From Terriglobia bacterium (GTDB lineage: Bacteria > Acidobacteriota > Terriglobia > 20CM-2-55-15): a stretch of 64,000 nucleotides of DNA. The stretch covers positions 1,216,001-1,280,000 of the forward strand of contig CAXWPJ010000009.1 of assembly GCA_963664115.2 (NCBI GenBank). Reading direction: 5' to 3'. Both the position numbers and the translations under genes were made by a program. Below the pieces are notes generated by a model. It saw nothing but the letters and a program-made list of their open reading frames with translations, ran no database searches and was not told the origin of the DNA. Every line of letters starts with the position of its first letter. Within the stretch, counting starts at the first letter, position 1. Shown here piece after piece: positions 1-64,000 of this stretch.

Positions 1-240
1 TTTTCACCGGTCCTGGCGGCACACGAGCGGATCACTCCCGTCCTTTCTACGGAACTCTATCGAGATGTATTTCGCTCTCTATATTGGGTTGTACCTAAGA
101 TCGCGGAGTTGATCGGAGCCATGCGCAGGCTGATCTCCGGAACGCCGATGGAGTTGACCACCGCGCTATGGACTTCCTCACTCTTCGCCGCGGTTTGCTT
201 CCTGGTCACGGTGATATACTTTTCGAGAAAAGACTACTAA
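1..240 (+). CDS. Partial (5'-truncated by window) membrane protein, probably ABC-transporter permease C-terminus
   Basis: Frame 1 is open from base 1 to TAA at 238-240: ...LYWVVPK...hydrophobic helix...IYFSRKDY*; the FxRKDY tail is typical of ABC-2 type permeases. Confidence 0.55.
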   Translation, partial: FSPVLAAHERITPVLSTELYRDVFRSLYWVVPKIAELIGAMRRLISGTPMELTTALWTSSLFAAVCFLVTVIYFSRKDY

Positions 241-283
241 GTTAAGCGCCTTCTTTTGCTTCGCGACAAAGGGTTTACCAGAA

Positions 284-1228
284 ATGAAATGGCTTATTGC
301 TACCTTTGCACTGGCGGCAACGATTGTGGTTGTCGCCGGTACGCAGTCTCCGGCGACTGAGGCCCTCAGCCCGGACGATGCTTTGCTGAGGGTGTTTCCC
401 GCAGACAGCGGCGGCGTGATGTTCGTCGACGTCGCAGAGCTTCGAAACAATCCATTGGTGCGCGAGTACTTTTTGGACGGATCTGATTTTGAGTTTCCGG
501 CTGTCGTGAGAGAGTTTGCCCGCCGGACGGGCCTCGACCCCGAAACCGACGTGGATCAGGTGATGCTTGGGCGGACGGGCGAAAACGAGTTTCTGGGTGT
601 TGCCAGGGCCGATTACGATCCTCTTGAAATCGAGCAGTATTTTCGAGATTCGAACATCGGCTTCGAATCTTACGCCGGACGTTCGATTTATCGACCTTCT
701 CCAGGGTCCGACTGGTCAGTGGCGTTCATCGACGACTTCGTCCTGATGGGTGAGGACGGATCCGTTCGAGGTGCGATCGATCGAATGGCGGCGACAACCG
801 GGACTGCCATCGACGATCCGGATCTGACCGAGGCCATTCGATCCATCGAGGAAGGCAGCCAGGTTTGGGGCGTGGGGATGCTGACGGACATGCTGCTTCC
901 CGAAGAGCTGGCGCCTCCAATGGCGGTTGATCTGATCGCTTCGCTGGAGCGCGTTACCTACCAGATGCGCTTGGATGCTGGCCTGAGGGTCCGGGCTGTC
1001 GGCGAATTCACGAGTCCGGACACAGCTCGACGCACGGGTGATTTACTGCGGGGACTCGTGGCGCTTGGTAAGATGCAGGTGTTTGAGCGAGAGGAGTTGA
1101 TCGAGCTGCTCGACGGGCTTCAGATAGAAAGCGTCGAATCTTCAATCGAGATCCGCTTTTCCGCCGATGGTGAGTTACTCAGGCGTGTGGCTGAGTCCGG
1201 CTTCCGACTTCCACGGTTGGGCGATTGA
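284..1228 (+). CDS. Hypothetical exported protein
   Basis: 314-aa ORF with N-terminal signal peptide (MKWLIATFALAATIVVVAG); no motif recognised. Confidence 0.75.
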   Translation: MKWLIATFALAATIVVVAGTQSPATEALSPDDALLRVFPADSGGVMFVDVAELRNNPLVREYFLDGSDFEFPAVVREFARRTGLDPETDVDQVMLGRTGENEFLGVARADYDPLEIEQYFRDSNIGFESYAGRSIYRPSPGSDWSVAFIDDFVLMGEDGSVRGAIDRMAATTGTAIDDPDLTEAIRSIEEGSQVWGVGMLTDMLLPEELAPPMAVDLIASLERVTYQMRLDAGLRVRAVGEFTSPDTARRTGDLLRGLVALGKMQVFEREELIELLDGLQIESVESSIEIRFSADGELLRRVAESGFRLPRLGD

Positions 1229-1406
1229 GCCGTTTAGGGCTCAGGACCCGGATTCCTCGACTCCGACCCCGAGTTCTGTGTCGGGTGTCTCTGTGAGTCA
1301 GTATATTTCCGATTCATCAAGCCAAAAAAACTTACGTTTCTTCGTGTTGACAAAACTTAGCGTCTTTGCGCCTTTGCGGTGATTTCTTCTCTTCGTGTAT
1401 CGAAAG

Positions 1407-2726
1407 TTACCTCGCCCCGGACATAGACGCCAGAAACTCGCTGTTACTCTTCGTCTTCCCCATCTTTTCCAGGAGCAGTTCCATTGCCTCAACTGTAGAA
1501 AGTGGGTTCAAAACCTTTCTCAAAACCCAGATGCGGGTGAGTTCGTCCTTGGTGACCAAGAGCTCTTCTTTTCTGGTGCCCGACCGGTTGATGTCAATCG
1601 CCGGGAAAACCCGCTTGTCTACGAGCTTGCGGTCCAGGCCGATCTCCATGTTGCCCGTGCCCTTGAATTCTTCGAATATGACGTCATCCATCCGGCTTCC
1701 GGTGTCGATCAGTGCCGTTGCCATGATTGTCAGACTGCCGCCTTCCTCGATGTTGCGTGCCGCACCGAAGAACCGTTTCGGGCGCTGAAGGGCGTTGGAG
1801 TCGACTCCGCCGGAGAGCACCTTGCCTGAGGGCGGGACGATCGTATTGTAGGCTCGCGCCAGGCGCGTGATCGAATCCAGAAGGATGACGACGTCGCGTT
1901 TGTGCTCGACCAGCCTCTTCGCCTTTTCGATGACCATTTCCGCCACCTGGACGTGTCGGGAGGCGGGCTCGTCGAATGTCGAACTGATCACTTCTCCATT
2001 GACCGATCGCTGCATGTCGGTCACTTCTTCGGGCCGCTCATCGATCAACAGGACGATCAGAATGACTTCAGGCTGGTTGGCCGTGATGGAGTTCGCGATC
2101 GTCTGTAACAGCATCGTCTTGCCGGTCCGGGGCGGTGCCACGATCAGTCCACGCTGACCTTTACCGATAGGCGTCAGCAGATCCAGCACACGCGCCGACA
2201 GATTTCCCTGCTCTGTTTCCAGTGTCAGTCTTTCGTCGGGATAGAGCGGTGTCAGGTTGTCGAAGAAGATCTTGTTGCGGGCTTTATCTGGATGTTCGAA
2301 GTTGACGGCTTCAACCTTGATCAAGGCAAAGTAGCGTTCGCCCTCTTTGGGTGGGCGAACCTGACCGGATACTGTATCCCCCGTTCTCAGATCGAACTTC
2401 CGAATCTGCGACGGAGATACGTAAATGTCGTCCGGTCCCGGTAAATAGTTGTAATCGGGAGCCCGGAGAAATCCGAATCCATCCGGTAAGGTTTCCAGAA
2501 CGCCCTCACTGAAAATGAAACCGCTCTTTTCAGTCTGGGCCTGGAGAATTTTGAAAATGAGTTCCTGCTTACGCATGCCCGACGCGCCCTGAATGTTGAG
2601 GTCTTTCGTGACCTGGGTCAGAGCGGAGATGTTCATCTCCTTGAGTTGGGCGATGTCCATCGCGGTGGAACCGTCTGCACGTTCTGTCACTAACTTTTTC
2701 GTTGTGGGTGGGTTTTTCTCGCTCAT
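1407..2726 (-). CDS. rho: Transcription termination factor Rho
   Basis: DGFGFLR RNA-binding motif, [18 protein letters not shown]-loop, [21 protein letters not shown]; start placed at MSEK (2726) rather than 2786. Confidence 0.97.
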
Positions 2727-2786
2727 GTGGGGTTCTTGATGTTGCGGTGTGTGGTTGCGGATTCGGTCCGAATGCGCCCTCTCCAC

Positions 2787-3362
2787 CTATGAAACGACGG
2801 TCCCGATCTTGTTCAATGTTTCTTTCTTTCCAAGACGCGTGACTGTCGAGAATGGAATCAGCCCTTCGGTTCCGAGCGTTGTCTCCGCTCTTTTGACCGA
2901 CTGGATCAACTGACTCCGTGAAAGTTTGTCTGATTTCGTCAAAATGACTGCGTTTTCGATTTGGTAGTGGTCCAACCACTCCTTCATTAGGATGTCGTCC
3001 TGCGTTGGCGGGATGCGGCAATCTACGAGCAGCAACGCCAACTTCAGCTGTGGCCGGTCTTGTAAATAACCTTCAACCATGTTCCTCCACGTCGCCTGGA
3101 TCTGCTTGGGAACTTTGGCGTATCCGTATCCGGGTAGATCGACGAAGTACAGGTTGTCATTGATTGAATAGAAGTTGATGGTTTGTGTGCGTCCCGGCGA
3201 CCGGCTGATTCGGGCTAGTTTGCCCAGATTTGCCAGCGCGTTCAGCAAGCTTGATTTTCCGACGTTCGAGCGGCCTATAAAAGCGATCTCCTGTAGTTGA
3301 TCACGAGGAAAGTCAGCCGGTTTCTGGGTACTCTTGATAAATCGGGCGGAACTGACTTTCAC
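2787..3362 (-). CDS. engB: Ribosome biogenesis GTPase YihA/EngB
   Basis: GRSNVGKSS, PGRTQTINF, DLPGYGY, TKSDK motifs; position after lon. Confidence 0.95.
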   Translation of the reverse strand: MKVSSARFIKSTQKPADFPRDQLQEIAFIGRSNVGKSSLLNALANLGKLARISRSPGRTQTINFYSINDNLYFVDLPGYGYAKVPKQIQATWRNMVEGYLQDRPQLKLALLLVDCRIPPTQDDILMKEWLDHYQIENAVILTKSDKLSRSQLIQSVKRAETTLGTEGLIPFSTVTRLGKKETLNKIGTVVS

Positions 3363-3576
3363 GGGAGGTCGAGCACGGAAGGCTCATTTCCAGACCTGAC
3401 TATTCTACCAACTATTGGATGAAAATATCCAGTTTAAGAGGACGGAAACTTCAAGGGTGTTTTTTTACAAGTGATTGCTGAAGCCCATTCTTCGCTTGGG
3501 CCATACGTTCCATTCGCTCTCAATCAGTACGCGACGTCAATATGCAACAACACTGTGCAACATCAATGTTGCAACA

Positions 3577-5988
3577 TCAATGTGCAATCGAGGTGGGGCC
3601 TTCGCCAGGACTTCCGGTCAGCGCTGCCGGATTAAAGGCCTCTGCCTCATCCAGGGGTGTCGGTTGGGAGGTGAGCGCAACTTTCAGCACTTCGTCCATG
3701 TTTTCTACCGCGTGTATCGTGAACTCCCCCAATATGTTAGCAGGGATGTCCGCCAGATCCTTTTCGGTGTCCTTCGGTAGTATGATCGTGCGGATACCCA
3801 CGCGATGCGCCGCCAGCATCTTCTCCTTGATCCCGCCGATCGGCAAAACCTTGCCCCGCAGCGTGATCTCTCCCGTCATCGCCACGTCACATGAAACCGG
3901 AATCCGTGTCAAAGCGCTAACGATCGACGTTGCCATCGTGATCCCGGCCGAGGGCCCGTCTTTCGGGATCGCACCCTCCGGCACATGAATGTGGAGGTCG
4001 AGTTTTTGGTAGAAATCTTTGGGAATCCCAAAGGCGTGCGCACGGGACCGAACATAACTCATTGCGGCCTGAGCCGATTCCTGCATCACATCACCGAGCT
4101 TGCCGGTTAGCGTCAACTTCCCGGTCCCTTCCATCGCGGTGGTTTCCGTCACAAGGATTTCACCGCCCACTTCGGTCCACGCCAGGCCGGTCACGAGACC
4201 TATCTCGTTTTTGGCTTCATGCTGGTTTGAACGGTACTTTGCGACTCCGAGATATTCGCTCAGGTTCTCTGAAGTGACCTGGGCACTATACTTCTTGCCC
4301 TCCCGCACCACTGCCCGCGATACCTTACGGCAGACCGAAGAAATTTCCCGTTCCAGGTTCCGAACGCCTGCTTCCCTCGTATACCGGCTAATGATGTCAC
4401 GAATGGTCTCGTCATCGAACTGGAGCTGTTTTTTGCCCAGGCCGGTTGATTCCAACTGCTTGGGTATCAGGAAGCGCTTAGAGATTTCCCGCTTTTCTTC
4501 CTCGGTGTATCCGGGGATACGCAGAATCTCCATCCTGTCCTGCAGGGGCCGCGGGATCGTGTGAAGGACATTCGCCGTCGCTATGAACATGACCTGTGAC
4601 AGATCATAGTCGACATCGAGATAGTGATCGTTGAAGCTTGAGTTCTGTTCGGGATCGAGGACCTCCAGTAGTGCCGCTCCGGGGTCTCCTCTGAAATCCA
4701 TGTTCATCTTGTCGACTTCATCCAGAAGGAAGACCGGATTCATGGTGCCCGCTTTCTTGATCATCTGAATAATCTGACCCGGGAGGGCGCCGATATATGT
4801 CCGGCGGTGCCCTCGAATCTCGGCTTCATCCCTTACTCCACCCAGTGCGAACCTGACGAATTTGCGACCCGTCGCCCGCGCGATCGACATTCCGAGAGAA
4901 GTCTTGCCAACTCCCGGAGGTCCGGCGAAACAAAGAATCGAGCCTTTGGGCTTTTTGACGAGCTGGCGTACCGCAAGGAACTCCAGAATGCGCTCCTTGA
5001 CCTTGTCGAGCCCATAGTGATCTTCGTTCAGGATCCGCTCAGCCGCTTCAATATCTCGAATTTCCCGGCTGCGTTTCTTCCACGGGACCGCGACCAACCA
5101 GTCCACATAGTTTCGGGAGACCGTTGATTCTGCTGACATCGCCGGCATCATTTCGAGCCGGCGCAGTTCCTGGATGGCCTTCTCGTACGCGTCCTTCGGC
5201 ATTCCGGCGTCTTCGATCTTTGCCCGGAGCTCGTCCAAATCCGATTTCTCGTCCTTTTTGCCCAGCTCACGTTGAATCGCCTTGATCTTTTCGTTGAGGT
5301 AGTACTCCTTCTGGGCACGCTCCATCTGGCGCTTGACCCTGCCCTGAATCGATCGATCTACCTGAAGCTTCTCGGTCTCTATGTCGAGCAGGTCCGCGAG
5401 GCGCTTACATCGCTCGACGGGGTTGAATATCTCGATGAGTTCCTGCTTTTCTTCTACCGACAGCGTAAGGTGCGCACATATCGTGTCGCCCAGACGACTG
5501 ATGTCGTCCATCCGGATCGCAGCCAGAACCTGTTCGTAATTGACATTCCGGCTCAGCTTTACGTATTGCTCGAAAAGCTGACTGACACGGGCAATGAGGT
5601 TGTCGTATCCGGAGAAGGTTTGGTTTCTGAAAGGTGACAGTCGCAAGTCGGCAGTGAGATGCCCGGATTCTTCTGACATTTTCAGTATCCGAGCACGCTC
5701 AATGCCTTCGACAAGAACCTTCGTGTTTCCGTCCGGCAGTTTTAGAGCCTGGACAAGGTTGGAAACCGTTCCGACCTGATAAATCTCGTTGGGTTTGGGA
5801 TTGTCGACTGCGTCGTCGTACTGAGTGGACAGGAAAATTCTTTTGTCCCCATCCATCGCGGCTTCCAGCGCCCTCACCGAGGACTTCCGTCCGATGACGA
5901 AGGGCACCAACATGTAGGGAAAGATTACGACGTCCCGAATCGGGACCATGGGTAGGGTGACCTGCTCGTATTTTTCCTTCTTAGTCAT
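3577..5988 (-). CDS. lon: ATP-dependent Lon protease
   Basis: LON N-domain, GPPGVGKTS Walker [19 protein letters not shown] catalytic Ser, 803 aa. Confidence 0.98.
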
Positions 5989-6071
5989 TTTCTAGAGTCG
6001 CTTCCGGTGTATTAACCCTTGGTTAAGTGTGGCGTTGCGACCGGAAATCGATAGTCCCTCGGATAGCCCGC

Positions 6072-7304
6072 TTACCCGGCCTTTTCAAATGGTAACCGTA
6101 CTTCCTTCTTTTCGACCATTCGCTTCGTAATCGTTAGTTCTTCGTGGTTTTTCTGCCCTGGAATCGTGTACATAACGTCCAGCATGAGCTCTTCCATGAT
6201 GATACGGAGGCCTCGGGCGCCGACATTTCGTTTTACGGACTGGGCCGCAATCGCCTCGATCGCCTTGTCAGCGAACTTCAAGCTGACGTTTTCGTAGTCG
6301 AACAGGCGCTGATACTGCTTGACCAGTGCGTTCTTGGGACGGGTGAGGATTTCCACCAATGCCGCCTCATCCAGATCGTGAAGGGTTCCTACCACAGGAA
6401 CACGCCCTACGAACTCCGGGATCATGCCGTATTTGATCAGATCTTCAGGCTCGACGACGTCGATGAGCTGGGATCGACCGTCATCGGTCTTGCTCCGGAG
6501 CTCACCCTTGAAGCCCATCGTACTGCGTTTGGCTAAACGTTTTTCGATGACTTCCTCCAGGCCTACAAACGCACCTCCGCAAATGAACAGAATGTTCGTC
6601 GTGTCAACCTGCGTGAACTCCTGGTGAGGATGCTTGCGCCCTCCTTGAGGGGGGACGTTTGCCACGGTCCCCTCCAACATCTTCAGCAGGGCCTGCTGGA
6701 CTCCTTCACCGGAGACGTCGCGCGTGATCGAAGGGTTTTCGTCCTTGCGGCCGATCTTGTCGATCTCGTCGATGTAAATAATTCCCGTCTGAGCCCGTTC
6801 CACATCTCCCCCGGCACTTTGAACGAGCTGTAAGATGATGTTTTCGACGTCCTCACCGACATAACCGGCCTCGGTCAGAGTGGTTGCGTCGACTATCGCA
6901 AAGGGGACACTCAGCAGTCTCGCCAGCGTCTGGGCAAGGAGCGTCTTGCCTGTACCGGTGCGACCGATCAGCAGAATGTTGGATTTCTGAAGTTCGACTT
7001 CGGACTTCTTCCGCGACAGCTCGATCCGTTTGTAGTGGTTGTAGACGGCGACGGCCAGCTTCTTCTTCGTTTGGTTCTGAGCGATGACGTATTGGTCCAG
7101 AAATTCTTTGATTTCAGGTGGTTTAGGGAGATGGACGTTACCCGATGCCGGTTCAAGACCCTGATCTTCGTCAATGATGTCCTGACAGACAGTAACGCAT
7201 TCGTCACAAATAAAGACCGTTGGACCTGCGATCAGTTTTCGAACGTCATTCTGGCTCTTGTTGCAGAACGAACATCGAAGCGCTTCGTTACTGTTCTTTT
7301 TCAA
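6072..7304 (-). CDS. clpX: ATP-dependent Clp protease ATP-binding subunit ClpX
   Basis: CSFC...CDEC zinc finger, [33 protein letters not shown]; probable TTG start at 7304 after GGAGG. Confidence 0.97.
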
Positions 7305-7385
7305 ACCGCTGTTCCTCCACCTGTTCGTCAGGCTCGAGGGCCTAACCGTGTCCATATAAAGCGCTTTGTTGACTTCGTTTGGTGT

Positions 7386-7973
7386 CTACTGGCGCGTGGA
7401 GATGACCTCGTCGATAATGCCGTATTCCTTTGATTGTTCTGAGTCCATGATGTAATCCCGCTCGACGTCCTTTTCAATGCGTTCCAATGGCTGATTCGTG
7501 TGTTTTGAGAGGATGCCGTTCAGGATGCTACGCATCCTCAGAATTTCCTTCGCCTGGATGTCGATCTCGGTGGCCTGGCCCTGTAAGCCGCCCATCCACG
7601 GCTGGTGGATCATGATCCGGGCACTCGGCAAAGCAAATCGTTTTTTGGGAGCTCCTGCAGCCAGTAGGACTGCCCCCATGCTGGCCGCCTGCCCCATGCA
7701 TATCGTCGTTACATCGGGCCGAATGAACTGAATCGTGTCGTAAACAGCCAGGCCGCCAGTGATCGATCCGCCGGGAGAATTGATATAGAGGGATATGTCC
7801 CGCTCCGGATCTTCAGCCTCTAAATAAAGAAGCTGGGCAGTGACGACGTTGGCGACGTTGTCGTCAATCGGAGTTCCAATAAAGATGATGCTGTCTCTGA
7901 GCAGCCGCGAGTAAATATCGTAGGCGCGCTCACCACGATTGCTCTGCTCGACGACCATTGGAATAAGTGCCAT
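7386..7973 (-). CDS. clpP: ATP-dependent Clp protease proteolytic subunit ClpP
   Basis: [10 protein letters not shown]...[32 protein letters not shown]; start after GAGG at 7973. Confidence 0.97.
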
Positions 7974-8071
7974 CTGTTCCTCAGGAGTGTTCTTCATTGA
8001 CTGATTCCTACTCTATTCTCTTGCACACACTAGCCCTTAGTGACGTTATCGGAAAATTGCGTGGATTCCTT

Positions 8072-8147
8072 GAATTGGGGTCAGAGCCCTATTTCCCTAT
8101 TTTCTTGTTACCTCAATTGTCGGGTAATTGGGCTCTCACCCCAATTC
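8072..8147. repeat. Intergenic inverted repeat (REP-like)
   Basis: gaattggggtcagagccc...gggctctcaccccaattc, ~18-bp imperfect arms between tig and clpP. Confidence 0.55.
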
Positions 8148-8387
8148 GATACCCGGGACACCACAAAAATTGTGTCACAAACTGGTGAGAAATACAGCAT
8201 GTTGGGGAATTCTGTGTCAGGGGCGTTTCAGGCGTTGGTGCAGTCTATTGCTCCACGCAGTATAAAATTCGGGTGATTTTGTGCGCTGGCAGAGGGCAGA
8301 GACAGAAGAAGATCGCGGTCTGTATCGATAAATCCCGCTGCCCGAAGTAAGAAAGTTGAGGCGTCTAAACCCATAATCCTGCGTTTC

Positions 8388-9713
8388 CTATTCCGTTACT
8401 TCGGCTTTTGATTCTCCTCCCAGGCTTCCCGCGGGCACGAACTTTGCCCGGTCCTGAAGAATCTTAAGAGTCTTGGTATTGCTGATCTGTCCTTTGATCT
8501 TTTCGATGCCGTTGTTTCCGTTCAATGCCTCGCGGACACTATGCGTGGACTGCTGCATTTGAGTGGCCATCGCCTCGATTTCCTTGTCGATTTCCTCTTC
8601 CGATACTTCGACGTCCTCCTTGTCGGCGAGATGATCCAGTATGAGTGATCCCCGAACGTCGCGTACGGCCTGGTCGTATTGCTCGTTGCGAACCTTTCCC
8701 CAGTCCAGATCCAACTGCTGCGGGTTGATCCCCTGCCGCGACAAATCTCTCATCAGGCGCTGCAGTCGAACCTGCACCTGGTGTTCCACGAGCGATTCCG
8801 GGACTTCGAATTCGTTGTTTTCTTCCAGCCAGTGAAGCAAGGCGTCCCGCATCTGCTCGTCGGCGCGGGTCTGTTTGTGTTCTTCGAGATTATTCCGGAC
8901 TTCCACCCGGAGGTCTGCCAGCGTCGGGTAGTCTCCAAGTCCCTGGGCAAACTCGTCGTCGAGCGCAGGGCGCTTTTTCTCCTTGATCGATTCGAGGTGT
9001 ACCGTGTACTCGGCCAACTTGCCGGCCAGCTTCGGTTCGGGATGATCGTCGCGGTATTTCACGTCGAAGGTCTTGTCTTCACCTGCCCGGGCGCCTGTCA
9101 GATTTTCGGTGAACTCCTTGATCGTCGTTTCGCCTCCAATCTCGCACAGAGCTTTTTCGGCCGATAGAGCATCGTCGTTCTCCTCCCCTTCCAGAGTGCC
9201 TTTAAAGGAGATTTCGACAAAGTCACCCTCCCCGGCCGCACGATCGTCTTCGACCGGCGTCATTTCAGCGCGTTCCTCGACCATCCGGTCCAGCGTGTCA
9301 TCCACCTCTTCTTCGGTGACCTCGGTGGGGACTTCTTCAATCGGAATATTCGCGTGGTTCGTAACGTCGAGCGTGGGATAGATCTCAAAGACCGCTTTGA
9401 ATCGGAGTGGGGCGCCCTTCTCGTAGTCGACTTCCTCAAACTCAGGCGAATCGACGATATTTAGATCTTTCTCTTTGACCGCATCGGAAAAATAGTGGGG
9501 CAGAAGGTGCTGGTACATCTCCGAAATAATATCGTCCCGATAGCGGGTCTTGATCACACCCAGCGGAGCCTTTCCTGGACGGAACCCGGGTACGCGGGCC
9601 TGCTTTGCAAACTTGCGCGCGACAGCCGTAATTTCATCGCTGACAACGTCTTCGGGAATTTCGATTTCGAAACGCTTCTTTACGGTACTGATGTCGGTCA
9701 GTTCTGCCTTCAT
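8388..9713 (-). CDS. tig: Trigger factor
   Basis: VPGFRPGKAP ribosome-binding motif, FKBP-like middle domain, canonical position upstream of clpP. Confidence 0.96.
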   Translation of the reverse strand: MKAELTDISTVKKRFEIEIPEDVVSDEITAVARKFAKQARVPGFRPGKAPLGVIKTRYRDDIISEMYQHLLPHYFSDAVKEKDLNIVDSPEFEEVDYEKGAPLRFKAVFEIYPTLDVTNHANIPIEEVPTEVTEEEVDDTLDRMVEERAEMTPVEDDRAAGEGDFVEISFKGTLEGEENDDALSAEKALCEIGGETTIKEFTENLTGARAGEDKTFDVKYRDDHPEPKLAGKLAEYTVHLESIKEKKRPALDDEFAQGLGDYPTLADLRVEVRNNLEEHKQTRADEQMRDALLHWLEENNEFEVPESLVEHQVQVRLQRLMRDLSRQGINPQQLDLDWGKVRNEQYDQAVRDVRGSLILDHLADKEDVEVSEEEIDKEIEAMATQMQQSTHSVREALNGNNGIEKIKGQISNTKTLKILQDRAKFVPAGSLGGESKAEVTE

Positions 9714-9750
9714 GAAATGAGTTTTCCGCTACAGGTTGTAAGGGGCCGAG

Positions 9751-9832
9751 TGCGAAAGGAGGGACTCGAACCCTCAAGGGTTACCCCACTGGATCCTAAA
9801 TCCAGCGCGTCTGCCAGTTCCGCCACTTTCGC
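9751..9832 (-). tRNA. tRNA-Leu(TAG)
   Basis: Reverse complement GCGAAAGTGGCGGAACTGGCAGACGCGCTGGATTTAGGATCCAGTGGGGTAACCCTTGAGGGTTCGAGTCCCTCCTTTCGCA: acceptor stem, anticodon stem CTGGA/TCCAG with TAG, long variable arm, GTTCGA T-loop; CCA not encoded. Confidence 0.96.
9793..9832. repeat. att site (left junction), 40-bp direct repeat = 5' half of tRNA-Leu
   Basis: atcctaaatccagcgcgtctgccagttccgccactttcgc is identical at 22168-22207. Confidence 0.93.
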
Positions 9833-9847
9833 GCACGTTTAAAATCA

Positions 9848-9876
9848 ATTATTTGGAGAATCCTGCCACTTTCCAA
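9848..9876 (-). promoter_or_regulatory. Candidate island-supplied sigma70 promoter for tRNA-Leu/tig operon
   Basis: Minus strand TTGGAA-N17-AATAAT, ending 15 nt upstream of the tRNA 5' end, inside the integrase 3' end. Confidence 0.4.
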
Positions 9877-10630
9877 TTAGGCGTCGATGGGGAGATTCGT
9901 GGGGACTCGACTCCTAATTTTGGCAGCTTCGCCACGAACTCTCGTTTGTAATCCATCGACAAGTGAGTATATCGCATCGTCATCTTCGGGTCCTTATGTC
10001 CCATGAGCTCCATTTGCGCTTTACTCGTCACTCCGCTCATCGCCAGCCATGATCCGTAGCAATGCCGGAGGTCATGGAAACGGAAGTCTTTCAGCCCGGC
10101 ACGTTCTACTGCGTTACAGAACGCCGTTCTCCAGTCCTTCCAGGGTTTCCCGTACCGATTGATGAATACCAAATCCTCTGGAGCCCGTTCACGCTCGGCC
10201 TTCAGTTGATTCAACGCCTCGAAGAGATCTTCCGTCATAGGGACTGTCCGCGTCTCACCGTTCTTGGCGTAGCAGCTCTCGACGGTGATCGACCGGTTCC
10301 GTATATTGACGTTGGACCAGCGCAAGGATGTGATTTCTGACTTCCTGAAGCCCGTATGCATCGCCATCAAAACGACGACGCGGAAATCAGGGTTGCAGTT
10401 AGCCAGCAGCGTCTGGACCTCTTCCTGGGTCAAATAGCGCGTCCTACCGTTATCTTCGCGGTACAGCTTCACTTCGCTGACCGGATTCTTCTTGGCGAAG
10501 CCCCACTTGGCGCACACGTTGAAGAGGTTTTTGAGCAGAGCCAACTCTCTGTTGACCGTGGCATCCGCAGCCTTCGCCTTCTTAGCGCTCCCGTTTGTAC
10601 TTCTCGATCAGGAGGATTGGAGAGAGACAT
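9849..10630 (-). pseudogene. Tyrosine integrase, N-terminally truncated and frameshifted
   Basis: Catalytic domain intact (TGFRKSE, AKNG, FHDLRH, LMGH, MRYTH), but upstream homologous IEKYKRER lies in a different frame from ADATVNRELALLK (shift near 10584) and the N-terminal domains are missing. Confidence 0.8.
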
Positions 10631-10705
10631 GGCGTGGATTCCGACCTGCGATTTCTCAAACTCCAGCACTATCACAGCTATATCCTGCGGTGACCGGCTT
10701 CACGC

Positions 10706-11416
10706 TCAAATATGGAACACGCGCATATGCATGCCGCCGAGAGAAATTCGGCAGAGCAGATCGAATCTGAACTTGCACTTCGTCCTATCGAAGAATTCAA
10801 AGAATGCTCGCGTCTCGCCGGTGTTCGGGTTATCTGTCCAATCGTCAAAGCACAGGTAGGCGCCATCCACAAGCCGACCCTCAAGAAATTCCAAACATTC
10901 AGCAGCTGGCTGATAAAGGTCGCAGTCAATCCGGGCAAAGGCGACGGAGGTTATGTTCGCCCGGATGTCAGGACGCGCCAGCGTATCTGAAAACCAGCCC
11001 TTGACGAGGGAAACACTAGGGCGAGATTTCGCTTTCAACCGCTCCAAGACGGATTCGTAATCGGCGGCGAACTGACCCTTTTGCCAATAAGGGGCGTCAA
11101 GAGAGGAAGGCTCAGGTAGCCCTTCAAAACTATCGAATCCGTAAATATTGATCTTCAGTCCGATCTCTTCTGAGTACTGGATCAATTGTTCGAGGCTATT
11201 TCCTACAGACACGCCGAATTCCAACAGATCCCCTTCAATCAAGGTATCGTGGACGTTCGTCAAAAACTGTTTCCACATACGGCTCTCTATTTTCCAGATG
11301 GTCGCTTGGAGCTCCAACGCTTCGGGAGACCCCCAAGGGAAAGGGAATCGAATCCAGGCTGGCGGACCGTCGGGCTCACTCTGGAAGGCGGTCTTGTAGA
11401 GCTGGTCGTAATCCAT
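10706..11416 (-). CDS. TylF/MycF-family O-methyltransferase
   Basis: LEFGVSVGNS, GFDSFEGLP, VKGWFSDTL, RIDCDLY, CFDDW motifs. Confidence 0.88.
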   Translation of the reverse strand: MDYDQLYKTAFQSEPDGPPAWIRFPFPWGSPEALELQATIWKIESRMWKQFLTNVHDTLIEGDLLEFGVSVGNSLEQLIQYSEEIGLKINIYGFDSFEGLPEPSSLDAPYWQKGQFAADYESVLERLKAKSRPSVSLVKGWFSDTLARPDIRANITSVAFARIDCDLYQPAAECLEFLEGRLVDGAYLCFDDWTDNPNTGETRAFFEFFDRTKCKFRFDLLCRISLGGMHMRVFHI

Positions 11417-11557
11417 TCAGAACCTCGATTCCTTCTGTCCCATCCAGCAAACCTGACGGCATCGTGGCAAGCCGCGTGCGCGCCACACTTCTCCCATCCC
11501 ACCCTTGCCGAGGAGACTCAGGATCTCGTAGTGGCCGAGTTTAGAGCCAGATTCCAT
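11417..11557 (-). pseudogene. Ser/Thr kinase N-terminal stub 1 (46-aa ORF)
   Basis: [28 protein letters not shown] (Gly-rich loop) followed by unrelated sequence; its TGA directly abuts the TylF ATG. Confidence 0.85.
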
Positions 11558-11633
11558 GTTCAAAGTGTGTCGCTGAAAAAACCGAGAAAAACTCGGTAAA
11601 CGATACTAGAGGTGGGTGTTAGGCGCTATCAAA

Positions 11634-11670
11634 TTCTCAACGCCTGATAAACATTGGCGGACACTGAGAA
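11634..11670 (-). repeat. Degenerate inverted copy of palindromic site (A')
   Basis: Reverse complement TTCTCA GTGTCCGCCAA tgt TTATCAGGCGT TGAGAA (spacer shortened to 3 bp). Confidence 0.6.
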
Positions 11671-11689
11671 ACCCCAGTAATTTGCCCAA

Positions 11690-11729
11690 TTCTCAACGTC
11701 CGACAAGATGATTTCTCAGGACTTGACCC
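11690..11729 (+). repeat. Palindromic 6-11-6-11-6 site (A)
   Basis: TTCTCA ACGTCCGACAA GATGAT TTCTCAGGACT TGACCC; homologous copies at 14920, 18224 and, inverted, 14772. Confidence 0.85.
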
Positions 11730-11811
11730 CGAGAGTCACGGCACCGGCACCCGTTCTTTCAGTTCTTCAATGTTGACTCACTGGAATCACACCGCGACTT
11801 TTGAGTCCAGC

Positions 11812-12456
11812 TCAGCGCGCTAACGAGCTCAGGTTCAGGGCCGTCATGGCGACGACGTAGATCGCGACAAAGTAGTACCAGCCACCCACCAGCTTCGGCA
11901 TCCGAAAGGGAGAAACGTTTAGGATGGCGAGTGTAACGACCGCAACGTAGAGTGCCCACGAGAACGCAGGGTGCCCCAATAGCTCACGGAACGGAAACAG
12001 AGCCGTCACAACGATGATATTGCTGTCGATCGGCAGGCCGCTGTACGCGCCGCCGTCGTGGCCAAGAATGTTGAAGTGAGCCAACCGAATCGCTCCCGCA
12101 ATCACCAGCAGAAAAGCGCCTGGTAGAAACCAGGGCTCGAAGTCGCCAATGCTGATCAGGAGCATTGCGGGAGCGACGCCGCTGGATACCATATCGGTAA
12201 GGGAGTCCAGTTGCGCGCCGAAGGCCCGGTCCTCGTCGGTCCGATCGGTCATTCGCCGAGCCAGCGGACCATCGAACCAATCGCAGAACAGCGCCCACAG
12301 CAGAGCTGTGCTGGCGGCGGTATAGGCGCCGCGCACACTGAACCAAATAGCCAGAATTCCGCATACCAACCCCGCCAAGGTCAGCAGGTTGGCTCGGTCG
12401 TAGACAAAAGACAGGGCGCTTCGTCGGCCGGATGGACTCGTCATTGGGGCAGGCAT
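11812..12456 (-). CDS. CDP-alcohol phosphatidyltransferase (PssA/Pcs-like)
   Basis: DWFDGPLARR...FGAQLDSLTDMVSSGVAP signature; multiple TM helices. Confidence 0.9.
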   Translation of the reverse strand: MPAPMTSPSGRRSALSFVYDRANLLTLAGLVCGILAIWFSVRGAYTAASTALLWALFCDWFDGPLARRMTDRTDEDRAFGAQLDSLTDMVSSGVAPAMLLISIGDFEPWFLPGAFLLVIAGAIRLAHFNILGHDGGAYSGLPIDSNIIVVTALFPFRELLGHPAFSWALYVAVVTLAILNVSPFRMPKLVGGWYYFVAIYVVAMTALNLSSLAR

Positions 12457-13607
12457 TTCCGCATCGCTTCGACGAGCATATGGTTCTCCGCTGCCGTCCT
12501 GCTGGCGATGCGCAGATACCGATCGGCATCCGACATGTGTTTACCAGCGCAGTGCTTGACGAAGATGTTGTGCTCCACGAAGAGCCGTTTGGCGATGACC
12601 GGACCGGATGGGCCTGGAGCTGGGAGACGACACATTACGAAGTTAGCCTGAGGTCGATATGCTGTCATTCCGGGTATCTCGTTCAGCCCTTCGTAGAGCT
12701 CATCGCAGTGTTCGCGAACCAGAGCGCAACTCTGCCTGAACGCCTTGCGCCAGCGCGGTGCCTCGCGCAGGAAGGCTTCCGCGAAACCGTTGATGTTCCA
12801 GATGGGCAACTCGGCGCGCACCGCGTTCGCGAATTCCTCATTGGCCGTCAGGAGATAGCCCAGCCGCAGTCCGCCGATCCCGAAGGACTTGCTCAAGCTC
12901 TTGAGGACCGCGAGGTTGGGAACGCGGTCAACCCAACCCTCCACGCTCAACTCCTGATAGTCGTTTGCAAAGTCGATGAAGGATTCATCGACAACGAGCA
13001 TGCACTCGGCCGATTCGAGTTGCGCGGCAAGGCGCAAGATGTCTGCTCTGGGCACTGCCAACGAGGTGGGATTGTTAGGTGTCACTACGATGGCCAGTTT
13101 TGCCTCGCTCTCGAGAACCCGTTGGGCAAAGGCATCTACGTCGAGTTTGAAAGTGGGAGAGGGCAGTTCGAACGGGACGAAGGCGCCAGCTCTCGCAGCG
13201 TCCTCGTACTCGTTGAACGAGGGCACAGGACAGGCGATCGGGCCGGGAAGGCGACCAGCGATGATCTTAATCAGTTCCGAAGCCCCGTTTCCAACCAGAA
13301 TGCGAGAGGAAGGCTGACCGATCAAAGTACCCACGAGCCGCGTGACAACTTCCTGTCCCGGAGGGTAGTTGAACACCAGCTCTCGCAAGTTGTTCTCAAA
13401 ATGTACGAACATCGTTTTAGGCGGGTAATAGGGATTGTACAGGTAGGCGTGATCGATAAACCCAAAGCGCCAATATCCCCCGTGCTGGCTCTGGACGTGG
13501 TCGTAACGCTCCTCGCCTGAGTTGGATAGATACTCAGCCGCCAATCGGTCACTTTCATCGTCGATCTCGCGCTTACCGGGCGTGAGATTCCATCGGTCGG
13601 CTTTCAC
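12441..13607 (-). CDS. PLP-dependent class I/II aminotransferase/decarboxylase (HisC/CobD-like), probably lacking an N-terminal nucleotidyltransferase domain
   Basis: GNGASELI, TPNNPT, VVDESF, KSLSKSFGIGGLRLGY PLP-lysine motif; N-terminus begins with an EIDD remnant. Confidence 0.88.
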   Translation of the reverse strand: MKADRWNLTPGKREIDDESDRLAAEYLSNSGEERYDHVQSQHGGYWRFGFIDHAYLYNPYYPPKTMFVHFENNLRELVFNYPPGQEVVTRLVGTLIGQPSSRILVGNGASELIKIIAGRLPGPIACPVPSFNEYEDAARAGAFVPFELPSPTFKLDVDAFAQRVLESEAKLAIVVTPNNPTSLAVPRADILRLAAQLESAECMLVVDESFIDFANDYQELSVEGWVDRVPNLAVLKSLSKSFGIGGLRLGYLLTANEEFANAVRAELPIWNINGFAEAFLREAPRWRKAFRQSCALVREHCDELYEGLNEIPGMTAYRPQANFVMCRLPAPGPSGPVIAKRLFVEHNIFVKHCAGKHMSDADRYLRIASRTAAENHMLVEAMRKCLPQ

Positions 13608-13634
13608 GTAGATCTCCCTGAATCTGCCAGAGCG

Positions 13635-14471
13635 TTAACTTGCATTCTCTAGCATAAAAAAATGGTTCTGGAGCTTTGGCCAGCGCACACGAAGCCGCGC
13701 CGCCGCTCGGGGAAGAAGCCCGAAGCATACGGGCGACGTAGCCCGTAGCGACCACCAGGTCAAAGCGCCAAGAAAAGGTGAGGTGTGCGGCAGCATACGC
13801 AGGTAGCGGCGTCGCAGTTCGACGAGTTCGACTGCGATCTCCATATAGGTATAAGCGTAGTTTCGACGTGTGTCGACGCGCGACAAGCCAGCCTCTCGAA
13901 AGAGCGTTCGGTAAACGTCGACGCTACGATAGATCGCATGGTACTCGCCCTCTCTGTGCTCGTAACCGTTCGCAACGGTAGTCTCCCGTAAAACGACTCG
14001 CCCCCGATCACCGAGGCGTTCGATAACTGCTTGAACGAGCGCGATCGTGTCAGCGTCGCTCAGGTACATGCAGATTCCTCCTAAAAAGACGAGATCAAAT
14101 GGCCCCGGCGGCAATGGCTCTCGAACGTCCTGGTTCAGAAGCTCCACGTTCGACCGGTCCGTGAGCTTCTTTTTTGCAGCGACCAGCATCGCAGGGCTCT
14201 GTTCAATCCCAATGACGCTGCCGAAGCGCTGAGCGAAGAACTCGGTCCAGGTCCCCGACCCACAGCCCAAGTCAAGTACACGTGCTTGCGGCCCCCCGAC
14301 ATCGAGCCAGTCGCGTATCGCTCGGCGTTCCTTCTGGAAGCGATAACGAACAGCGTTTTCGGGCAAGTCTTGTGCGTGGGCCATGTAGCTCGCACAAGCC
14401 GCCGTGTCGGGGCCAGCTTGAGCAAAGTAGCGCCTAACCTCCCGGTAGTCGATCTGGTATTTGCCACTCAT
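13635..14471 (-). CDS. Class I SAM-dependent methyltransferase (resembles phosphoethanolamine N-methyltransferase domains)
   Basis: VLDLGCGSG motif I; FDLVF...MYLSD...VVLRET segment. Confidence 0.85.
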   Translation of the reverse strand: MSGKYQIDYREVRRYFAQAGPDTAACASYMAHAQDLPENAVRYRFQKERRAIRDWLDVGGPQARVLDLGCGSGTWTEFFAQRFGSVIGIEQSPAMLVAAKKKLTDRSNVELLNQDVREPLPPGPFDLVFLGGICMYLSDADTIALVQAVIERLGDRGRVVLRETTVANGYEHREGEYHAIYRSVDVYRTLFREAGLSRVDTRRNYAYTYMEIAVELVELRRRYLRMLPHTSPFLGALTWWSLRATSPVCFGLLPRAAARLRVRWPKLQNHFFMLENAS

Positions 14472-14697
14472 GTTCTGTCGCGCACCTTTTACGCGATAGG
14501 CACCACAAACTACGTTTCAGCAGTCCGGTCGGTGTCGCTGGGCCTCGCTCTCGGCCCCCGCTGGTCAACTCATGCGGACTTAAACCGCCGCATTCGTTGT
14601 CAAAGTAGATTTTCGCGGGCTTTCCACACCTCGTCCATGACTCCTTACTTATTGCGGAGAGGATCTCGTAGCAGCCGAGTCGGGTGCCAGGGGGCAT
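14434..14697 (-). pseudogene. Ser/Thr kinase N-terminal stub 2 (degenerate)
   Basis: MPPGTRLGCYEILSAISK; DNA atggacgaggtgtggaaagcccgcg corresponds to the MGEVWKAR segment in a shifted frame. Confidence 0.7.
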
Positions 14698-14737
14698 GAT
14701 TCAGCGTGGACTGTTCTGAGCGGCGCAAACTCACTAA

Positions 14738-14766
14738 ATGATATGTAAATAAGGGGTTAGAAGCAA
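14738..14766 (-). promoter_or_regulatory. sigma70-like promoter of the repeated unit
   Basis: Minus strand TTGCTT-N17-TATCAT, ~40 bp upstream of the stub ATG; equivalent element at 11597, 18162 and 62833. Confidence 0.6.
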
Positions 14767-14771
14767 ATAGA

Positions 14772-14811
14772 GTCTCAAGTCCTGAGAAACGACCTTGTCG
14801 GACACTGAGAA
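14772..14811 (-). repeat. Inverted palindromic site (B')
   Basis: Reverse complement TTCTCA GTGTCCGACAA GGTCGT TTCTCAGGACT TGAGAC. Confidence 0.85.
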
Positions 14812-14919
14812 TAGGCGAGCTTCGAGTGTCGCAGTAATTCATTGAAACAATGAGAGATATAGCTCGTTAGCGACCAATCGAGGAAGGGCAGGCGAGAGGA
14901 GGATTTCCGTTCGGTGAAA

Positions 14920-14959
14920 TTCTCAATGTCCGCGAAGATGATTTATCGGGACCTGAGAA
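14920..14959 (+). repeat. Palindromic site (B)
   Basis: TTCTCA ATGTCCGCGAA GATGAT TTATCGGGACC TGAGAA. Confidence 0.85.
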
Positions 14960-15004
14960 TCGTTTTTAAGGCAGGGCTCAAGAAAATTCGATGGCCGCCG
15001 GCTG

Positions 15005-15211
15005 GTGCAGCACTTGTTATGCCGTTTCTTCGCTGAAACAGAGAATGTATCCGTCGGGAACGGAGGCGAATCGGAGTGGTCGCCCGATGGCAGGACGCTC
15101 TACTTCCGAAACGGAAATCAGCTGCTGGCCGCCGACGTTCTTGATGCCGATAGTATGACTCTCGGTGTGCCGCGGCGGCTCCAGCTTTGCGACGGCTTAT
15201 ATCTCTCGTAA
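15005..15211 (+). pseudogene. Fragment of TolB/PD40-like beta-propeller (typical C-terminus of kinase-propeller proteins)
   Basis: VSVGNGGESEWSPDGRTLYFRNGNQLLAADV...LGVPRRL; isolated fragment. Confidence 0.65.
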
Positions 15212-15328
15212 TTCACCATCCTGACGCCTGCTTCGCCCCCTGATAGCGGCCGTTCGAAGACAATGCCTCAGGTCTGAGATGAACTCAGGGTTTAACTTTG
15301 GGACTCGGCGGATTTCGGGCCCCTCGCG

Positions 15329-15739
15329 CTAGTCTTTGCTCGTGCCGCGAATGTTGGAACCCGTTCCTCGCGAGTAATACACGCCGTTCACTTCCATACC
15401 CATGAACTCCCCGGTGCGTCGGGACTTGTTCCGTGGAGGATGAGCGATGATCTTGACCCGATTCCCGACCTTGAGAATCTGCGGCGAGATTCCGGATGCC
15501 ACCATGGACGCGGCCCCGGAGCCCTCAAAACCCCAGCTCTCCGTCCCGCCCTCGGCAATCGGCACATCGAGGGTGACCCACATGTGCGGATTCCTCCACT
15601 CGACGTTGGTGACCACGCCTTCGACGGAAATTAACACGTCCACGTCGAACATCGCACGCGAATGATGGGCCGACAGCGGCGCCGCCATTGACACGAATCC
15701 GAGAAGCATCGCTAGGATGCCGAGTGCCTTCCAAAACAT
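15329..15739 (-). CDS. Exported DUF6152-like protein
   Basis: Signal peptide then AHHSRAMFD...EGVVTNVEWRNPHMW; GGAGG RBS before MFWK. Confidence 0.75.
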   Translation of the reverse strand: MFWKALGILAMLLGFVSMAAPLSAHHSRAMFDVDVLISVEGVVTNVEWRNPHMWVTLDVPIAEGGTESWGFEGSGAASMVASGISPQILKVGNRVKIIAHPPRNKSRRTGEFMGMEVNGVYYSRGTGSNIRGTSKD

Positions 15740-15792
15740 ACCTGCCTCCTTCAAAATCGCGACAGCGATTCGCCACCCAAGTGCTGAATTCG

Positions 15793-16651
15793 TTAACCGA
15801 GGCGCGAAAGATAGGTCTCCGGTCCATCCTCCGGCCGGCACAAGACCTCTTCGATTTGATCGACCGTCTGACGCTTGAAGGTGACCGTCGGCGTCTCCCA
15901 GGGTATCGTCAGCGAGTTCTCATCTTCTGCCCTCGCCTGATACTCGAGCGTGTCGGCATCGATGCGACGCCACCGCTCGACGACGTGCATCGCGTCAGAG
16001 GTCAACCACACGCCCGTGCTGGCGTTCGTCGGCCTATCCTCGGGGCTCGCCAGCCATCCTTCACCGTTGAATGAAACCACGTCGACCACGAGCGTGTCCC
16101 CTTCCCACACTGCCGTTGAGTCGCCCATGTAAGTGGGATACAAATACTGCTCCGCGGTGTGCGGCCTTCCGGTCGTTGGAATGATCCGGTAGACCGGGTA
16201 CGCCTCGGTGAGCACGAATGCGAATCCGGGGCTCTGAATAATCTGGATTGGGTGCCCCAGCATCGCGGCGCGCGGAAAAGCGGGAGGAGCGCAGCAGGGT
16301 TGGGCAGCGAGAGTTCCTCCATCCAGGGTTCCGGTCGTTGGAATGATCCGGTAGACCGGGCGGGTCATCCTCCGCCGAGAGTTCCTCCATCCGAGCGCGC
16401 GCGGCGGGCGTGTACAGTCCCTCGAGCGTCGCCAGATCAAACGTATCGCGTCCGGAACTAGCGCCAAGGGGCGGCGCCCTCCAGACACCAGCTAGATCTG
16501 GCTCTCCCCACTCGGTCCGCGCCGAAAACGAACCGGTACCTGTCGAGGCGCTGTCGTTCGCGCCGTTCTCGTCCATCACTAGTCGCAGGCCGAGCAGCAC
16601 GGCAGCTCCAACGACCAAGCCAATGCCAATAGTCATCGCACGTCCGCTCAT
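15793..16651 (-). pseudogene. Exported hypothetical protein, frameshifted/scrambled near 16310-16395
   Basis: N-part MSGRAMTIGIG...RTEWGEPDLAGVW and C-part GDSTAVWEGDTLVVD...VERWRRIDADTLEY are in different frames; internal repeat 16167-16198/16329-16360. Confidence 0.65.
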
Positions 16652-17925
16652 TGGACACCCCCGTCGAGGGTTCAACGGCGGGCGCACCCGACGCCTCCCT
16701 CTCTGCTTGCTGGACGGCGAACTCCCGGTGTCGCGCGTCCAACTCGGGATCCGGGAAGCAGAGTGACTCAAAGAGCGTGTCGTACGGCATGAGGCCCCGG
16801 CGAACGACCGATCCGGTCCATGGAGCCGTGAGCATTTTCGAGTCTTCAACGACCACGCTGTATTCAATGATCTGCGCGTCCGGCCGACTCCAGCGCTCGA
16901 CGATGCGCAATGCGTCCGAGGAGGTTTGCGGCAGCTGATCCGGCGGCCGAGCTGGCCAAGCCAGGGCTTGCCGTTGAAGTTCAGGGTCACCTCCACGACC
17001 AGCGTGTCGCCCTCCCAATGACCGACCGACGAGCCTTGAAAGGAAGGCTTGTGCGACGCACTCGGTTGGGGTTCGTTCTCGCCAACGATTGGGATGATCC
17101 GGAAGTAGTCACCGCCCTCGTTGAGCATCAGGAGGTATCCCGGGGCTGACACCAGTTGGATGGTTCCGGCGCCGAGCCCGAGCGCGGCCAGCAGTGATAG
17201 TTGGGGGTATCGATGCCTTGCCAATCGATCAGGCCGACCGCGGCACCTCCGCCCTCTCTGTATTCGCGCACCTCCGGACGGTACAGCGACTCCAGCGGAA
17301 CCGGGGGCCGCAGCCAATAGACGCCCTGGGCCAAGCCAAAATCCACGACCAGCGTGTCGCCCTCCCAATGACCGACCGACGAGCCTTGAAAGGAAGGCTT
17401 GTGCGACGCACTCGGTTGGGGTTCGTTCTCGCCAACGATTGGGTGATCCGGAAGTGGCCCTCGTTGAGCATCAGGAGGTATCCCGGGGCTGACACCAGTT
17501 GGATGGTTCCGGCCGCCGATCAGTGAGTTGGGGGTATCGATGCCTTGCCAATCGATCAGGCCGACCGCGGCACCTCCGCCCTCTCTGTATTCGCGCACCT
17601 CCGGACGGTACAGCGACTCCAGCGGAACCGGGGGCCGCGTGACTGTCGCGTCGGGCCAATAGACGCCCGAAAAATCCGGTTTCCCGTCCCACGACGTGCG
17701 TGGCACTGGATATTGCACAGGATCAGATTCGTACGCAACGAGACGCCCTCTCGCCTCGGAGCGAGTCTCCACGCCTTCAGGGAGGAGTTCTACAATCCGC
17801 TCTGTCCAGTCCGCGCCCGCCCCCGCCGCCTGTGGCGGGGTATAGGGCTCTATCTGAGCCGATGCGCGAAAAGCACCGAGGGCCACAAGCAGCGCCATTA
17901 CGGCGATTCCGGAACGAGTCAGCAT
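16650..17925 (-). pseudogene. Exported hypothetical protein of the same family, disrupted by a ~350-bp tandem duplication
   Basis: RTSWDGKPDFSGVYW, GSSVGHWEGDTLVV, LRIVERWSRPD motifs scattered over frames; 16992-17326 repeated at 17342-17668. Confidence 0.65.
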
Positions 17926-18122
17926 CTCCGTCCCCCTAACTTTCTGATGCTCAAAGCATGCATTTCTGTGTGAAAAGAGAAGGTGGAAAATTCTTCAGGC
18001 AGCGTCTTGATCGCAACTTCACGCCCAAGTTTCGTGTCCTTGGCACGCCATACCTCACCCATACCACCCTTACCTAAGAGCGTTGAGATCTCGTAGTGGC
18101 CGAGTTTGGTACCGGATTCCAT
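17919..18122 (-). pseudogene. Ser/Thr kinase N-terminal stub 3
   Basis: [45 protein letters not shown] (subdomains I-II) then unrelated sequence; stop overlaps the next start (ATGCTGA). Confidence 0.9.
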
Positions 18123-18365
18123 AAAATAGTGTGTGCCGAATCGAAAAGCGAAAATGTTGAATAAATCTAACTACAGGTGGGGGTTATAAGCAAGGAAGTT
18201 GTGAGCCCGTGGGCCTCGCCTAATTCTCAACGTCCGAGAAGATGATTTATTGATGGTATGGACTCCTCTTTGATGACTGAGTCGGCATCGAAGTGCCAAA
18301 GTCATTTTGAGCCTCGCAATAAAGCGGGCGAAACACGTGTACGTGTGAACAAAAAGGAGTCCGAG

Positions 18366-19400
18366 ATGAAGAATAGAACGATAGCAGTGGATCTGGCAAA
18401 GAATGTTTTTCAAATTGGTGTTTCAGATCGCCCCGGGCATGTAGAGAAAACCTATCGTTTAAGTCGGGCAAAGTTTCTGGGGTTCTTTGCGAACCAGGAG
18501 CTGGCGACCGTGGTGATGGAAGCCTGCGGATCCGCCCATTACTGGGGTCGGAAGATCCGGGAACTGGGACACACGGTCGTTCTGATCTCGCCGCAGTATG
18601 TGACGCCCTACGTCAGGCGCAACAAGACCGACCGTACGGATGTGAAAGGATTGTTGGAAGCCTATCGTGACAGCGATATTCATCCAGTGCCGGTCAAAAC
18701 CCTGGCCCAACAGCAACTGACCTCATTGCATCGAATCCGTTCGGCGTGGATGCGAACCCGAACCGCACGGATCAATACGGTGCGGGGGTTGTTACGGGAG
18801 TTTGGCTACGTGATCCCGACCGGAGCGGATCATCTGGTGCCGGGGGTAATGGAGCTGATCGAAGATGCAGATGTCGTCATCCCCAGTGTCGTTCGGGAGA
18901 TGTTTCACCAGGTGTGTGGCGAGATCCGTGAATTGGAATCTCGCATGCGATCGGTGGAACAAGAGTTGAAGACGCTGGCTCGGCAGATGCCTGAGGTCGC
19001 GCGTCTGACGTCGATTCCCGGCATCGGCCTGTTAACGGCAACGGCAATGGTGGGGTTTGTTGGAAACATCAAACGATTCCGAACGTCCCGCCATTTTGCC
19101 AGTTATCTGGGACTCACACCCCGGGAACATTCCAGTGGCAACCAGCGACGCATGGGCCGGATCAGTAAGCAAGGCGATCGTTACCTCCGGATGCTGTTGG
19201 TTCATGGGGGCCGTTCCCTGTTGTGGAGTGCCCATCGAGAGGGCGCCACACCGACACCTCTCCAGCAATGGGGTCTCCAGAAACACGAGTTCCGCGGACA
19301 CAACAAGGCAATCGTTGCACTGGCCAACAAGTTGGCGCGTCGCGTGTGGGCGGTTTGGAACCGTGACTGTGACCATCAGGCCCGGTATCAGGCGGCCTGA
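18366..19400 (+). CDS. IS110-family DEDD transposase/recombinase
   Basis: AVDLAKNVFQ, MEACG, KTDRTD, SIPGIG, GLTPREHSSG, GRISKQGD, ALANKLAR; start at MKNR after AAGGAG. Confidence 0.93.
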   Translation: MKNRTIAVDLAKNVFQIGVSDRPGHVEKTYRLSRAKFLGFFANQELATVVMEACGSAHYWGRKIRELGHTVVLISPQYVTPYVRRNKTDRTDVKGLLEAYRDSDIHPVPVKTLAQQQLTSLHRIRSAWMRTRTARINTVRGLLREFGYVIPTGADHLVPGVMELIEDADVVIPSVVREMFHQVCGEIRELESRMRSVEQELKTLARQMPEVARLTSIPGIGLLTATAMVGFVGNIKRFRTSRHFASYLGLTPREHSSGNQRRMGRISKQGDRYLRMLLVHGGRSLLWSAHREGATPTPLQQWGLQKHEFRGHNKAIVALANKLARRVWAVWNRDCDHQARYQAA

Positions 19401-19690
19401 CCCGGAACAGTCGGAATATCTTTTCAGCGAGCTGCGATGAGGTTCGAGATGATGGCGTACCGGTCAGACCGGCGCGGGGCAACGCCGACAAGTCCTTTGG
19501 CCCTTAGAGGCCGTTATTTTATCGGTTGGCTCCCCGCGCGCAAATTTCCATCATGGCCTGGAACAATACAGTTCCACTTTTGAGGCCGAAGATACGGGTG
19601 CAGTCGACTAGCTACTCACCTCGTAACTTCTAGTCAGTCCTGCTGAATGCATTTTGCCGAAGAAAGCTGACGGGAGAGCTGCGCCTACTT
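19401..19690 (+). ncRNA. Putative bridge/seek RNA of the IS1111-type element
   Basis: Stem gcgcgggg/ccccgcgc enclosing CAAGTCC and TTTAT (match target); second loop CCATCAT and AGATA (match IS ends). Confidence 0.7.
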
Positions 19691-19731
19691 GACAGAGGAG
19701 TCCAGATACGGGACTTGACCTCATTCTTTGG

Positions 19732-20208
19732 TCACTGATCTTGCCGTTCTTGTTTGAGCTTATCTTGATAGATCTGCTCGTACTGCTGAATGCGTTCTAA
19801 ATATCCGTCGGGATCGACGAAGCGCTCCGGATCGTAAGAGTCTCCAGGCTCGTATTTATCGTGAAGTCCGAAATGACCGGCATGTGATGAAACCCAGACA
19901 TCGAAAGTTCCTGCCAGCCTCTTTTGCCTGTCGAAGGTCTCAGCGTAAGCCTCACTGAAATTCGGGTAAGCCGGTGAATCGAGCAGCCGCACACGATACG
20001 CGATGCTGTAGGGATTCGCGAGGCCGCGCGCGACGACAACGACTCGGATATCCTGCCCTTCGGCGGTCTCGTAGGTCTTGGGCACGGGCGGCACCTTGAG
20101 CTCCGGTGCGACGGGGATGCCGTTCGCAAACGGCACGTTTTGCTGGGCGGCGGCCGGCGCCCAGACCAAGATCAACGATATAAGGAGTCCCCGTTTCATA
20201 TTTTCCAC
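19732..20208 (-). pseudogene. Chimeric ORF: signal peptide + PQQ sugar-dehydrogenase-like start fused to subclass B3 metallo-beta-lactamase-like C-terminus
   Basis: IRVVVVARGLANPYSIA followed by YPNFSEAYAETFDRQK...DVWVSSHAGHFGLHDKY...FVDPDGY. Confidence 0.6.
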
Positions 20209-20352
20209 CGACCTCGAGTTTCCAGCGACGCACTGACCGCTTATTGCTATTGTGTATGAGCATAAAAAGCTCGGGGCGGGATGCGAAAGCTTGGCGTGAC
20301 GCCGGTTAGGTGAACTGCCCCACAGTTCAAATAGGCAGCCAGGGGGAAGGTC

Positions 20353-21807
20353 ATGTTGAACAAGAGTTACCTTTGCGGCGCCGCGTTGCTCCTCATCGCG
20401 ATCGGCACACAGATCGCTTGGGCAGATGACGCCGGATTATTGCGTACTACCTACGCGCTCGACGAAGCCCGTGGTTATTGCCTCGATATCCGGGGTTTCG
20501 GCGAAAACGCGAGAGTCGACGAACCGTTGCAGGTACATACGTGCAAATATGGCGCGGAGCTCGGGGATCAGATCTTTGCACGCACCGACGGGACGCGCGC
20601 GATATCGCTGCCCGAATACGATCGCTGCCTGGCCGCCACGGCGCTCGAGCCCGGCGCCACGCTACACGCGAGCGAGTGCACCGACAGCGCCAGGCAGCAG
20701 TGGCGCTTCGAGTGGGGGCGGCTGAGCCCCGAATCGCGACCGGATCTGTGCGTGTCGCTTGCCGGCGGCGCCGGAGCGGTCGCGGGAACGCCCGTATTGA
20801 TCACGCCCGTGTATCACAGCAGGTCGGTGAGCTTGGAGCGCTGCGATGACGCGCACAAGGCCCTCCAGACATTGCGCTTCTCGCCGCCCGATGAACGAGG
20901 CTTAAGCACGGCCGATGTCGCGCGTGAAGGCCTGCCGGCCGATGTCGCGGAGCGCCTCGCGGCTTTCGGGCGCGTGTTCGATGGACGGATCGCGGGCGAG
21001 ACGGCTCAGATCGTAGCGCCCGTACCAACCCTCTACGAAGCGGCTGAGATCGAAGTCGTGGAAGGGCTCGCCTATGGCTCGCACGAGCGCCAGCAACTCG
21101 ACATTCACACGGCGACGGCGCGCAACTCGAACGATCCCGTGCCCGTCATTGTCGTCTTTCACGGCGGCGGCTTGATCGGCGGCAGCAAAGAATCGACGGC
21201 GGCCGCTGCGAACTATTTCGCAAGCTTAGGACTAGTCGGCGTCAAGTCGAACTATCGTCTCGCCGGAACTCATCCTTGGCCTGCCGGCGCGCAAGACATC
21301 GGCGCGGCCGTGACTTGGCTCAGCGAGCATGCCGATGAATACGGCGGCGATCCCGAGCAGATATTCGTCATGGGCATCTCGACGGGCTCCTTCCATTCGG
21401 CGACTTACGTGTTCAGGCCCGAGCTCATGCCGCCCGGCACGATCCGCGCGGCCGGCGCGATCCTCATGTCGGGCCCGTATACGTTCGATTTCGACAATCC
21501 GTCGCCCGGTGAGCGCGCGTATTTTGGCGAGAATGCGTCGGCGTATGCCGAGCGCGTCGTCCCAGGCAATGTCAGCAGCACCGATATTCCGGTGTTGTTT
21601 ACGACGGCGGAGTGGGATGCGCCGCGCTACACGCGCTCATTGGCCATTCTGTTGCACGAGCTCGTCGTTGAGCATGGCGTTATGCCGCGCTATGCGCAGA
21701 GCCTAGGACACAATCATACGTCACAGTTGCTCTCGCTCGGCACGGCCGAAAAGAGCGTTTCGACGGAAATCGTCGACTTCATCGGGCAGGTGACAAAAGG
21801 GGACTGA
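20353..21807 (+). CDS. Exported alpha/beta hydrolase (HGGG carboxylesterase type) with N-terminal ricin-B-lectin-like domain
   Basis: GYCLDI...QVHTC, RCLAA...C...QQW; HGGG, NYRL, GISTG nucleophile elbow, HNH. Confidence 0.8.
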   Translation: MLNKSYLCGAALLLIAIGTQIAWADDAGLLRTTYALDEARGYCLDIRGFGENARVDEPLQVHTCKYGAELGDQIFARTDGTRAISLPEYDRCLAATALEPGATLHASECTDSARQQWRFEWGRLSPESRPDLCVSLAGGAGAVAGTPVLITPVYHSRSVSLERCDDAHKALQTLRFSPPDERGLSTADVAREGLPADVAERLAAFGRVFDGRIAGETAQIVAPVPTLYEAAEIEVVEGLAYGSHERQQLDIHTATARNSNDPVPVIVVFHGGGLIGGSKESTAAAANYFASLGLVGVKSNYRLAGTHPWPAGAQDIGAAVTWLSEHADEYGGDPEQIFVMGISTGSFHSATYVFRPELMPPGTIRAAGAILMSGPYTFDFDNPSPGERAYFGENASAYAERVVPGNVSSTDIPVLFTTAEWDAPRYTRSLAILLHELVVEHGVMPRYAQSLGHNHTSQLLSLGTAEKSVSTEIVDFIGQVTKGD

Positions 21808-22118
21808 CGAGTCCCTTTTGCCGTTGGCGCTATGCGTAGTAGTACTGGCCCATATCACATTCGATGCCCCCATGAAGAAGGAATACTTGGCGAAGCTGCG
21901 TTCCTTTATTGAGTCATTAGAGACATCCCTCTCTGAATGACATGGGTGAACTCATCAAGTAGCGCGCAGACCCTCCAACCTCAGGACCAATCTAGCGGAC
22001 CATCACCCAGGATCGAGAACCTTAGGACTGGAGTGGTATAACTTGAAAACCGCCTCTTAGAAAAACGGCCCTTTTGTCCGAATTATTCTGACGACGTACA
22101 GGCTCGAACCCAACAAAG

Positions 22119-22165
22119 AAGCGGGTTCCGGCGTGCCCTCAAGCACTTCCGAAACCCGCTTTTTT
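22119..22165. terminator. Probable bidirectional intrinsic terminator at the island end
   Basis: aagcgggtt...aacccgctt stem with T-rich tails on both strands. Confidence 0.55.
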
Positions 22166-22167
22166 GC

Positions 22168-22207
22168 ATCCTAAATCCAGCGCGTCTGCCAGTTCCGCCA
22201 CTTTCGC
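22168..22207 (-). repeat. att site (right junction): displaced 5' half of tRNA-Leu
   Basis: 40-bp identity to 9793-9832; minus-strand TATACT -10 box at 22227-22232 upstream. Confidence 0.93.
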
Positions 22208-22294
22208 CCGAAATAATCGAAAGCTCAGTATACCTCAGGGCCTCCAGTCGATGGTTGGGTCGTGGAGGGCAGGTGCCGGGCTTCTTTCAGATGT

Positions 22295-24004
22295 TCAGTA
22301 GGGTGCCGTCGTGATAGACGTGCCGTGGCGATAGAATTCGGCATCGTAGACCGTAGGTCCTGTGTCGCCGTCCAGCATGACCTCGCGTAGCATCCGAATC
22401 GGAATCCCTCCCTGGCTCAGAAAGGCATCGTGGAAGCGCTTCAAGTCCACAGTCCTGTTTGCCTTCATCCAGTCGTCTCTCAACTTGTATAGCTGAAGTT
22501 TTCCGAAAGTGTAGCTGAGATAGGTGGGATCGTAGGTTCCACGGCGGGCCTCTTCGTAAGCGTTGGCCGGCTCCTGAAATCCCTTTGCTTCGAAAAACTG
22601 TGCGCCCTCCTCAAGAGTCATACCTTCGGTATGCAGCTTGATGCCGACAACCAAGCGGCAGTCACGCAAAAGCGCTTCCTGGAGCTGCGCCAAATGCAGA
22701 AAACGCGTGTCCCCACCGTAATGCGCCTCGATCATCATTTGCTCGGCGTAATGTGCCCAACCTTCCACATTCGTATTGCAGTCGAGAATCTTCCGGGTTC
22801 GGGTGGGGAACCGGGATGCGTTTAAGAACTGCACGTAGTGACCGGGATAGGCTTCGTGAATCGTGATGATTTCCATGACGGGGCGATTGAACAGCCGCAG
22901 GTGCTCCCCCTTGTGCGCCGCGTCCCAGTCCGGTTCCGGCGGCGTTACGTAGTAGTAAGCCTCGCAATGTCCCTGCTCGTACGGCCCCGGCGTGTCCATT
23001 GCCGCAAACACGCCAGACCGGAGGTATGGGGGAGTCTCCTTGATTAACGGGTGTGTGTCTCGGGGGAGGGTCACGATCTGATGCGCCTTGATGAACCGAA
23101 CGATATCGGCCAGGGTGTCGTTCGCGAAGCCGATGAGGTTCTGCTCGGCTGGGTAGTCGTCGGACATCGCCCGCATCACCTCCGATGGCGTCCGATTGGG
23201 GTTGATCGCCTCAGTGACTTGGACAAAATCCCTGTAGTCCCGTTCCAGGTTGGCTTCTCCAATTGCGAGCAAGTCGGCTAGAGGCAGGTCGACCATTTCT
23301 TCGTATCGCAACTTTCTGAGGAAGGCGTCCTCACCTATTGCATAATCCGTAGTGGAACGGGGCAGTAGTTCCTCAGCCAGCCACGTCGCCACGCTCTCGA
23401 TGGCATCTGACGCCGGCCTGTGAGCCGCCTTGAAATCCTCCAGCAGGCCTTTGTTTCCGCCCGCGGCCTCTGTGGCCCACGCGTCGAGCGTCTGTCCGAA
23501 GAAATCGGTCGAGCCCCGTGCCATGCGGATCGCCAAATCAGTGAAGGCCCGTGGCGATTCGGCGATGTTCGTCTTCATGGCGGCCACAGCCCGAGGTATT
23601 CCGTGCAGCCGTGATGTGAGGGACTGAAGCCGCTGGGGGGGCGCTATGAAGTCACGTTTGATCAGCCCATCGACGGTGCTGCCGAGGAGCCAGAGATATT
23701 CGATCGGACTCCGCCGCCAGTTTGCGATGGTTTCCAGGTCGAGTAATTCGGCCTGTATACGGCCAGCGATCACGTCTCCATCAATTCTGTCCGAAGTTGA
23801 AAGTGCGGTCCGTCCCAATCGTTCGATCCGTTCGCCCTGCTCCTTGAGTTGGTCGATACGCTTGAGGTGGGCCGGGGCCGATAGGTCGGGAAAATCACCG
23901 TCGCGATCGTGCAGTCCTTTGGATGTCGCCAGGGAAGGGTCGCGCTCGAACAGCGCGTCAAAGTATTCGTTCACGAAGGCCGTAAATTTGGAATTATCCG
24001 TCAT
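22295..24004 (-). CDS. DUF885-family protein (probable metallopeptidase)
   Basis: HEAYPGHY, EGWAHYAE, YLSYTFGK motifs. Confidence 0.88.
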   Translation of the reverse strand: MTDNSKFTAFVNEYFDALFERDPSLATSKGLHDRDGDFPDLSAPAHLKRIDQLKEQGERIERLGRTALSTSDRIDGDVIAGRIQAELLDLETIANWRRSPIEYLWLLGSTVDGLIKRDFIAPPQRLQSLTSRLHGIPRAVAAMKTNIAESPRAFTDLAIRMARGSTDFFGQTLDAWATEAAGGNKGLLEDFKAAHRPASDAIESVATWLAEELLPRSTTDYAIGEDAFLRKLRYEEMVDLPLADLLAIGEANLERDYRDFVQVTEAINPNRTPSEVMRAMSDDYPAEQNLIGFANDTLADIVRFIKAHQIVTLPRDTHPLIKETPPYLRSGVFAAMDTPGPYEQGHCEAYYYVTPPEPDWDAAHKGEHLRLFNRPVMEIITIHEAYPGHYVQFLNASRFPTRTRKILDCNTNVEGWAHYAEQMMIEAHYGGDTRFLHLAQLQEALLRDCRLVVGIKLHTEGMTLEEGAQFFEAKGFQEPANAYEEARRGTYDPTYLSYTFGKLQLYKLRDDWMKANRTVDLKRFHDAFLSQGGIPIRMLREVMLDGDTGPTVYDAEFYRHGTSITTAPY

Positions 24005-24104
24005 ACGTTAGTCCCGACCGGCATTATGGCATGGTCCGACAATCGTGCTTTTTGGTTGCCCGTGGAGACCGTCTTGATACAATTCGCGCGAGGAGCCTTT
24101 CAGC

Positions 24105-24479
24105 ATGAATCCAGCACCACCGGAAGTGCGACGCACGCTCGCGCGACTTCGCGTGGAGATCCTGACTTACCTGGATCGCGCCGAAAGCGAGACGGACTTC
24201 TGCGGCCGCTGCCAGCTGCCACTTCCCTCAGGAGACTTCGAAGAATACGAGTTCTGTCCTTGGTGTGACCAGTCGTTCAACGGTGACGCGCCGCGTCTGG
24301 ACGAATCGTGCCGAATCATCGAGCACCACTGGATCGTTCAGGAAGAGATCCAGTGCGGAGAGTGTGGCGGGGAATATGAACAGCCGAGTCGTTATCCGTT
24401 CTGTTTCTGTCCTCATTGCGGTGCACAATTCGCCTTTGAACACGAAGCAATTTTGGAATTGCCATTTCTGGTTCGATGA
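24105..24479 (+). CDS. Small double zinc-ribbon protein
   Basis: Four CxxC pairs (CGRC, CPWC, CGEC, CPHC); GGAG RBS. Confidence 0.7.
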   Translation: MNPAPPEVRRTLARLRVEILTYLDRAESETDFCGRCQLPLPSGDFEEYEFCPWCDQSFNGDAPRLDESCRIIEHHWIVQEEIQCGECGGEYEQPSRYPFCFCPHCGAQFAFEHEAILELPFLVR

Positions 24480-24530
24480 CACGGTTCTTCCTGGATTGAC
24501 GACGTAAGACGCTATGCTAGATTTTCTGCA

Positions 24531-26195
24531 ATGAAGCTATGCTCATTCCATAAACCGATAAGCGTCGGCGTTCTCCTTGTCGGTCTCGTGTGCGGACTGC
24601 TCCAGTCCTATCAACTACAAGCGAGTCAGGAAGTTCGCCCCCGACCCAAGTTGATCCTGGTGCTTGCGATCGATCAAATGCGCTTCGACTACTTGACCCG
24701 TTTTGACGATCTCTACGAAGGTGGATTGCGGACACTGATTGACGACGGAGCGGTTTTCACGAATGCGCGCTACCGTCACGCAGCAACGGAAACGGGTCCA
24801 GGCCATTCTGTGATCCTTTCGGGTCGTCATCCCAGCAGTTCCGGCATCGTCGGAAATGTTTGGTACGATCTGCTCTTGGGACGTTCGGTCAATGTCATCG
24901 CTGACCCATTCCAACGCCCGCTTGGAGGAGAAGGCTCACAGGCGTCTCCGGTCAACCTGGTGGGTTTTACTGTAGGCGATACCTTAAAGCAGTCCAGCCC
25001 CGAATCCAAGATCGTCGGTGTGTCTCTCAAAGATCGATCTGCGATCTTGATGGCTGGCCGCCTGGGTGACGCAGCCTACTGGTATGAGACCTTTGGCGGC
25101 AACTTCATTACAAGCACCTACTACATGGATGAGGCTCCGCCGTGGCTGGATGCGTGGAACGGGCGGCACGTGGCGGATGGGTACGCTGGACGGCAGTGGA
25201 CCCGTTCGATCGACGACGCGTCGATCTATGAACGCTATGCCGGCCCTGATGCTGTCGAAGGCGAGTGGGATCGAACAGATATTGTCTTCCCCCACCAGAT
25301 CCGCGGAAATCCGCCCGAGCGTGGGTTCTATGACGATCTGAGACGGACGCCGTTTGCCGACGAGATGACGTTAGAGGTGGCCTTGGAGGCTATAACGGCT
25401 CATGAGTTGGGAACCGACGAGATTACCGATATTCTGGCGATCGGTTTCTCCGGTACTGACATCGTGGGGCACACCTATGGGGCGCAAAGTCAGGAAGTGA
25501 TGGACCAGATGCTTCGACTGGACCGCGTCCTTAAGGAACTGTTTGACGAGATTGATGAGAGCGTCGGGTTGGGAGAGACTTTGGTCGTGCTCACTGCCGA
25601 TCATGGATCTCTTCCCCTGGTCGAGACCCTGCAGACCAGTGGAATAGACGCTCGCCGCGTCGATCCCAATGTCCTTCGAAATGCGGTGGAAAGAGGACTT
25701 CAAGATCGATTTACGGACTCATCGAACTTTGTTGCCAGCGCTGGATCGCGCAGTATCTATCTGGATGTAGCCGCCATCGAGCGTCAGGGTGCACGGCGGT
25801 CCGATGTTGAACAGGTCATCATCGAAGCACTCACCTCGACAGGGATCGTTGGTGCCGTCTACACTCAGGATCAACTGATCAGTGATCAGCCGTCGGAAGA
25901 CCCCTACATCGGACTGTACCGCAATTCGTTTTTTTCTTCGCGAAGTCCACACCTTACGGTTCGGATTAACCCTTACATCTACCTGAGCAGCGAGTTCGCC
26001 GGAGGTACGGGTCACGGCACTCCATACGATTACGATCGCCACATTCCCATCGTCCTGATGGGCCCAGGCATCCAAGCCGGTACCTTCCCGCTCGATAGCG
26101 GTCCAGAGGACATCGCGCCAACTCTTGCCGAGATACTGGGCCTGGACTACCCCAAAGAACCGGATGCCCGTATCTTGAGCGAAGCCTTTCAATAA
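24531..26195 (+). CDS. Alkaline phosphatase-superfamily enzyme (PafA-like)
   Basis: IDQMRFDYL, TETGPGH, SLKDRSAI, DIVGHTYG, TADHG, TGHGTPYDYD. Confidence 0.9.
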   Translation: MKLCSFHKPISVGVLLVGLVCGLLQSYQLQASQEVRPRPKLILVLAIDQMRFDYLTRFDDLYEGGLRTLIDDGAVFTNARYRHAATETGPGHSVILSGRHPSSSGIVGNVWYDLLLGRSVNVIADPFQRPLGGEGSQASPVNLVGFTVGDTLKQSSPESKIVGVSLKDRSAILMAGRLGDAAYWYETFGGNFITSTYYMDEAPPWLDAWNGRHVADGYAGRQWTRSIDDASIYERYAGPDAVEGEWDRTDIVFPHQIRGNPPERGFYDDLRRTPFADEMTLEVALEAITAHELGTDEITDILAIGFSGTDIVGHTYGAQSQEVMDQMLRLDRVLKELFDEIDESVGLGETLVVLTADHGSLPLVETLQTSGIDARRVDPNVLRNAVERGLQDRFTDSSNFVASAGSRSIYLDVAAIERQGARRSDVEQVIIEALTSTGIVGAVYTQDQLISDQPSEDPYIGLYRNSFFSSRSPHLTVRINPYIYLSSEFAGGTGHGTPYDYDRHIPIVLMGPGIQAGTFPLDSGPEDIAPTLAEILGLDYPKEPDARILSEAFQ

Positions 26196-26340
26196 GAGTT
26201 GGATTTCAGACACAAAGGCTCAGAGAAACACACACGGATTGATACGCCTGTACGCTTCTGAGGACCCGAAGACACCTGTCTCCCCCCCTGCACCTCGGTG
26301 CCTCTGCGCTCAATAACTCTCTGTGTGATAATTTCACGCA

Positions 26341-28278
26341 ATGCCCGACACCAAGCCCTACGGTTCCTGGACGTCTTCAATCACTGCCGAGCTGATCACG
26401 GCCAATGAGATCGTTCTGGCCAGACCGCTGTTTTCAGGTGGTTTTCTGAATTGGCTTGAAGGCAGACCGTTGGAAGGTGGTCGTAACGTAGTCGTCCGGC
26501 GCGACCCAACGGGCGTCGTCACCGACGTGACTCCGGATCCGTTTAGCGCACGCTCGCGCGTTCACGAATACGGTGGTGGCACATGGATAGCCGATGGTGA
26601 GCGAGTCTTCTTTACCGAGGATTCAAGCCAGCGACTCTATCGTGTGACAGGAAAAGAGGTCCCGACCCCGATTACGCCGGAGCCTCCCTCTCCCGGTTCC
26701 ATCCGTTATGCGGACCTCTCCATGACTCCCGACGGCGACTCCGTGGTTGTCGTTCGTGAGGTTCACGACAACGATCACGAAGTCGTCAACGACCTGGTCA
26801 TTGTTGCTGCCGATGGTTCGCTTGGACCGAGAAGTTTAACCGCAGGCCGCGACTTCTATTCGTTCCCCCGTGTTAGCCCGAACGGGAAGCGATTCCTCTG
26901 GACGTCCTGGGATCACCCGCAGATGCCGTGGGACGGGACCGACCTCTGGGTTGCGGGCCTCACTCCCGACGGCCTGTCTGTCGCGCAGCATGTTGCCGGA
27001 GGTGTAAAAGAGTCGATCTTTCAGCCTGTCTGGGGTGACGACGATACGATCTACTTCATCTCTGACCGAAGCGGTTGGTGGAATCTGTATGCATTTCACG
27101 GTGGCGAGACACGCGCCCTTGTTCCGATGGAAGCTGAGTTCGGTGAGCCGCAGTGGGTGTTCGGGCTGTCGCGCTACGCTTTGATTGAAGGGGGTCGGCT
27201 CGCATGTGTATATACCCAGGGCGGAACCGATCATCTGGCCGTTGTCGACACCAAACGGAATAGCCTGGAGGATTGGCCGCTACCGTATACCGCAATTACA
27301 GGGGTGGCCAGCGACGGGATTAAACGCGTCGCGATCATCGGGTCATCACCTTCTGTGCCCTCCGAGTTGGTGCTGCTTGAAGTCGGGTCCTCAGATCGGA
27401 CCGTCATTAGGAAGAGCCTCGATGTTGAACTCGACCCGAGAGACCTGTCTCATCCACAACACATCGAGTTCCCTTCATCCGGAGGGCGCAGGGCGTACGC
27501 GTTCTATTATCCGCCGACCAACAAAACGACCTCCGGGATTTCCGGCGAGAAACCCCCGTTGATAGTGACGAGCCACGGCGGTCCGACAACTCACGCCACG
27601 TCCGGCCTCAAGCTTAAGACTCAGTTCTGGACGAGTCGGGGATTCGCGGTCGTGGACGTCAACTACGGCGGCAGCACAGGATACGGACGGGAGTACAGAA
27701 ACCTTCTTCTGGGTCGTTGGGGGATCGTGGATCTTGAAGACTGTGTGGCAGTCGCCCGTCATCTGGCAGGGAAGGGATATGTCGATGGCGAGAGGATGGC
27801 TATCAGGGGCGGGAGCGCCAGTGGATTTACGACGCTGTCTGCTCTCGTGTTTCATGATCTGTTCCGAGCCGGCGCGTCGTACTACGGCGTCGCAGATCTG
27901 GAGGCCCTGGCTCGGGATACGCACAAGTTTGAATCCCGCTACCTGGACAATTTGATCGGCCCATATCCGGAACGCGCTGATTTGTATCGGAAGCGATCAC
28001 CTCTTCGGAAGGCAGAAAGTTTGTCGGCTCCGATCATATTCTTTCAGGGACTTCTGGATGCCGTAGTGCCGCCATCTCAAGCCGAGGAAATGATAGCCGC
28101 TCTCAGGAGAAATGCGCTTCCGTTCGCGTATGTGACTTTTGCCGAGGAACGGCACGGTTTCAGGCAAGCGGCCTCGATCCGTCGTTCGCTGGAAGCCGAG
28201 CTCTACTTTTATTCACGTGTGTTCGGTTTCGAGGCGGCAGATACTGTGGATCCGGTTGAGATAGAGAACTTCAATTGA
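26341..28278 (+). CDS. S9-family (prolyl oligopeptidase/acylaminoacyl) peptidase
   Basis: PYGSWTS, SRVHEYGGG, HGGPT, VNYGGSTGYGR, GGSASG, ERHGFR. Confidence 0.92.
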   Translation: MPDTKPYGSWTSSITAELITANEIVLARPLFSGGFLNWLEGRPLEGGRNVVVRRDPTGVVTDVTPDPFSARSRVHEYGGGTWIADGERVFFTEDSSQRLYRVTGKEVPTPITPEPPSPGSIRYADLSMTPDGDSVVVVREVHDNDHEVVNDLVIVAADGSLGPRSLTAGRDFYSFPRVSPNGKRFLWTSWDHPQMPWDGTDLWVAGLTPDGLSVAQHVAGGVKESIFQPVWGDDDTIYFISDRSGWWNLYAFHGGETRALVPMEAEFGEPQWVFGLSRYALIEGGRLACVYTQGGTDHLAVVDTKRNSLEDWPLPYTAITGVASDGIKRVAIIGSSPSVPSELVLLEVGSSDRTVIRKSLDVELDPRDLSHPQHIEFPSSGGRRAYAFYYPPTNKTTSGISGEKPPLIVTSHGGPTTHATSGLKLKTQFWTSRGFAVVDVNYGGSTGYGREYRNLLLGRWGIVDLEDCVAVARHLAGKGYVDGERMAIRGGSASGFTTLSALVFHDLFRAGASYYGVADLEALARDTHKFESRYLDNLIGPYPERADLYRKRSPLRKAESLSAPIIFFQGLLDAVVPPSQAEEMIAALRRNALPFAYVTFAEERHGFRQAASIRRSLEAELYFYSRVFGFEAADTVDPVEIENFN

Positions 28279-29198
28279 CAATGCGTTGGATTTCAATCGT
28301 CTGCATTCTCTACGCGACGGCCTTAGAGGCCCAGAATGGTGTGGGTTTGTGTAGGGAATGGGGCGAGGCCCGTGAAGTCGGTCAGTTGGACTCCGCAATC
28401 ATCCCCGAGGCAAGTGGAATGGAGTTTTCCTCGGATTTTCGGGACCGGCTGTACCATGTGGACGATTCTTCGACGCGTATCCATGTGACTGACGCTCAAG
28501 GCAACCTCCTCCAATCGGTATCGATCGAGGGAACCGGCGGAACCGACGTCGAAGATCTGGCGCTGGGTCCCTGCGGGGAAGCAACATGTCTGTTCATCGC
28601 GGACATCGGAGACAATTCCCGTCAGCGAGACAGCATTGAAGTGATTGTTGTCGAAGAAGTCGAGGAATTTTCTCAACAAGTATTGCCCCGACATAGGATT
28701 CGCCTGCGATACCCTGACGGTCCAATAGATGCCGAGGCGCTGGCGGTGCGTCCCAACGGTGATATCTTTTTGATGGCACGTCGGCTTTTCCCCGATACTT
28801 CAGAAACCCATGCCGAACTATTCCGACTGCCTGCCGCGGCTTGGGTCGGCGAAGCAAATTCCAGCCCGACCCTTGAGCCCGTATCTTCGATTGATTTCCG
28901 GGAACTCTCCCCGACACTACCCGGTCAACTTGTTACGGCAATGGATTTTTCTGAGGACGGGGAACGACTGCTCGTTCTGACCTACGTTGACGCGTTCGAG
29001 TTCCAAATCGGACCGGCTGAAATGTTCGAGTTGAATCCTCCGTTGAATGAAGGGCAAGACTTTCTTCGAATTCGGCTCACACCATTGCGGCAGCAGGAAT
29101 CGGTAGCCTATGTAATCGGATCTCCGGCAGTAATTTATGGGAGCGAAGCGGGCGGCGGGCGATCGCCTATCATGCGCGTCGAATGCCGGACTCGGTAA
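28275..29198 (+). CDS. Exported hypothetical protein (beta-propeller-like)
   Basis: Signal peptide; EASG, DVEDLA, ADIGDN, YPDGPIDAEAL, QQESV motifs. Confidence 0.75.
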   Translation: MTMRWISIVCILYATALEAQNGVGLCREWGEAREVGQLDSAIIPEASGMEFSSDFRDRLYHVDDSSTRIHVTDAQGNLLQSVSIEGTGGTDVEDLALGPCGEATCLFIADIGDNSRQRDSIEVIVVEEVEEFSQQVLPRHRIRLRYPDGPIDAEALAVRPNGDIFLMARRLFPDTSETHAELFRLPAAAWVGEANSSPTLEPVSSIDFRELSPTLPGQLVTAMDFSEDGERLLVLTYVDAFEFQIGPAEMFELNPPLNEGQDFLRIRLTPLRQQESVAYVIGSPAVIYGSEAGGGRSPIMRVECRTR

Positions 29199-29316
29199 AA
29201 GTCCTAGGACAGGAAATCTGAGAGAACCTTTGATCGGGCGTTGCCGTGGTGATAGGTTTCTAGCGATCTTCGCGGGGAGGCCAGACAAAACTCATATCCA
29301 AAAAATATGAGTCACG

Positions 29317-31995
29317 GTGCTCATTATGCATTTCGCAGAAAGACTTTTCTTCTGGAACACCTTCCTTCATCTCAGCCAGTTTCTGTTGAACACCGCTTTC
29401 GGGTATTACGATCATGTTTACGGGATTGCGGTGGGCTGGGTGCTCACGTCCGTCCTTTTGGCGTTCTTCTACTTCCTGGAAGATAGAATCAGTCACTACG
29501 TCTCCTCTTTTGCGTTTATCTCTTATTCGATCGTTCTCGTATACAACCTTGTCAGCGATCTCCACTGGCATGTTTTTGGAACCCCCTTTTCATACGCCCG
29601 CCTAGTTGAAGGCGCCCCCTTTGTGTATGAATATCTGACGGTCTCTTCCGTTCTGACGGGTGTAGCCGACGGGTATTCTTACCTCGTGTTCGCGTTGAGT
29701 TTTCTGGCATTGCTGGGTCCATTCATCCGCCTTCCTCGGAAGTTTCCTCTCAGGTTTCATCGACTGTACTGGAGATACGCGGGGATAGTTGGAGTTGGCT
29801 GTGCCAGCGTGCTGTTTGTCTTGAGTCCTACGGGGAGACGCGACTCGCTCTGGGGTTTCATGAATCAGGCGTTTTTGGTGACGAACGCCGACTTTCAGCA
29901 GAGAGCGGTCCATCAGCCTCTGCGTCTCTTCCTTCCGGAGAATAACTTCGAACCGGCCCCGCTGTTAGAACTCCCCCCCGACAGGCCGCGACCGAACATC
30001 CTCGTCATTAATTTGGAATCCGTTGGCGCTTCCTACATTTCTTCTTACGACATGCGGCCGGACGTTCGGATGGAACATTTCGATCAGCTTGCAAGCACCG
30101 GCATCCTCGGAATGCGGCATTACAGCGTATTGGGAGGCTCGTCGCACGGAAATGACTGGGCGCTGTTGACCGGACTGTATGCACCCAGCTTCGGCCCCAC
30201 GCCCTTTAGCGGCGACCGGTCGATTCTGCAGAAAAACCTACTCTCTTACGGGAAACAGGCCGGTTATAGAACAGGCAGCTTCGTCACTGACTTCACGGCA
30301 TATCGGGAGTACTACAAGTTATTCAAGCATCCGGACTGCGACGTTTTTTATGACGCTAAATCTTCAGAATTGAGCCTCTTTCCCGGAGAGTTGACCGTTG
30401 AAGAAAAAATGGCGCGGCTCCTGTTTCGTGAAATTGACTCACCGCTTGACGAGCCCTTTATGTATTTCTATAAGACCAATAACGGACATTGGCCATATCT
30501 CTCCCGACAGGGAGACGAGAGTATGTCTCCCCTTGATCGCTATAAACTCGCTCTTGGGGAGAACGACATGGTTTTGGGCGAGATCGTCGCGGGCCTGAAA
30601 GAAAGGGGACTATTCGAGAACACCATCATCCTGGTCACCGGCGATCACGGTGAATCGTTTCAGGAACACGAAAACTTGAGCATGCATTCGGGGGGCGTGT
30701 ATGAGGAATTGGTCCATGTTCCTTTTGTGATTTCATATCCGGAGTACATTGCGGAGCCGATCGTAATTGGCCAAATCACATCTCATCTCGACATCCTGCC
30801 CACGCTTCTCGATCTGGCCGGCCTCGGAACGGAGGAGTTCGATGAACTGGAAGGCTACAGTTTGATCCGGACACTGCCTCCGAACCGGATGATCTTTACC
30901 GTAAACGGCGATGACGGAACGGTGAACGGCGTAATCCAGAACGAGTATAAATTTATCCGAAAGTACTCTACCGATACCGAAATGTTGTATGACCTGTCAA
31001 AGGACCCGTTGGAGGAAATCAACATTGTTCAATTCCAGCCTGCGATTGCGGACTCTCTTCGGGAGTATGAAAAAACCTGGGTGGCGCACCGGCAGCAGCC
31101 GTGGGGCAGATCCCGCTACATGAATCCGGAATCGCTTGTCGAGAGTGATGTAGCGATTGTGGGTAACGTTGACGTTGATGTGTTTCTCAACGGGGACAGG
31201 CTTGCAACCCTATCGGACGCGAAAAACTTGAGTCTTCCGGTTCAATTCAAGGAAGGCCATAACTTTGTAGCCATTACAGGTTTCGTGAGGTCCCGGGGGA
31301 CGAATACCAGCTTACGCGTGCTGGTACGATCGATGGGTACGCAAATCGACACGGGTCCCGGGTGGCAAATTTCAAGCTCGCCTGAATATGTTCTCAGCCG
31401 CGCATGGCTCGACCAGACGACCGAACCCGACGAATGGGCCAGCCCCGTGGTGATACATAAAAGAGTACCCGACTACATCGAGTTTAGAGACGAAAACTGG
31501 ATTGAACTGGATCGACGAAAACCGTTTGTTCTGCGCCTGGATTTCGAGGTGGCCGATGGAAGACTCGTAGCAAATGAGTTGCCCCGTTGGTTGAACATCA
31601 ACGCGAATAGCCGCTTTCAACTCTTCATAGACGGTATGCCTGCGGGTTCCGGAGCAGACGACACTTACAGGTTCGCTTTTCCCCGACTCGACGGCGAAAG
31701 GCCTGAAATTCTCGTAGCCGCCTATGATGATGGAGGAAGGTTTGGCTTGTTGACGGCTGGCCGTCTTGGGGGATACGACCTCAAGAGCACTCCCGAGAAT
31801 TGGGAATCGCTGGGAAACATGACGTATGAGGAATGGACAGGCTTGTCGGACGACCAGAAGCGTTCCAGCAGATGGACACGGCCTCAGATCAACGAGAGTT
31901 ACCAGGTAGACGGGGACTGGGGGCAGGATGCGAAGAGGCTGTGGGCGCCGAACCAGGAAAGTGGAAGTGTCCTGTTTCGCTACGTGTACGAATAG
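29317..31995 (+). CDS. Membrane-anchored sulfatase/LTA-synthase-like protein with C-terminal extension
   Basis: N-terminal TM helices; PNILVINLES, HWPY, TGDHGE, HVPF, DILPTLLDL, LYDLSKDPLE. Confidence 0.8.
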   Translation: MLIMHFAERLFFWNTFLHLSQFLLNTAFGYYDHVYGIAVGWVLTSVLLAFFYFLEDRISHYVSSFAFISYSIVLVYNLVSDLHWHVFGTPFSYARLVEGAPFVYEYLTVSSVLTGVADGYSYLVFALSFLALLGPFIRLPRKFPLRFHRLYWRYAGIVGVGCASVLFVLSPTGRRDSLWGFMNQAFLVTNADFQQRAVHQPLRLFLPENNFEPAPLLELPPDRPRPNILVINLESVGASYISSYDMRPDVRMEHFDQLASTGILGMRHYSVLGGSSHGNDWALLTGLYAPSFGPTPFSGDRSILQKNLLSYGKQAGYRTGSFVTDFTAYREYYKLFKHPDCDVFYDAKSSELSLFPGELTVEEKMARLLFREIDSPLDEPFMYFYKTNNGHWPYLSRQGDESMSPLDRYKLALGENDMVLGEIVAGLKERGLFENTIILVTGDHGESFQEHENLSMHSGGVYEELVHVPFVISYPEYIAEPIVIGQITSHLDILPTLLDLAGLGTEEFDELEGYSLIRTLPPNRMIFTVNGDDGTVNGVIQNEYKFIRKYSTDTEMLYDLSKDPLEEINIVQFQPAIADSLREYEKTWVAHRQQPWGRSRYMNPESLVESDVAIVGNVDVDVFLNGDRLATLSDAKNLSLPVQFKEGHNFVAITGFVRSRGTNTSLRVLVRSMGTQIDTGPGWQISSSPEYVLSRAWLDQTTEPDEWASPVVIHKRVPDYIEFRDENWIELDRRKPFVLRLDFEVADGRLVANELPRWLNINANSRFQLFIDGMPAGSGADDTYRFAFPRLDGERPEILVAAYDDGGRFGLLTAGRLGGYDLKSTPENWESLGNMTYEEWTGLSDDQKRSSRWTRPQINESYQVDGDWGQDAKRLWAPNQESGSVLFRYVYE

Positions 31996-32076
31996 CCCCC
32001 TGTCGCCTGGCGGGTGAGAGTGGCGGAATTGAACCGCTCGTTGTCGCACCGGAGAAAATCGAGAGTCCAGATAGCT

Positions 32077-32874
32077 TCAACCTTCATTCCGTGCCTTTTC
32101 CATCCACCGGCGCTCCTCGAGTGCCGCCATCACGAAACACGTAACGGCGGCCAATTCCAAACCTTCGTCCCAGAAGTCGACGTAGGGGTTTGCTCGGGTT
32201 GTTGCGGGAAACAGGCCCACGTCAAAAAACTGAGAGCAGAGGAAGAGCCCGACACCGACCGCGGCAAGCCACCCTGAACTTCTCGCGAACAACTGCTGTA
32301 GCTGTCCGGACTGCATCAACGGTCGGATCAGAAACAGGAACAGGACCAGAACGACGCCTGCCAGCATCAGGCCGACACCGAGACTCAGCCATGGTTGGTC
32401 CGCGAGAAAGTCTTCCAGCGTGTTGTGGACGTTCATCATGTTGAGGCTGAACCTTCCCTGGCGTACCGAAGGGATCTGCCGGGTCAGGCGGCCCCAATCC
32501 GATTCCTCGCCGGCGCCCAGGATGGCAAAAACGCCGACCACCCGCCAGCAGACGGGGAATGCGGGGCGAAGGTCGCGGTGCCCAGCCTGGAACGCAAACA
32601 CCGCCAGCAGGATGTAGCCGACAAACTGGGCCGTTTCGACCGGACCGTTTTCCTGCAGCGCGACGCGGACGAATGTTGAACGCGGTTCGACCAGCATCAG
32701 CAGTTCGATGATGCCGACGAAGAGTATTACCAGACCGAGAGATAGCCGAGTCGAAGCACTCATCGCAGATCTTGCAGCGCTTGGGTTGGCTACAAACACG
32801 CGGCCAAAGAACGTTTCACTCTTCACTTTCGGATCCCCCCGCTTCAGAATACTCGACGGTCGCATCCAATCCAA
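32077..32874 (-). CDS. Hypothetical integral membrane protein
   Basis: QENGPVE, GEESDWG, NVHN, DEGLEL motifs between TM helices; start uncertain. Confidence 0.65.
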   Translation of the reverse strand: MDWMRPSSILKRGDPKVKSETFFGRVFVANPSAARSAMSASTRLSLGLVILFVGIIELLMLVEPRSTFVRVALQENGPVETAQFVGYILLAVFAFQAGHRDLRPAFPVCWRVVGVFAILGAGEESDWGRLTRQIPSVRQGRFSLNMMNVHNTLEDFLADQPWLSLGVGLMLAGVVLVLFLFLIRPLMQSGQLQQLFARSSGWLAAVGVGLFLCSQFFDVGLFPATTRANPYVDFWDEGLELAAVTCFVMAALEERRWMEKARNEG

Positions 32875-33044
32875 GCGTCAGAACGTTTAAATCGCTGTCA
32901 TTAAAATACTTAGGGAATCAGGCTAGGCATGTTGCTGATTTACTCCATGTGGGCCCGGCCATATAATTTCCCCCGTTCTAGAAACTATTACGCCGCGCAG
33001 ATGGCAAGTGTCAGGCAACGCATCGAGAGGAAAGGATCCTCGCT

Positions 33045-33593
33045 ATGGTTGACGGATTGATTCGGAACAAAGCAGCCGGTGGAAACGGTTTTTCGCTGAT
33101 CGAGGTTCTGGTCGTAGTTGGAATCATTCTCGTCCTGATTGGTGTGGCCTTGCCGAACCTGACCAGCATGAATGCCGCGATGTTGCTGGACGGGACCGCT
33201 CGCGGTATGGGTTCGCTGGTGCAAAGAGCCCATTACGACGCGATCAGCGACACGACCGGCTACCGTGTGGTGATCTACGGCGCGAACTCAAGTTCGAACG
33301 CAAACTCTTACAAGCTGCAGCGAATGGTTCCGGCCGCCCCTTTCAGCCTGACGGCAGGGTCCAACTGGACTGACGTCGGGGATCCTATTCCAATTCCGAG
33401 AGGGATTGACATGGTGACGAACGCCCCGGAAGTGAGTACGGGTGTTGTGGCGGTGATTCTTGACAGTGCCGGAGACGTCATCGATGAAAACGGTGCCTAC
33501 ATTACTTCGGAGATCACCATCACGCTTACCAATGATCTTGGAGACAGCAATATTGTCTATATCGCATCCACAAGTCACGTCCGGATCGTGTAA
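33045..33593 (+). CDS. Type IV minor pilin, FimT/GspH-like
   Basis: Prepilin site G|FSLIEVLVV plus hydrophobic helix. Confidence 0.85.
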   Translation: MVDGLIRNKAAGGNGFSLIEVLVVVGIILVLIGVALPNLTSMNAAMLLDGTARGMGSLVQRAHYDAISDTTGYRVVIYGANSSSNANSYKLQRMVPAAPFSLTAGSNWTDVGDPIPIPRGIDMVTNAPEVSTGVVAVILDSAGDVIDENGAYITSEITITLTNDLGDSNIVYIASTSHVRIV

Positions 33594-33993
33594 ATCAAGA
33601 TCCGGCGAGGCCGGAATGACTTTAGTCGAAGTGATGGTATCGGCCCTCATTTTGATCGTTGGGGTTATGGCGGCTGCCGGAGCTCTGACGGCCAGCATCA
33701 TTGGTACGAGGACCAGCCAGGACATCACACGAATCACGGCAGGTATGCGCCAGAAAATGGAAGAACTGAGATCGACGGACTATGCCTCACTCGCTACAGG
33801 CAGCGACTACCTGGATGTCAATGGCGCTTCCCAATCCAGTTCCACCGGAGCCGCTTACACTCGCACTTGGACCGTGACTGCAGATTCACCAACAGCCGGG
33901 CTTTCTAAAATCGACATTACAGTTACCGCCGCGCAGGTTTTCGTCCAAACAATACCGATTCAATTTTCAGTCAGCTCCTACAGGGCGCCGTAG
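33553..33993 (+). CDS. Type IV minor pilin, PilV-like
   Basis: G|MTLVEVMVS, KMEELR, YTRTWTV; probable TTG start at 33553 after GGAGA. Confidence 0.8.
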   Translation: MSISHPQVTSGSCKSRSGEAGMTLVEVMVSALILIVGVMAAAGALTASIIGTRTSQDITRITAGMRQKMEELRSTDYASLATGSDYLDVNGASQSSSTGAAYTRTWTVTADSPTAGLSKIDITVTAAQVFVQTIPIQFSVSSYRAP

Positions 33994-34028
33994 CCTTCCA
34001 GGGAGTTAGCATAATGAGGCTGTGACCT

Positions 34029-34940
34029 ATGAACACGAGCAGGAATCACGGATACTCACTCATCGAGATCATGGTTGCGCTCGCGGTATTGCTAGTCATT
34101 CTGGGAGCAGTCTTTCTGCTGGTGACTCAGAATCAGCAAACCTACCAGATTCAGCAAGCGCGGCTTGAAGCCGGGCAGAACGCCCGTCTTGCGTCAGAAA
34201 GAATCGGGCGCGAACTTCTTTCCGCTGGATACAACACGCCCAGCGGTGTCACACCCATCAACGGTGCGACTGCGAACAGTATTACTTTTTCAGGGGATGT
34301 GAACGACGACGGTACGGCTGAAAGGGTAACTTTCGCGTTGTCTGGAACGACGATCACGCGGACCAGTCAGCCTCTGGATGCAGACGGAAATCTGACCGGA
34401 ACCGCAACGACACAAACTCTTGCCTCCAATATATCCGCATTGGACTTCACCTATTTTCTCAATAGCGGTGAAGCCGGCACGTTTGTGGGGATGCCGGGAT
34501 CTCCGATCGCCTCCCTGAAGCCGAGGTTTGAAATCTTCGCATTTCTTCGCATTCTGGCCAGTCGAATGGGATTCGTCACTTACGCAGCACAGAATACAAA
34601 CTCAAACTCAAACTCAAACTCAAATTCGAACTCTAACGAAAGCAGTGCTGGCTCAGGCGGTCAAAATTCGGTGGCAACGGCCGATCTTGGACTGATTTCC
34701 CGGGTCAACTTGGGCGTGACCTCGGTTTCTACCACTGACGATCCGGTCTCAGGTGACCCGATAAGCGTGACGATAAATACCGATGTCACTCTGCGTGGTG
34801 AATCGATAACAGGCTTCATCACGTCGGGCGGTAGCGCCAACGCGAATTCAAACGCCAATTCAAACAGCAACACCAATAGCAACGCCAACGCGAACACGAA
34901 TACGAATACGAACAGTAATTCCAACAGTAACGGGAGCTGA
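34029..34940 (+). CDS. Type IV minor pilin, PilW-like, with Asn/Ser low-complexity tracts
   Basis: G|YSLIEIMVA, RELLSAGY; (NS)n and (NA/NT)n repeats. Confidence 0.85.
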   Translation: MNTSRNHGYSLIEIMVALAVLLVILGAVFLLVTQNQQTYQIQQARLEAGQNARLASERIGRELLSAGYNTPSGVTPINGATANSITFSGDVNDDGTAERVTFALSGTTITRTSQPLDADGNLTGTATTQTLASNISALDFTYFLNSGEAGTFVGMPGSPIASLKPRFEIFAFLRILASRMGFVTYAAQNTNSNSNSNSNSNSNESSAGSGGQNSVATADLGLISRVNLGVTSVSTTDDPVSGDPISVTINTDVTLRGESITGFITSGGSANANSNANSNSNTNSNANANTNTNTNSNSNSNGS

Positions 34941-34947
34941 GGCGGCG

Positions 34948-36201
34948 GTGAGAAGAATCTGTTCAGTAGTGGCGCGTGCGTTTGCGAAGAGATCCGGCCG
35001 TAGACATCAGGCTGGAGTTGCTCTGATTACCACGCTGATCCTGCTCTCGCTGATGAGTGCACTGACACTCGCCCTTCTCACCAATCTATCGGAAGATCTG
35101 CGATCCAGCGCTGCTCTGGAGAGCGGCCTGGTCCTGTTTTACGGGGTGGATGCCGGGATTGAAGAGATGCGGGTGCGTTGGTTGTACGGTGCCAGTTCTC
35201 GGGTGACACCACCGGCGGCGCCGACACCGGATTGGGCGGGTTATATCCGCCAGTCGTCCTCTGTCGACATCCTGACCCTTGATCCCGCATACGACGACTA
35301 CGCCTCAACGACGGTTGTTGATGGACTCGGTACGCCTCCCTACACTTTGGTTAAAATCTTCTACAACACCGAGGCCAACAAGAATCGTGACGTGAACGGC
35401 GACGCCTCCCTCGACAGCACGACCGTCATGTACCTGGGCGACGATGGGGCCGGAGGGCTTGCCCGGAATCTTACGGCAACAGGAGCTCCGGTTCTCACGA
35501 TTCAGGCGTACGTGGAGGACGACGATCGAAGAGAAATGGTCGAGGCGGAGATCATTTCGATTTTCGTAACGATCCCGACTGTCGACGCCGTCGTCAGAGC
35601 GAACGACGACGCCACCTTCAACGGCAATCTGTCTGTCAATAAGCTGGATTCTCAGGGAACGCTTCCGGGCGTCCAGGCCGGAGGTACCGCAGAGACGCCC
35701 GGGGCGAGCCAATTCTTTATTCCCTCCGGTGCTGACGACGTCGTTTCTGGAGTCACACCGGACTACGATACGGCCAGCTACGTAGCGGCCGCGGCAGAGG
35801 TCTTCACGTTGATCACCGAATACGCGACGCCAACCGTGACCCAGGCCGACCTTTACCGCTGGACCGGCTTCGCAGTGGGTTCTGACGCTAGCCCCGCCTT
35901 GATGTACAGCGACCGCTCCATCGACATCAACGGAAACAACGGAAGCACTTACGGAATCATGGTCGTTGATGGTGATGTGAGTTTGTCGAATCTTGCGTTC
36001 TACGGCCTCATAATCGCTTCCGGCGACATCACTATGGGAGGCGGAGGATCAAGCGGTGGAAACATTTACGGAGCAGCGATAGCGGGTGGAAGCTACACAG
36101 GTGGAGGCAGCTTCAGCCTGCAACTGGACAGGGATCGCATCGACAACTATCTGAACGCGATCCGGACCAAAGTGATCACTTTCAGGGAAATACGGAAATG
36201 A
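34948..36201 (+). CDS. PilX-like pilus assembly protein
   Basis: G|VALITTLILL without Glu5, FYGVDAGIE, C-terminal GIMVVDGD..FYGLII..W/FRE-type end. Confidence 0.8.
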   Translation: MRRICSVVARAFAKRSGRRHQAGVALITTLILLSLMSALTLALLTNLSEDLRSSAALESGLVLFYGVDAGIEEMRVRWLYGASSRVTPPAAPTPDWAGYIRQSSSVDILTLDPAYDDYASTTVVDGLGTPPYTLVKIFYNTEANKNRDVNGDASLDSTTVMYLGDDGAGGLARNLTATGAPVLTIQAYVEDDDRREMVEAEIISIFVTIPTVDAVVRANDDATFNGNLSVNKLDSQGTLPGVQAGGTAETPGASQFFIPSGADDVVSGVTPDYDTASYVAAAAEVFTLITEYATPTVTQADLYRWTGFAVGSDASPALMYSDRSIDINGNNGSTYGIMVVDGDVSLSNLAFYGLIIASGDITMGGGGSSGGNIYGAAIAGGSYTGGGSFSLQLDRDRIDNYLNAIRTKVITFREIRK

Positions 36202-36371
36202 CACTCTGCGATCGGAGAAAATGTTCTCTGTTTGGTGTTCAGAAACATGAGTAACGAGTCCAACAAGCTGTCGGGTATCTCAGTTGTCCTGCCCTGTCAC
36301 AACGAACGCGACAATCTTGCTGACGTCGTGTCGAAATCGATAGCGTCAGCGGCGTCCTGTGCTCACACTAG

Positions 36372-38220
36372 CCCCAAAACAAGCGCATAACCAGTCCGCC
36401 GAGGCCCAGTTCGCGCCGATAGAATTCGAGGCATAGAATCCCGTTCCCGGATGGCCTGTTCCAGGTATCGAGTTTCTGTTGAATCTGTTTCAGTTCAGCC
36501 TCGCTGGTGTTGGACGGTTGACAGAAACCGGGACCTCGATCGCCCGGGCTCAGAGTCATGATCGGGTCAACATCGCAGAGGCTGACGCAACACATCCACC
36601 CCGCGGAACAAGACCGGCAACCACCGGTTCCAGGCCAGGATCCGGAACAGAATGCGCCGCCCGGTGCGCACGAGTTGGCACGGCACAAGCATGAAAGCGT
36701 TCAAGAAGGTTTTGAACTCCATGCGCAGCACGGTTTGCTTCTCAGCCTGATATTTTTGGCCCCAACGTCCGGTTTCGGGAAGCAGCAATGCAAACCACGC
36801 TTTCAGTGTCCAGGCCAGTGACGCGATCACCATGTAGGCCCAGTTGCTGGTCTGATCTCCGACCGGCATCCGCAACGCCTGAACGCCGTTCTTCAACTGC
36901 TCAATGAGATTCTCCTGATTGCACCGTTGATTGGCACGCATCACAATCTGGTCGGCCGGATCCGAACGGTTGGTAATGTAGAAGAAGTACCGGATGTCGT
37001 CAAACAACACCTGCTCTCCTTTGGCCACCGACAGATTCTTCCGCACCACGACGACACGGTAGTCCCGATCGCAGGCTCCGGGTCGATACCGAAACTCGGC
37101 CACATCCTCACCCTGCAAGCGGATATTGTCGAAACCGCGCTGCCGAACGATCTCTTCCTTCACGTTGTCGGGACGTTGGCGCGGTTCGGTCGCCACGTCG
37201 TATTTCGCGGGCCGTTCCAGGCGCTTCCACTGGCGCGGCTCCAGTTCATCGGCCCGGGCCTTCAGGTTCGCCATCGCGTCAATCCCGAATATGAAACCCA
37301 CCTGCTGGTCGTCCCATCCGTCCAGATGCCGGGTCTGGCTGAAGTCCGTGTCCCCGCGCAGCAGGATCTGGCGAAACCCCGCATGCCGGCACAATGCGAT
37401 GGCTTGGTCGAACCGGACCGCGGCTCCTTCATGCGACGGCCGGTTGCCGCTACGATTGACCAGATACAGCGGTTCGGCGGTGTTGGCCAGCGAGATCATC
37501 AGCGGGTGATATCCCCACGTCCCGTCGTAGGCCACGTCCATCCCTTGCTTGCATTCCCCCGTGGTTTCGGCCAGTGTCCCGTCCGCGTCCAACACCGCTT
37601 CTTCGAAAAACGCCGCCGGTTGCTGTCGCCAGACTCCGAGCCGGACTTGATTGGTTGCCTCCATCAGACACTCCACGTCGTCGGCCTCGAATCTCCGGCA
37701 GAAGTCTCCCGCCGTCGTCGGATCCGGAATCCGTTGCGCTCCCAGCGCATCCAGATACACCGCATCGTTGCGCCGCAGTTCGATGTCTTCCAGGCACGTT
37801 CCTCCGCTCAAGGCGTTGTAGGCGATGTTCAGCACGTGATCCGACTCGTGATACGGCAGGTGCCGCTTCAACACATGCACGCCCTTGTCGATGGCTTCGA
37901 TCAGCCCGGTCCGCCGCGCCACCAGTTGCATCGTCCCGATACCACCAACCGATGTGCCCCGCGTCCGCTCTCCCATCTCGTACTGAATGTTGCTCGCCGA
38001 AAACATCGGCTCTACCTGATCCGTCCAATGCCGGTCCCCAAGCCGACGTTCGATTCGCCGCTTGCGGTTCCTCATGTTCTTGCGCGTATAATCGTTCATC
38101 TGAAATGCCTCCTTTTCCGAAGAATCTGTTCAAGGTTTTTTTCGCACGGAGAGGGGGCATTTCGGGTACTTCCGCTCTTATTGCACTATCATTTCCTCGT
38201 CAATCACGCTTGTTCAGGGA
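36372..38220 (-). mobile_element. IS1380-family element, copy 1 (1849 bp)
   Basis: Imperfect IRs ccccaaaacaagcg / cgcttgttcaggga; CTAG at 36368 and 38221. Confidence 0.92.
36567..38099 (-). CDS. IS1380-family transposase
   Basis: LDADGT, GYHPL, LLRGDTDF, QENLIEQLK DDE motifs; 510 aa. Confidence 0.9.
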   Translation of the reverse strand: MNDYTRKNMRNRKRRIERRLGDRHWTDQVEPMFSASNIQYEMGERTRGTSVGGIGTMQLVARRTGLIEAIDKGVHVLKRHLPYHESDHVLNIAYNALSGGTCLEDIELRRNDAVYLDALGAQRIPDPTTAGDFCRRFEADDVECLMEATNQVRLGVWRQQPAAFFEEAVLDADGTLAETTGECKQGMDVAYDGTWGYHPLMISLANTAEPLYLVNRSGNRPSHEGAAVRFDQAIALCRHAGFRQILLRGDTDFSQTRHLDGWDDQQVGFIFGIDAMANLKARADELEPRQWKRLERPAKYDVATEPRQRPDNVKEEIVRQRGFDNIRLQGEDVAEFRYRPGACDRDYRVVVVRKNLSVAKGEQVLFDDIRYFFYITNRSDPADQIVMRANQRCNQENLIEQLKNGVQALRMPVGDQTSNWAYMVIASLAWTLKAWFALLLPETGRWGQKYQAEKQTVLRMEFKTFLNAFMLVPCQLVRTGRRILFRILAWNRWLPVLFRGVDVLRQPLRC

Positions 38221-38986
38221 CTAGCGAGGTTATCGTTGTTTGTGACGGAACCACGGATGGTTCCGATCAAGAGGCCGCGCGGCTCCAGACGATCTATCCG
38301 AACCTGAGGATCGTCACCCACGATCACAATCTTGGATACGGCGCCGCGGTCTGGAGCGGAATGAGCGCGGCCAATCTCGAATTCGTGTTCTTCACCGACG
38401 CCGATGGACAATTCGACCCGCAGGAGATGAACCTCCTTGTCGCAGCTCTGGGCACGAATTCCGGTGTTCTTGGCTACCGGGCGCAGAGGAACGACCCCCC
38501 GGGTCGGCGTCTTTTAGGGTGGGTTTATACACAGCTCAGTTGTCTTGCTTTCGGCGTTCGCGCACGTGACATGAATTGCGCATTCAAACTCTTACGCAGG
38601 TCCACCATTGCCGACCTTCCCATGCGATCGAGGGGGGCATTGTTCAACGGGGAACTCCTCGCCCGGCTTTGCCAGAGGGGCGCCAGATTTGGGGAAGTTG
38701 GAGTCCATCACTACCCTCGAGTGCACGGGCAGCAATCGGGCGCCCGGGCTGGGGTGGTGTTCGGCGCGTTCTGCGAGTTTGTAGCGCTCTGGTGGGCGCT
38801 TCGATGGTCGGAACCGAGCTGCGATTCCGTGTACGCACACGAACCGAAGCGCCCGTCTCGCACTCCAGTCTAAGCGAAGTTCTTGGATCTAGATTCGGCA
38901 GACTTATCCCGTACGATTCCAGAGCAGGATTCACCGCCCCGGATTCCAAAACTTGGCTTCGATCAACCTCTGAGCCACAATCCCTT

Positions 38987-40531
38987 ATGAAATCGAACCT
39001 GCCACCGCCCGGGGCAAACCGTCCGATCAAGTATCTGAGTGAGTTTTACCGGGTCTTGAGCCGGCCTTTTTGGCAATACATCCTGGCCGGCACGGCGACT
39101 TTCACATACTTCGGTTGGATTCAGCTTTCCGTCGGACAACTCGCTGGAAACGACGGCTACTATCACCTTCGAATGGCCTCGCTGCTTCTTCGAAACGGAT
39201 TTCTTCCTTTCTCGTTCCCATACATGCCCATGAGCATCCTTTCCGAGACTGAGTTTGCGGATCATCACTACCTTTTCCATGCCGCTATCGCGCCGTTCCT
39301 GATCCTGGGTGATGAATTGGTGATGGGCAAGATCGCCGCCGCAACCTTTGCCGCAACCGTGGGCGTTACGTTTTTCTTTCTGTTGCGCCAGTACGAGGTC
39401 CGTTGGCCGTGGTTGTGGCTGATTCTTCTTGGAGCCGCTTCCCAGCCCTTCCTTTACCGCATGTCAATGCTTCGCGCACAGAGTCTCGGCGCGGTCTTGT
39501 TAGTGCTGGCTATCTGGCTCACGCTGCGGCGGGCGCGGTGGGGGCTGTTTGTTCTGGGTTTCGTTTTTGCCTGGATGTATATGGCCTATCCCATAGTCGG
39601 AGCGGTCGTGGTTTTGGCCGTCATTGCCGAGTGGCTGGCGAATCGTCGTTGGCTCGTCGGGCCCGTCGTCTTCACGGCTGCGGGGACGCTTGCCGGTACT
39701 CTGACCCATCCCTATGGATTTAACTATGTGATTTTTGTCACCCGTCACCTCGCAACCAAGCTGGTCAGCGACTATCCCGTCCGAGTGGGTAACGAATGGT
39801 ATCCATTCGATACAAACGACCTCTTGCAACACAGCTGGATCGCCCTCGCGTGCTTTCTGGCAGGACTGGTCGCGGTCGATCGTTCCAGTGAACGGAGTCG
39901 CGCGATGACGTATGCGATGGCCTTGGTGTCGATCGTGATGTTCGTTCTGTTGTTCAAGCATCGACGATTCGTCGAATACTGGCCGCTGTTTTCCGTACTG
40001 CTGGCCGCCTTCAGTTTCGGGACGATGTCCAGAGTGCCCAGATTCCGGATCAGATTGCCAATACTCGTTTTGGTGACGGTGGCGGGTGCGTACTTTGCTC
40101 TCGAGCGAGGGAGGGAAACCATTGGTGAAATGACCTCAGAACGTGGCGCGGCCCCGATTGTCGAGGCGGGTGCGTGGTTGATGGAGAATACTCCTCCAGG
40201 TGAGCGAATCTTTCACGCCGACTGGGATGATTTTCCGATGCTCTTCTTTGGAGCACCGGGAAATACTTTCCTGTCCGGTCTCGATCCGATGTTCATGTAT
40301 CTGAAGGACAGCGATCGGTCCGAAAGTTACGGAAAAGTGACCCAAACCGGGAATCGTGCGGTGGACGTGATACTGGAGGAATTCCAATCACGTTTTGTGT
40401 TCCTTACCAATGACCATGGAAACTTGCGAAACGCACTCGATCGAGACGCTCGCGCGAGCCCTATCTTCCTGTCCGGGTGTTGCTCGGTGTTTGAGCTGAC
40501 TCAACCGGAGTCGGGAGAGTCACTGCCTTAA
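38987..40531 (+). CDS. Polytopic membrane protein, GT-C glycosyltransferase-like
   Basis: DGYYHL loop, ~12 TM helices, THPYG, NEW, RRFVEY, DPMFM; start at MKSN preferred over 38576. Confidence 0.7.
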   Translation: MKSNLPPPGANRPIKYLSEFYRVLSRPFWQYILAGTATFTYFGWIQLSVGQLAGNDGYYHLRMASLLLRNGFLPFSFPYMPMSILSETEFADHHYLFHAAIAPFLILGDELVMGKIAAATFAATVGVTFFFLLRQYEVRWPWLWLILLGAASQPFLYRMSMLRAQSLGAVLLVLAIWLTLRRARWGLFVLGFVFAWMYMAYPIVGAVVVLAVIAEWLANRRWLVGPVVFTAAGTLAGTLTHPYGFNYVIFVTRHLATKLVSDYPVRVGNEWYPFDTNDLLQHSWIALACFLAGLVAVDRSSERSRAMTYAMALVSIVMFVLLFKHRRFVEYWPLFSVLLAAFSFGTMSRVPRFRIRLPILVLVTVAGAYFALERGRETIGEMTSERGAAPIVEAGAWLMENTPPGERIFHADWDDFPMLFFGAPGNTFLSGLDPMFMYLKDSDRSESYGKVTQTGNRAVDVILEEFQSRFVFLTNDHGNLRNALDRDARASPIFLSGCCSVFELTQPESGESLP

Positions 40532-40577
40532 CGGTCGGATTGTCGGATTACAGGCCCGATCGCGAAGGGCCGTCGGA

Positions 40578-42485
40578 CTACAGGCCTGATCGCGACGTGC
40601 CAAGGATATGCCGCAACCCCGCATCACCCTCAGCGGATTTCGGATTTGCTTCTTCGGCTTCAGCGTCAGTCTCTCCCGGGTTGATCAAGCGGTTCGCTTC
40701 CAGATCGGCCTGGCGGGTGTAGAGCTCGAAATAGCGGCCCTGGCGGGCTATCAGTTCCTGGTGATCGCCGCGTTCCACGATCTCTCCGTCTTCCAGGATC
40801 AATATCTGATCAGCGCTACGGATCGTACTGAGCCGATGGGCGATCACGAATGTCGTTCGGCCCCGCATCAGGGCGGCCAGACCCTCCTGGATATAGGCTT
40901 CGCTTTCCGTGTCCAGGCTGGACGTCGCTTCATCGAGTATGAGTATGCGCGGATCGGCCAGGATTGCCCGGGCGATTGCTACCCGTTGCCGCTGGCCTCC
41001 CGATAGCTTCACACCCCGCTCGCCGATGATGGTTTCATAGCCTTTTTCCATCTTGAGAGCGAATTCGTCCACCCTTGCGATCCGGGCCGCGTCCTCTAAG
41101 GCTTCCGGCGTCGCATCCGGCCGGCCGAAGAGAATGTTTTCGCGAATGGTGCCATCAAAGAGAAAATTGTCCTGGAGAACCACTCCGAGTTGCGAGCGGT
41201 AGGACTCCAGTTTCACTGTGGACAGATCAACGCCGTCCACCCGGATGGTTCCGCCGACCGGCTTCGCAAACGCAGACACCAGACCAATCAAGGTGCTTTT
41301 ACCCGACCCGGAAGAGCCGGCGAGGGCCGTTACGGTCCCCGGCGCGGATTGGAGACTCACGTTCCGCAATACCGGAGTGTCCTTTTCATACTCGAAGCTG
41401 ACGCCGTCGAAGATCACTTCACCGCGCATTTCATCGAGAGACTGCGTTCGATTGGGGTCGACGTCTTCCGGGGTTTCTTCCATTACTTCCCGTACCCGGT
41501 CGAGACCCGCAACCGCTTCCGTGATCTGGCTTCCGATCGAAACGACCTGCACCACCGGGGCGACCATGAATCCCATGTAAAGCGTGTAGGCAAAAAAATC
41601 GCCCACGGTCATGGCGTCCGACATGATCAGGCGTGCCCCGACCATCATCACGGTGACGCTGACGATACCCAGGAGGAGCGTCGCTGCCAGGCTGACAACC
41701 GCCGTGGCGGTCAGTGTTTTCCTCACGTTCTCGAAAAGCCTCATTGCGCCTTCGGCGAAGGTTTCAGCTTCTCGTTTTTCCGCGTGGAATCCCTTGACGA
41801 TTCGTATACCCCCAAACGATTCGGTCAACCTTCCGGTCACTTCCTGCCGAATCTTTCCGCGTTCTCTGAAAACCGGCCGGATCGTCCGAAAGGCACGTTT
41901 GAGGATCAGCCCGAATACTGCCAGGAAGCCCATGCTGATCAGGGTGAGCGTGGCATTGATCGTCATCAATATGACAAAGGCGACGACGGCTGTGATCACG
42001 CCCCCGACAAACTGTACGAGGCCCGTGCCTACGAGGTTGCGTACACCTTCGATATCCGACATCACGCGGCTGACGAGTCCGCCTGCCTTATTCGCGTCGA
42101 AATAGCGGACCGAAAGACGGCCGACGTGGGCCTGTATCTTGATGCGCATGTCTGCAATCAGACGTTGTGCGGAAACGCTCAAAAAGATCGCCAGTGAGTA
42201 CGACGTCACGGCTTGTACGAGGACGGCCACGCCGACTACGGATACCAAAGGAATGAGCAAGCCCGCGTTCGCAGGGGCAATCACATCGTCGATGAGAAAC
42301 TTCATGGACCCTGGGAGCACGAGGCCGGCGAGCCGATTGATGATGACCAGACCCAAACCCATCGCCAGGGCTCCCCGCCGGGGCCAGATCAGATCACGGA
42401 ATTCTTTGAGTGCCTGCCGGGGCGGCATTTTCCTTCGCTTTTTCTTGAGCTCCGGTTGACCGGAGGCAACAACATCAGGACTCAA
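40578..42485 (-). CDS. ABC exporter, fused permease/ATPase (MsbA-like)
   Basis: TM domain, GSSGSGKST, LSGGQRQR, ILDEATS, IAHRLST. Confidence 0.93.
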   Translation of the reverse strand: MSPDVVASGQPELKKKRRKMPPRQALKEFRDLIWPRRGALAMGLGLVIINRLAGLVLPGSMKFLIDDVIAPANAGLLIPLVSVVGVAVLVQAVTSYSLAIFLSVSAQRLIADMRIKIQAHVGRLSVRYFDANKAGGLVSRVMSDIEGVRNLVGTGLVQFVGGVITAVVAFVILMTINATLTLISMGFLAVFGLILKRAFRTIRPVFRERGKIRQEVTGRLTESFGGIRIVKGFHAEKREAETFAEGAMRLFENVRKTLTATAVVSLAATLLLGIVSVTVMMVGARLIMSDAMTVGDFFAYTLYMGFMVAPVVQVVSIGSQITEAVAGLDRVREVMEETPEDVDPNRTQSLDEMRGEVIFDGVSFEYEKDTPVLRNVSLQSAPGTVTALAGSSGSGKSTLIGLVSAFAKPVGGTIRVDGVDLSTVKLESYRSQLGVVLQDNFLFDGTIRENILFGRPDATPEALEDAARIARVDEFALKMEKGYETIIGERGVKLSGGQRQRVAIARAILADPRILILDEATSSLDTESEAYIQEGLAALMRGRTTFVIAHRLSTIRSADQILILEDGEIVERGDHQELIARQGRYFELYTRQADLEANRLINPGETDAEAEEANPKSAEGDAGLRHILGTSRSGL

Positions 42486-42789
42486 TTTCTAAATCTCCTC
42501 ACACCTCGGGACCGAGATTGCCCCCATCGTATCGCATTGCCTAATAAGTCAGGGTCAGGCGTCTGTCCCCAAACTTAGCCTCAGACGCTAACTCGTGATG
42601 AACGGGCTTTTCTGAAGATGTATGGTCATGGTATAAATCGGAGGTTCGGATAGTCTGCTGAATTCGATTCAGATTCGTTGCAATTATCCCGGGGGACGAA
42701 AGAAAATCATTGCCTGTTCAAGCTCTTGGACTTCCCCAGTTGAGCATGTTTTAATTAAAGATGAGTTTTCCTGACAAACAGATCTGGAG

Positions 42790-43743
42790 GTGTCTATGAT
42801 CGCGACTTTGATGCTGCTTCTGATCCTGCCATTCCCCGCGCTACAGACTGAAGCAGAGGAGGCCTACAGGCAGCAATATCAGGAGTATACCCGGATATCT
42901 CGGCTGACAGATCCTGCAGAACAGGCTGGGCGCTACCTGGCTTTCCTGGGGATGGAAATTGACGAACGGCTTGTGGGCCCGGCCCTGACGGGATTGCAGG
43001 GAGATCTGCAGGCTTTGACACAGGCGCAGAATTTCGATGCAGTGTACGAGTTGGCCGACCAATGGTTTGAATTGAGGAATGAGATGCAGCCGATCGCTTT
43101 TGCGCTGCAGGCGGCAAACACTGCAGGGAATTCCGAACAGATCGTCAATTATGGCGAGAGATTTTATCAGAGTCAGCCTGATCCGCAGATTGCTTCGATT
43201 CTGGCACAGAATTATTTGCAGCTTGGTAACGCAGCGAAGATTCGAGAATTCGGTGAAATCGCCATCGAGAACTTCCCGATCGAGCAAACCTGGAACATTG
43301 CGTACACGTTGGTGAGACAGGATCAGGACGCCGAGCGCTGGGCTGCCGCCGCAACGATGGCCAAGCGTATACAGAGCTTGAACGCCGCGCCTGAGGGCCA
43401 AACAGCCGCTCAGTGGGGTGATATCCAGCTTTACCTTCAGACTACGGTTGCCGGCGCTGCCTATGAATCAGGTCAGTGGCAACAGGCTATCAACGAATAC
43501 AATAGCTTGTTGGGACTGGCCCCCCAGAGCGACGAAGCCTACTATTTCATCGGCCAGGGTGAACTCAAGCTTGAGAATATCGCGGAATCGATGAGCTCTT
43601 TTGCCAAGTCGTACATACTGGACGGCGGTTACTCCGACGCGGCCTATGACATGTTGCGGACGATCTACGGTGCCAACACCGGAGGTAACTTGCAGGGCAT
43701 GGATAACGTCGTTAACGATGCCCGCCAGGAACTTAGAAATTAA
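42790..43743 (+). CDS. Exported TPR-like protein
   Basis: Signal peptide, helical repeats (AYESGQWQQAINEY, EAYYFIG); GGAGG RBS. Confidence 0.75.
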   Translation: MSMIATLMLLLILPFPALQTEAEEAYRQQYQEYTRISRLTDPAEQAGRYLAFLGMEIDERLVGPALTGLQGDLQALTQAQNFDAVYELADQWFELRNEMQPIAFALQAANTAGNSEQIVNYGERFYQSQPDPQIASILAQNYLQLGNAAKIREFGEIAIENFPIEQTWNIAYTLVRQDQDAERWAAAATMAKRIQSLNAAPEGQTAAQWGDIQLYLQTTVAGAAYESGQWQQAINEYNSLLGLAPQSDEAYYFIGQGELKLENIAESMSSFAKSYILDGGYSDAAYDMLRTIYGANTGGNLQGMDNVVNDARQELRN

Positions 43744-43904
43744 GCCATCCGAGTCGTAGGGCCCGGCGAGAGCGCTTGGGCCCCACGACAGAAATTCCTC
43801 ACTCTTCCTGAATCTTCATCTGTTCCTTCCGGGGCAGGTTCCCTTATCCTTAATCAGCGCACCTGTCGACTACTCATCCGACTGAACGAAGAGGGCATAC
43901 ATTC

Positions 43905-45533
43905 ATGAGCGGCATCTTTAAGGTACCTGTTCCGATCAATGAGCCTGTGTTGGGTTACGGGAAGGGAAGTCCCGAGCGGAAGGCTGTGAAATCAAGGCTG
44001 GCCGAGATGGTATCGGAAGAAATCGAGATTCCGATTCTGATCGGCGGCAAGGAAGTGCGGACCGGCAATTTCGGGACGCAAGTCATTCCCCATGACCACG
44101 GTCAGGTACTGGCCAAATGGCACATGGCTGGTCCCGCCGAGGTCGAAGATGCCATCCAGGCCGCGACACGAGCCCATAGCGATTGGGCTTCGGCCAGTGC
44201 GGCGGATCGAGCGGCGGTCTTCTTGCGCGCCGCGGACCTGCTGGCAGGGGCCTGGCGCCAGACGCTTAACGCGGCCACGATCCTTGCTCAAAGCAAGACC
44301 GTTCACCAGGCTGAGATTGACGCTGCCTGTGAGTTGATCGATTTCTTCCGATTCAACGTCCACTACGCTGAGAACATCTATCAGGACCAACCGCTTTCAC
44401 CGCCAGGGATGTGGAACCGACTGGAGTACAGGCCCCTGGAGGGATTTGTTTTTGCGGTGACCCCTTTTAACTTCACTTCCATCGCTGGAAATCTGCCGAC
44501 ATCACCGGCGATCATGGGCAACACTGTCGTCTGGAAGTGCGCGAGCACCGCCGTCTACAGTGGTTATTATCTGGCGCGACTGTTTGAAGCGGCGGGTCTG
44601 CCGCCCGGTGTGATTAATTTTGTCCCGGGAAGCGGTCCAACGGTAGGCGGGGGCGCTCTGGCCAACGCGAATCTTGCGGGCATCCACTTCACCGGTTCCA
44701 CCGAGACTTTTCAGGGAATGTGGGAGTCCGTAGGTCAGAACATTCGAAACTACCGATCCTATCCTCGCATTGTAGGTGAGACAGGCGGTAAGGACTTCAT
44801 CATCGCCCATCCCAGTGCCAATGCAGATGCCGTGAACACGGCGATCATTCGAGCCGGTTACGAGTATCAGGGTCAGAAGTGCAGTGCGGCGTCCCGGATT
44901 TACGTTCCTGATTCTCTGTGGCGAAAAATGAAGGATTCTCTGATCGATCAAATTAACGATATCGCCATGGGCGACCCGGCGGATTTTTGTAACTTCATGG
45001 GTGCCGTAATCGATCGGGCGTCATACGCAAAGCTGTGTGGCTATCTGGAGTTTGTCCGCGAATCGAGCGACGGAGAGATCCTGACCGGAGGTCAGGCGGA
45101 CGATTCGGTCGGATATTTCATTCGCCCCACACTGGTTCAGGCGAAGCGACCGGATTACCGAACGATGTCGGAGGAGTTGTTCGGCCCGATCGTAACCCTC
45201 TACGTGTATCCCGATAAGGAGTGGCCGGAAGCCCTGAACCTGGTAAACACGACGTCGCCGTATGCGTTGACCGGCGCCGTCTTTGCCGAAGATCGCAGCG
45301 CCATTGACGACGCCCATCGCGAGCTACGCTACGCTGCCGGAAACTTCTACATCAACGACAAGCCAACTGCTGCCGTCGTGGGACAGCAACCCTTCGGCGG
45401 TTCCCGCGCCAGTGGCACAAACGACAAAGCCGGATCGATGCTCAACCTTCTGCGGTGGGTGTCGGCCCGTACCATCAAAGAAACCTTCGACCCCCCAACC
45501 GACTACCGCTACCCGTTCATGACTGAAGACTAA
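43905..45533 (+). CDS. pruA: L-glutamate gamma-semialdehyde (P5C) dehydrogenase
   Basis: QAEIDAACE, FTGST, GETGGK, YQGQKCSA, EELFGP, NDKPT, GTNDKAG. Confidence 0.93.
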   Translation: MSGIFKVPVPINEPVLGYGKGSPERKAVKSRLAEMVSEEIEIPILIGGKEVRTGNFGTQVIPHDHGQVLAKWHMAGPAEVEDAIQAATRAHSDWASASAADRAAVFLRAADLLAGAWRQTLNAATILAQSKTVHQAEIDAACELIDFFRFNVHYAENIYQDQPLSPPGMWNRLEYRPLEGFVFAVTPFNFTSIAGNLPTSPAIMGNTVVWKCASTAVYSGYYLARLFEAAGLPPGVINFVPGSGPTVGGGALANANLAGIHFTGSTETFQGMWESVGQNIRNYRSYPRIVGETGGKDFIIAHPSANADAVNTAIIRAGYEYQGQKCSAASRIYVPDSLWRKMKDSLIDQINDIAMGDPADFCNFMGAVIDRASYAKLCGYLEFVRESSDGEILTGGQADDSVGYFIRPTLVQAKRPDYRTMSEELFGPIVTLYVYPDKEWPEALNLVNTTSPYALTGAVFAEDRSAIDDAHRELRYAAGNFYINDKPTAAVVGQQPFGGSRASGTNDKAGSMLNLLRWVSARTIKETFDPPTDYRYPFMTED

Positions 45534-45546
45534 GAAGAAGGAATTA

Positions 45547-45698
45547 ACCGCAAAGACGCAAAGACGCAAAGGCATTAGGGTGTGCAGTGTTTCGGTTCGC
45601 CGGGACGCTATGGTTTCAAAACGGATCAGTTGCTAACTCAAAGACTTGAAGTAAGGTTAGACGTAAACAGTCGGGCTTTCCTTTTGCGTCTTTGCGGT
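45547..45698. repeat. REP/MITE-like inverted repeat
   Basis: accgcaaagacgcaaag ... cttttgcgtctttgcggt; related half at 1357-1381. Confidence 0.6.
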
Positions 45699-45704
45699 AA
45701 AAAC

Positions 45705-45735
45705 AAAAAGGGGCGATCTCAGGATCGCCCCTTTC
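45705..45735. terminator. Intrinsic terminator between convergent genes
   Basis: aaaaaggggcgatc-tcag-gatcgcccctttct. Confidence 0.75.
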
Positions 45736-46212
45736 TCTTGCCCGGTTGTGTGAAGTTTGGTTAGAACTCGTAACGCAATCCGAACTGGATCTGCCGGCCC
45801 GAAGTTACGGTCGAGGAGATCACTCCGAAATTACCGCTGCCAAATTCCTGGTCGGGCAGTCCGAAGTTGGGGGTATTCGTGAGGTTGAAAATCTCAGTTC
45901 GGAATTGTAGCTCCCGGTCTTCGTTGATCGGGAATTTCTTAACGATCGAAAAATCCAAAACTCTCAGAGCCGGTCCCCGGGCCGTGTTGCGTCCGAGGTT
46001 GCCGAACGCTCCTGCAGGTGCGGTAAATGCGGCTGCATTGATCCAGTTATCCGGACCTTGGTTGCTTGCTACCGGATCAACACCTGCGACGACGTCCGGA
46101 CGGACGGTTCTGTTGGGAAGATGTATGGTGAAGGGACGCCCGGCCTGCAGTGTCAGAATGCTGTTCATGTTCCATCCGTTCAGCAGATGTCCCGCCATGC
46201 CTTCATAACTAG

Positions 46213-48061
46213 TCCCAAAACAAGCGCATAACCAGTCCGCCGAGGCCCAGTTCGCGCCGATAGAATTCGAGGCATAGAATCCCGTTCCCGGATGGCCTGT
46301 TCCAGGTATCGAGTTTCTGTTGAATCTGTTTCAGTTCAGCCTCGCTGGTGTTGGACGGTTGACAGAAACCGGGACCTCGATCGCCCGGGCTCAGAGTCAT
46401 GATCGGGTCAACATCGCAGAGGCTGACGCAACACATCCACCCCGCGGAACAAGACCGGCAACCACCGGTTCCAGGCCAGGATCCGGAACAGAATGCGCCG
46501 CCCGGTGCGCACGAGTTGGCACGGCACAAGCATGAAAGCGTTCAAGAAGGTTTTGAACTCCATGCGCAGCACGGTTTGCTTCTCAGCCTGATATTTTTGG
46601 CCCCAACGTCCGGTTTCGGGAAGCAGCAATGCAAACCACGCTTTCAGTGTCCAGGCCAGTGACGCGATCACCATGTAGGCCCAGTTGCTGGTCTGATCTC
46701 CGACCGGCATCCGCAACGCCTGAACGCCGTTCTTCAACTGCTCAATGAGATTCTCCTGATTGCACCGTTGATTGGCACGCATCACAATCTGGTCGGCCGG
46801 ATCCGAACGGTTGGTAATGTAGAAGAAGTACCGGATGTCGTCAAACAACACCTGCTCTCCTTTGGCCACCGACAGATTCTTCCGCACCACGACGACACGG
46901 TAGTCCCGATCGCAGGCTCCGGGTCGATACCGAAACTCGGCCACATCCTCACCCTGCAAGCGGATATTGTCGAAACCGCGCTGCCGAACGATCTCTTCCT
47001 TCACGTTGTCGGGACGTTGGCGCGGTTCGGTCGCCACGTCGTATTTCGCGGGCCGTTCCAGGCGCTTCCACTGGCGCGGCTCCAGTTCATCGGCCCGGGC
47101 CTTCAGGTTCGCCATCGCGTCAATCCCGAATATGAAACCCACCTGCTGGTCGTCCCATCCGTCCAGATGCCGGGTCTGGCTGAAGTCCGTGTCCCCGCGC
47201 AGCAGGATCTGGCGAAACCCCGCATGCCGGCACAATGCGATGGCTTGGTCGAACCGGACCGCGGCTCCTTCATGCGACGGCCGGTTGCCGCTACGATTGA
47301 CCAGATACAGCGGTTCGGCGGTGTTGGCCAGCGAGATCATCAGCGGGTGATATCCCCACGTCCCGTCGTAGGCCACGTCCATCCCTTGCTTGCATTCCCC
47401 CGTGGTTTCGGCCAGTGTCCCGTCCGCGTCCAACACCGCTTCTTCGAAAAACGCCGCCGGTTGCTGTCGCCAGACTCCGAGCCGGACTTGATTGGTTGCC
47501 TCCATCAGACACTCCACGTCGTCGGCCTCGAATCTCCGGCAGAAGTCTCCCGCCGTCGTCGGATCCGGAATCCGTTGCGCTCCCAGCGCATCCAGATACA
47601 CCGCATCGTTGCGCCGCAGTTCGATGTCTTCCAGGCACGTTCCTCCGCTCAAGGCGTTGTAGGCGATGTTCAGCACGTGATCCGACTCGTGATACGGCAG
47701 GTGCCGCTTCAACACATGCACGCCCTTGTCGATGGCTTCGATCAGCCCGGTCCGCCGCGCCACCAGTTGCATCGTCCCGATACCACCAACCGATGTGCCC
47801 CGCGTCCGCTCTCCCATCTCGTACTGAATGTTGCTCGCCGAAAACATCGGCTCTACCTGATCCGTCCAATGCCGGTCCCCAAGCCGACGTTCGATTCGCC
47901 GCTTGCGGTTCCTCATGTTCTTGCGCGTATAATCGTTCATCTGAAATGCCTCCTTTTCCGAAGAATCTGTTCAAGGTTTTTTTCGCACGGAGAGGGGGCA
48001 TTTCGGGTACTTCCGCTCTTATTGCACTATCATTTCCTCGTCAATCACGCTTGTTCAGGGA
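46213..48061 (-). mobile_element. IS1380-family element, copy 2
   Basis: Near-identical to copy 1; CTAG at 46209 and 48062. Confidence 0.92.
46408..47940 (-). CDS. IS1380-family transposase
   Basis: Same 510-aa translation as copy 1. Confidence 0.9.
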   Translation of the reverse strand: MNDYTRKNMRNRKRRIERRLGDRHWTDQVEPMFSASNIQYEMGERTRGTSVGGIGTMQLVARRTGLIEAIDKGVHVLKRHLPYHESDHVLNIAYNALSGGTCLEDIELRRNDAVYLDALGAQRIPDPTTAGDFCRRFEADDVECLMEATNQVRLGVWRQQPAAFFEEAVLDADGTLAETTGECKQGMDVAYDGTWGYHPLMISLANTAEPLYLVNRSGNRPSHEGAAVRFDQAIALCRHAGFRQILLRGDTDFSQTRHLDGWDDQQVGFIFGIDAMANLKARADELEPRQWKRLERPAKYDVATEPRQRPDNVKEEIVRQRGFDNIRLQGEDVAEFRYRPGACDRDYRVVVVRKNLSVAKGEQVLFDDIRYFFYITNRSDPADQIVMRANQRCNQENLIEQLKNGVQALRMPVGDQTSNWAYMVIASLAWTLKAWFALLLPETGRWGQKYQAEKQTVLRMEFKTFLNAFMLVPCQLVRTGRRILFRILAWNRWLPVLFRGVDVLRQPLRC

Positions 48062-50880
48062 CTAGTATCGGGCAACTGGTAGACGAAACTCAGCGTGTAG
48101 CGGTGACGCACGTCGAAATCAGCGTCAGCCCTGTCGGCCCGTGCATTGGTATCGTCCTGGAATGGGTGGGCAGGATCCGCTTGCGACGCAAAACCTTCAC
48201 CCGGCCTATCGTCGATCGCGTGACCCCAGGTGTAGGACGAGATCAGCGCCAGGCGGTTTGAAAATCGCCGTTCAGCCCGAACTTGCAGAGAGTGAAAAAT
48301 TGAACTGCCCGCCTGTTCGAGCATCAATATCGGTCCGAATCCCGCAAAATCGCCGGCCGAATTGACATTGCGGAGCCGTTGCGCCTTGAGGACGTGGTTG
48401 CCGACATAAGCGACATCCAGGACAGTCTCCGGAAGAATCTCCTGTTGAATTCCAAAATTCCAGTGCTCGGCGTAGGTGTCACGATAATCTACGGGTATTC
48501 CAAACGGTAAAACGTTAGGGAACGCAACTCCGAATGGGTCGTCAATGGTACCGATTCCGATTCGAATGTCGCCGTAGGGGGAATTCGTCATTTGGAAGAA
48601 GTTGTGGCGCTGTTGGTTGTCGTAGAAAATGCCCCCACCTGCGCGTATGACCGTCGTTTCACTGCCGAGGGGGCGGTATGCGAATCCAAAACGCGGAGCG
48701 AAGTTATTCCAATCGTCCTTAACCAGTTGCTCGCTCGTACCATCCTCTCCCGCAATGACGAAGCAGTTGCAGCCCGGCTCCCAGTTCGACTGTTCGTTGC
48801 CCTCTTCGATGATGCGCCCATACCATTCCCAACGGAGACCGTAATTAAGGGTGAGGTTCGGCGTAAGCTTCCAGTCGTCCTGAACATACCAGGCGAATTC
48901 CGTCTTGTGGCTGTTGCCAGTCAGATCGCCACCAAAGGAAATCGATATGCTGCCTGTTCCGAGGAACATGTCCGCCAGTCCGTTAAGGGTCTGCGGCTGG
49001 CCAAACGCGGAGAAACCGTTAAACCGGAACTGGTTCGTGCCCGCTGACAGGCCACCGAAATAGTACCGACGGATATCGGCTCCGAATTTTAACTGGTGGT
49101 TGCCTTTAAACCAGGAGAACTGGTTGACAAGGTTGAAGGTGTCTGCAACGCGCAGGAATCGGCGATTGCTGCCGATTCTGTCCACCTCAGCGGGGCGAAA
49201 ATCGAGGAAGGTCTCGTTGACTCCCGCAATCCCCGACTGGTTCGCTGGCATGGCCCGAAGCGGCGTCTGAGGCTGTTTGAACCTGTTATAGCCAAAACGT
49301 AATTCGTGGACCATATTGCCGCCAATTGCCGTCGTGAGACTCAGCCCGGAATTGGTTCGTATCCGGTCATTTACCTGTGAGAAACCGCTCAGATTGGTTT
49401 CGCCGGGTGTATCGGTCCAGAACGGGTCCAGAACACGAGCGTTACTGAAACTGTAACGGCCCATCAAATCCGTGCCTTCGAACAAGCGGTGATCTACCCG
49501 AATCGAGACGTCGTCCGCATCTTCTATGTGATTCGCCGTTTCGATTCGATTGCCTCGGATAACGCCAGGCACGTTCGGGAGGGGATAGGCCAGAATTACG
49601 TCTCGAGTGATAGCGTTCATTCGATCCGCAGGGATAATGGCCCCTGGGAACGGGTCGCCCGTAGCCGGGTCGATAATAGGGTTGGCAACTTCGCTGAAAT
49701 TTCCCTCTCTCATCAGAAGCGTGGGTACGGTTGCGCGTCGTACATCGCCCCGTTTTTCTCTCAAACCTTCATAAAAGGCGAAGAAAAAGGTCCGGTCTTC
49801 TACGATCGGACCGCCGACGGCTGCACCGAACTGGTTCCGGATCAGTGAGGACTCTGCGTCCGCGCTTGAAAAGAAGTTTCGAGCGTCCACGTTATCATTT
49901 CGGAGGAACTCCCAGAACGATCCGTGAAAGGCATTCGATCCTGATCGGGTCGTTGCGTTGATGACCGCTCCGGCGTTGCGGCCAAACTCTGCCGCATAGG
50001 AACTCTGTTCCACTTTGAATTCCTGAATCAAATCCACGGACGGCTGAAAGGAGAAATTCCTCAGGACAGGATCCACGTTGTCGAACCCGTCCAGGAAAAA
50101 CGAGTTGAAGTTCTCATCCATACCGACCACGTTGAAACCACCGCGATTGTCCAACTCCGATCCCTGGGCGTTCGTCACAGCGCCTGGAACGAGTTGGATC
50201 AATGCGTCGAATTTGCGCCCATTGATCGGAAGTTCGATGATTTTTTGAGAGTCGATGACGCTGCCGATCGACGATTCGTCGGTCTGGAGCAGGGGTGTGT
50301 CCGCAACGACCTCGATGACTTGATTGATTGCGCCCACCTGCAGGGTAATGTCGAAACGCGCGCTTTGATCAATCTGCAGGGTGATCCCCGTGCGACGTTC
50401 CGTATTGAATCCTGCGACCGACGCCTCGAGTTCGTAGGAGCCTACGGGAAGGCCGGGCGCAGAGTAGTTTCCGGAAGCGTTCGTCGTAACCGTCCGACTC
50501 TGGTTTGTTCCTGTATTAACTATAGTTATTGCGACACCCGTGACGACCGCGCCGTCGGTATCGGTCACCGTTCCCTGTATTGTACCCGTCAGGGTTTGTC
50601 CCCACCCCGAAGATGCAAATAAGACCAGCATCAAAAACAGGCCACTTCGTTCCATCAAACAATCTCTGTAATAGCGCATTTGAAATCCTTTCCGATACGC
50701 CGCGCCGGCGAAATGCCGAGCGTTCCCACCTAACCCCCGATGCTAACCTGGGGCCATCTCTTGTCAACGAGATATTATACGATTCTTTCCATATTTTCAG
50801 ATAGTTAAGTCCTCTCGGACGGACGCATCAGGAGTTCTCGGCATACTTCGGGAGGGTCATCGGTGGCAGAAGATCGTGGC

Positions 50881-51369
50881 TTAGCGGAGCACGGCAAGTG
50901 TTCGGGCCAGGAGGTCATGCAGCGCCTGCTTCCGTTCAGTGAACGCAGCCATGATGAATCCAATGCCGAACAGAAGGCTGGACACGTACTTGGCGAAGTG
51001 CCGGCCCGTCGCTCTTCCGAAAGTCAGGCGTTCCCCGGCTGTGTCGGTGACGATAATGCCCAGCGCAATTTTCCCAAGCGTCGCTTGCTTCTCGCTACTG
51101 AGCATCAGTGCCTCGTAAATCCAGGGTATGGCCAGTCCGAAGACGACGCCGACACTCGAGACCATCGCCAGCACTCCCAGAACTACGACGAGAAAAAACC
51201 AGTCGATGACGAAGGCGCCGGCCCTCACCCAGAAACCTGCGGATGTTGGCGTACCGGTCCGGGTTTGTAGGGATGAGCCCGTCTCTCCTATTGGAATTGG
51301 GATTCCGCAGGACTGGCAGTATCGGGCGTGATCGGAATTTGTCTGGCCGCAGGAGGCGCAAACGATCAT
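50881..51369 (-). CDS. RDD-family membrane protein with zinc ribbon
   Basis: CASC..YCQSC; AGFWVRAGAFVID, ATLGK, QALHD. Confidence 0.88.
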   Translation of the reverse strand: MIVCASCGQTNSDHARYCQSCGIPIPIGETGSSLQTRTGTPTSAGFWVRAGAFVIDWFFLVVVLGVLAMVSSVGVVFGLAIPWIYEALMLSSEKQATLGKIALGIIVTDTAGERLTFGRATGRHFAKYVSSLLFGIGFIMAAFTERKQALHDLLARTLAVLR

Positions 51370-51507
51370 TACTTGGGTTCTCCTTGAACGCTGATTCTAT
51401 CCTATAGAAGGCAATGGCAAGGGGGTGTGGAAGTCTCGTGTGCTTCTGTGCCCTCATAATGCGCAACGAGAAAAACAAACGACACCACCGCTTATACTTC
51501 TCCCGAG

Positions 51508-52722
51508 ATGGGAATTCTTTGGAACCTGCTGGTTGCTGTTTCCTGGGCACTCGCTGCATGGTCGCTCCTGACTTTTCTGCGCGTACCTTCGTATCTGTTT
51601 TGGAAACCCGCAATAGCTGCCACGGAGTGGGGTCACTGGTTGCTATGGCTTGCTCTGGGCACCGTGGTCGCGGGTCTTGCGATGGGCCGGACTCTTTGGA
51701 CTGTCGTGCCGGCGGCGCTCGCCGTGATTTGTTTTGCCTCGCCCAGTTTGCGGGCGATGTTTGTTGCCGGGGACATCCAAAAGGATCTTGACGGAGTGTT
51801 TCCTCGTCGAGAGTTTCGCTCCGCAGGGAAGTTGTCACGCCGGTATCCGTTCGTCGTTTCCGACCTGCCACACATTCGGATTCCCGCCGTGGAGAAAAGC
51901 CATGTCGTTTATAGAGAAATCGACGAAACGCGACTGACGCTGGATTTGTATTGCGCAAAAGACATCAGTGGAAGACCGCCTGTGGTCATCGTTGTCCACG
52001 GTGGGTCATGGCGTAGCGGTGACAATTCGCAACTGGAGGGAATGAATCGTTATTTGGCGGCGGCCGGTTACGCTGTCGCGGCTATAAACTACCGGCTTGC
52101 ACCCGCATTCCGCTTTCCCGCAGCGCTGGAGGACATCCGGGGATCGATATCTTTCCTTGAGGAGCACGGGGACGATTTCGGAATCGATTCTTCACGTGTG
52201 GTCTTGTTGGGCCGTTCTGCCGGTGGCCATCTGGCCTTGCTTGCCGCCTATACCTTGGACCATGAAGCCATTCGTGGGGTTGTCGGGCTGTACCCGCCAA
52301 CCGATATGAAGTGGAGTTGGCAACGCCCTTCACCCAAGCGGATCATGGATAGCAATGCAGCTATAGCCGAATTGATCGGGGGGAGCCTCGAGAAAGCGGC
52401 GGGCGCCTTCGACCAGGCATCTCCGATACGCTTCGTGCGGCCGGATTCGCCGCCCACTCTTCTGATCCACGGCGGGAAGGACATGCTGGTGTCTCCGTTG
52501 CAGAGCCGTCGGCTGGCACGGGAGTTGGCGCGTGCCGCTGTACCTCACTTCCATTTGGAGTTGGGGTGGGGTAATCATGGAATGGATGCCAATCTTGCCG
52601 GCCCTTCCGGTCAGATGACTCTCTACGCGGTCGAGCGTTTCCTGGAATTCGCGATGAGAACTAATAGTAATCGGCGACACTCGTTGGAGCCGCAAATTTC
52701 GAGCGAAAGTTTCAACTCTTAA
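51508..52722 (+). CDS. Membrane-anchored alpha/beta hydrolase
   Basis: HGGSW, INYRLAP, GRSAGGHL, HGGKD. Confidence 0.88.
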   Translation: MGILWNLLVAVSWALAAWSLLTFLRVPSYLFWKPAIAATEWGHWLLWLALGTVVAGLAMGRTLWTVVPAALAVICFASPSLRAMFVAGDIQKDLDGVFPRREFRSAGKLSRRYPFVVSDLPHIRIPAVEKSHVVYREIDETRLTLDLYCAKDISGRPPVVIVVHGGSWRSGDNSQLEGMNRYLAAAGYAVAAINYRLAPAFRFPAALEDIRGSISFLEEHGDDFGIDSSRVVLLGRSAGGHLALLAAYTLDHEAIRGVVGLYPPTDMKWSWQRPSPKRIMDSNAAIAELIGGSLEKAAGAFDQASPIRFVRPDSPPTLLIHGGKDMLVSPLQSRRLARELARAAVPHFHLELGWGNHGMDANLAGPSGQMTLYAVERFLEFAMRTNSNRRHSLEPQISSESFNS

Positions 52723-52729
52723 CTGAAAC

Positions 52730-54028
52730 CTAGCACGATGACACACGATTCCGCCCGCCTTCTTTGGCCAGATACAGCGCCGCGTCGGCGCGGGAAAGCA
52801 GGCTGTCGGGCCCATCTTCGGGCTTGAACTGTGTGACCCCGAAACTCGCCGTGACGTTGGCGCCGGTGGGTACGCGTAATGACTCCGTTCGTGCCCGGAC
52901 GCGTTCAGATATCTCCAGGGCTGATTCCAGGTCCGTATTGGGCAGGAGCAACACGAATTCTTCACCGCCGTACCGGGCGGGAGTGTCTTCCTTCCGGCAC
53001 GAGGCGCCTAATAATCCTCCGAAAGCCGAAAGCACCTGGTCTCCGGCGGCATGGCCGAAGTTGTCGTTGATATCCTTGAAGTGATCCAGATCACACAGAA
53101 CGAGGCTCAGCGGCTGTTTGGTCCTCTTCGAAAACGAAATCGATTTTTCGAGCGTGTTCTTCAGAGACCGTCTGTTCGGGAGCTTCGTGAGTGAATCCTG
53201 ATTCATGAGTGAGCGGATTGTCGCGTTTGCTTTCTCCAGGTCTTTGTTCCGCTGCTTTAGTTGATCGGCCAGTTTCTTTCGAATCCGAATGTCGCGTGCG
53301 ATACCCTGAACACCCACCGGCTTTCCGTTCGCATACATGAGACGTGTGTTCAACTCCATCGGTATCCGGCGTCCATCCTTGGTGAGTAGTTCGATTTCAT
53401 AGACGGTCGATTCCCGGCCTGACAGTTTGAGAGCCGTCATCTGTTTGAGCAAGGTCCGATATTCGGGCGCTACGAAGTGGGAGAAAGGAACGCCCAGGAT
53501 CTCGGCAGACGAATATCCGCTAATGCGCTCGGCAGCCTTGTTCATGCTGATGAATTTGCCTTCCAGATCGCCCGTACAGATCACGTCATCCGCGTTTTCC
53601 ACCAGATCAGAATATTTCTGTTCCATCATGTCCAGCGTGCTCTCAAGTTCTCTCCTGGCCGTTACGTCATAAGCGACCGTGTAAATTTCGCCTCGTTCTT
53701 CGGATGCATGAATGGACCACTCTAACCAGACATAGCTGCCGTCTTTTCGACTATGACGGAGTTCAACGGTTCCCGGATCTTTGCCGTCACGGCTGGGGAC
53801 TGCCTTAGACCTGTCGTCGGGATGGATGAGAGCCGTGTAGGGGATCGTGGATACGTCTTCAATGGCGTATCCCAGTTTGTCGGCCCATGCCAGGTTGATC
53901 CATCGATAGCGACCTTCGCCATCGGTCACACCCATCAGAGCCGGAGACAATTCAGAAAGAATCCGCAACTCTTCGCTGAGGTCGTCTGCTCCGGTTTTCT
54001 GCTTCATAAGCTGTGAGGCCGTGCCCAC
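52730..54028 (-). CDS. PAS-PAS diguanylate cyclase
   Basis: Two PAS domains, DSLTKLPNRR, DLDHFKDIND, RKED I-site, RYGGEEF. Confidence 0.92.
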   Translation of the reverse strand: MGTASQLMKQKTGADDLSEELRILSELSPALMGVTDGEGRYRWINLAWADKLGYAIEDVSTIPYTALIHPDDRSKAVPSRDGKDPGTVELRHSRKDGSYVWLEWSIHASEERGEIYTVAYDVTARRELESTLDMMEQKYSDLVENADDVICTGDLEGKFISMNKAAERISGYSSAEILGVPFSHFVAPEYRTLLKQMTALKLSGRESTVYEIELLTKDGRRIPMELNTRLMYANGKPVGVQGIARDIRIRKKLADQLKQRNKDLEKANATIRSLMNQDSLTKLPNRRSLKNTLEKSISFSKRTKQPLSLVLCDLDHFKDINDNFGHAAGDQVLSAFGGLLGASCRKEDTPARYGGEEFVLLLPNTDLESALEISERVRARTESLRVPTGANVTASFGVTQFKPEDGPDSLLSRADAALYLAKEGGRNRVSSC

Positions 54029-54351
54029 ACCGAAACTGAGTGGATCGAATATTCACGAATCCATCGGCTACGCGGGACGACATCCCGAGAATTATCCGCT
54101 ATTTTCGTAAGGGATGCTACATGCGCGCAACGGGTGCATTCCTAGGCTGCGCTCTTAAATCATTTCGAAGAAGGGCTATAGAACTTGGGGAGCGTCGGGC
54201 ATCGTCGGTGATGGCTTTCCCAACGACCCCACTACGCGACTCATGGCATCTGAGTTCGGACTCTGGAATATTTCCGCCGCCGGGAATCAATAGTCCCATT
54301 CCAGTCCCAGAAAGTCCATGAACGGGGCCCTCGACACTTCTGCCACGGCTG

Positions 54352-56031
54352 CTAGCGGGTCTGATCCTTTAGTCTAGACAGAATCCGCTCTTCCTTCCGT
54401 TCCATGTTCTCTTCAGTCCCGCGACGCGCGATGCTGTAATCGTTCATATCGACGAGCATATGTTCGGCGAGGAGAGGAAACTTGCTCCGGACCAGCTTGT
54501 ACTTTTCCTGTTCGATCCTACGGTATGTCGGGTGCCCTTGAGAGATCGTGCGCAATTCCGTTTCCCAGAACAGCTGCCTGAAGTTCTGCCACTGGTAAAA
54601 CCTGACGCGGTACGCAAGCGGGACAACGTACTGAGCCAATTCGGGTTCTCGCGTTTCGAGGGTGTGAAATAGTCCGCTGGCGCGGTCCAGTGCCTTTCTG
54701 TACCGGTCTTCGAAACCCGCTTCCGTGATTTCCGTCGGAACATCGTATCCATGATGCGTCGAGAACATCTGGCGTTCCTGGGTCATCATCCTGTGCCGGT
54801 GGAGATCGCGATACGAGCCGACGTCCACCAGTATTTCGAAACGAAGATAAGAGTTCTCCAGCGAGCGGCCGACCTTATACCAACGTGCCGGGCGTTCGGC
54901 CAGATACCGTTCGAGCAGGTCCCTCTTCTCTTGATCTGAAAGCCCACAGACGGTTTGAAAAGCCTCGTCCCAGCCTACACGCGTGTGGGCGAACAATATG
55001 CCGGTCAGGACCTTTTTCTCGGCGTCTGAATCCCATTCAACGAGTCTGACTCCCGCCTGGGAATCTTCGGGGGCGGAGCGTGGCGGATGCTGGGCGGCGA
55101 ATTCGCGAACGCGTTCGTGCTTTCGAGTCAGATACTCCTGATAGCCTCTCGATTTTTCATCTTGCAGCCTCAAAAGTAACGATGGAATTTCCTTGTCCAG
55201 TTCCTGCTTGAGCGCGGTCGCAAGCCAGCGTAATTCACCCAAAGGATGCTGTGTCGTCCGGTTGAGGAGGTATTCAAAGGACTGGGCATTGCCTCGGAGT
55301 GCCACCTGTCCCAACGTGGCCATCGGAAGCAAGCCGCGCAAAGTATCAAAAGCCTTTTTCTCGAGAATCGAGTCGCTCTCGTCGAAATTGGTTTTGAGCC
55401 ATTCCTGGAGCGGTTCGAGCAGTGCGACATAGGTATCGAAGAGGCAGTCCATGGTCGATACATAGTCATCGAGGCAGTCCAGTCGTTCCAGATCGGGCCG
55501 TGGCACGTAGTACAGGTAACGGCCGCCGACCTTGTTCCCGAAATTGACATAGCGCGTGGATTTTTCGATTGGCTCGAGACCGATCCGTTGATCCTCTACG
55601 AATTTCATCGCGACTTGTGAGATGCCCCAGAAGATGACGTGTGTGCCGGTCATCTGCGCAATGGAGTCGTCCCCGTACTGGGAAAGCCATTTTGCGTAAA
55701 ACTTCTGGGCGCGATGGTTGTCGAGTATGTTTCGAAAACCGTGTTCCCTGAAGAACTGGACTGTCGATTCCAGTTCCCGGGCCAGCGCCTGATCGTCTCC
55801 GTCGACGATGGGATAGATGTACTCCTTCAGCAGGACTTCCAATAAAGAACCCCGAGCCCGGCTGGCCCTGGAACAGAGTGCACCGACGATTTCGGGGGGG
55901 AGGTTTCTCAGTACCGACACGAGCCCCCCCGCATTCGTCGCGAAGGGGTCGAGGAAATGGAGATCTCGTTCCGACCAACTGTGGGGTGTGAAATCGGGCG
56001 CGTACTGTTCGGGACCTCGATCAGAGTTCAT
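54352..56031 (-). CDS. thyX: FAD-dependent thymidylate synthase, long tandem-domain form
   Basis: YGDDSIAQ, EKSTRY, RGLLP, RDLHRHRM, ELRT..QGH. Confidence 0.85.
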   Translation of the reverse strand: MNSDRGPEQYAPDFTPHSWSERDLHFLDPFATNAGGLVSVLRNLPPEIVGALCSRASRARGSLLEVLLKEYIYPIVDGDDQALARELESTVQFFREHGFRNILDNHRAQKFYAKWLSQYGDDSIAQMTGTHVIFWGISQVAMKFVEDQRIGLEPIEKSTRYVNFGNKVGGRYLYYVPRPDLERLDCLDDYVSTMDCLFDTYVALLEPLQEWLKTNFDESDSILEKKAFDTLRGLLPMATLGQVALRGNAQSFEYLLNRTTQHPLGELRWLATALKQELDKEIPSLLLRLQDEKSRGYQEYLTRKHERVREFAAQHPPRSAPEDSQAGVRLVEWDSDAEKKVLTGILFAHTRVGWDEAFQTVCGLSDQEKRDLLERYLAERPARWYKVGRSLENSYLRFEILVDVGSYRDLHRHRMMTQERQMFSTHHGYDVPTEITEAGFEDRYRKALDRASGLFHTLETREPELAQYVVPLAYRVRFYQWQNFRQLFWETELRTISQGHPTYRRIEQEKYKLVRSKFPLLAEHMLVDMNDYSIARRGTEENMERKEERILSRLKDQTR

Positions 56032-56214
56032 GGTATCGGAGCGAACTATAGCAGAGAGAGTGTCAATACAGGACCGGCGTGGGTCGGTTCGAGCGTTCTT
56101 TCAAGGTGTGGACAGGCAAGAGGCCTGGCAATCAGGATGATAGCGCCAGACGCCCCTCGCTCGGCCCAGCGCGGTTGACGCGACATGGATGTCCGCCGGG
56201 AGAACCAGGGCTCG

Positions 56215-56979
56215 CTACTTGATCCTGAACACGATGTCGTCGCCCCGGCTCTCAAACTCCGAGCCGGGTTGGTCGGCCGCTGTCTCCAGTATCCGATTCG
56301 GACCGGCGGACAGAACCAAAACAGCGATCGTGGGCAACACGGCTGCACTGCCGAGCTCTCTGAAGTGCCTGACGTGTAACTTCCGGACATTGATCATGTA
56401 TTTGCCGCCCCATGGGTCGGCCTTCGACATCGTGGCGACATAAGGTCCAGACCAGCCCTGTTGTGGATTCGGGAAGGAGCCCTGTTCCCTGTACGCTTCG
56501 TTGCCCTCAAAGGTGATGCCGCTATCGAGACTGCGGAGGTCAATTCGATTCCGCAGGAGATGGCCTTCGATCGTATCGTCCGATACGGCTACTTCGTGGC
56601 CGAAGACTTCGGCCAGCGAGGCGTAGGTGACCGGTTGGGGCGGTATGTCCCAGGTTTGGGTCAGATCCTCCGGGTAGACCCCGCTTTCAGAAACCAGATT
56701 GTTGAAGAATTCATCGTTGGGGCCCACCTGGGTACCAACCTTGAAGACAGGGAAGAACGTGTTGTCCTTGTAGAAGGTGACCACACCCTGAGCGATGGTA
56801 TTGACTTCGCTCACCGCAGCTTGAATCTTGGAATCGTTGATGGCATCCACGCTACCAGCGATGGCCACCGTTGCCAGCATGGCGCCGAGCGCTATCGTGG
56901 CCGACGCTTCAACCAGAGAGGTCGCAACGCCGTCATTATCCTCGAACATTCTGCGAACTACGGATAGAACGTTCATCAT
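56215..56979 (-). CDS. Pilin/GspG-like protein with atypical prepilin site
   Basis: GVATSLVEA + hydrophobic helix; WSGPY, DPWG, VLSAGPN, GDDI motifs. Confidence 0.75.
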   Translation of the reverse strand: MMNVLSVVRRMFEDNDGVATSLVEASATIALGAMLATVAIAGSVDAINDSKIQAAVSEVNTIAQGVVTFYKDNTFFPVFKVGTQVGPNDEFFNNLVSESGVYPEDLTQTWDIPPQPVTYASLAEVFGHEVAVSDDTIEGHLLRNRIDLRSLDSGITFEGNEAYREQGSFPNPQQGWSGPYVATMSKADPWGGKYMINVRKLHVRHFRELGSAAVLPTIAVLVLSAGPNRILETAADQPGSEFESRGDDIVFRIK

Positions 56980-57120
56980 CTCACTCCTTTTTTAACAGGT
57001 TTTTTTCGCAATTCGGGGTCAACGTCCCTGGAGGGAGTCGAAACGAAATTCTCGATAGTAATGTCGGATGGGGGGAATACCGGCCGGCAGATCACGGTCG
57101 GCGAATCTCACGGATTCGAT

Positions 57121-57210
57121 CGATGTGTCGCCTGTCTTTTGCTACACGGACCGGACCGATGTGTCGCTTGTCTTTTGCTATACGGACCGGACCGATGTGT
57201 CGCTTGTCTT
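57121..57210. repeat. 36-bp tandem repeat x2.5
   Basis: cgatgtgtcgcYtgtcttttgctaYacggaccggac. Confidence 0.85.
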
Positions 57211-57363
57211 CAAATAAAGGACACGATGCCATGGTTGCCTTACTCCTGTAGCGGAAACAAACAACCTAGAGAACTAGGCGAATCTTATAGAAGGAAGGTC
57301 GTCCGGTCAATTCAAACTGGCAAACAACAGCCGTTTACGGAAACAGGCGTCTGCTGCATCTTC

Positions 57364-57849
57364 CTACCAGTACCCGATCAGCCGGCCCGCACTGATAGCC
57401 GTCAGCCAGCACGCGAGCGATATGCCACCCACGACTGATAGTTGGAACTGTTCGCGCGACGAGAGCTCCCGCGCGTTTCTTTCTTTCCAGGCCGGCAAGA
57501 GATTCAGGGCGGCGACATTGATAAGGCCCAGCATGATGGCCGGAAACTTGATGTAGAGAAACGGGTTGCCGATGTACTCCGTCGCGTTGGTCGCGATCAG
57601 GCAGAGGCCACTGGCTGCGGCAAGGGTGAAACCAGCTGTCGCGATGGGTACGCTAGGTCTGGCGACATCGGGAAGGGCAACCTGACGCCATGCCCCCAAC
57701 AATCGGAGGTCGAGAACGAGAAGAGCACCGAACAGTGAAGCCACACCCAGGATGTGGGCGAGGTTAACGATGCCGTAGGTCCATACGCCGGATTCTCTCA
57801 TGGCGTGGCCCAGAAGGGAGCCTTCAAGCCACGCCATGAATGCGTACAA
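57364..57849 (-). CDS. Membrane protein (DUF6644-like)
   Basis: WLEGS...HILG...DLRLLG...GRLIGY. Confidence 0.75.
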   Translation of the reverse strand: MYAFMAWLEGSLLGHAMRESGVWTYGIVNLAHILGVASLFGALLVLDLRLLGAWRQVALPDVARPSVPIATAGFTLAAASGLCLIATNATEYIGNPFLYIKFPAIMLGLINVAALNLLPAWKERNARELSSREQFQLSVVGGISLACWLTAISAGRLIGYW

Positions 57850-57872
57850 ACTCTCCTCCGGTGCGGTACTAG

Positions 57873-59721
57873 CCCCAAAACAAGCGCATAACCAGTCCGC
57901 CGAGGCCCAGTTCGCGCCGATAGAATTCGAGGCATAGAATCCCGTTCCCGGATGGCCTGTTCCAGGTATCGAGTTTCTGTTGAATCTGTTTCAGTTCAGC
58001 CTCGCTGGTGTTGGACGGTTGACAGAAACCGGGACCTCGATCGCCCGGGCTCAGAGTCATGATCGGGTCAACATCGCAGAGGCTGACGCAACACATCCAC
58101 CCCGCGGAACAAGACCGGCAACCACCGGTTCCAGGCCAGGATCCGGAACAGAATGCGCCGCCCGGTGCGCACGAGTTGGCACGGCACAAGCATGAAAGCG
58201 TTCAAGAAGGTTTTGAACTTCATGCGCAGCACGGTTTGCTTCTCAGCCTGATATTTTTGGCCCCAACGTCCGGTTTCGGGAAGCAGCAATGCAAACCACG
58301 CTTTCAGTGTCCAGGCCAGTGACGCGATCACCATGTAGGCCCAGTTGCTGGTCTGATCTCCGACCGGCATCCGCAACGCCTGAACGCCGTTCTTCAACTG
58401 CTCAATGAGATTCTCCTGATTGCACCGTTGATTGGCACGCATCACAATCTGGTCGGCCGGATCCGAACGGTTGGTAATGTAGAAGAAGTACCGGATGTCG
58501 TCAAACAACACCTGCTCTCCTTTGGCCACCGACAGATTCTTCCGCACCACGACGACACGGTAGTCCCGATCGCAGGCTCCGGGTCGATACCGAAACTCGG
58601 CCACATCCTCACCCTGCAAGCGGATATTGTCGAAACCGCGCTGCCGAACGATCTCTTCCTTCACGTTGTCGGGACGTTGGCGCGGTTCGGTCGCCACGTC
58701 GTATTTCGCGGGCCGTTCCAGGCGCTTCCACTGGCGCGGCTCCAGTTCATCGGCCCGGGCCTTCAGGTTCGCCATCGCGTCAATCCCGAATATGAAACCC
58801 ACCTGCTGGTCGTCCCATCCGTCCAGATGCCGGGTCTGGCTGAAGTCCGTGTCCCCGCGCAGCAGGATCTGGCGAAACCCCGCATGCCGGCACAATGCGA
58901 TGGCTTGGTCGAACCGGACCGCGGCTCCTTCATGCGACGGCCGGTTGCCGCTACGATTGACCAGATACAGCGGTTCGGCGGTGTTGGCCAGCGAGATCAT
59001 CAGCGGGTGATATCCCCACGTCCCGTCGTAGGCCACGTCCATCCCTTGCTTGCATTCCCCCGTGGTTTCGGCCAGTGTCCCGTCCGCGTCCAACACCGCT
59101 TCTTCGAAAAACGCCGCCGGTTGCTGTCGCCAGACTCCGAGCCGGACTTGATTGGTTGCCTCCATCAGACACTCCACGTCGTCGGCCTCGAATCTCCGGC
59201 AGAAGTCTCCCGCCGTCGTCGGATCCGGAATCCGTTGCGCTCCCAGCGCATCCAGATACACCGCATCGTTGCGCCGCAGTTCGATGTCTTCCAGGCACGT
59301 TCCTCCGCTCAAGGCGTTGTAGGCGATGTTCAGCACGTGATCCGACTCGTGATACGGCAGGTGCCGCTTCAACACATGCACGCCCTTGTCGATGGCTTCG
59401 ATCAGCCCGGTCCGCCGCGCCACCAGTTGCATCGTCCCGATACCACCAACCGATGTGCCCCGCGTCCGCTCTCCCATCTCGTACTGAATGTTGCTCGCCG
59501 AAAACATCGGCTCTACCTGATCCGTCCAATGCCGGTCCCCAAGCCGACGTTCGATTCGCCGCTTGCGGTTCCTCATGTTCTTGCGCGTATAATCGTTCAT
59601 CTGAAATGCCTCCTTTTCCGAAGAATCTGTTCAAGGTTTTTTTCGCACGGAGAGGGGGCATTTCGGGTACTTCCGCTCTTATTGCACTATCATTTCCTCG
59701 TCAATCACGCTTGTTCAGGGA
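57873..59721 (-). mobile_element. IS1380-family element, copy 3
   Basis: CTAG at 57869 and 59722; one E->K change in transposase versus copies 1 and 2. Confidence 0.92.
58068..59600 (-). CDS. IS1380-family transposase
   Basis: 510 aa, MKFK instead of MEFK. Confidence 0.9.
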   Translation of the reverse strand: MNDYTRKNMRNRKRRIERRLGDRHWTDQVEPMFSASNIQYEMGERTRGTSVGGIGTMQLVARRTGLIEAIDKGVHVLKRHLPYHESDHVLNIAYNALSGGTCLEDIELRRNDAVYLDALGAQRIPDPTTAGDFCRRFEADDVECLMEATNQVRLGVWRQQPAAFFEEAVLDADGTLAETTGECKQGMDVAYDGTWGYHPLMISLANTAEPLYLVNRSGNRPSHEGAAVRFDQAIALCRHAGFRQILLRGDTDFSQTRHLDGWDDQQVGFIFGIDAMANLKARADELEPRQWKRLERPAKYDVATEPRQRPDNVKEEIVRQRGFDNIRLQGEDVAEFRYRPGACDRDYRVVVVRKNLSVAKGEQVLFDDIRYFFYITNRSDPADQIVMRANQRCNQENLIEQLKNGVQALRMPVGDQTSNWAYMVIASLAWTLKAWFALLLPETGRWGQKYQAEKQTVLRMKFKTFLNAFMLVPCQLVRTGRRILFRILAWNRWLPVLFRGVDVLRQPLRC

Positions 59722-60093
59722 CTAGCTGCGGTTGGGATAGACGTTGAACGTCTGTCCGTTCCACATCACCCGTTCCGTCTTGACCTCAAACCGGCTCTGG
59801 TTGCGGTGGCCGTGCAGCGTGACTTCGGCTCCGACTGGAATGACGTCTTCAGTCAGACCCGCACGGCTGGTGCGGGCTGGAGGCGCCAGAGTGACGTCCC
59901 AAACCTGACCGTCAACCATCAGCTGCATTGTTGCGTGGGGTCCCGCAAGGCTTACAGCCCTGTGAACGATGCCCGTGATTTCAAATTCTTCGGTTTCGTT
60001 TCCGCCCCAACCGTGATGGGCCCAAGCGGGAGCGGCCAAAAGCGACAGCGCAAGAACGCCGATTCCGATCGTAAAAGAGAATCTTGAACGCAT
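59722..60093 (-). CDS. Exported DUF6152-like protein
   Basis: Signal peptide, AHHGW, PH, VTLHGH; AAAGGAG RBS; stop TAG is part of the IS target CTAG. Confidence 0.75.
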   Translation of the reverse strand: MRSRFSFTIGIGVLALSLLAAPAWAHHGWGGNETEEFEITGIVHRAVSLAGPHATMQLMVDGQVWDVTLAPPARTSRAGLTEDVIPVGAEVTLHGHRNQSRFEVKTERVMWNGQTFNVYPNRS

Positions 60094-60388
60094 AGTCGAA
60101 CTCCTTTGATTCGTGACACGAGATTTTGTGGTTGCTCTCCGCGCATACCGCAGTGCCACCCTTGAGGTTACCGGAGTGACGCCGCCAGACCAAAGACTTT
60201 CGCACGGGCGGTCTGGGAATTGGTGTTGTCGTTGAGACAAGGTAGTGGAAGAGCTCAGAGTGAAGGGAAACGCGTCCCCGCCAAGGCGGTAAACCTAGGA
60301 GACGACAGGGACGCCCCCTTCTACCCCCTGAAATCGGCTAGCCCAGCCTTCAACTTTAGGAATGTTGTCATCGGGGGAATTCCGAATC

Positions 60389-60520
60389 ATGGAAACCGGC
60401 ACCAGATATGGCCATTACGAGATCCTCGCACTCAAAGGCAAGGGTGGCATGGGTGAAGTGTGGCGTACGCGAGACACCGGGTTCGGGTGTGCAGCGGCGA
60501 CCAAAGGCTCCATTACATGA
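60389..60520 (+). pseudogene. Ser/Thr kinase N-terminal stub 4 (43 aa)
   Basis: [30 protein letters not shown], then unrelated sequence and stop. Confidence 0.85.
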
Positions 60521-60526
60521 CGTTCT

Positions 60527-62797
60527 TCAGTAACGGAACGTGTACTGAAACTTTGCCGATACCTTGCTCTCTTGAGCAATAAATTGATAATCGGCGTCCG
60601 GATTCTGAATCCACCCCTGGCTGAAAACAAAGAAAAAGTCATTCCCAGGTCGCAAGGTCCATCGGGCACGGCTCTGCCAGCCGAGATTCAGAGACTTGTT
60701 GTCGAATTGAATCAGATTGGAAAACGACAGAGAGGGCGAAGCCGCATAGTTTACCCGCCAGGTTAGGATTCGGGCGACGAAATCGCCTTGAGGCAGCCGG
60801 GCAAACGTCTGCCTGGCGTCGAACCTGATCGTGAACCATGGCGGTATTCTGTAGGTTACATCCGTATTAAATTGATCGGCGTGCCCAGACCAATAGGTGC
60901 CCGATAGCCATTCCACTCCCAGTTGGAGTCTGCGCTTCGACGCAGTCGTAAAACGATTTCTCCAGCGTGTGAACCGGTATTCGCCGGGCGGGAGGGTGAC
61001 GCCGGGGTAAATCTCAAATGGTGCAAACAATCGTTCGTACCTAAGTGAGGGCCAAAAAACGGCATGGAGTGCATCACCAGACTTGAAGTGCCAATCGATA
61101 GGCCCCTGAACATGAAGGTTCGAGCTTTCTAGCTGTCCCGTATCGAGTCGTGTGAAACGGTTATAGACCACGCCCATGAACATCTGCTGAATACCCAGGA
61201 AATCCTCCGGGCGAGGACTGTAGAAACTGCCAATTCTGAGGAGCCGCAAATTGTTACGCCCAACGAAACCTAGCGCGGGCTTGAAATTCTCCTCGACCGT
61301 GCGCAAGGTAAACTCCATTTCCACGAGATCGTTCGGATAATCCACCGAGACGCCATAGGACATATCTCGATCGGAAACGCCTTCATTCCGGCTCTTGAGA
61401 CCGTACGCATTTAAGATCAGATTCTTCGAGTTGTCCAGAAACTGGGAGGTCGCAAGACGCAGGTCTGCACCGAAGGTCTGGCTCGATGCCGGGAGTGCCG
61501 GGTTACCGTTCGTAAAAATTCCACCGATGTAGGACTGCTCCAACAAATTCACTTTCATCCGTCCTACAAAAAAGTTTTTTGAGGGAATGCCCGCCAAATC
61601 CCGTGTGCGCACGTCGAGCACGCCTATGTCGGTTCGACCGACTTTGCCGGTTAACTTCGTTCCAAAATCGATGGGAACCTCTGTTCCGGAAAGCAGTCCG
61701 ATCTGGCGGCTGAAAAACGGTATCACTTCAAACTGCGTCGGGGCGCGAAACCCCGGCCTCCTCACGGCAGTATCGGAAAACGCAAAGACACCGGCATCCT
61801 CCAGAAAGAATGTTCTCTTTTCTGGAAAGAACAGAGAGAAGCGCGAAAGATTGATTTGGCGCGCGTCCACTTCCGTTTCGCCGAAGTCCGTATTCACGGT
61901 CGCCGATAGTTTCAGGTTGGAGGTGAAGTTGTAGAACATGTCGAGTCCCGGCCTGCCGGTGGTCGTATCGTTCCCACTCGCGCTGGTATGGAGCCATCGG
62001 CCGGCGGAGAAAGGACGAATATCCAAACCGATGCCTTGTGTGATGCCGTCGAGGTTGGTGATTTCACCGGCTTCCGACACCTGGCGGAACTGCGTTTGCA
62101 GGCGCGCTCCGGACCAGCGATCTTCCTCCAGCTTTCGCTGGATTCGCCGAGCGATATTGAATCCCCATACCGTCTCCCCGGGGGGAAAACCCAAGCTCTT
62201 GAACGGAATCGCGATTTCGGCAGACCATCCCTGATCCGTGCGTATCGTCCGCACCTCCCAAATAGCGTCCCAGTTCATGTTCGATTGACCGTTTGCGAAG
62301 AGTAGACCGTCTACCAGAGCACCAGCCGGATTCGTGGCGAAGTAAAAGGCGTTGCGCTGATCGCGATAGGTATCGAGCACAATCTCGATCCGGTCGTCGG
62401 AGCCCAAGTTGGCGTCGCGTGCCATCTGCGTGCCAAGGATCTGATCCGGCTCGGAGTCGTAGCACATGACGCCGATGTATAGATAGTTCGCATCGTGGAG
62501 CAGCGTGACTTCCGTCTTCTCCGTCGGTGTTTCGCCGGTTGCCGGTTCCCTCTGGGTCAACTCGCCAATCTTTGGCGCTGTCTCCCATTCACGTTCGTCG
62601 AGCAAACCGTCAATCTGAATTTCCGACGCGATCGCCGTGACAATTGCAGACCTGGGCGCTCCTGGCAAACTGCTTTCCTGCCAAGGTGCGGCAGCCAACA
62701 TTTGTGCCCCGGCAAAGAGCCATATAAGGACAACTCCAGCGGTCCGTATGTTGACAGGGTCGTTGGTGTGGCCGAGTCGAGTGTGGGGCTTCATCAT
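60527..62797 (-). CDS. CBM9-like/DUF5916 outer-membrane protein with kinase-stub-like first residues
   Basis: IDGLLDE..W, GWSAEIAIPF, VNTDFGETEVD, FFPEKRTFFLE; N-terminus MKPHTRLGH. Confidence 0.8.
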   Translation of the reverse strand: MMKPHTRLGHTNDPVNIRTAGVVLIWLFAGAQMLAAAPWQESSLPGAPRSAIVTAIASEIQIDGLLDEREWETAPKIGELTQREPATGETPTEKTEVTLLHDANYLYIGVMCYDSEPDQILGTQMARDANLGSDDRIEIVLDTYRDQRNAFYFATNPAGALVDGLLFANGQSNMNWDAIWEVRTIRTDQGWSAEIAIPFKSLGFPPGETVWGFNIARRIQRKLEEDRWSGARLQTQFRQVSEAGEITNLDGITQGIGLDIRPFSAGRWLHTSASGNDTTTGRPGLDMFYNFTSNLKLSATVNTDFGETEVDARQINLSRFSLFFPEKRTFFLEDAGVFAFSDTAVRRPGFRAPTQFEVIPFFSRQIGLLSGTEVPIDFGTKLTGKVGRTDIGVLDVRTRDLAGIPSKNFFVGRMKVNLLEQSYIGGIFTNGNPALPASSQTFGADLRLATSQFLDNSKNLILNAYGLKSRNEGVSDRDMSYGVSVDYPNDLVEMEFTLRTVEENFKPALGFVGRNNLRLLRIGSFYSPRPEDFLGIQQMFMGVVYNRFTRLDTGQLESSNLHVQGPIDWHFKSGDALHAVFWPSLRYERLFAPFEIYPGVTLPPGEYRFTRWRNRFTTASKRRLQLGVEWLSGTYWSGHADQFNTDVTYRIPPWFTIRFDARQTFARLPQGDFVARILTWRVNYAASPSLSFSNLIQFDNKSLNLGWQSRARWTLRPGNDFFFVFSQGWIQNPDADYQFIAQESKVSAKFQYTFRY

Positions 62798-62832
62798 TTA
62801 ATGTGTGTCGAAACCAACTGAAATCGTAGGGG

Positions 62833-62875
62833 TAAATCTAACTACAGATGGGCTTTAGAAACAATCAAAGTCTCG
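62833..62875 (-). promoter_or_regulatory. Fourth copy of the conserved promoter/site-edge element
   Basis: taaatctaactacagatggg..tta-N12-gtctc; first 15 nt identical to 18162-18176. Confidence 0.65.
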
Positions 62876-62879
62876 ACAT

Positions 62880-63050
62880 TAGGTTGGGGCTTCCCTTTTT
62901 CTCCCCCCGCGTGCGACACCACGCCGAGCAACTCCCCCGACTCATTTATGATGGGGCCGCCGCTGGTTCCTCCTTCGATGTCTCGTCGGCCTCCAACTTG
63001 AAACTCGGCCAGTCGCCTCTTGGCGACAATGAGGATGTGATGTCTCGGTG
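62880..63050 (-). pseudogene. Trypsin-like serine protease fragment
   Basis: GGTSGGPIINESGELLGVVS nucleophile motif, isolated. Confidence 0.55.
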
Positions 63051-63059
63051 AGCCAGCGG

Positions 63060-63093
63060 GACAAACAGAAGTCCCGTTTTTGGACACTGAGAA
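63060..63093 (-). repeat. Degenerate palindromic site
   Basis: ...agaa gtcccg tttttggacac tgagaa aligns with site B' right arm. Confidence 0.5.
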
Positions 63094-63250
63094 TCGCTTC
63101 AATTAGATTTGTTTTTCACTGCGTTGACAGGGTAGAACTCCCAGCTTACAATTTGCACCTCTACAAAAAAGGCCAGCATAGACTTAAGATACTGTGCCCA
63201 CGGGCGCTGTTCGAGTCGAACACGGACAGTTCGTTTACCGGAGGTCTTAG

Positions 63251-64000
63251 ATGTCTTATCGAGTTCTTATTGCAGGGGCCGTTCTGTCTGTTCTGATCGC
63301 ATCCGCGTCACCGGCCGTGGTATCTGTCGCCGGCCAGACCCCAGAGGACGCCTTAACAGCGACGTGGCCTCCGCCCCCCACTACCTACACGCCGCCCCGT
63401 ACGCCATGGGGCGATCCGGACCTGCAGGGCACATGGGACTTTCAGAGCAGGATCCCGATGGAACGACCCGAGCTTTATGAAGGGAAACCGGTTCTGACGG
63501 ACGAAGAATGGGCTGAATGGGAAGGGGTTAACAGGATTTCGAATTGGAACCAGCAGAACTTCGTAAGAGACCGGAGGACGTCGCTCGTTGTGGATCCTCC
63601 GGATGGGAGGATTCCACCGCTGTCGCCCGAAGGGGATGCGAGGGTGGAGGCGTATGAAGCTGTTCGGAATGCGCCTGGACGCGGTCCATACGATTCATGG
63701 GAAGACTTCCGCACGATTGGGCGTTGCATCGCGGCACACACGCCACAGGGTCCGATGGGTTACAACAGTGCGGTGCTGTTTATGCAGTCGCCAGGCTGGG
63801 TGGTGCTGGTCCGCGAGCGATTAGACACTCGCGTCATCCCGCTTGACGGGCGCCCTCATCTGGATCCAGACGTCCGCCTGTGGAACGGGGACTCTCGTGG
63901 CTACTGGGAGGGGAGTACCCTTGTGGTGGAGACGAGGAATTTCACGGACAAGCAGATGGGGACCGGAATAATGAACCCAGCCAGTCGCCAGCCTGTGACC
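63251..64000 (+). CDS. Exported hypothetical protein (same family as 15.8-17.9 kb genes), runs off the window
   Basis: GGAGG RBS, signal peptide, RTPWGDPDLQGTW, DPPDGRIP, GDSRGYWEGSTLVVETRNF; open to the end. Confidence 0.8.
   Translation, partial: MSYRVLIAGAVLSVLIASASPAVVSVAGQTPEDALTATWPPPPTTYTPPRTPWGDPDLQGTWDFQSRIPMERPELYEGKPVLTDEEWAEWEGVNRISNWNQQNFVRDRRTSLVVDPPDGRIPPLSPEGDARVEAYEAVRNAPGRGPYDSWEDFRTIGRCIAAHTPQGPMGYNSAVLFMQSPGWVVLVRERLDTRVIPLDGRPHLDPDVRLWNGDSRGYWEGSTLVVETRNFTDKQMGTGIMNPASRQPVT

Follow-up and report, generated by a model that had tools for sequence, protein, structure and literature searches.

The question raised by this locus is whether a 40-bp repeat, found at several places between unrelated genes, marks the crossover points of a gene-cassette system, and if so by which enzyme such a system might be worked. 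It lies in a window (by which is meant the whole stretch of 64,000 nucleotides that was analysed) from a Terriglobia bacterium, and its parts are collected in Table 1.

Table 1 Features of the locus and its surroundings, in window positions.
Feature	Positions	Strand	Remarks
tRNA-Leu at island edge	9750..9832	-	
Phage-type tyrosine integrase, N-terminally truncated	9849..10544	-	PF00589; relic of host island
TylF-type methyltransferase cargo	10706..11416	-	
Ser/Thr kinase gene 5' stub	11478..11557	-	
Sigma-70-like promoter match directly behind site E	11603..11632	-	Within conserved kinase upstream region; putative function, scan at chance level (1 found, 2.3 expected)
Site E	11634..11670	-	CGT class, 37 bp, 3-bp spacer deletion
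19-bp filler between back-to-back sites E and A	11671..11689	.	Related fillers recur genome-wide
Site A	11690..11729	+	GAT class, spacer GATGAT
Ser/Thr kinase gene 3' stub (last codons)	11730..11770	-	
Cargo operon	11812..14471	-	Methyltransferase 13635-14471; class I/II aminotransferase 12441-13607; CDP-alcohol phosphatidyltransferase 11812-12456
Decayed kinase 5' stub	14659..14702	-	
Site D	14772..14811	-	CGT class, spacer GGTCGT, inverted to A and B
Conserved 108-bp filler module separating D from B	14812..14919	.	In this genome 4 copies lie between intact sites; in G003, 1
Site B	14920..14959	+	GAT class
Cargo: DUF6152 protein and partner genes	15329..17925	-	DUF6152 protein 15329-15841
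Kinase 5' stub and its conserved upstream region	17984..18193	-	Start codon ends at 18122
Site C, first part	18224..18250	+	Left arm, spacer, first 4 bases of right arm
IS110-family element, 1458 bp	18251..19708	+	IS1111-type: subterminal inverted repeats, non-coding region downstream; fixed insertion position in site
Site C, remainder of right arm	19709..19721	+	
Additional kinase 5' stub	60389..60504	+	No intact site beside it
Isolated left half-site	63077..63093	-	Earlier placed at 63060

The site and its two classes

On a matrix trained on the genome's own copies, sites A, B and D score 55.7, 48.9 and 52.0 bits and the split site C 10.1 bits, the next-best position in the window reaching only -4.6 bits. 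The coordinates, orientations and letters given for A and B in the first-pass annotation proved exact, as did its inverted copy at 14772 (here D, spacer included) and the spacings of 3230 and 3304 bp, while its view that C has been split by an IS is confirmed by arms of 30.4 and 23.9 bits on either side of the element. Two other copies needed redrawing: at 11634 there is indeed a site, but the 40-bp frame proposed for it is wrong (-25 to -38 bits), and it is really the shortened site E, with arms of 21.9 and 20.7 bits; the supposed degenerate copy at 63060 amounts to a left half only (14.5 bits), its right side scoring -34.8 bits.

Scanning the 4.89-Mb genome with such a matrix, as had been proposed, gave 178 intact copies (at a threshold of at least 20 bits), against none in each of three shuffles. 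They are spread over 10 of the 12 contigs and grouped in islands, and the DNA so structured comes to about 394 kb, or 8% of the chromosome. The statement that all copies are intergenic carries over to 177 of the 178, which lie outside strong gene calls (made with a crude in-house gene caller). Each site has the 28-bp format of two 11-bp arms around a 6-bp spacer, plus two further conserved bases per side; of the 6-11-6-11-6 layout originally described the inner 11-6-11 is thus kept, but the outer TTCT/AGAA is lineage-specific, and the core common to distant lineages is 13-6-13 (CA + 11 + 6 + 11 + TG).

The spacer is fixed in 131 of the 178 sites, and spacers are non-random; what had been missed is that there are two classes of site, defined by the last three spacer bases, GAT or CGT. 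Neighbours of the same class are direct in 85 of 91 cases and those of mixed class inverted in 37 of 39 (all neighbour pairs together: 88 of 133 direct, 45 inverted); the E-A-D-B run in the window does alternate. Back-to-back pairs, of which there are 15, invariably unite the two classes, at distances of 57-64 or 148 bp; because their two spacers mismatch at 3 or 4 of 6 positions, there is no support for a CTX-type folding of such pairs. Replichore polarity was also considered and set aside, as M-class orientation tracks GC skew on some contigs and fails to do so on C2.

Beyond this genus the arms are conserved and the spacers differ by lineage: these arms are seen around other spacers in a distant Terriglobia genus and in metagenomes, and in more diverged form on a Granulicella plasmid, the right arm varying between lineages although xerD is conserved. 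Of 135 sites from metagenomes, 66 have a spacer ending in CGT and 55 one ending in GAC, the first three spacer bases being variable. The plasmid, pACIX905 of Granulicella tundricola, carries a 23-kb array with 31 intergenic site-like places, back-to-back pairs included, as scored on a matrix trained on its own matches; the regular expression (8 matches, against 0.035 in shuffles) had been relaxed after those matches were seen. Nearer at hand, the relative G002 (97% complete, in 2 contigs) holds 101 pattern matches and G003 holds 52. No exact pattern match was found in viral contigs and no real DNA match among PLSDB plasmids, no Rfam family other than tRNA was matched, and the literature searched yielded no description of this system. 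Runs labelled as sponge metagenome contain 0.19-0.23 of the words.

Modules between the sites

That the sites fall at borders of gene modules, as first suggested, is supported by the positions of homology breakpoints: among low-copy duplications in islands, 32 of the 93 segment ends are no more than 35 bp away from the middle of a site, where 2.45% would be expected; the same is true of 15 of 50 ends of segments shared with the sister species G002, the ends not being independent in either count. Many pairs are alike over 380-400 bp on one side and over 0-1 bp on the other, with the 40-bp site alone in common. Complete site-to-site modules recur in two or three islands (for instance 1327 bp at 99.3% identity and 423 bp at 95.5%), and modules are met in differing order or place, with breaks at sites. 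Genes shared between species have about 95% DNA identity, compared with 87.5% for a backbone segment. The breakpoints, the non-random spacers and the presence of modules in different islands all speak for the proposed tyrosine-recombinase-type site marking module borders, and on such sequence comparisons about 180 copies divide the accessory DNA into gene modules that have evidently been reshuffled within and between related species. The boundaries of exchange are spread over site positions 7-37 and are not confined to the spacer; modules whose flanks are 99% identical are often unlike at positions 8, 14-15 and 26-27, and in one module of 1329 bp, 4 of the 7 internal differences fall in its inner arms. 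Among the joints listed for 8 of 24 runs, in all of which the contig sets break at the repeat, no informative A/B circle or empty-site junction was seen; the joints displayed rest on short sides matching paralogous copies, except for an assembly-error joint at 16295-16362. The frameshifts and duplications in the DUF6152 cargo are probably assembly errors.

Within the window, the cargo of methyltransferase, aminotransferase and CDP-alcohol transferase that had been assigned to a 3230-bp module is real, but it is bounded by the inverted pair A and D, while the A-B interval consists of that module together with the 108-bp filler module and is, by analogy with dif-module arrays, a module pair. Copies of the operon at 90-95% identity occur in 5 of 34 other genomes of the family, in different surroundings; in these five, kinase stubs stand at the ends of the cargo and an intact site is absent there. 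A kinase tail and a damaged site come after a second copy (97%) of the TylF-type methyltransferase, 17 kb upstream. More generally, remnants of Ser/Thr kinase genes, 5' and 3' ends, often frame the cargo: of 25 CGT-class sites 18 stand ahead of a kinase start, with a conserved kinase upstream region behind them, and of 138 GAT-class sites 70 come after a kinase stop codon. Kinase tails and stubs are present also in genera without this site, and the two-class architecture occurs without any kinase link in genus g115, in the metagenomes and on the Granulicella plasmid. Three IS types target the site for insertion; in the one that splits C, the subterminal inverted repeats and downstream non-coding region are features of the IS1111 type as described in the available text of PMC11187229. 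The guide matches in its non-coding region, an 8-mer and a 7-mer, fall short of a meaningful length.

Which enzyme might act on the sites

A single family of Xer-like recombinases encoded beside sites is the best candidate. The member at G000:C5:52192-53139, flanked by two CGT-class sites in inverted orientation, has a SAM-like and a catalytic domain with R-H-R-H-Y motifs, and falls far under the cut-offs for XerC and XerD (127 and 123 bits, against 335 and 330). A tyrosine recombinase is present at 7 of 123 metagenome site loci, and at 6 of those it belongs to this family (58-63% identity), four of the six forming one clade with the G243 gene and L320 being absent from the tree; on pACIX905 the family gene has sites 61 bp before and 6 bp after it. 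The family thus adjoins its site in the manner of single-recombinase Xer systems, where (in the excerpted text of PMC5357621) xerS and xerH adjoin their own sites. Of 34 family loci obtained by protein search, 10 have site-like sequence no farther than about 210 bp from the gene, the corresponding figures being 1 of 30 for xerD loci, 3 of 25 for distant windows and 16 of 680 for shuffles; the remaining 24 family loci have no clear site, and family and xerD flank scores differ at p=0.054 (rank test). With five candidates scored per genome, the family is found in at least 84 of 401 Terriglobia genomes and in 5 of 15 site-bearing ones. It was not found in G002, G003, G331 or G399, and G347 has a C-terminal fragment only; because two site-rich relatives are among those in which it was not found, host XerC(D) stays a rival.

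Other enzymes fared less well. The tRNA-Leu-linked integrase of the window is probably not the site's enzyme, being truncated, and its intact counterpart in G002 (a 391-aa open frame, 83% identity) is without any site across the surrounding 40 kb that was fetched; the DNA shared with G002 ends at window position 10613. For the IS91-linked tyrosine recombinases, 19 copies fetched from G001 have no site within 1.5 kb and G003 has none of these genes, though 5 of 6 identical copies start beside a site. The helix-J residues of XerD are uninformative as a marker because they are identical in site-rich and site-free genera.

On balance we think it probable that the repeat is the crossover site of a dedicated, mobile Xer-like family, namely that of the G000 gene and its relatives, by whose action modules would be excised, inserted and inverted. 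Sites would recombine with members of their own class alone, the classes being set by the last three spacer bases (GAT or GAC for one, CGT for the other), and a direct GAT-GAT pair such as A-B would release a module or module pair, which could re-enter at another GAT site. The kinase gene may have been the founding cassette in this genus, its ends and promoter being kept while its interior was replaced by other genes, and genomes without the recombinase might obtain it transiently from plasmids or incoming DNA. It is rather unlikely that the same module system is instead run by host XerC and XerD on a non-canonical arm (compare Acinetobacter dif modules and TLC-phage attP), the neighbouring recombinase being cargo, even though XerC/XerD is, among the recombinases fetched, the sole cluster common to all seven site-bearing genomes compared in full or in part. 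The left arm agrees at 8.0-8.6 of 11 positions with the XerC arms of other Acidobacteria dif sites, and spacer variation falls on the left side, where, in the portion available of PMC13141974, pdif tolerates mismatches next to the XerC arm; TLC attP, too, keeps its XerC arm and is used by XerCD despite a divergent XerD arm (PMC5357621, in its available portion). However, the genome has a separate dif candidate (C2:108118), which lies close to the GC-skew switch, carries a normal XerD arm and is in single copy in 11 of 41 relatives; it differs from the site, the agreement being only 6.8 of 11 positions in the left arm and 5.0 of 11 in the right. Moreover, XerCD activity is tied to ATAA-spacer-TTAT in the accessible sections of PMC11705084, whereas inner ATAA is found in 0 of 178 genome sites (against 65 of 135 metagenome sites), TTAT in 37 and TTATGT in 0. 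The variability of the right arm beside a conserved xerD, and the enrichment of the candidate family beside sites, also tell against the host enzymes.

It seems decidedly improbable that the sites are relics or protein-bound repeats and that modules move by homologous recombination between site and kinase-stub repeats (100-200 bp). The scatter of exchange boundaries beyond the spacer, the five genomes with stubs and no intact end sites around the A-D cargo, and the kinase remnants of site-free genera would suit such a process, but the many pairs that are alike on one side of the site and not on the other, the two-class layout in lineages without the kinase and the fixed spacer would not. Very little can be said for a transcription-factor operator of kinase genes or their replacements: the dyad symmetry of the motif, the CGT-class sites before kinase starts and the promoter-like match abutting site E are offset by the GAT-class sites behind stop codons, and it leaves breakpoints, orientation rule and fixed spacers unexplained. 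A site that works by folding of one strand, in the way of integron attC or REP elements, is similarly remote and largely refuted, for although a consensus-like copy can form a hairpin with two bulges (-10.9 kcal/mol) and G000 has an integron integrase-like gene, no more than 48 of 119 sites have pairing bases at positions 15 and 26, with no linked pair across the spacer, the nearest site is 196 kb from that gene, and no such gene was found in G003.

Known systems and wider meaning

Integrons are direct-repeat arrays with cargo of one to three genes and a site behind each gene, the attC being a single-strand hairpin kept by pairing, and the array being linked to an integron integrase. The present arrays are like them in direct repeats, in cargo of one to three genes, in having a site behind the gene and in targeting by IS1111-type elements, which also target integron sites (PMC11187229, in its available text), but differ in having a fixed-length, double-strand-type site without pairing covariation, a second, inverted class, and no integrase link. 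The earlier opinion that the site resembles neither attC nor dif is too strong, given the average agreement of the left arm with published Acidobacteria XerC arms; in the part available of Kono et al. 2011 (PMC3025954), it is near the predicted XerC arms of Ellin345 and Solibacter, and the 6-bp centre is alike. Chromosomal dif is nevertheless a single copy at the terminus, whereas here there are numerous copies plus a separate dif candidate.

The closest parallel is with the dif modules of Acinetobacter, described in the text available from PMC13141974, PMC12907356 and PMC11705084, where Rep_3 plasmids carry pdif sites and chromosomes carry dif module islands, with recombination by the host's XerC and XerD under FtsK control. 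As far as those accounts go, the likenesses comprise an 11-6-11 core, the placing of small cargo modules between sites, the occurrence of arrays on both chromosome and plasmid, different spacers in inverted neighbours and identical ones in direct neighbours, module pairs between direct sites, site-targeting IS elements, and changes of order or place with breaks at sites. This genome is unlike them in lacking a canonical XerD arm and the ATAA/TTAT core, in its two extra conserved bases on each side, in having only two spacer classes, in the kinase-gene ends around cargo and in what is likely its own recombinase; direct repeats dominate here, as opposed to the strict alternation of C and D modules between inversely oriented sites reported for Acinetobacter, and there are about 180 sites as against 22 in the Acinetobacter chromosome described. 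IMEX attP sites (TLC, VGJ, CTX), XerS/difSL and XerH/difH are, in the available text of PMC5357621, single attachment or resolution sites rather than arrays, and difSL has an 11-bp centre where the present site has 6 bp. XerS/difSL and XerH/difH replace XerCD/dif in dimer resolution, whereas here xerC, xerD and a dif candidate are all present.

It is conceivable, at somewhat less than an even chance in our estimation, that the Terriglobia have a phylum-wide cassette platform on the scale of integrons, in which 13-6-13 sites of two address classes, plasmid-borne as well as chromosomal, are served by a mobile single Xer-like recombinase. In this genus the platform would have expanded to some 200 sites and taken over Ser/Thr-kinase gene ends, promoter included, to frame newly captured genes that pass from species to species. 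Since a cultured soil bacterium, Granulicella tundricola, has both gene and array on pACIX905, the mechanism is directly testable. If true, this would be a large gene-swapping platform distinct from integrons, and a third route, besides integrons and Acinetobacter dif modules, for keeping and reshuffling accessory genes. It would give a recombinase family that is so far unannotated a candidate role as an enzyme, and genome engineering would profit from two site classes that one enzyme reads yet that are not interchangeable; it would also offer insight into gene exchange in a phylum where little is known of it.

Site classes and the window copies

The genome scan proposed in the first-pass annotation was made with a matrix seeded from four window copies (spacer masked), and gave 178 sites at 20 bits or more in the source genome (G000; 4.89 Mb, 12 contigs) as against none in three shuffles, with the consensus TTCTCA ACGTCCGAGAA GATGAT TTCTCAGGACT TGA(G/C)(A/C)N; this count excludes IS-split and spacer-deleted copies, of which there are several dozen more. 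Nine site pairs, whose 400-bp flanks are identical on both sides, could reflect overlaps in the assembly or long duplications of recent origin. The window corresponds to C9:1216001-1280000 of this genome. Within it, re-reading matched the earlier description of sites A, B and D (the last inverted), and site C is indeed IS-split, by an IS110-family element. Site E, taken earlier for an inverted 40-bp copy, is instead a 37-bp minus-strand site whose spacer is short by 3 bp, while the degenerate inverted copy claimed further right is only an isolated left half.

By the final three bases of the spacer, 138 of the 178 sites belong to a GAT class and 25 to a CGT class; our own gene caller places 177 of the 178 between genes, and 143 are grouped into clusters of at least three that together span 394 kb. 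Among 133 neighbour pairs overall, those within the major class are direct (85 of 91), mixed-class pairs are inverted (37 of 39), as are two of the three minor–minor pairs, and all 15 back-to-back pairs closer than 200 bp comprise one site of each class (spacing 57–64 bp in 11 pairs, 148 bp in 4). The window therefore has the site order E-A-D-B-C. A tRNA-Leu, an integrase relic and the TylF cargo precede E (CGT class), which a 19-bp stretch separates from A (GAT class); the three-gene cargo leads on to D (CGT), and 108 bp further lies B (GAT), followed by the exported-protein cargo and C (GAT, split by the IS). The interval A–B, previously read as one 3230-bp module, thus becomes a pair of modules, with D between. 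At least five places, one of them in the relative G003, have the 108-bp filler, with both its length and its sequence conserved.

Many sites of the source genome carry a 3-bp spacer deletion, and there are also left-arm/left-arm fusions with centres of 4 or 2 bp; both look like by-products of breakage within the spacer. A third, decayed variant (spacer GCCGAC) lies 45–90 bp from many main sites, and genus g10 has a related variant whose right arm is different.

When 401 genomes of the class were searched with the spacer free and two mismatches allowed, 15 matched: genomes of genus g1 with 145, 101, 52, 17 and 3 matches, of genus g4 with 6, 2, 1 and 1, and six of a distant family with 1–5 each. 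Sites of genus g115 have almost the same arms, with spacers ending in CGT or GAC, and their two classes are mostly oppositely oriented. Scanning of metagenomes, which covered 7 of 64 parts (about 1100 stretches estimated), yielded 135 sites in 123 loci, with spacers ending in CGT (66) or GAC (55); viral contigs had zero pattern matches.

Coordinates of features (G000 contigs unless stated)
Feature	Position	Remark
Site A	window:11690	
Site B	window:14920	
Site C	window:18224	
Site D	window:14772	
Site E	window:11634	
Isolated left half	window:63060	
108-bp filler	window:14812-14919	
108-bp filler, other copies	C2:319951, C9:911042, C12:509760	
Left-arm fusions	C2:253771, C9:991786	
Third, decayed variant	C2:258796, C2:332368, C12:429563, C12:544095	and others
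Whole kinase	C5:155675-158506	between CGT and GAT sites
Whole kinase	C10:248430-251286	between two direct GAT sites
Recombinase gene	C5:52192-53139	
Recombinase segment (L011)	C5:52059-53270	both sites, identical cores and spacers, then outward kinase promoter region and 5' stub
dif candidate	C2:108118-108145	near skew switch at ~100 kb
IS91-type elements at sites	C1:92862, C1:108661, C2:196384, C12:159174, C12:486923	
DDE_Tnp_1_4 element	window:36367-38160, 46208-48001, 57868-59661	three identical copies
Genes (four) bearing an N-terminal methylation or PilX motif	window:33045-36201	low-complexity Asn/Ser-rich repeat in the third, ~34580-34930
36-bp tandem repeats x3	window:57109-57216	intergenic
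pACIX905 array (L441, L442)	NC_015060.1:68697-91806	~31 dif-like sites, unannotated; plasmid conjugative, host cultured

Kinase ends, cargo and breakpoints

On their right-arm side, 70 of the 138 GAT-class sites adjoin the final codons of a Ser/Thr kinase gene and 18 of the 25 CGT-class sites a kinase start (background 0/3000). Of 27 kinase-domain matches in the source genome, five are in unbroken frames of at least 870 aa; there are 65 kinase 5' ends, for which the next gene is on the same strand in 50 cases, on the opposite strand in 12 and absent in 3. Because the kinase stubs are ragged in length, cargo capture into this frame was not a site-specific event, and we infer that it took place by illegitimate replacement and trimming. 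In other genera kinase tails are present without this site, so that the link is a trait of this genus; in g115 kinase stubs do not flank the sites. The island cargo is mixed: of 105 proteins that were called across 8 regions, 87 were scanned (the 18 omitted being mostly transposases), and they include hydrolases, metallo-beta-lactamase folds, glyoxalases, dehydrogenases and DUF6152 proteins.

A check of whether the sites mark breakpoints had been proposed, and homology ends are enriched at them both within the genome and against the relative G002: among the ends of low-copy duplications in islands, 32 of 93 are no more than 35 bp away from the centre of a site (expected 2.45%), and among those of segments common to G002 (19 regions fetched) 15 of 50 are, although p values for this enrichment are overstated because segment ends are not independent. 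Site-to-site modules recur, for instance one of 1327 bp in C2 and C6 (99.3% identity) and one of 423 bp in C6, C10 and C11, and low-copy segments common to G002 are more alike (median identity 94.8%) than the tig-lon backbone (87.5%). The three-gene cargo is 90–95% identical in 5 of 34 other genomes of the taxonomic family, in different surroundings, homology stopping at kinase stubs or the site edge; in those five its ends have no intact site, D's right arm being kept in G001 and a variant site present in G013. The outer site positions 1–6 follow the left flank, with 1 mismatch in 18 pairs. Differences are frequent, however, at positions 8, 14–15 and 26–27 even where the flanks are near-identical, which counts against a simple model; the pattern might stem from one-sided strand exchange accompanied by branch migration, or from gene conversion between copies.

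All four sequencing runs aligned to the window skip 16296–16361 (passing from 16295 to 16362 with 8 other letters) and have indels near 16983 and 17169–17179; local duplications (16992–17640 region) and frameshifts in the B–C cargo are probably assembly errors. Runs with readable labels matching parts of window:11400-15400 come from seawater, sponge, sediment or marine metagenomes.

Insertion elements at the sites

The IS splitting C is preceded by left arm, spacer and TTAT at 7 of the 9 left ends listed, and 10 of the 13 right ends listed continue into the remaining arm. A second IS110-family element lies behind the spacer (7/7 left and 6/6 right ends), and an HTH_38/rve element, which we take to be IS30-like, within it (7/8 and 6/6). 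Comparable targeting is described for attC by IS1111-type elements (PMC11187229) and for Xer sites by the IS1202 family (10.1101/2022.12.17.520857). In the non-coding region of the window IS (window:19447-19497) a 7-mer matches the left of the target, and 42 bases beyond it an 8-mer of the target's right side recurs as its reverse complement; these are possible guide segments of a seekRNA/bridge RNA, alone too short for significance. Five of six identical copies of an IS91-type element with its own tyrosine recombinase begin beside a site.

A candidate enzyme and known systems

Listing the tyrosine recombinases, as the first-pass annotation proposed, gave 27 PF00589 matches, one of them a gene in C5 flanked by two CGT-class sites that are inverted, share identical cores and face it with their left arms; to judge from this arrangement the segment could invert itself. 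We consider it rather probable that a dedicated Xer-like family, made up of this gene and its relatives, acts on the site. The competing explanation, that host XerC(D) does so, draws on the fact that XerC/XerD are the only recombinases common to all site-bearing genomes compared (G003, 12/12 hits; G002, 18/27 loci; G004, 10/10; G331 and G399, 10/13; G347, 4/43), the candidate family not having been found in G002 or G003; the family occurs in 84 of 401 genomes, yet in only 5 of the 15 that bear sites. Against XerC(D), however, sites adjoin genes of the candidate family. Six of seven recombinase-bearing metagenome loci encode it, and in five of these six a CGT-class site, its left arm turned to the gene, is the closest strong one; the exception is L347, where a site of the GAC class lies closer, on the 3' side. 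In G000, G243 and the loci L286, L293 and L347 the gene has a site (whole, split or half) 55–130 bp upstream. Among candidate-family loci retrieved by protein search, 10 of 34 have a site-like flank, as against 1 of 30 xerD loci. On plasmid pACIX905 of Granulicella tundricola a family gene (59% identical) is bounded by a site on either side and belongs to an array of 31 intergenic site places at 68.7–91.8 kb (32 overall in 85 of 115 kb scanned), with about 10 back-to-back pairs and several centres of seemingly 7 bp. XerC(D) is a less likely alternative to the dedicated family.

The claim that the site resembles neither attC nor dif holds for integron attC, which it is not like; as regards dif, the left arm is near predicted XerC arms of Acidobacteria (Ellin345 8.6/11, Solibacter 8.0/11; PMC3025954), these values exceeding the 6.8/11 for the dif candidate of the genome itself, which is single-copy in 11 of 41 relatives, in genera g1, g3, g4 and g10, and the system works like the dif modules of Acinetobacter (PMC13141974, PMC11705084 and PMC12907356), the last paper counting 22 dif-module sites on a chromosome. 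It differs from these in that the right arm is not an XerD arm (5.0–5.9) and the alternation test fails, and it is therefore not assigned to them. Divergent XerD arms and recombinase genes beside their own sites have precedents (PMC5357621). Acidobacteria are not mentioned in the main text of PMC8138268, so far as available, whose datasets may classify the candidate family, and the accessible part of PMC3469429 lists integrases for them, but no cassette; full-text literature searches, with subscription papers outside their coverage, turned up no account of such sites in this phylum. The recombinase family is the likely candidate for the enzyme, and the module system itself is real and large.

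Follow-up and report, generated by a model that had tools for sequence, protein, structure and literature searches.

An IS1111-group insertion sequence with predicted RNA guides for a repeated 39-bp palindrome in a Terriglobia bacterium

An IS1111-group insertion sequence interrupts a repeated 39-bp palindrome in the genome of a Terriglobia bacterium. Very probably it is an intact element with two guides for this site in its 3′ region, and it is predicted to move like ISEc11 and ISKpn4 into the palindrome, which is likely a module-exchange site. The mechanism is the published seekRNA/bridge RNA one, and the target site is the less ordinary part. Positions refer to the window, the whole stretch of 64,000 nucleotides analysed (contig CAXWPJ010000009.1), unless another sequence is named.

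Results and discussion

An intact IS1111-group element

Judged by its sequence, the element is an intact IS1111-group insertion sequence with the following parts.

18251..19708, + strand: IS1111-group element, 1458 bp, no target duplication, ends identical in other copies
18251..18257, + strand: left terminal extension TGATGGT, 7 bp (7/3 rule, available part of PMC11187229)
18258..18269, + strand: left subterminal inverted repeat, complementary to the right repeat at 11 of 12 positions
18366..19400, + strand: transposase, 344 aa, with D9, E52, D89, D92 and the GLxP...SG motif (S257)
19401..19708, + strand: 3′ non-coding region, conserved RNA scaffold at about 19445-19605
19694..19708, + strand: right subterminal repeat (19694-19705) and 3-bp extension ATA

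A profile search identifies PF01548 and PF02371 in the transposase, which scores 316.6 bits against NF033542 (cut-off 140). Its closest named relatives in the plasmid collection are ISPa62 (48% amino acid identity) and ISKpn4 (46.5%), and the solved structures (ISCro4, IS621) match it weakly. Elements of the IS1111 group have subterminal inverted repeats of 11–13 bp with extensions of 7 bp on the left and 3 bp on the right (PMC11187229, available part). The DEDD and PF02371 domains, the size (344 aa, with 330–350 aa usual in the group), the ends, the 3′ region [308 bp of non-coding DNA 3′ of the transposase gene against 115 bp on the 5′ side] and the insertion mode of the present element are all those of the group; insertion is into a single target at one position and in one orientation, with no duplication (seven of eight left ends and all nine near-identical right ends).

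Insertion at one base of a repeated palindrome

The first-pass annotation of this DNA described a precise insertion into a palindromic site, and excision of 18251-19708 does restore a 39-bp site that matches two other copies in the window with at most three mismatches (0 expected). The site is built of two imperfect inverted arms around a 6-bp centre (arm-6-arm).

18222..18250, + strand: left part of the split site, made up of the left arm, the centre (GATGAT) and the initial 4 bp of the right arm
19709..19718, + strand: remainder of the right arm of the split site
11688..11726, + strand: empty site, GATGAT centre
14918..14956, + strand: empty site, GATGAT centre
14775..14813, − strand: empty site, GGTCGT centre, back to back with the copy at 14918

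The genome holds nine left ends within four substitutions of this one, eight of them exact, and seven of these eight come after ...TTTAT inside the 39-bp repeat. All nine near-identical right ends, from a total of 12, continue as C(A/G)GGACTTGA, so that other copies do sit at the same base of the same motif, a check that had been proposed. The three divergent right ends lie at the same place, in the mirror arm and elsewhere, respectively, and one copy (C3) has an unrelated left flank and the site on its right side only. All seven site insertions are in the TTTAT variant, which is the spelling of the guide and is present in 33 of the 167 empty sites.

Two target guides change with their flanks

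The target-binding arm lies in the 3′ non-coding region.

19472..19539, + strand: target-binding arm closed by GCGCGGGG/CCCCGCGC, inner hairpin at 19498-19513
19489..19496, + strand: top guide, complement of target top-strand sequence to the right of where the element inserts (covariation)
19518..19525, + strand: bottom guide, with the same letters as the target top strand on both sides of the insertion point, thus pairing with the bottom strand (covariation)

The enclosing stem consists of exact complements (19472-19479 and 19532-19539), and the guide strings CAAGTCC (19489-19495) and TTTATCGG (19518-19525) were correctly read from the outset. Against the site consensus the top-strand guide extends to 8 nt (CAAGTCCT), with A at that place in 152 of the 167 empty sites. 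The top-strand complement is 5′ and the bottom-strand match 3′; the order in IS1111 elements is likewise top-strand complement first (PMC11187229, available part). When the non-coding region is shuffled with its dinucleotides preserved, both target matches turn up in 2 of 20,000 shuffles.

Close homologues (59–93% identity, related genomes) provide 19 guide types, 18 of which have the flank required for the top guide (19489-19496) and 12 that for the bottom guide (19518-19525). The bottom guide agrees with its own left flank at 4.32 of 5 positions and with other flanks at 2.23 (n = 12; 0 of 100,000 permutations), and collapsing the types to n = 6 gives 154 of 100,000. Re-anchoring the top guide on the inner hairpin, with two registers allowed for cognate and non-cognate pairs alike, gives 6.45 of 8 against 3.98 (n = 18) and, collapsed to n = 13, 6.24 against 3.77, each with 0 of 100,000 permutations; an earlier fixed-register test with a wrong anchor was weaker (173 and 5,590 of 100,000). 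The flank match of the top guide is only 3 of 8 in 3 of the 18 types. A distant set (n = 36), comprising the 35 of 80 loci with both ends detectable plus ISKpn4, with guides taken from alignment columns, gives 4.39 of 5 against 1.74 for the bottom guide and 3.64 of 8 against 2.67 for the top guide (0 of 20,000 permutations for each). All these permutation counts overstate certainty because related elements are not fully independent. At the level of single bases, the homologues L083, L111 and L113 have TTTAA or TTTCT guides and are inserted in TTTAA or TTTCT variants of the site. In the comparison with homologous copies and their flanks, both target guides therefore change with the flanks, and together with the same-base copies this sustains the original proposal that the IS is programmed against the repeated site.

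In the consensus fold of eight homologues the core of each target guide is unpaired; the single-sequence fold has the target guides partly paired. Paired matching segments that do not covary, which the first-pass annotation had named among the observations against its reading, are not what the target guides present, whereas CCATCAT of the second loop is paired in the consensus fold. Folding energy is not significant for the whole region (z = −0.69) or for 19460-19612 (z = −1.86), and an Rfam search of 9000-22000 returned tRNA only. The non-coding RNA scaffold aligns with that of ISKpn4, which is, with ISPst6, ISEc11 and ISPa11, one of the elements for which a seekRNA has been shown (PMC11187229, available part).

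19689..19694, + strand: TTGACA, probable −35 box of a predicted circle-junction promoter, −10 box weak

A circle-junction promoter has precedent in IS1111 elements (PMC11187229, available part); a scan of the + strand of the linear element found no promoter. RNA-library contigs, which alone cannot show transcription, span 19410-19608 and 19428-19718, and neither a circle joint nor an empty-site joint is present among those listed. Four runs of one study with matching sequence are labelled sponge metagenome, one of them with a 1,008-bp piece that has two differences. If the element behaves as its family does (PMC11187229 and PMC11208160, available parts), it would form a circle whose junction promoter would yield a seek/bridge RNA, the RNA would be bound by the transposase, strand exchange would be carried out by the DEDD and serine residues, and the circle would recombine into one base of the 39-bp genomic palindrome.

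Other IS1111 lineages use the same site

In genome G002 an element of 75% identity is present 11 times, each time at the mirror position of the left arm, in opposite orientation and with guides changed accordingly. Two of these left-arm elements form their own branch in the tree; left-arm guides could be derived from right-arm guides, and right-arm targeting may have arisen once or twice. The genome analysed here has a second IS1111-type element.

L230:201-1741 (G000:C12): second IS1111-type element, plus six or seven other copies

For this element (1541 bp, 23% amino acid identity, 7/3 extensions), all eight left ends and seven of eight right ends lie in the site centre, 5 bp from the insertion point of the first element and in opposite orientation, and its 3′ region has short candidate guide matches, read by eye. 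None of its ten relatives with detectable ends (67–70% identity) is in the site, which argues that its targeting was a separate event. At L116 (G002:C2:3551600-3553900) a right end of the second type and a left-arm element apparently share one site, 9 bp apart.

The site probably bounds exchangeable modules

A weight-matrix scan of the genome finds 167 strong empty copies (score of at least 28) and 177 with a score of at least 20, in 53 clusters, compared with 0 in the reversed genome. The GATGAT centre accounts for 130 sites and TGTCGT or GGTCGT for 18; a CCGGAT centre is dominant in G004 and present in G001. Nine of 301 genomes of the class have the site, all in two genera of one family. The inference that the site is abundant and conserved is borne out by the 167 strong copies and by this presence across two genera. 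The site also occurs in eight metagenome contigs, its exact pattern was not found in viral contigs, and its clusters are not enriched near tRNAs (5 of 53, null 7.3). A literature search that covered few subscription papers returned nothing relevant on the site, its system or an IS1111 element in such a site.

Among 114 close neighbour pairs, 74 are co-oriented main-type sites enclosing unrelated genes, the modules having a median of 2.1 kb and being rich in genes for kinases and for secreted proteins. Some modules, 350 and 1,250 bp long, are found repeatedly beside different neighbours and end at sites. Pairs of sites that share flanks do so mostly on one side only (56 of 67; 20 one-sided against 11 two-sided at stricter identity; 7 of 7 across genomes). 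Among 599 ends of low-copy repeats near sites, 37 fall within 30 bp of a site centre (null mean 6.9, maximum 16), a count that is possibly inflated, as such ends can be drawn to a shared repeat or to IS insertion points. Since the site has the arm-6-arm structure, is confined to two genera and often marks where homology stops, it is probably a module-exchange site. On balance we favour a site of tyrosine-recombinase type, with two arms and a 6-bp centre, that bounds exchangeable modules. Further, and more tentatively, the palindrome may be the crossover site of an undescribed module-shuffling system of the two genera and a shared niche for three or more IS1111 lineages (in the right arm, at the mirror position of the left arm and in the centre), with guides retuned by single bases to its variants.

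Not all of the variation within the site follows this pattern. Site positions 1-5, 11 and 16 follow the left flank, and 17 and 28 follow neither (20 non-independent pairs); positions 17/28 differ in 55% of left-sharing (n = 11) and 56% of right-sharing pairs (n = 9), against 47% and 63% at random. This counts against an exchange site, as a single central crossover predicts otherwise. Such failure of internal variants to segregate with the flanks suits a different explanation, in which the IS is RNA-guided and the repeat is a protein-binding or regulatory element, spread with duplicated kinase genes, where homology breaks through ordinary recombination or gene conversion between short repeats. 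The sites are indeed tied to Ser/Thr kinase genes: a kinase-like gene ends within 200 nt of 38 of the 130 main-type sites and 24 Ser/Thr kinase starts adjoin the 167 sites, and no dedicated recombinase has come to light. We nevertheless consider this explanation rather unlikely, because a regulatory repeat sits poorly with discrete 6-bp centres between conserved arms, with the 74 co-oriented pairs around unrelated genes and with modules of 350 and 1,250 bp that end at sites beside different neighbours; 39 bp is, in addition, short for homologous recombination.

Several features of the window concern the kinases and the neighbourhood of the sites. Remnants of the 5′ part of Ser/Thr kinase genes recur at 18043-18122, 11478-11557, 14659-14702 and 60384-60504, three of them adjoining sites. 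The sites of the GTCGT type lie ahead of an upstream region shared by kinases, and those of the main type often come after kinase stop codons. At 9750-10544, next to tig-clpP-clpX, the site-bearing island has on its left margin a tRNA-Leu by a truncated integrase. Short exact duplications (57–113 bp, about 330–350 bp apart) scramble a secreted-protein gene at 16992-17638 and may reflect decay or an assembly artefact. Further along, three identical repeat copies of more than 1 kb (36367, 46208, 57868) are probably another IS, and 33281-34930 and 57109-57216 hold low-complexity Asn/Ser-coding repeats and a 36-bp tandem repeat.

The second loop probably reads the right end

The second loop of the RNA has three segments of interest.

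19450..19455, + strand: internal TGATGG, pairs with CCATCA in the RNA fold
19548..19554, + strand: CCATCAT, possible donor guide for the left end and also a strand of an RNA helix (ambiguous)
19590..19597, + strand: AGATA-CGG, guide for the right end, with two bases after AGATA that agree with the target and not with the left end

The assignment of AGATA (19590-19594) to the IS right end holds: the segment repeats the terminal 5 bp of the IS in 42 of 43 elements, which represent five end types. Here AGATA is extended as AGATACGGG, with 9 nt the same as in the right junction. The base after AGATA is the first target base in 38 of 43 elements and the first left-end base in 33; it is C in the eight elements, this one included, that combine a left end in T with a target in C. 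For the second base, agreement is with the target in 40 elements and with the left end in 11 of the 43. As these bases follow the target, the AGATA segment here fits the right junction more closely than it does the predicted circle junction. We infer that the first two bases of the left extension are an imperfect core, and a 2-nt core read by both loops is suggested.

CCATCAT is present at 19548-19554 as first reported, but its proposed match to the circle junction is inseparable from the RNA helix with internal TGATGG. It is complementary to left-end positions 3-6 in 43, 43, 43 and 40 of 43 elements, positions that barely vary, and fails at positions 1-2 in 23 and 32 of 43. The helix formed by CCATCA and internal TGATGG shows compensatory change with 0 of 19 pairs broken, against 4 mismatches in 12 with the DNA left end. 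CCATCAT may be a guide, a helix or a switch. Both the intact helix and the failures at positions 1-2 would be expected if only the target loop worked, as a short seekRNA, with the protein reading the ends through the subterminal repeats and the second loop being structural, and an 82-nt seekRNA suffices for ISEc11 (PMC11187229, available part). This arrangement is unlikely here, as one can hardly account for the exact agreement of AGATA with the right end in 42 of 43 elements unless the two pair, complementarity at left-end positions 3-6 is present almost throughout, and the donor nucleotides of many IS1111 RNAs are placed in a multiloop [Durrant et al., PMC11208160, available part].

Candidate enzymes and other classes of site

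No cognate recombinase for the site was found among the recombinase candidates of the genome, and the recombinases common to the compared site-bearing genomes are only XerC, XerD and a prophage-type integrase. A 316-aa tyrosine recombinase, L151 (G000:C5:52057-53272), has an inverted pair of GTCGT-type sites around it, and on the outer side of each site a kinase gene starts. It was set aside as the site enzyme, being not found in G002 and G003 with the query used and having no site at any of 15 homologous loci. On the contig that carries IntI, the nearest site is about 196 kb away from it, and none of the three resolvase genes is beside a site cluster by coordinates. The 293-aa enzymes belong to IS91-type elements. 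These elements (tyrosine recombinase and Y2 transposase; G000:C1:92926, C1:108595, C2:196451, C12:159118, C12:486987, C3:2939, C12:570167) end within about 30 bp of a site in five of six identical copies, and two of their relatives interrupt a site.

Known classes of site were considered in turn. A canonical dif-like site, probably the chromosomal dif, is located elsewhere, at a change in GC skew (G000:C2 near 108138), and the palindrome was rejected as the chromosomal dif; compared by inspection with that dif-like site, it matches 8 of 11 positions in the left arm and at most 6 of 11 in the right arm, and was likewise rejected as a XerC/XerD dif/pdif site. An attC identity was set aside on account of the fixed sequence, the absence of hairpin covariation and the remoteness of IntI.

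As DNA, the site folds into a hairpin of about −12 kcal/mol, and IS91-type elements lie within or beside several sites. It could on these grounds be a REP-like single-strand hairpin moved by an HUH enzyme (RAYT or IS91-type), the IS being a REP-targeter like ISPa11 or IS621. The mirror positions 17/28, however, are paired in 53 sites where 55.8 are expected (n = 130), with no covariation, so the hairpin is not what is selected. The genome has two Y1 genes, both without flanking pairs of sites (a degenerate site lies about 260 bp from one), and none of 20 Y1 loci of relatives carries the site. With neither hairpin covariation nor a site-flanked Y1 transposase, REP/RAYT was rejected, and we regard the REP-like reading as quite improbable. 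Finally, matches of just 5–9 nt might be chance or relics, with targeting directed by protein; given 2 of 20,000 shuffles and covariation in two independent homologue sets, this is extremely improbable.

Comparison with known systems

IS1111-group elements are known to target attC sites and REPs. The IS1111-attC group (ISKpn4, ISPa62) shares with the present element a DEDD transposase of similar size, ATGGACTC-type subterminal repeats, 7/3 extensions, the 3′ non-coding scaffold, the guide order and insertion in a repeated site without duplication. Unlike in that group, the target here is not attC, and the guides and donor ends differ. The bridge RNA of IS621/ISCro4 [PMC11208160, available part; PDB 8wt6, 9t56] has two pairs of guides, for target and donor, an arrangement that the present element probably shares. 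In contrast to those elements, the present one has its RNA downstream of the transposase gene, not upstream, and the guide order reversed; the protein match is weak and C-terminal only (E ~2e-11), and the putative core is not the same on the left as on the right (TG versus CA/CG).

Parallels for the site itself are the pdif-targeting elements IS1202/ISAjo2, which specialize on an arm-6-arm site, and the dif modules of Acinetobacter, which are bounded by such sites, as is probable here (PMC10132070, available part). The IS1202/ISAjo2 enzymes are, however, DDE transposases that insert 5 bp beside the site with duplication, whereas the present element is predicted to be RNA-guided and splits an arm. 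In contrast to Acinetobacter pdif (same source), the present site lacks an arm of XerD type, and most of its copies point the same way. Integron cassette arrays resemble the arrangement in having co-oriented sites, often just after a stop codon, around unrelated genes, and IS1111 parasites; unlike attC, the present site is a fixed 39-bp sequence without hairpin covariation, with IntI about 196 kb away.

Implications

The element adds a further natural guide-target pair to a family described in 2024, with the engineering value of any IS1111 element. Its homologues form a useful series in which guides have been redirected: some now specify new sequences, some the mirror arm within one site, and some variants that differ by a single base. 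The right-end guide of IS1111 elements gains statistical support, where the founding papers, in their available parts, leave open the choice between a target-only seekRNA and a two-loop bridge RNA. In this clade the base after the right-end guide follows the target and not the circle junction, from which a testable prediction for excision can be drawn.

Should the target be a module-exchange site, the IS would have about 170 intergenic landing places, the split site being probably disabled, and the palindrome would be a new class of landing site for RNA-guided ISs that belongs to an uncharacterised shuffling system. Were the reading of an undescribed shuffling system to hold, the guides of such elements would be a natural read-out for finding unknown recombination systems.
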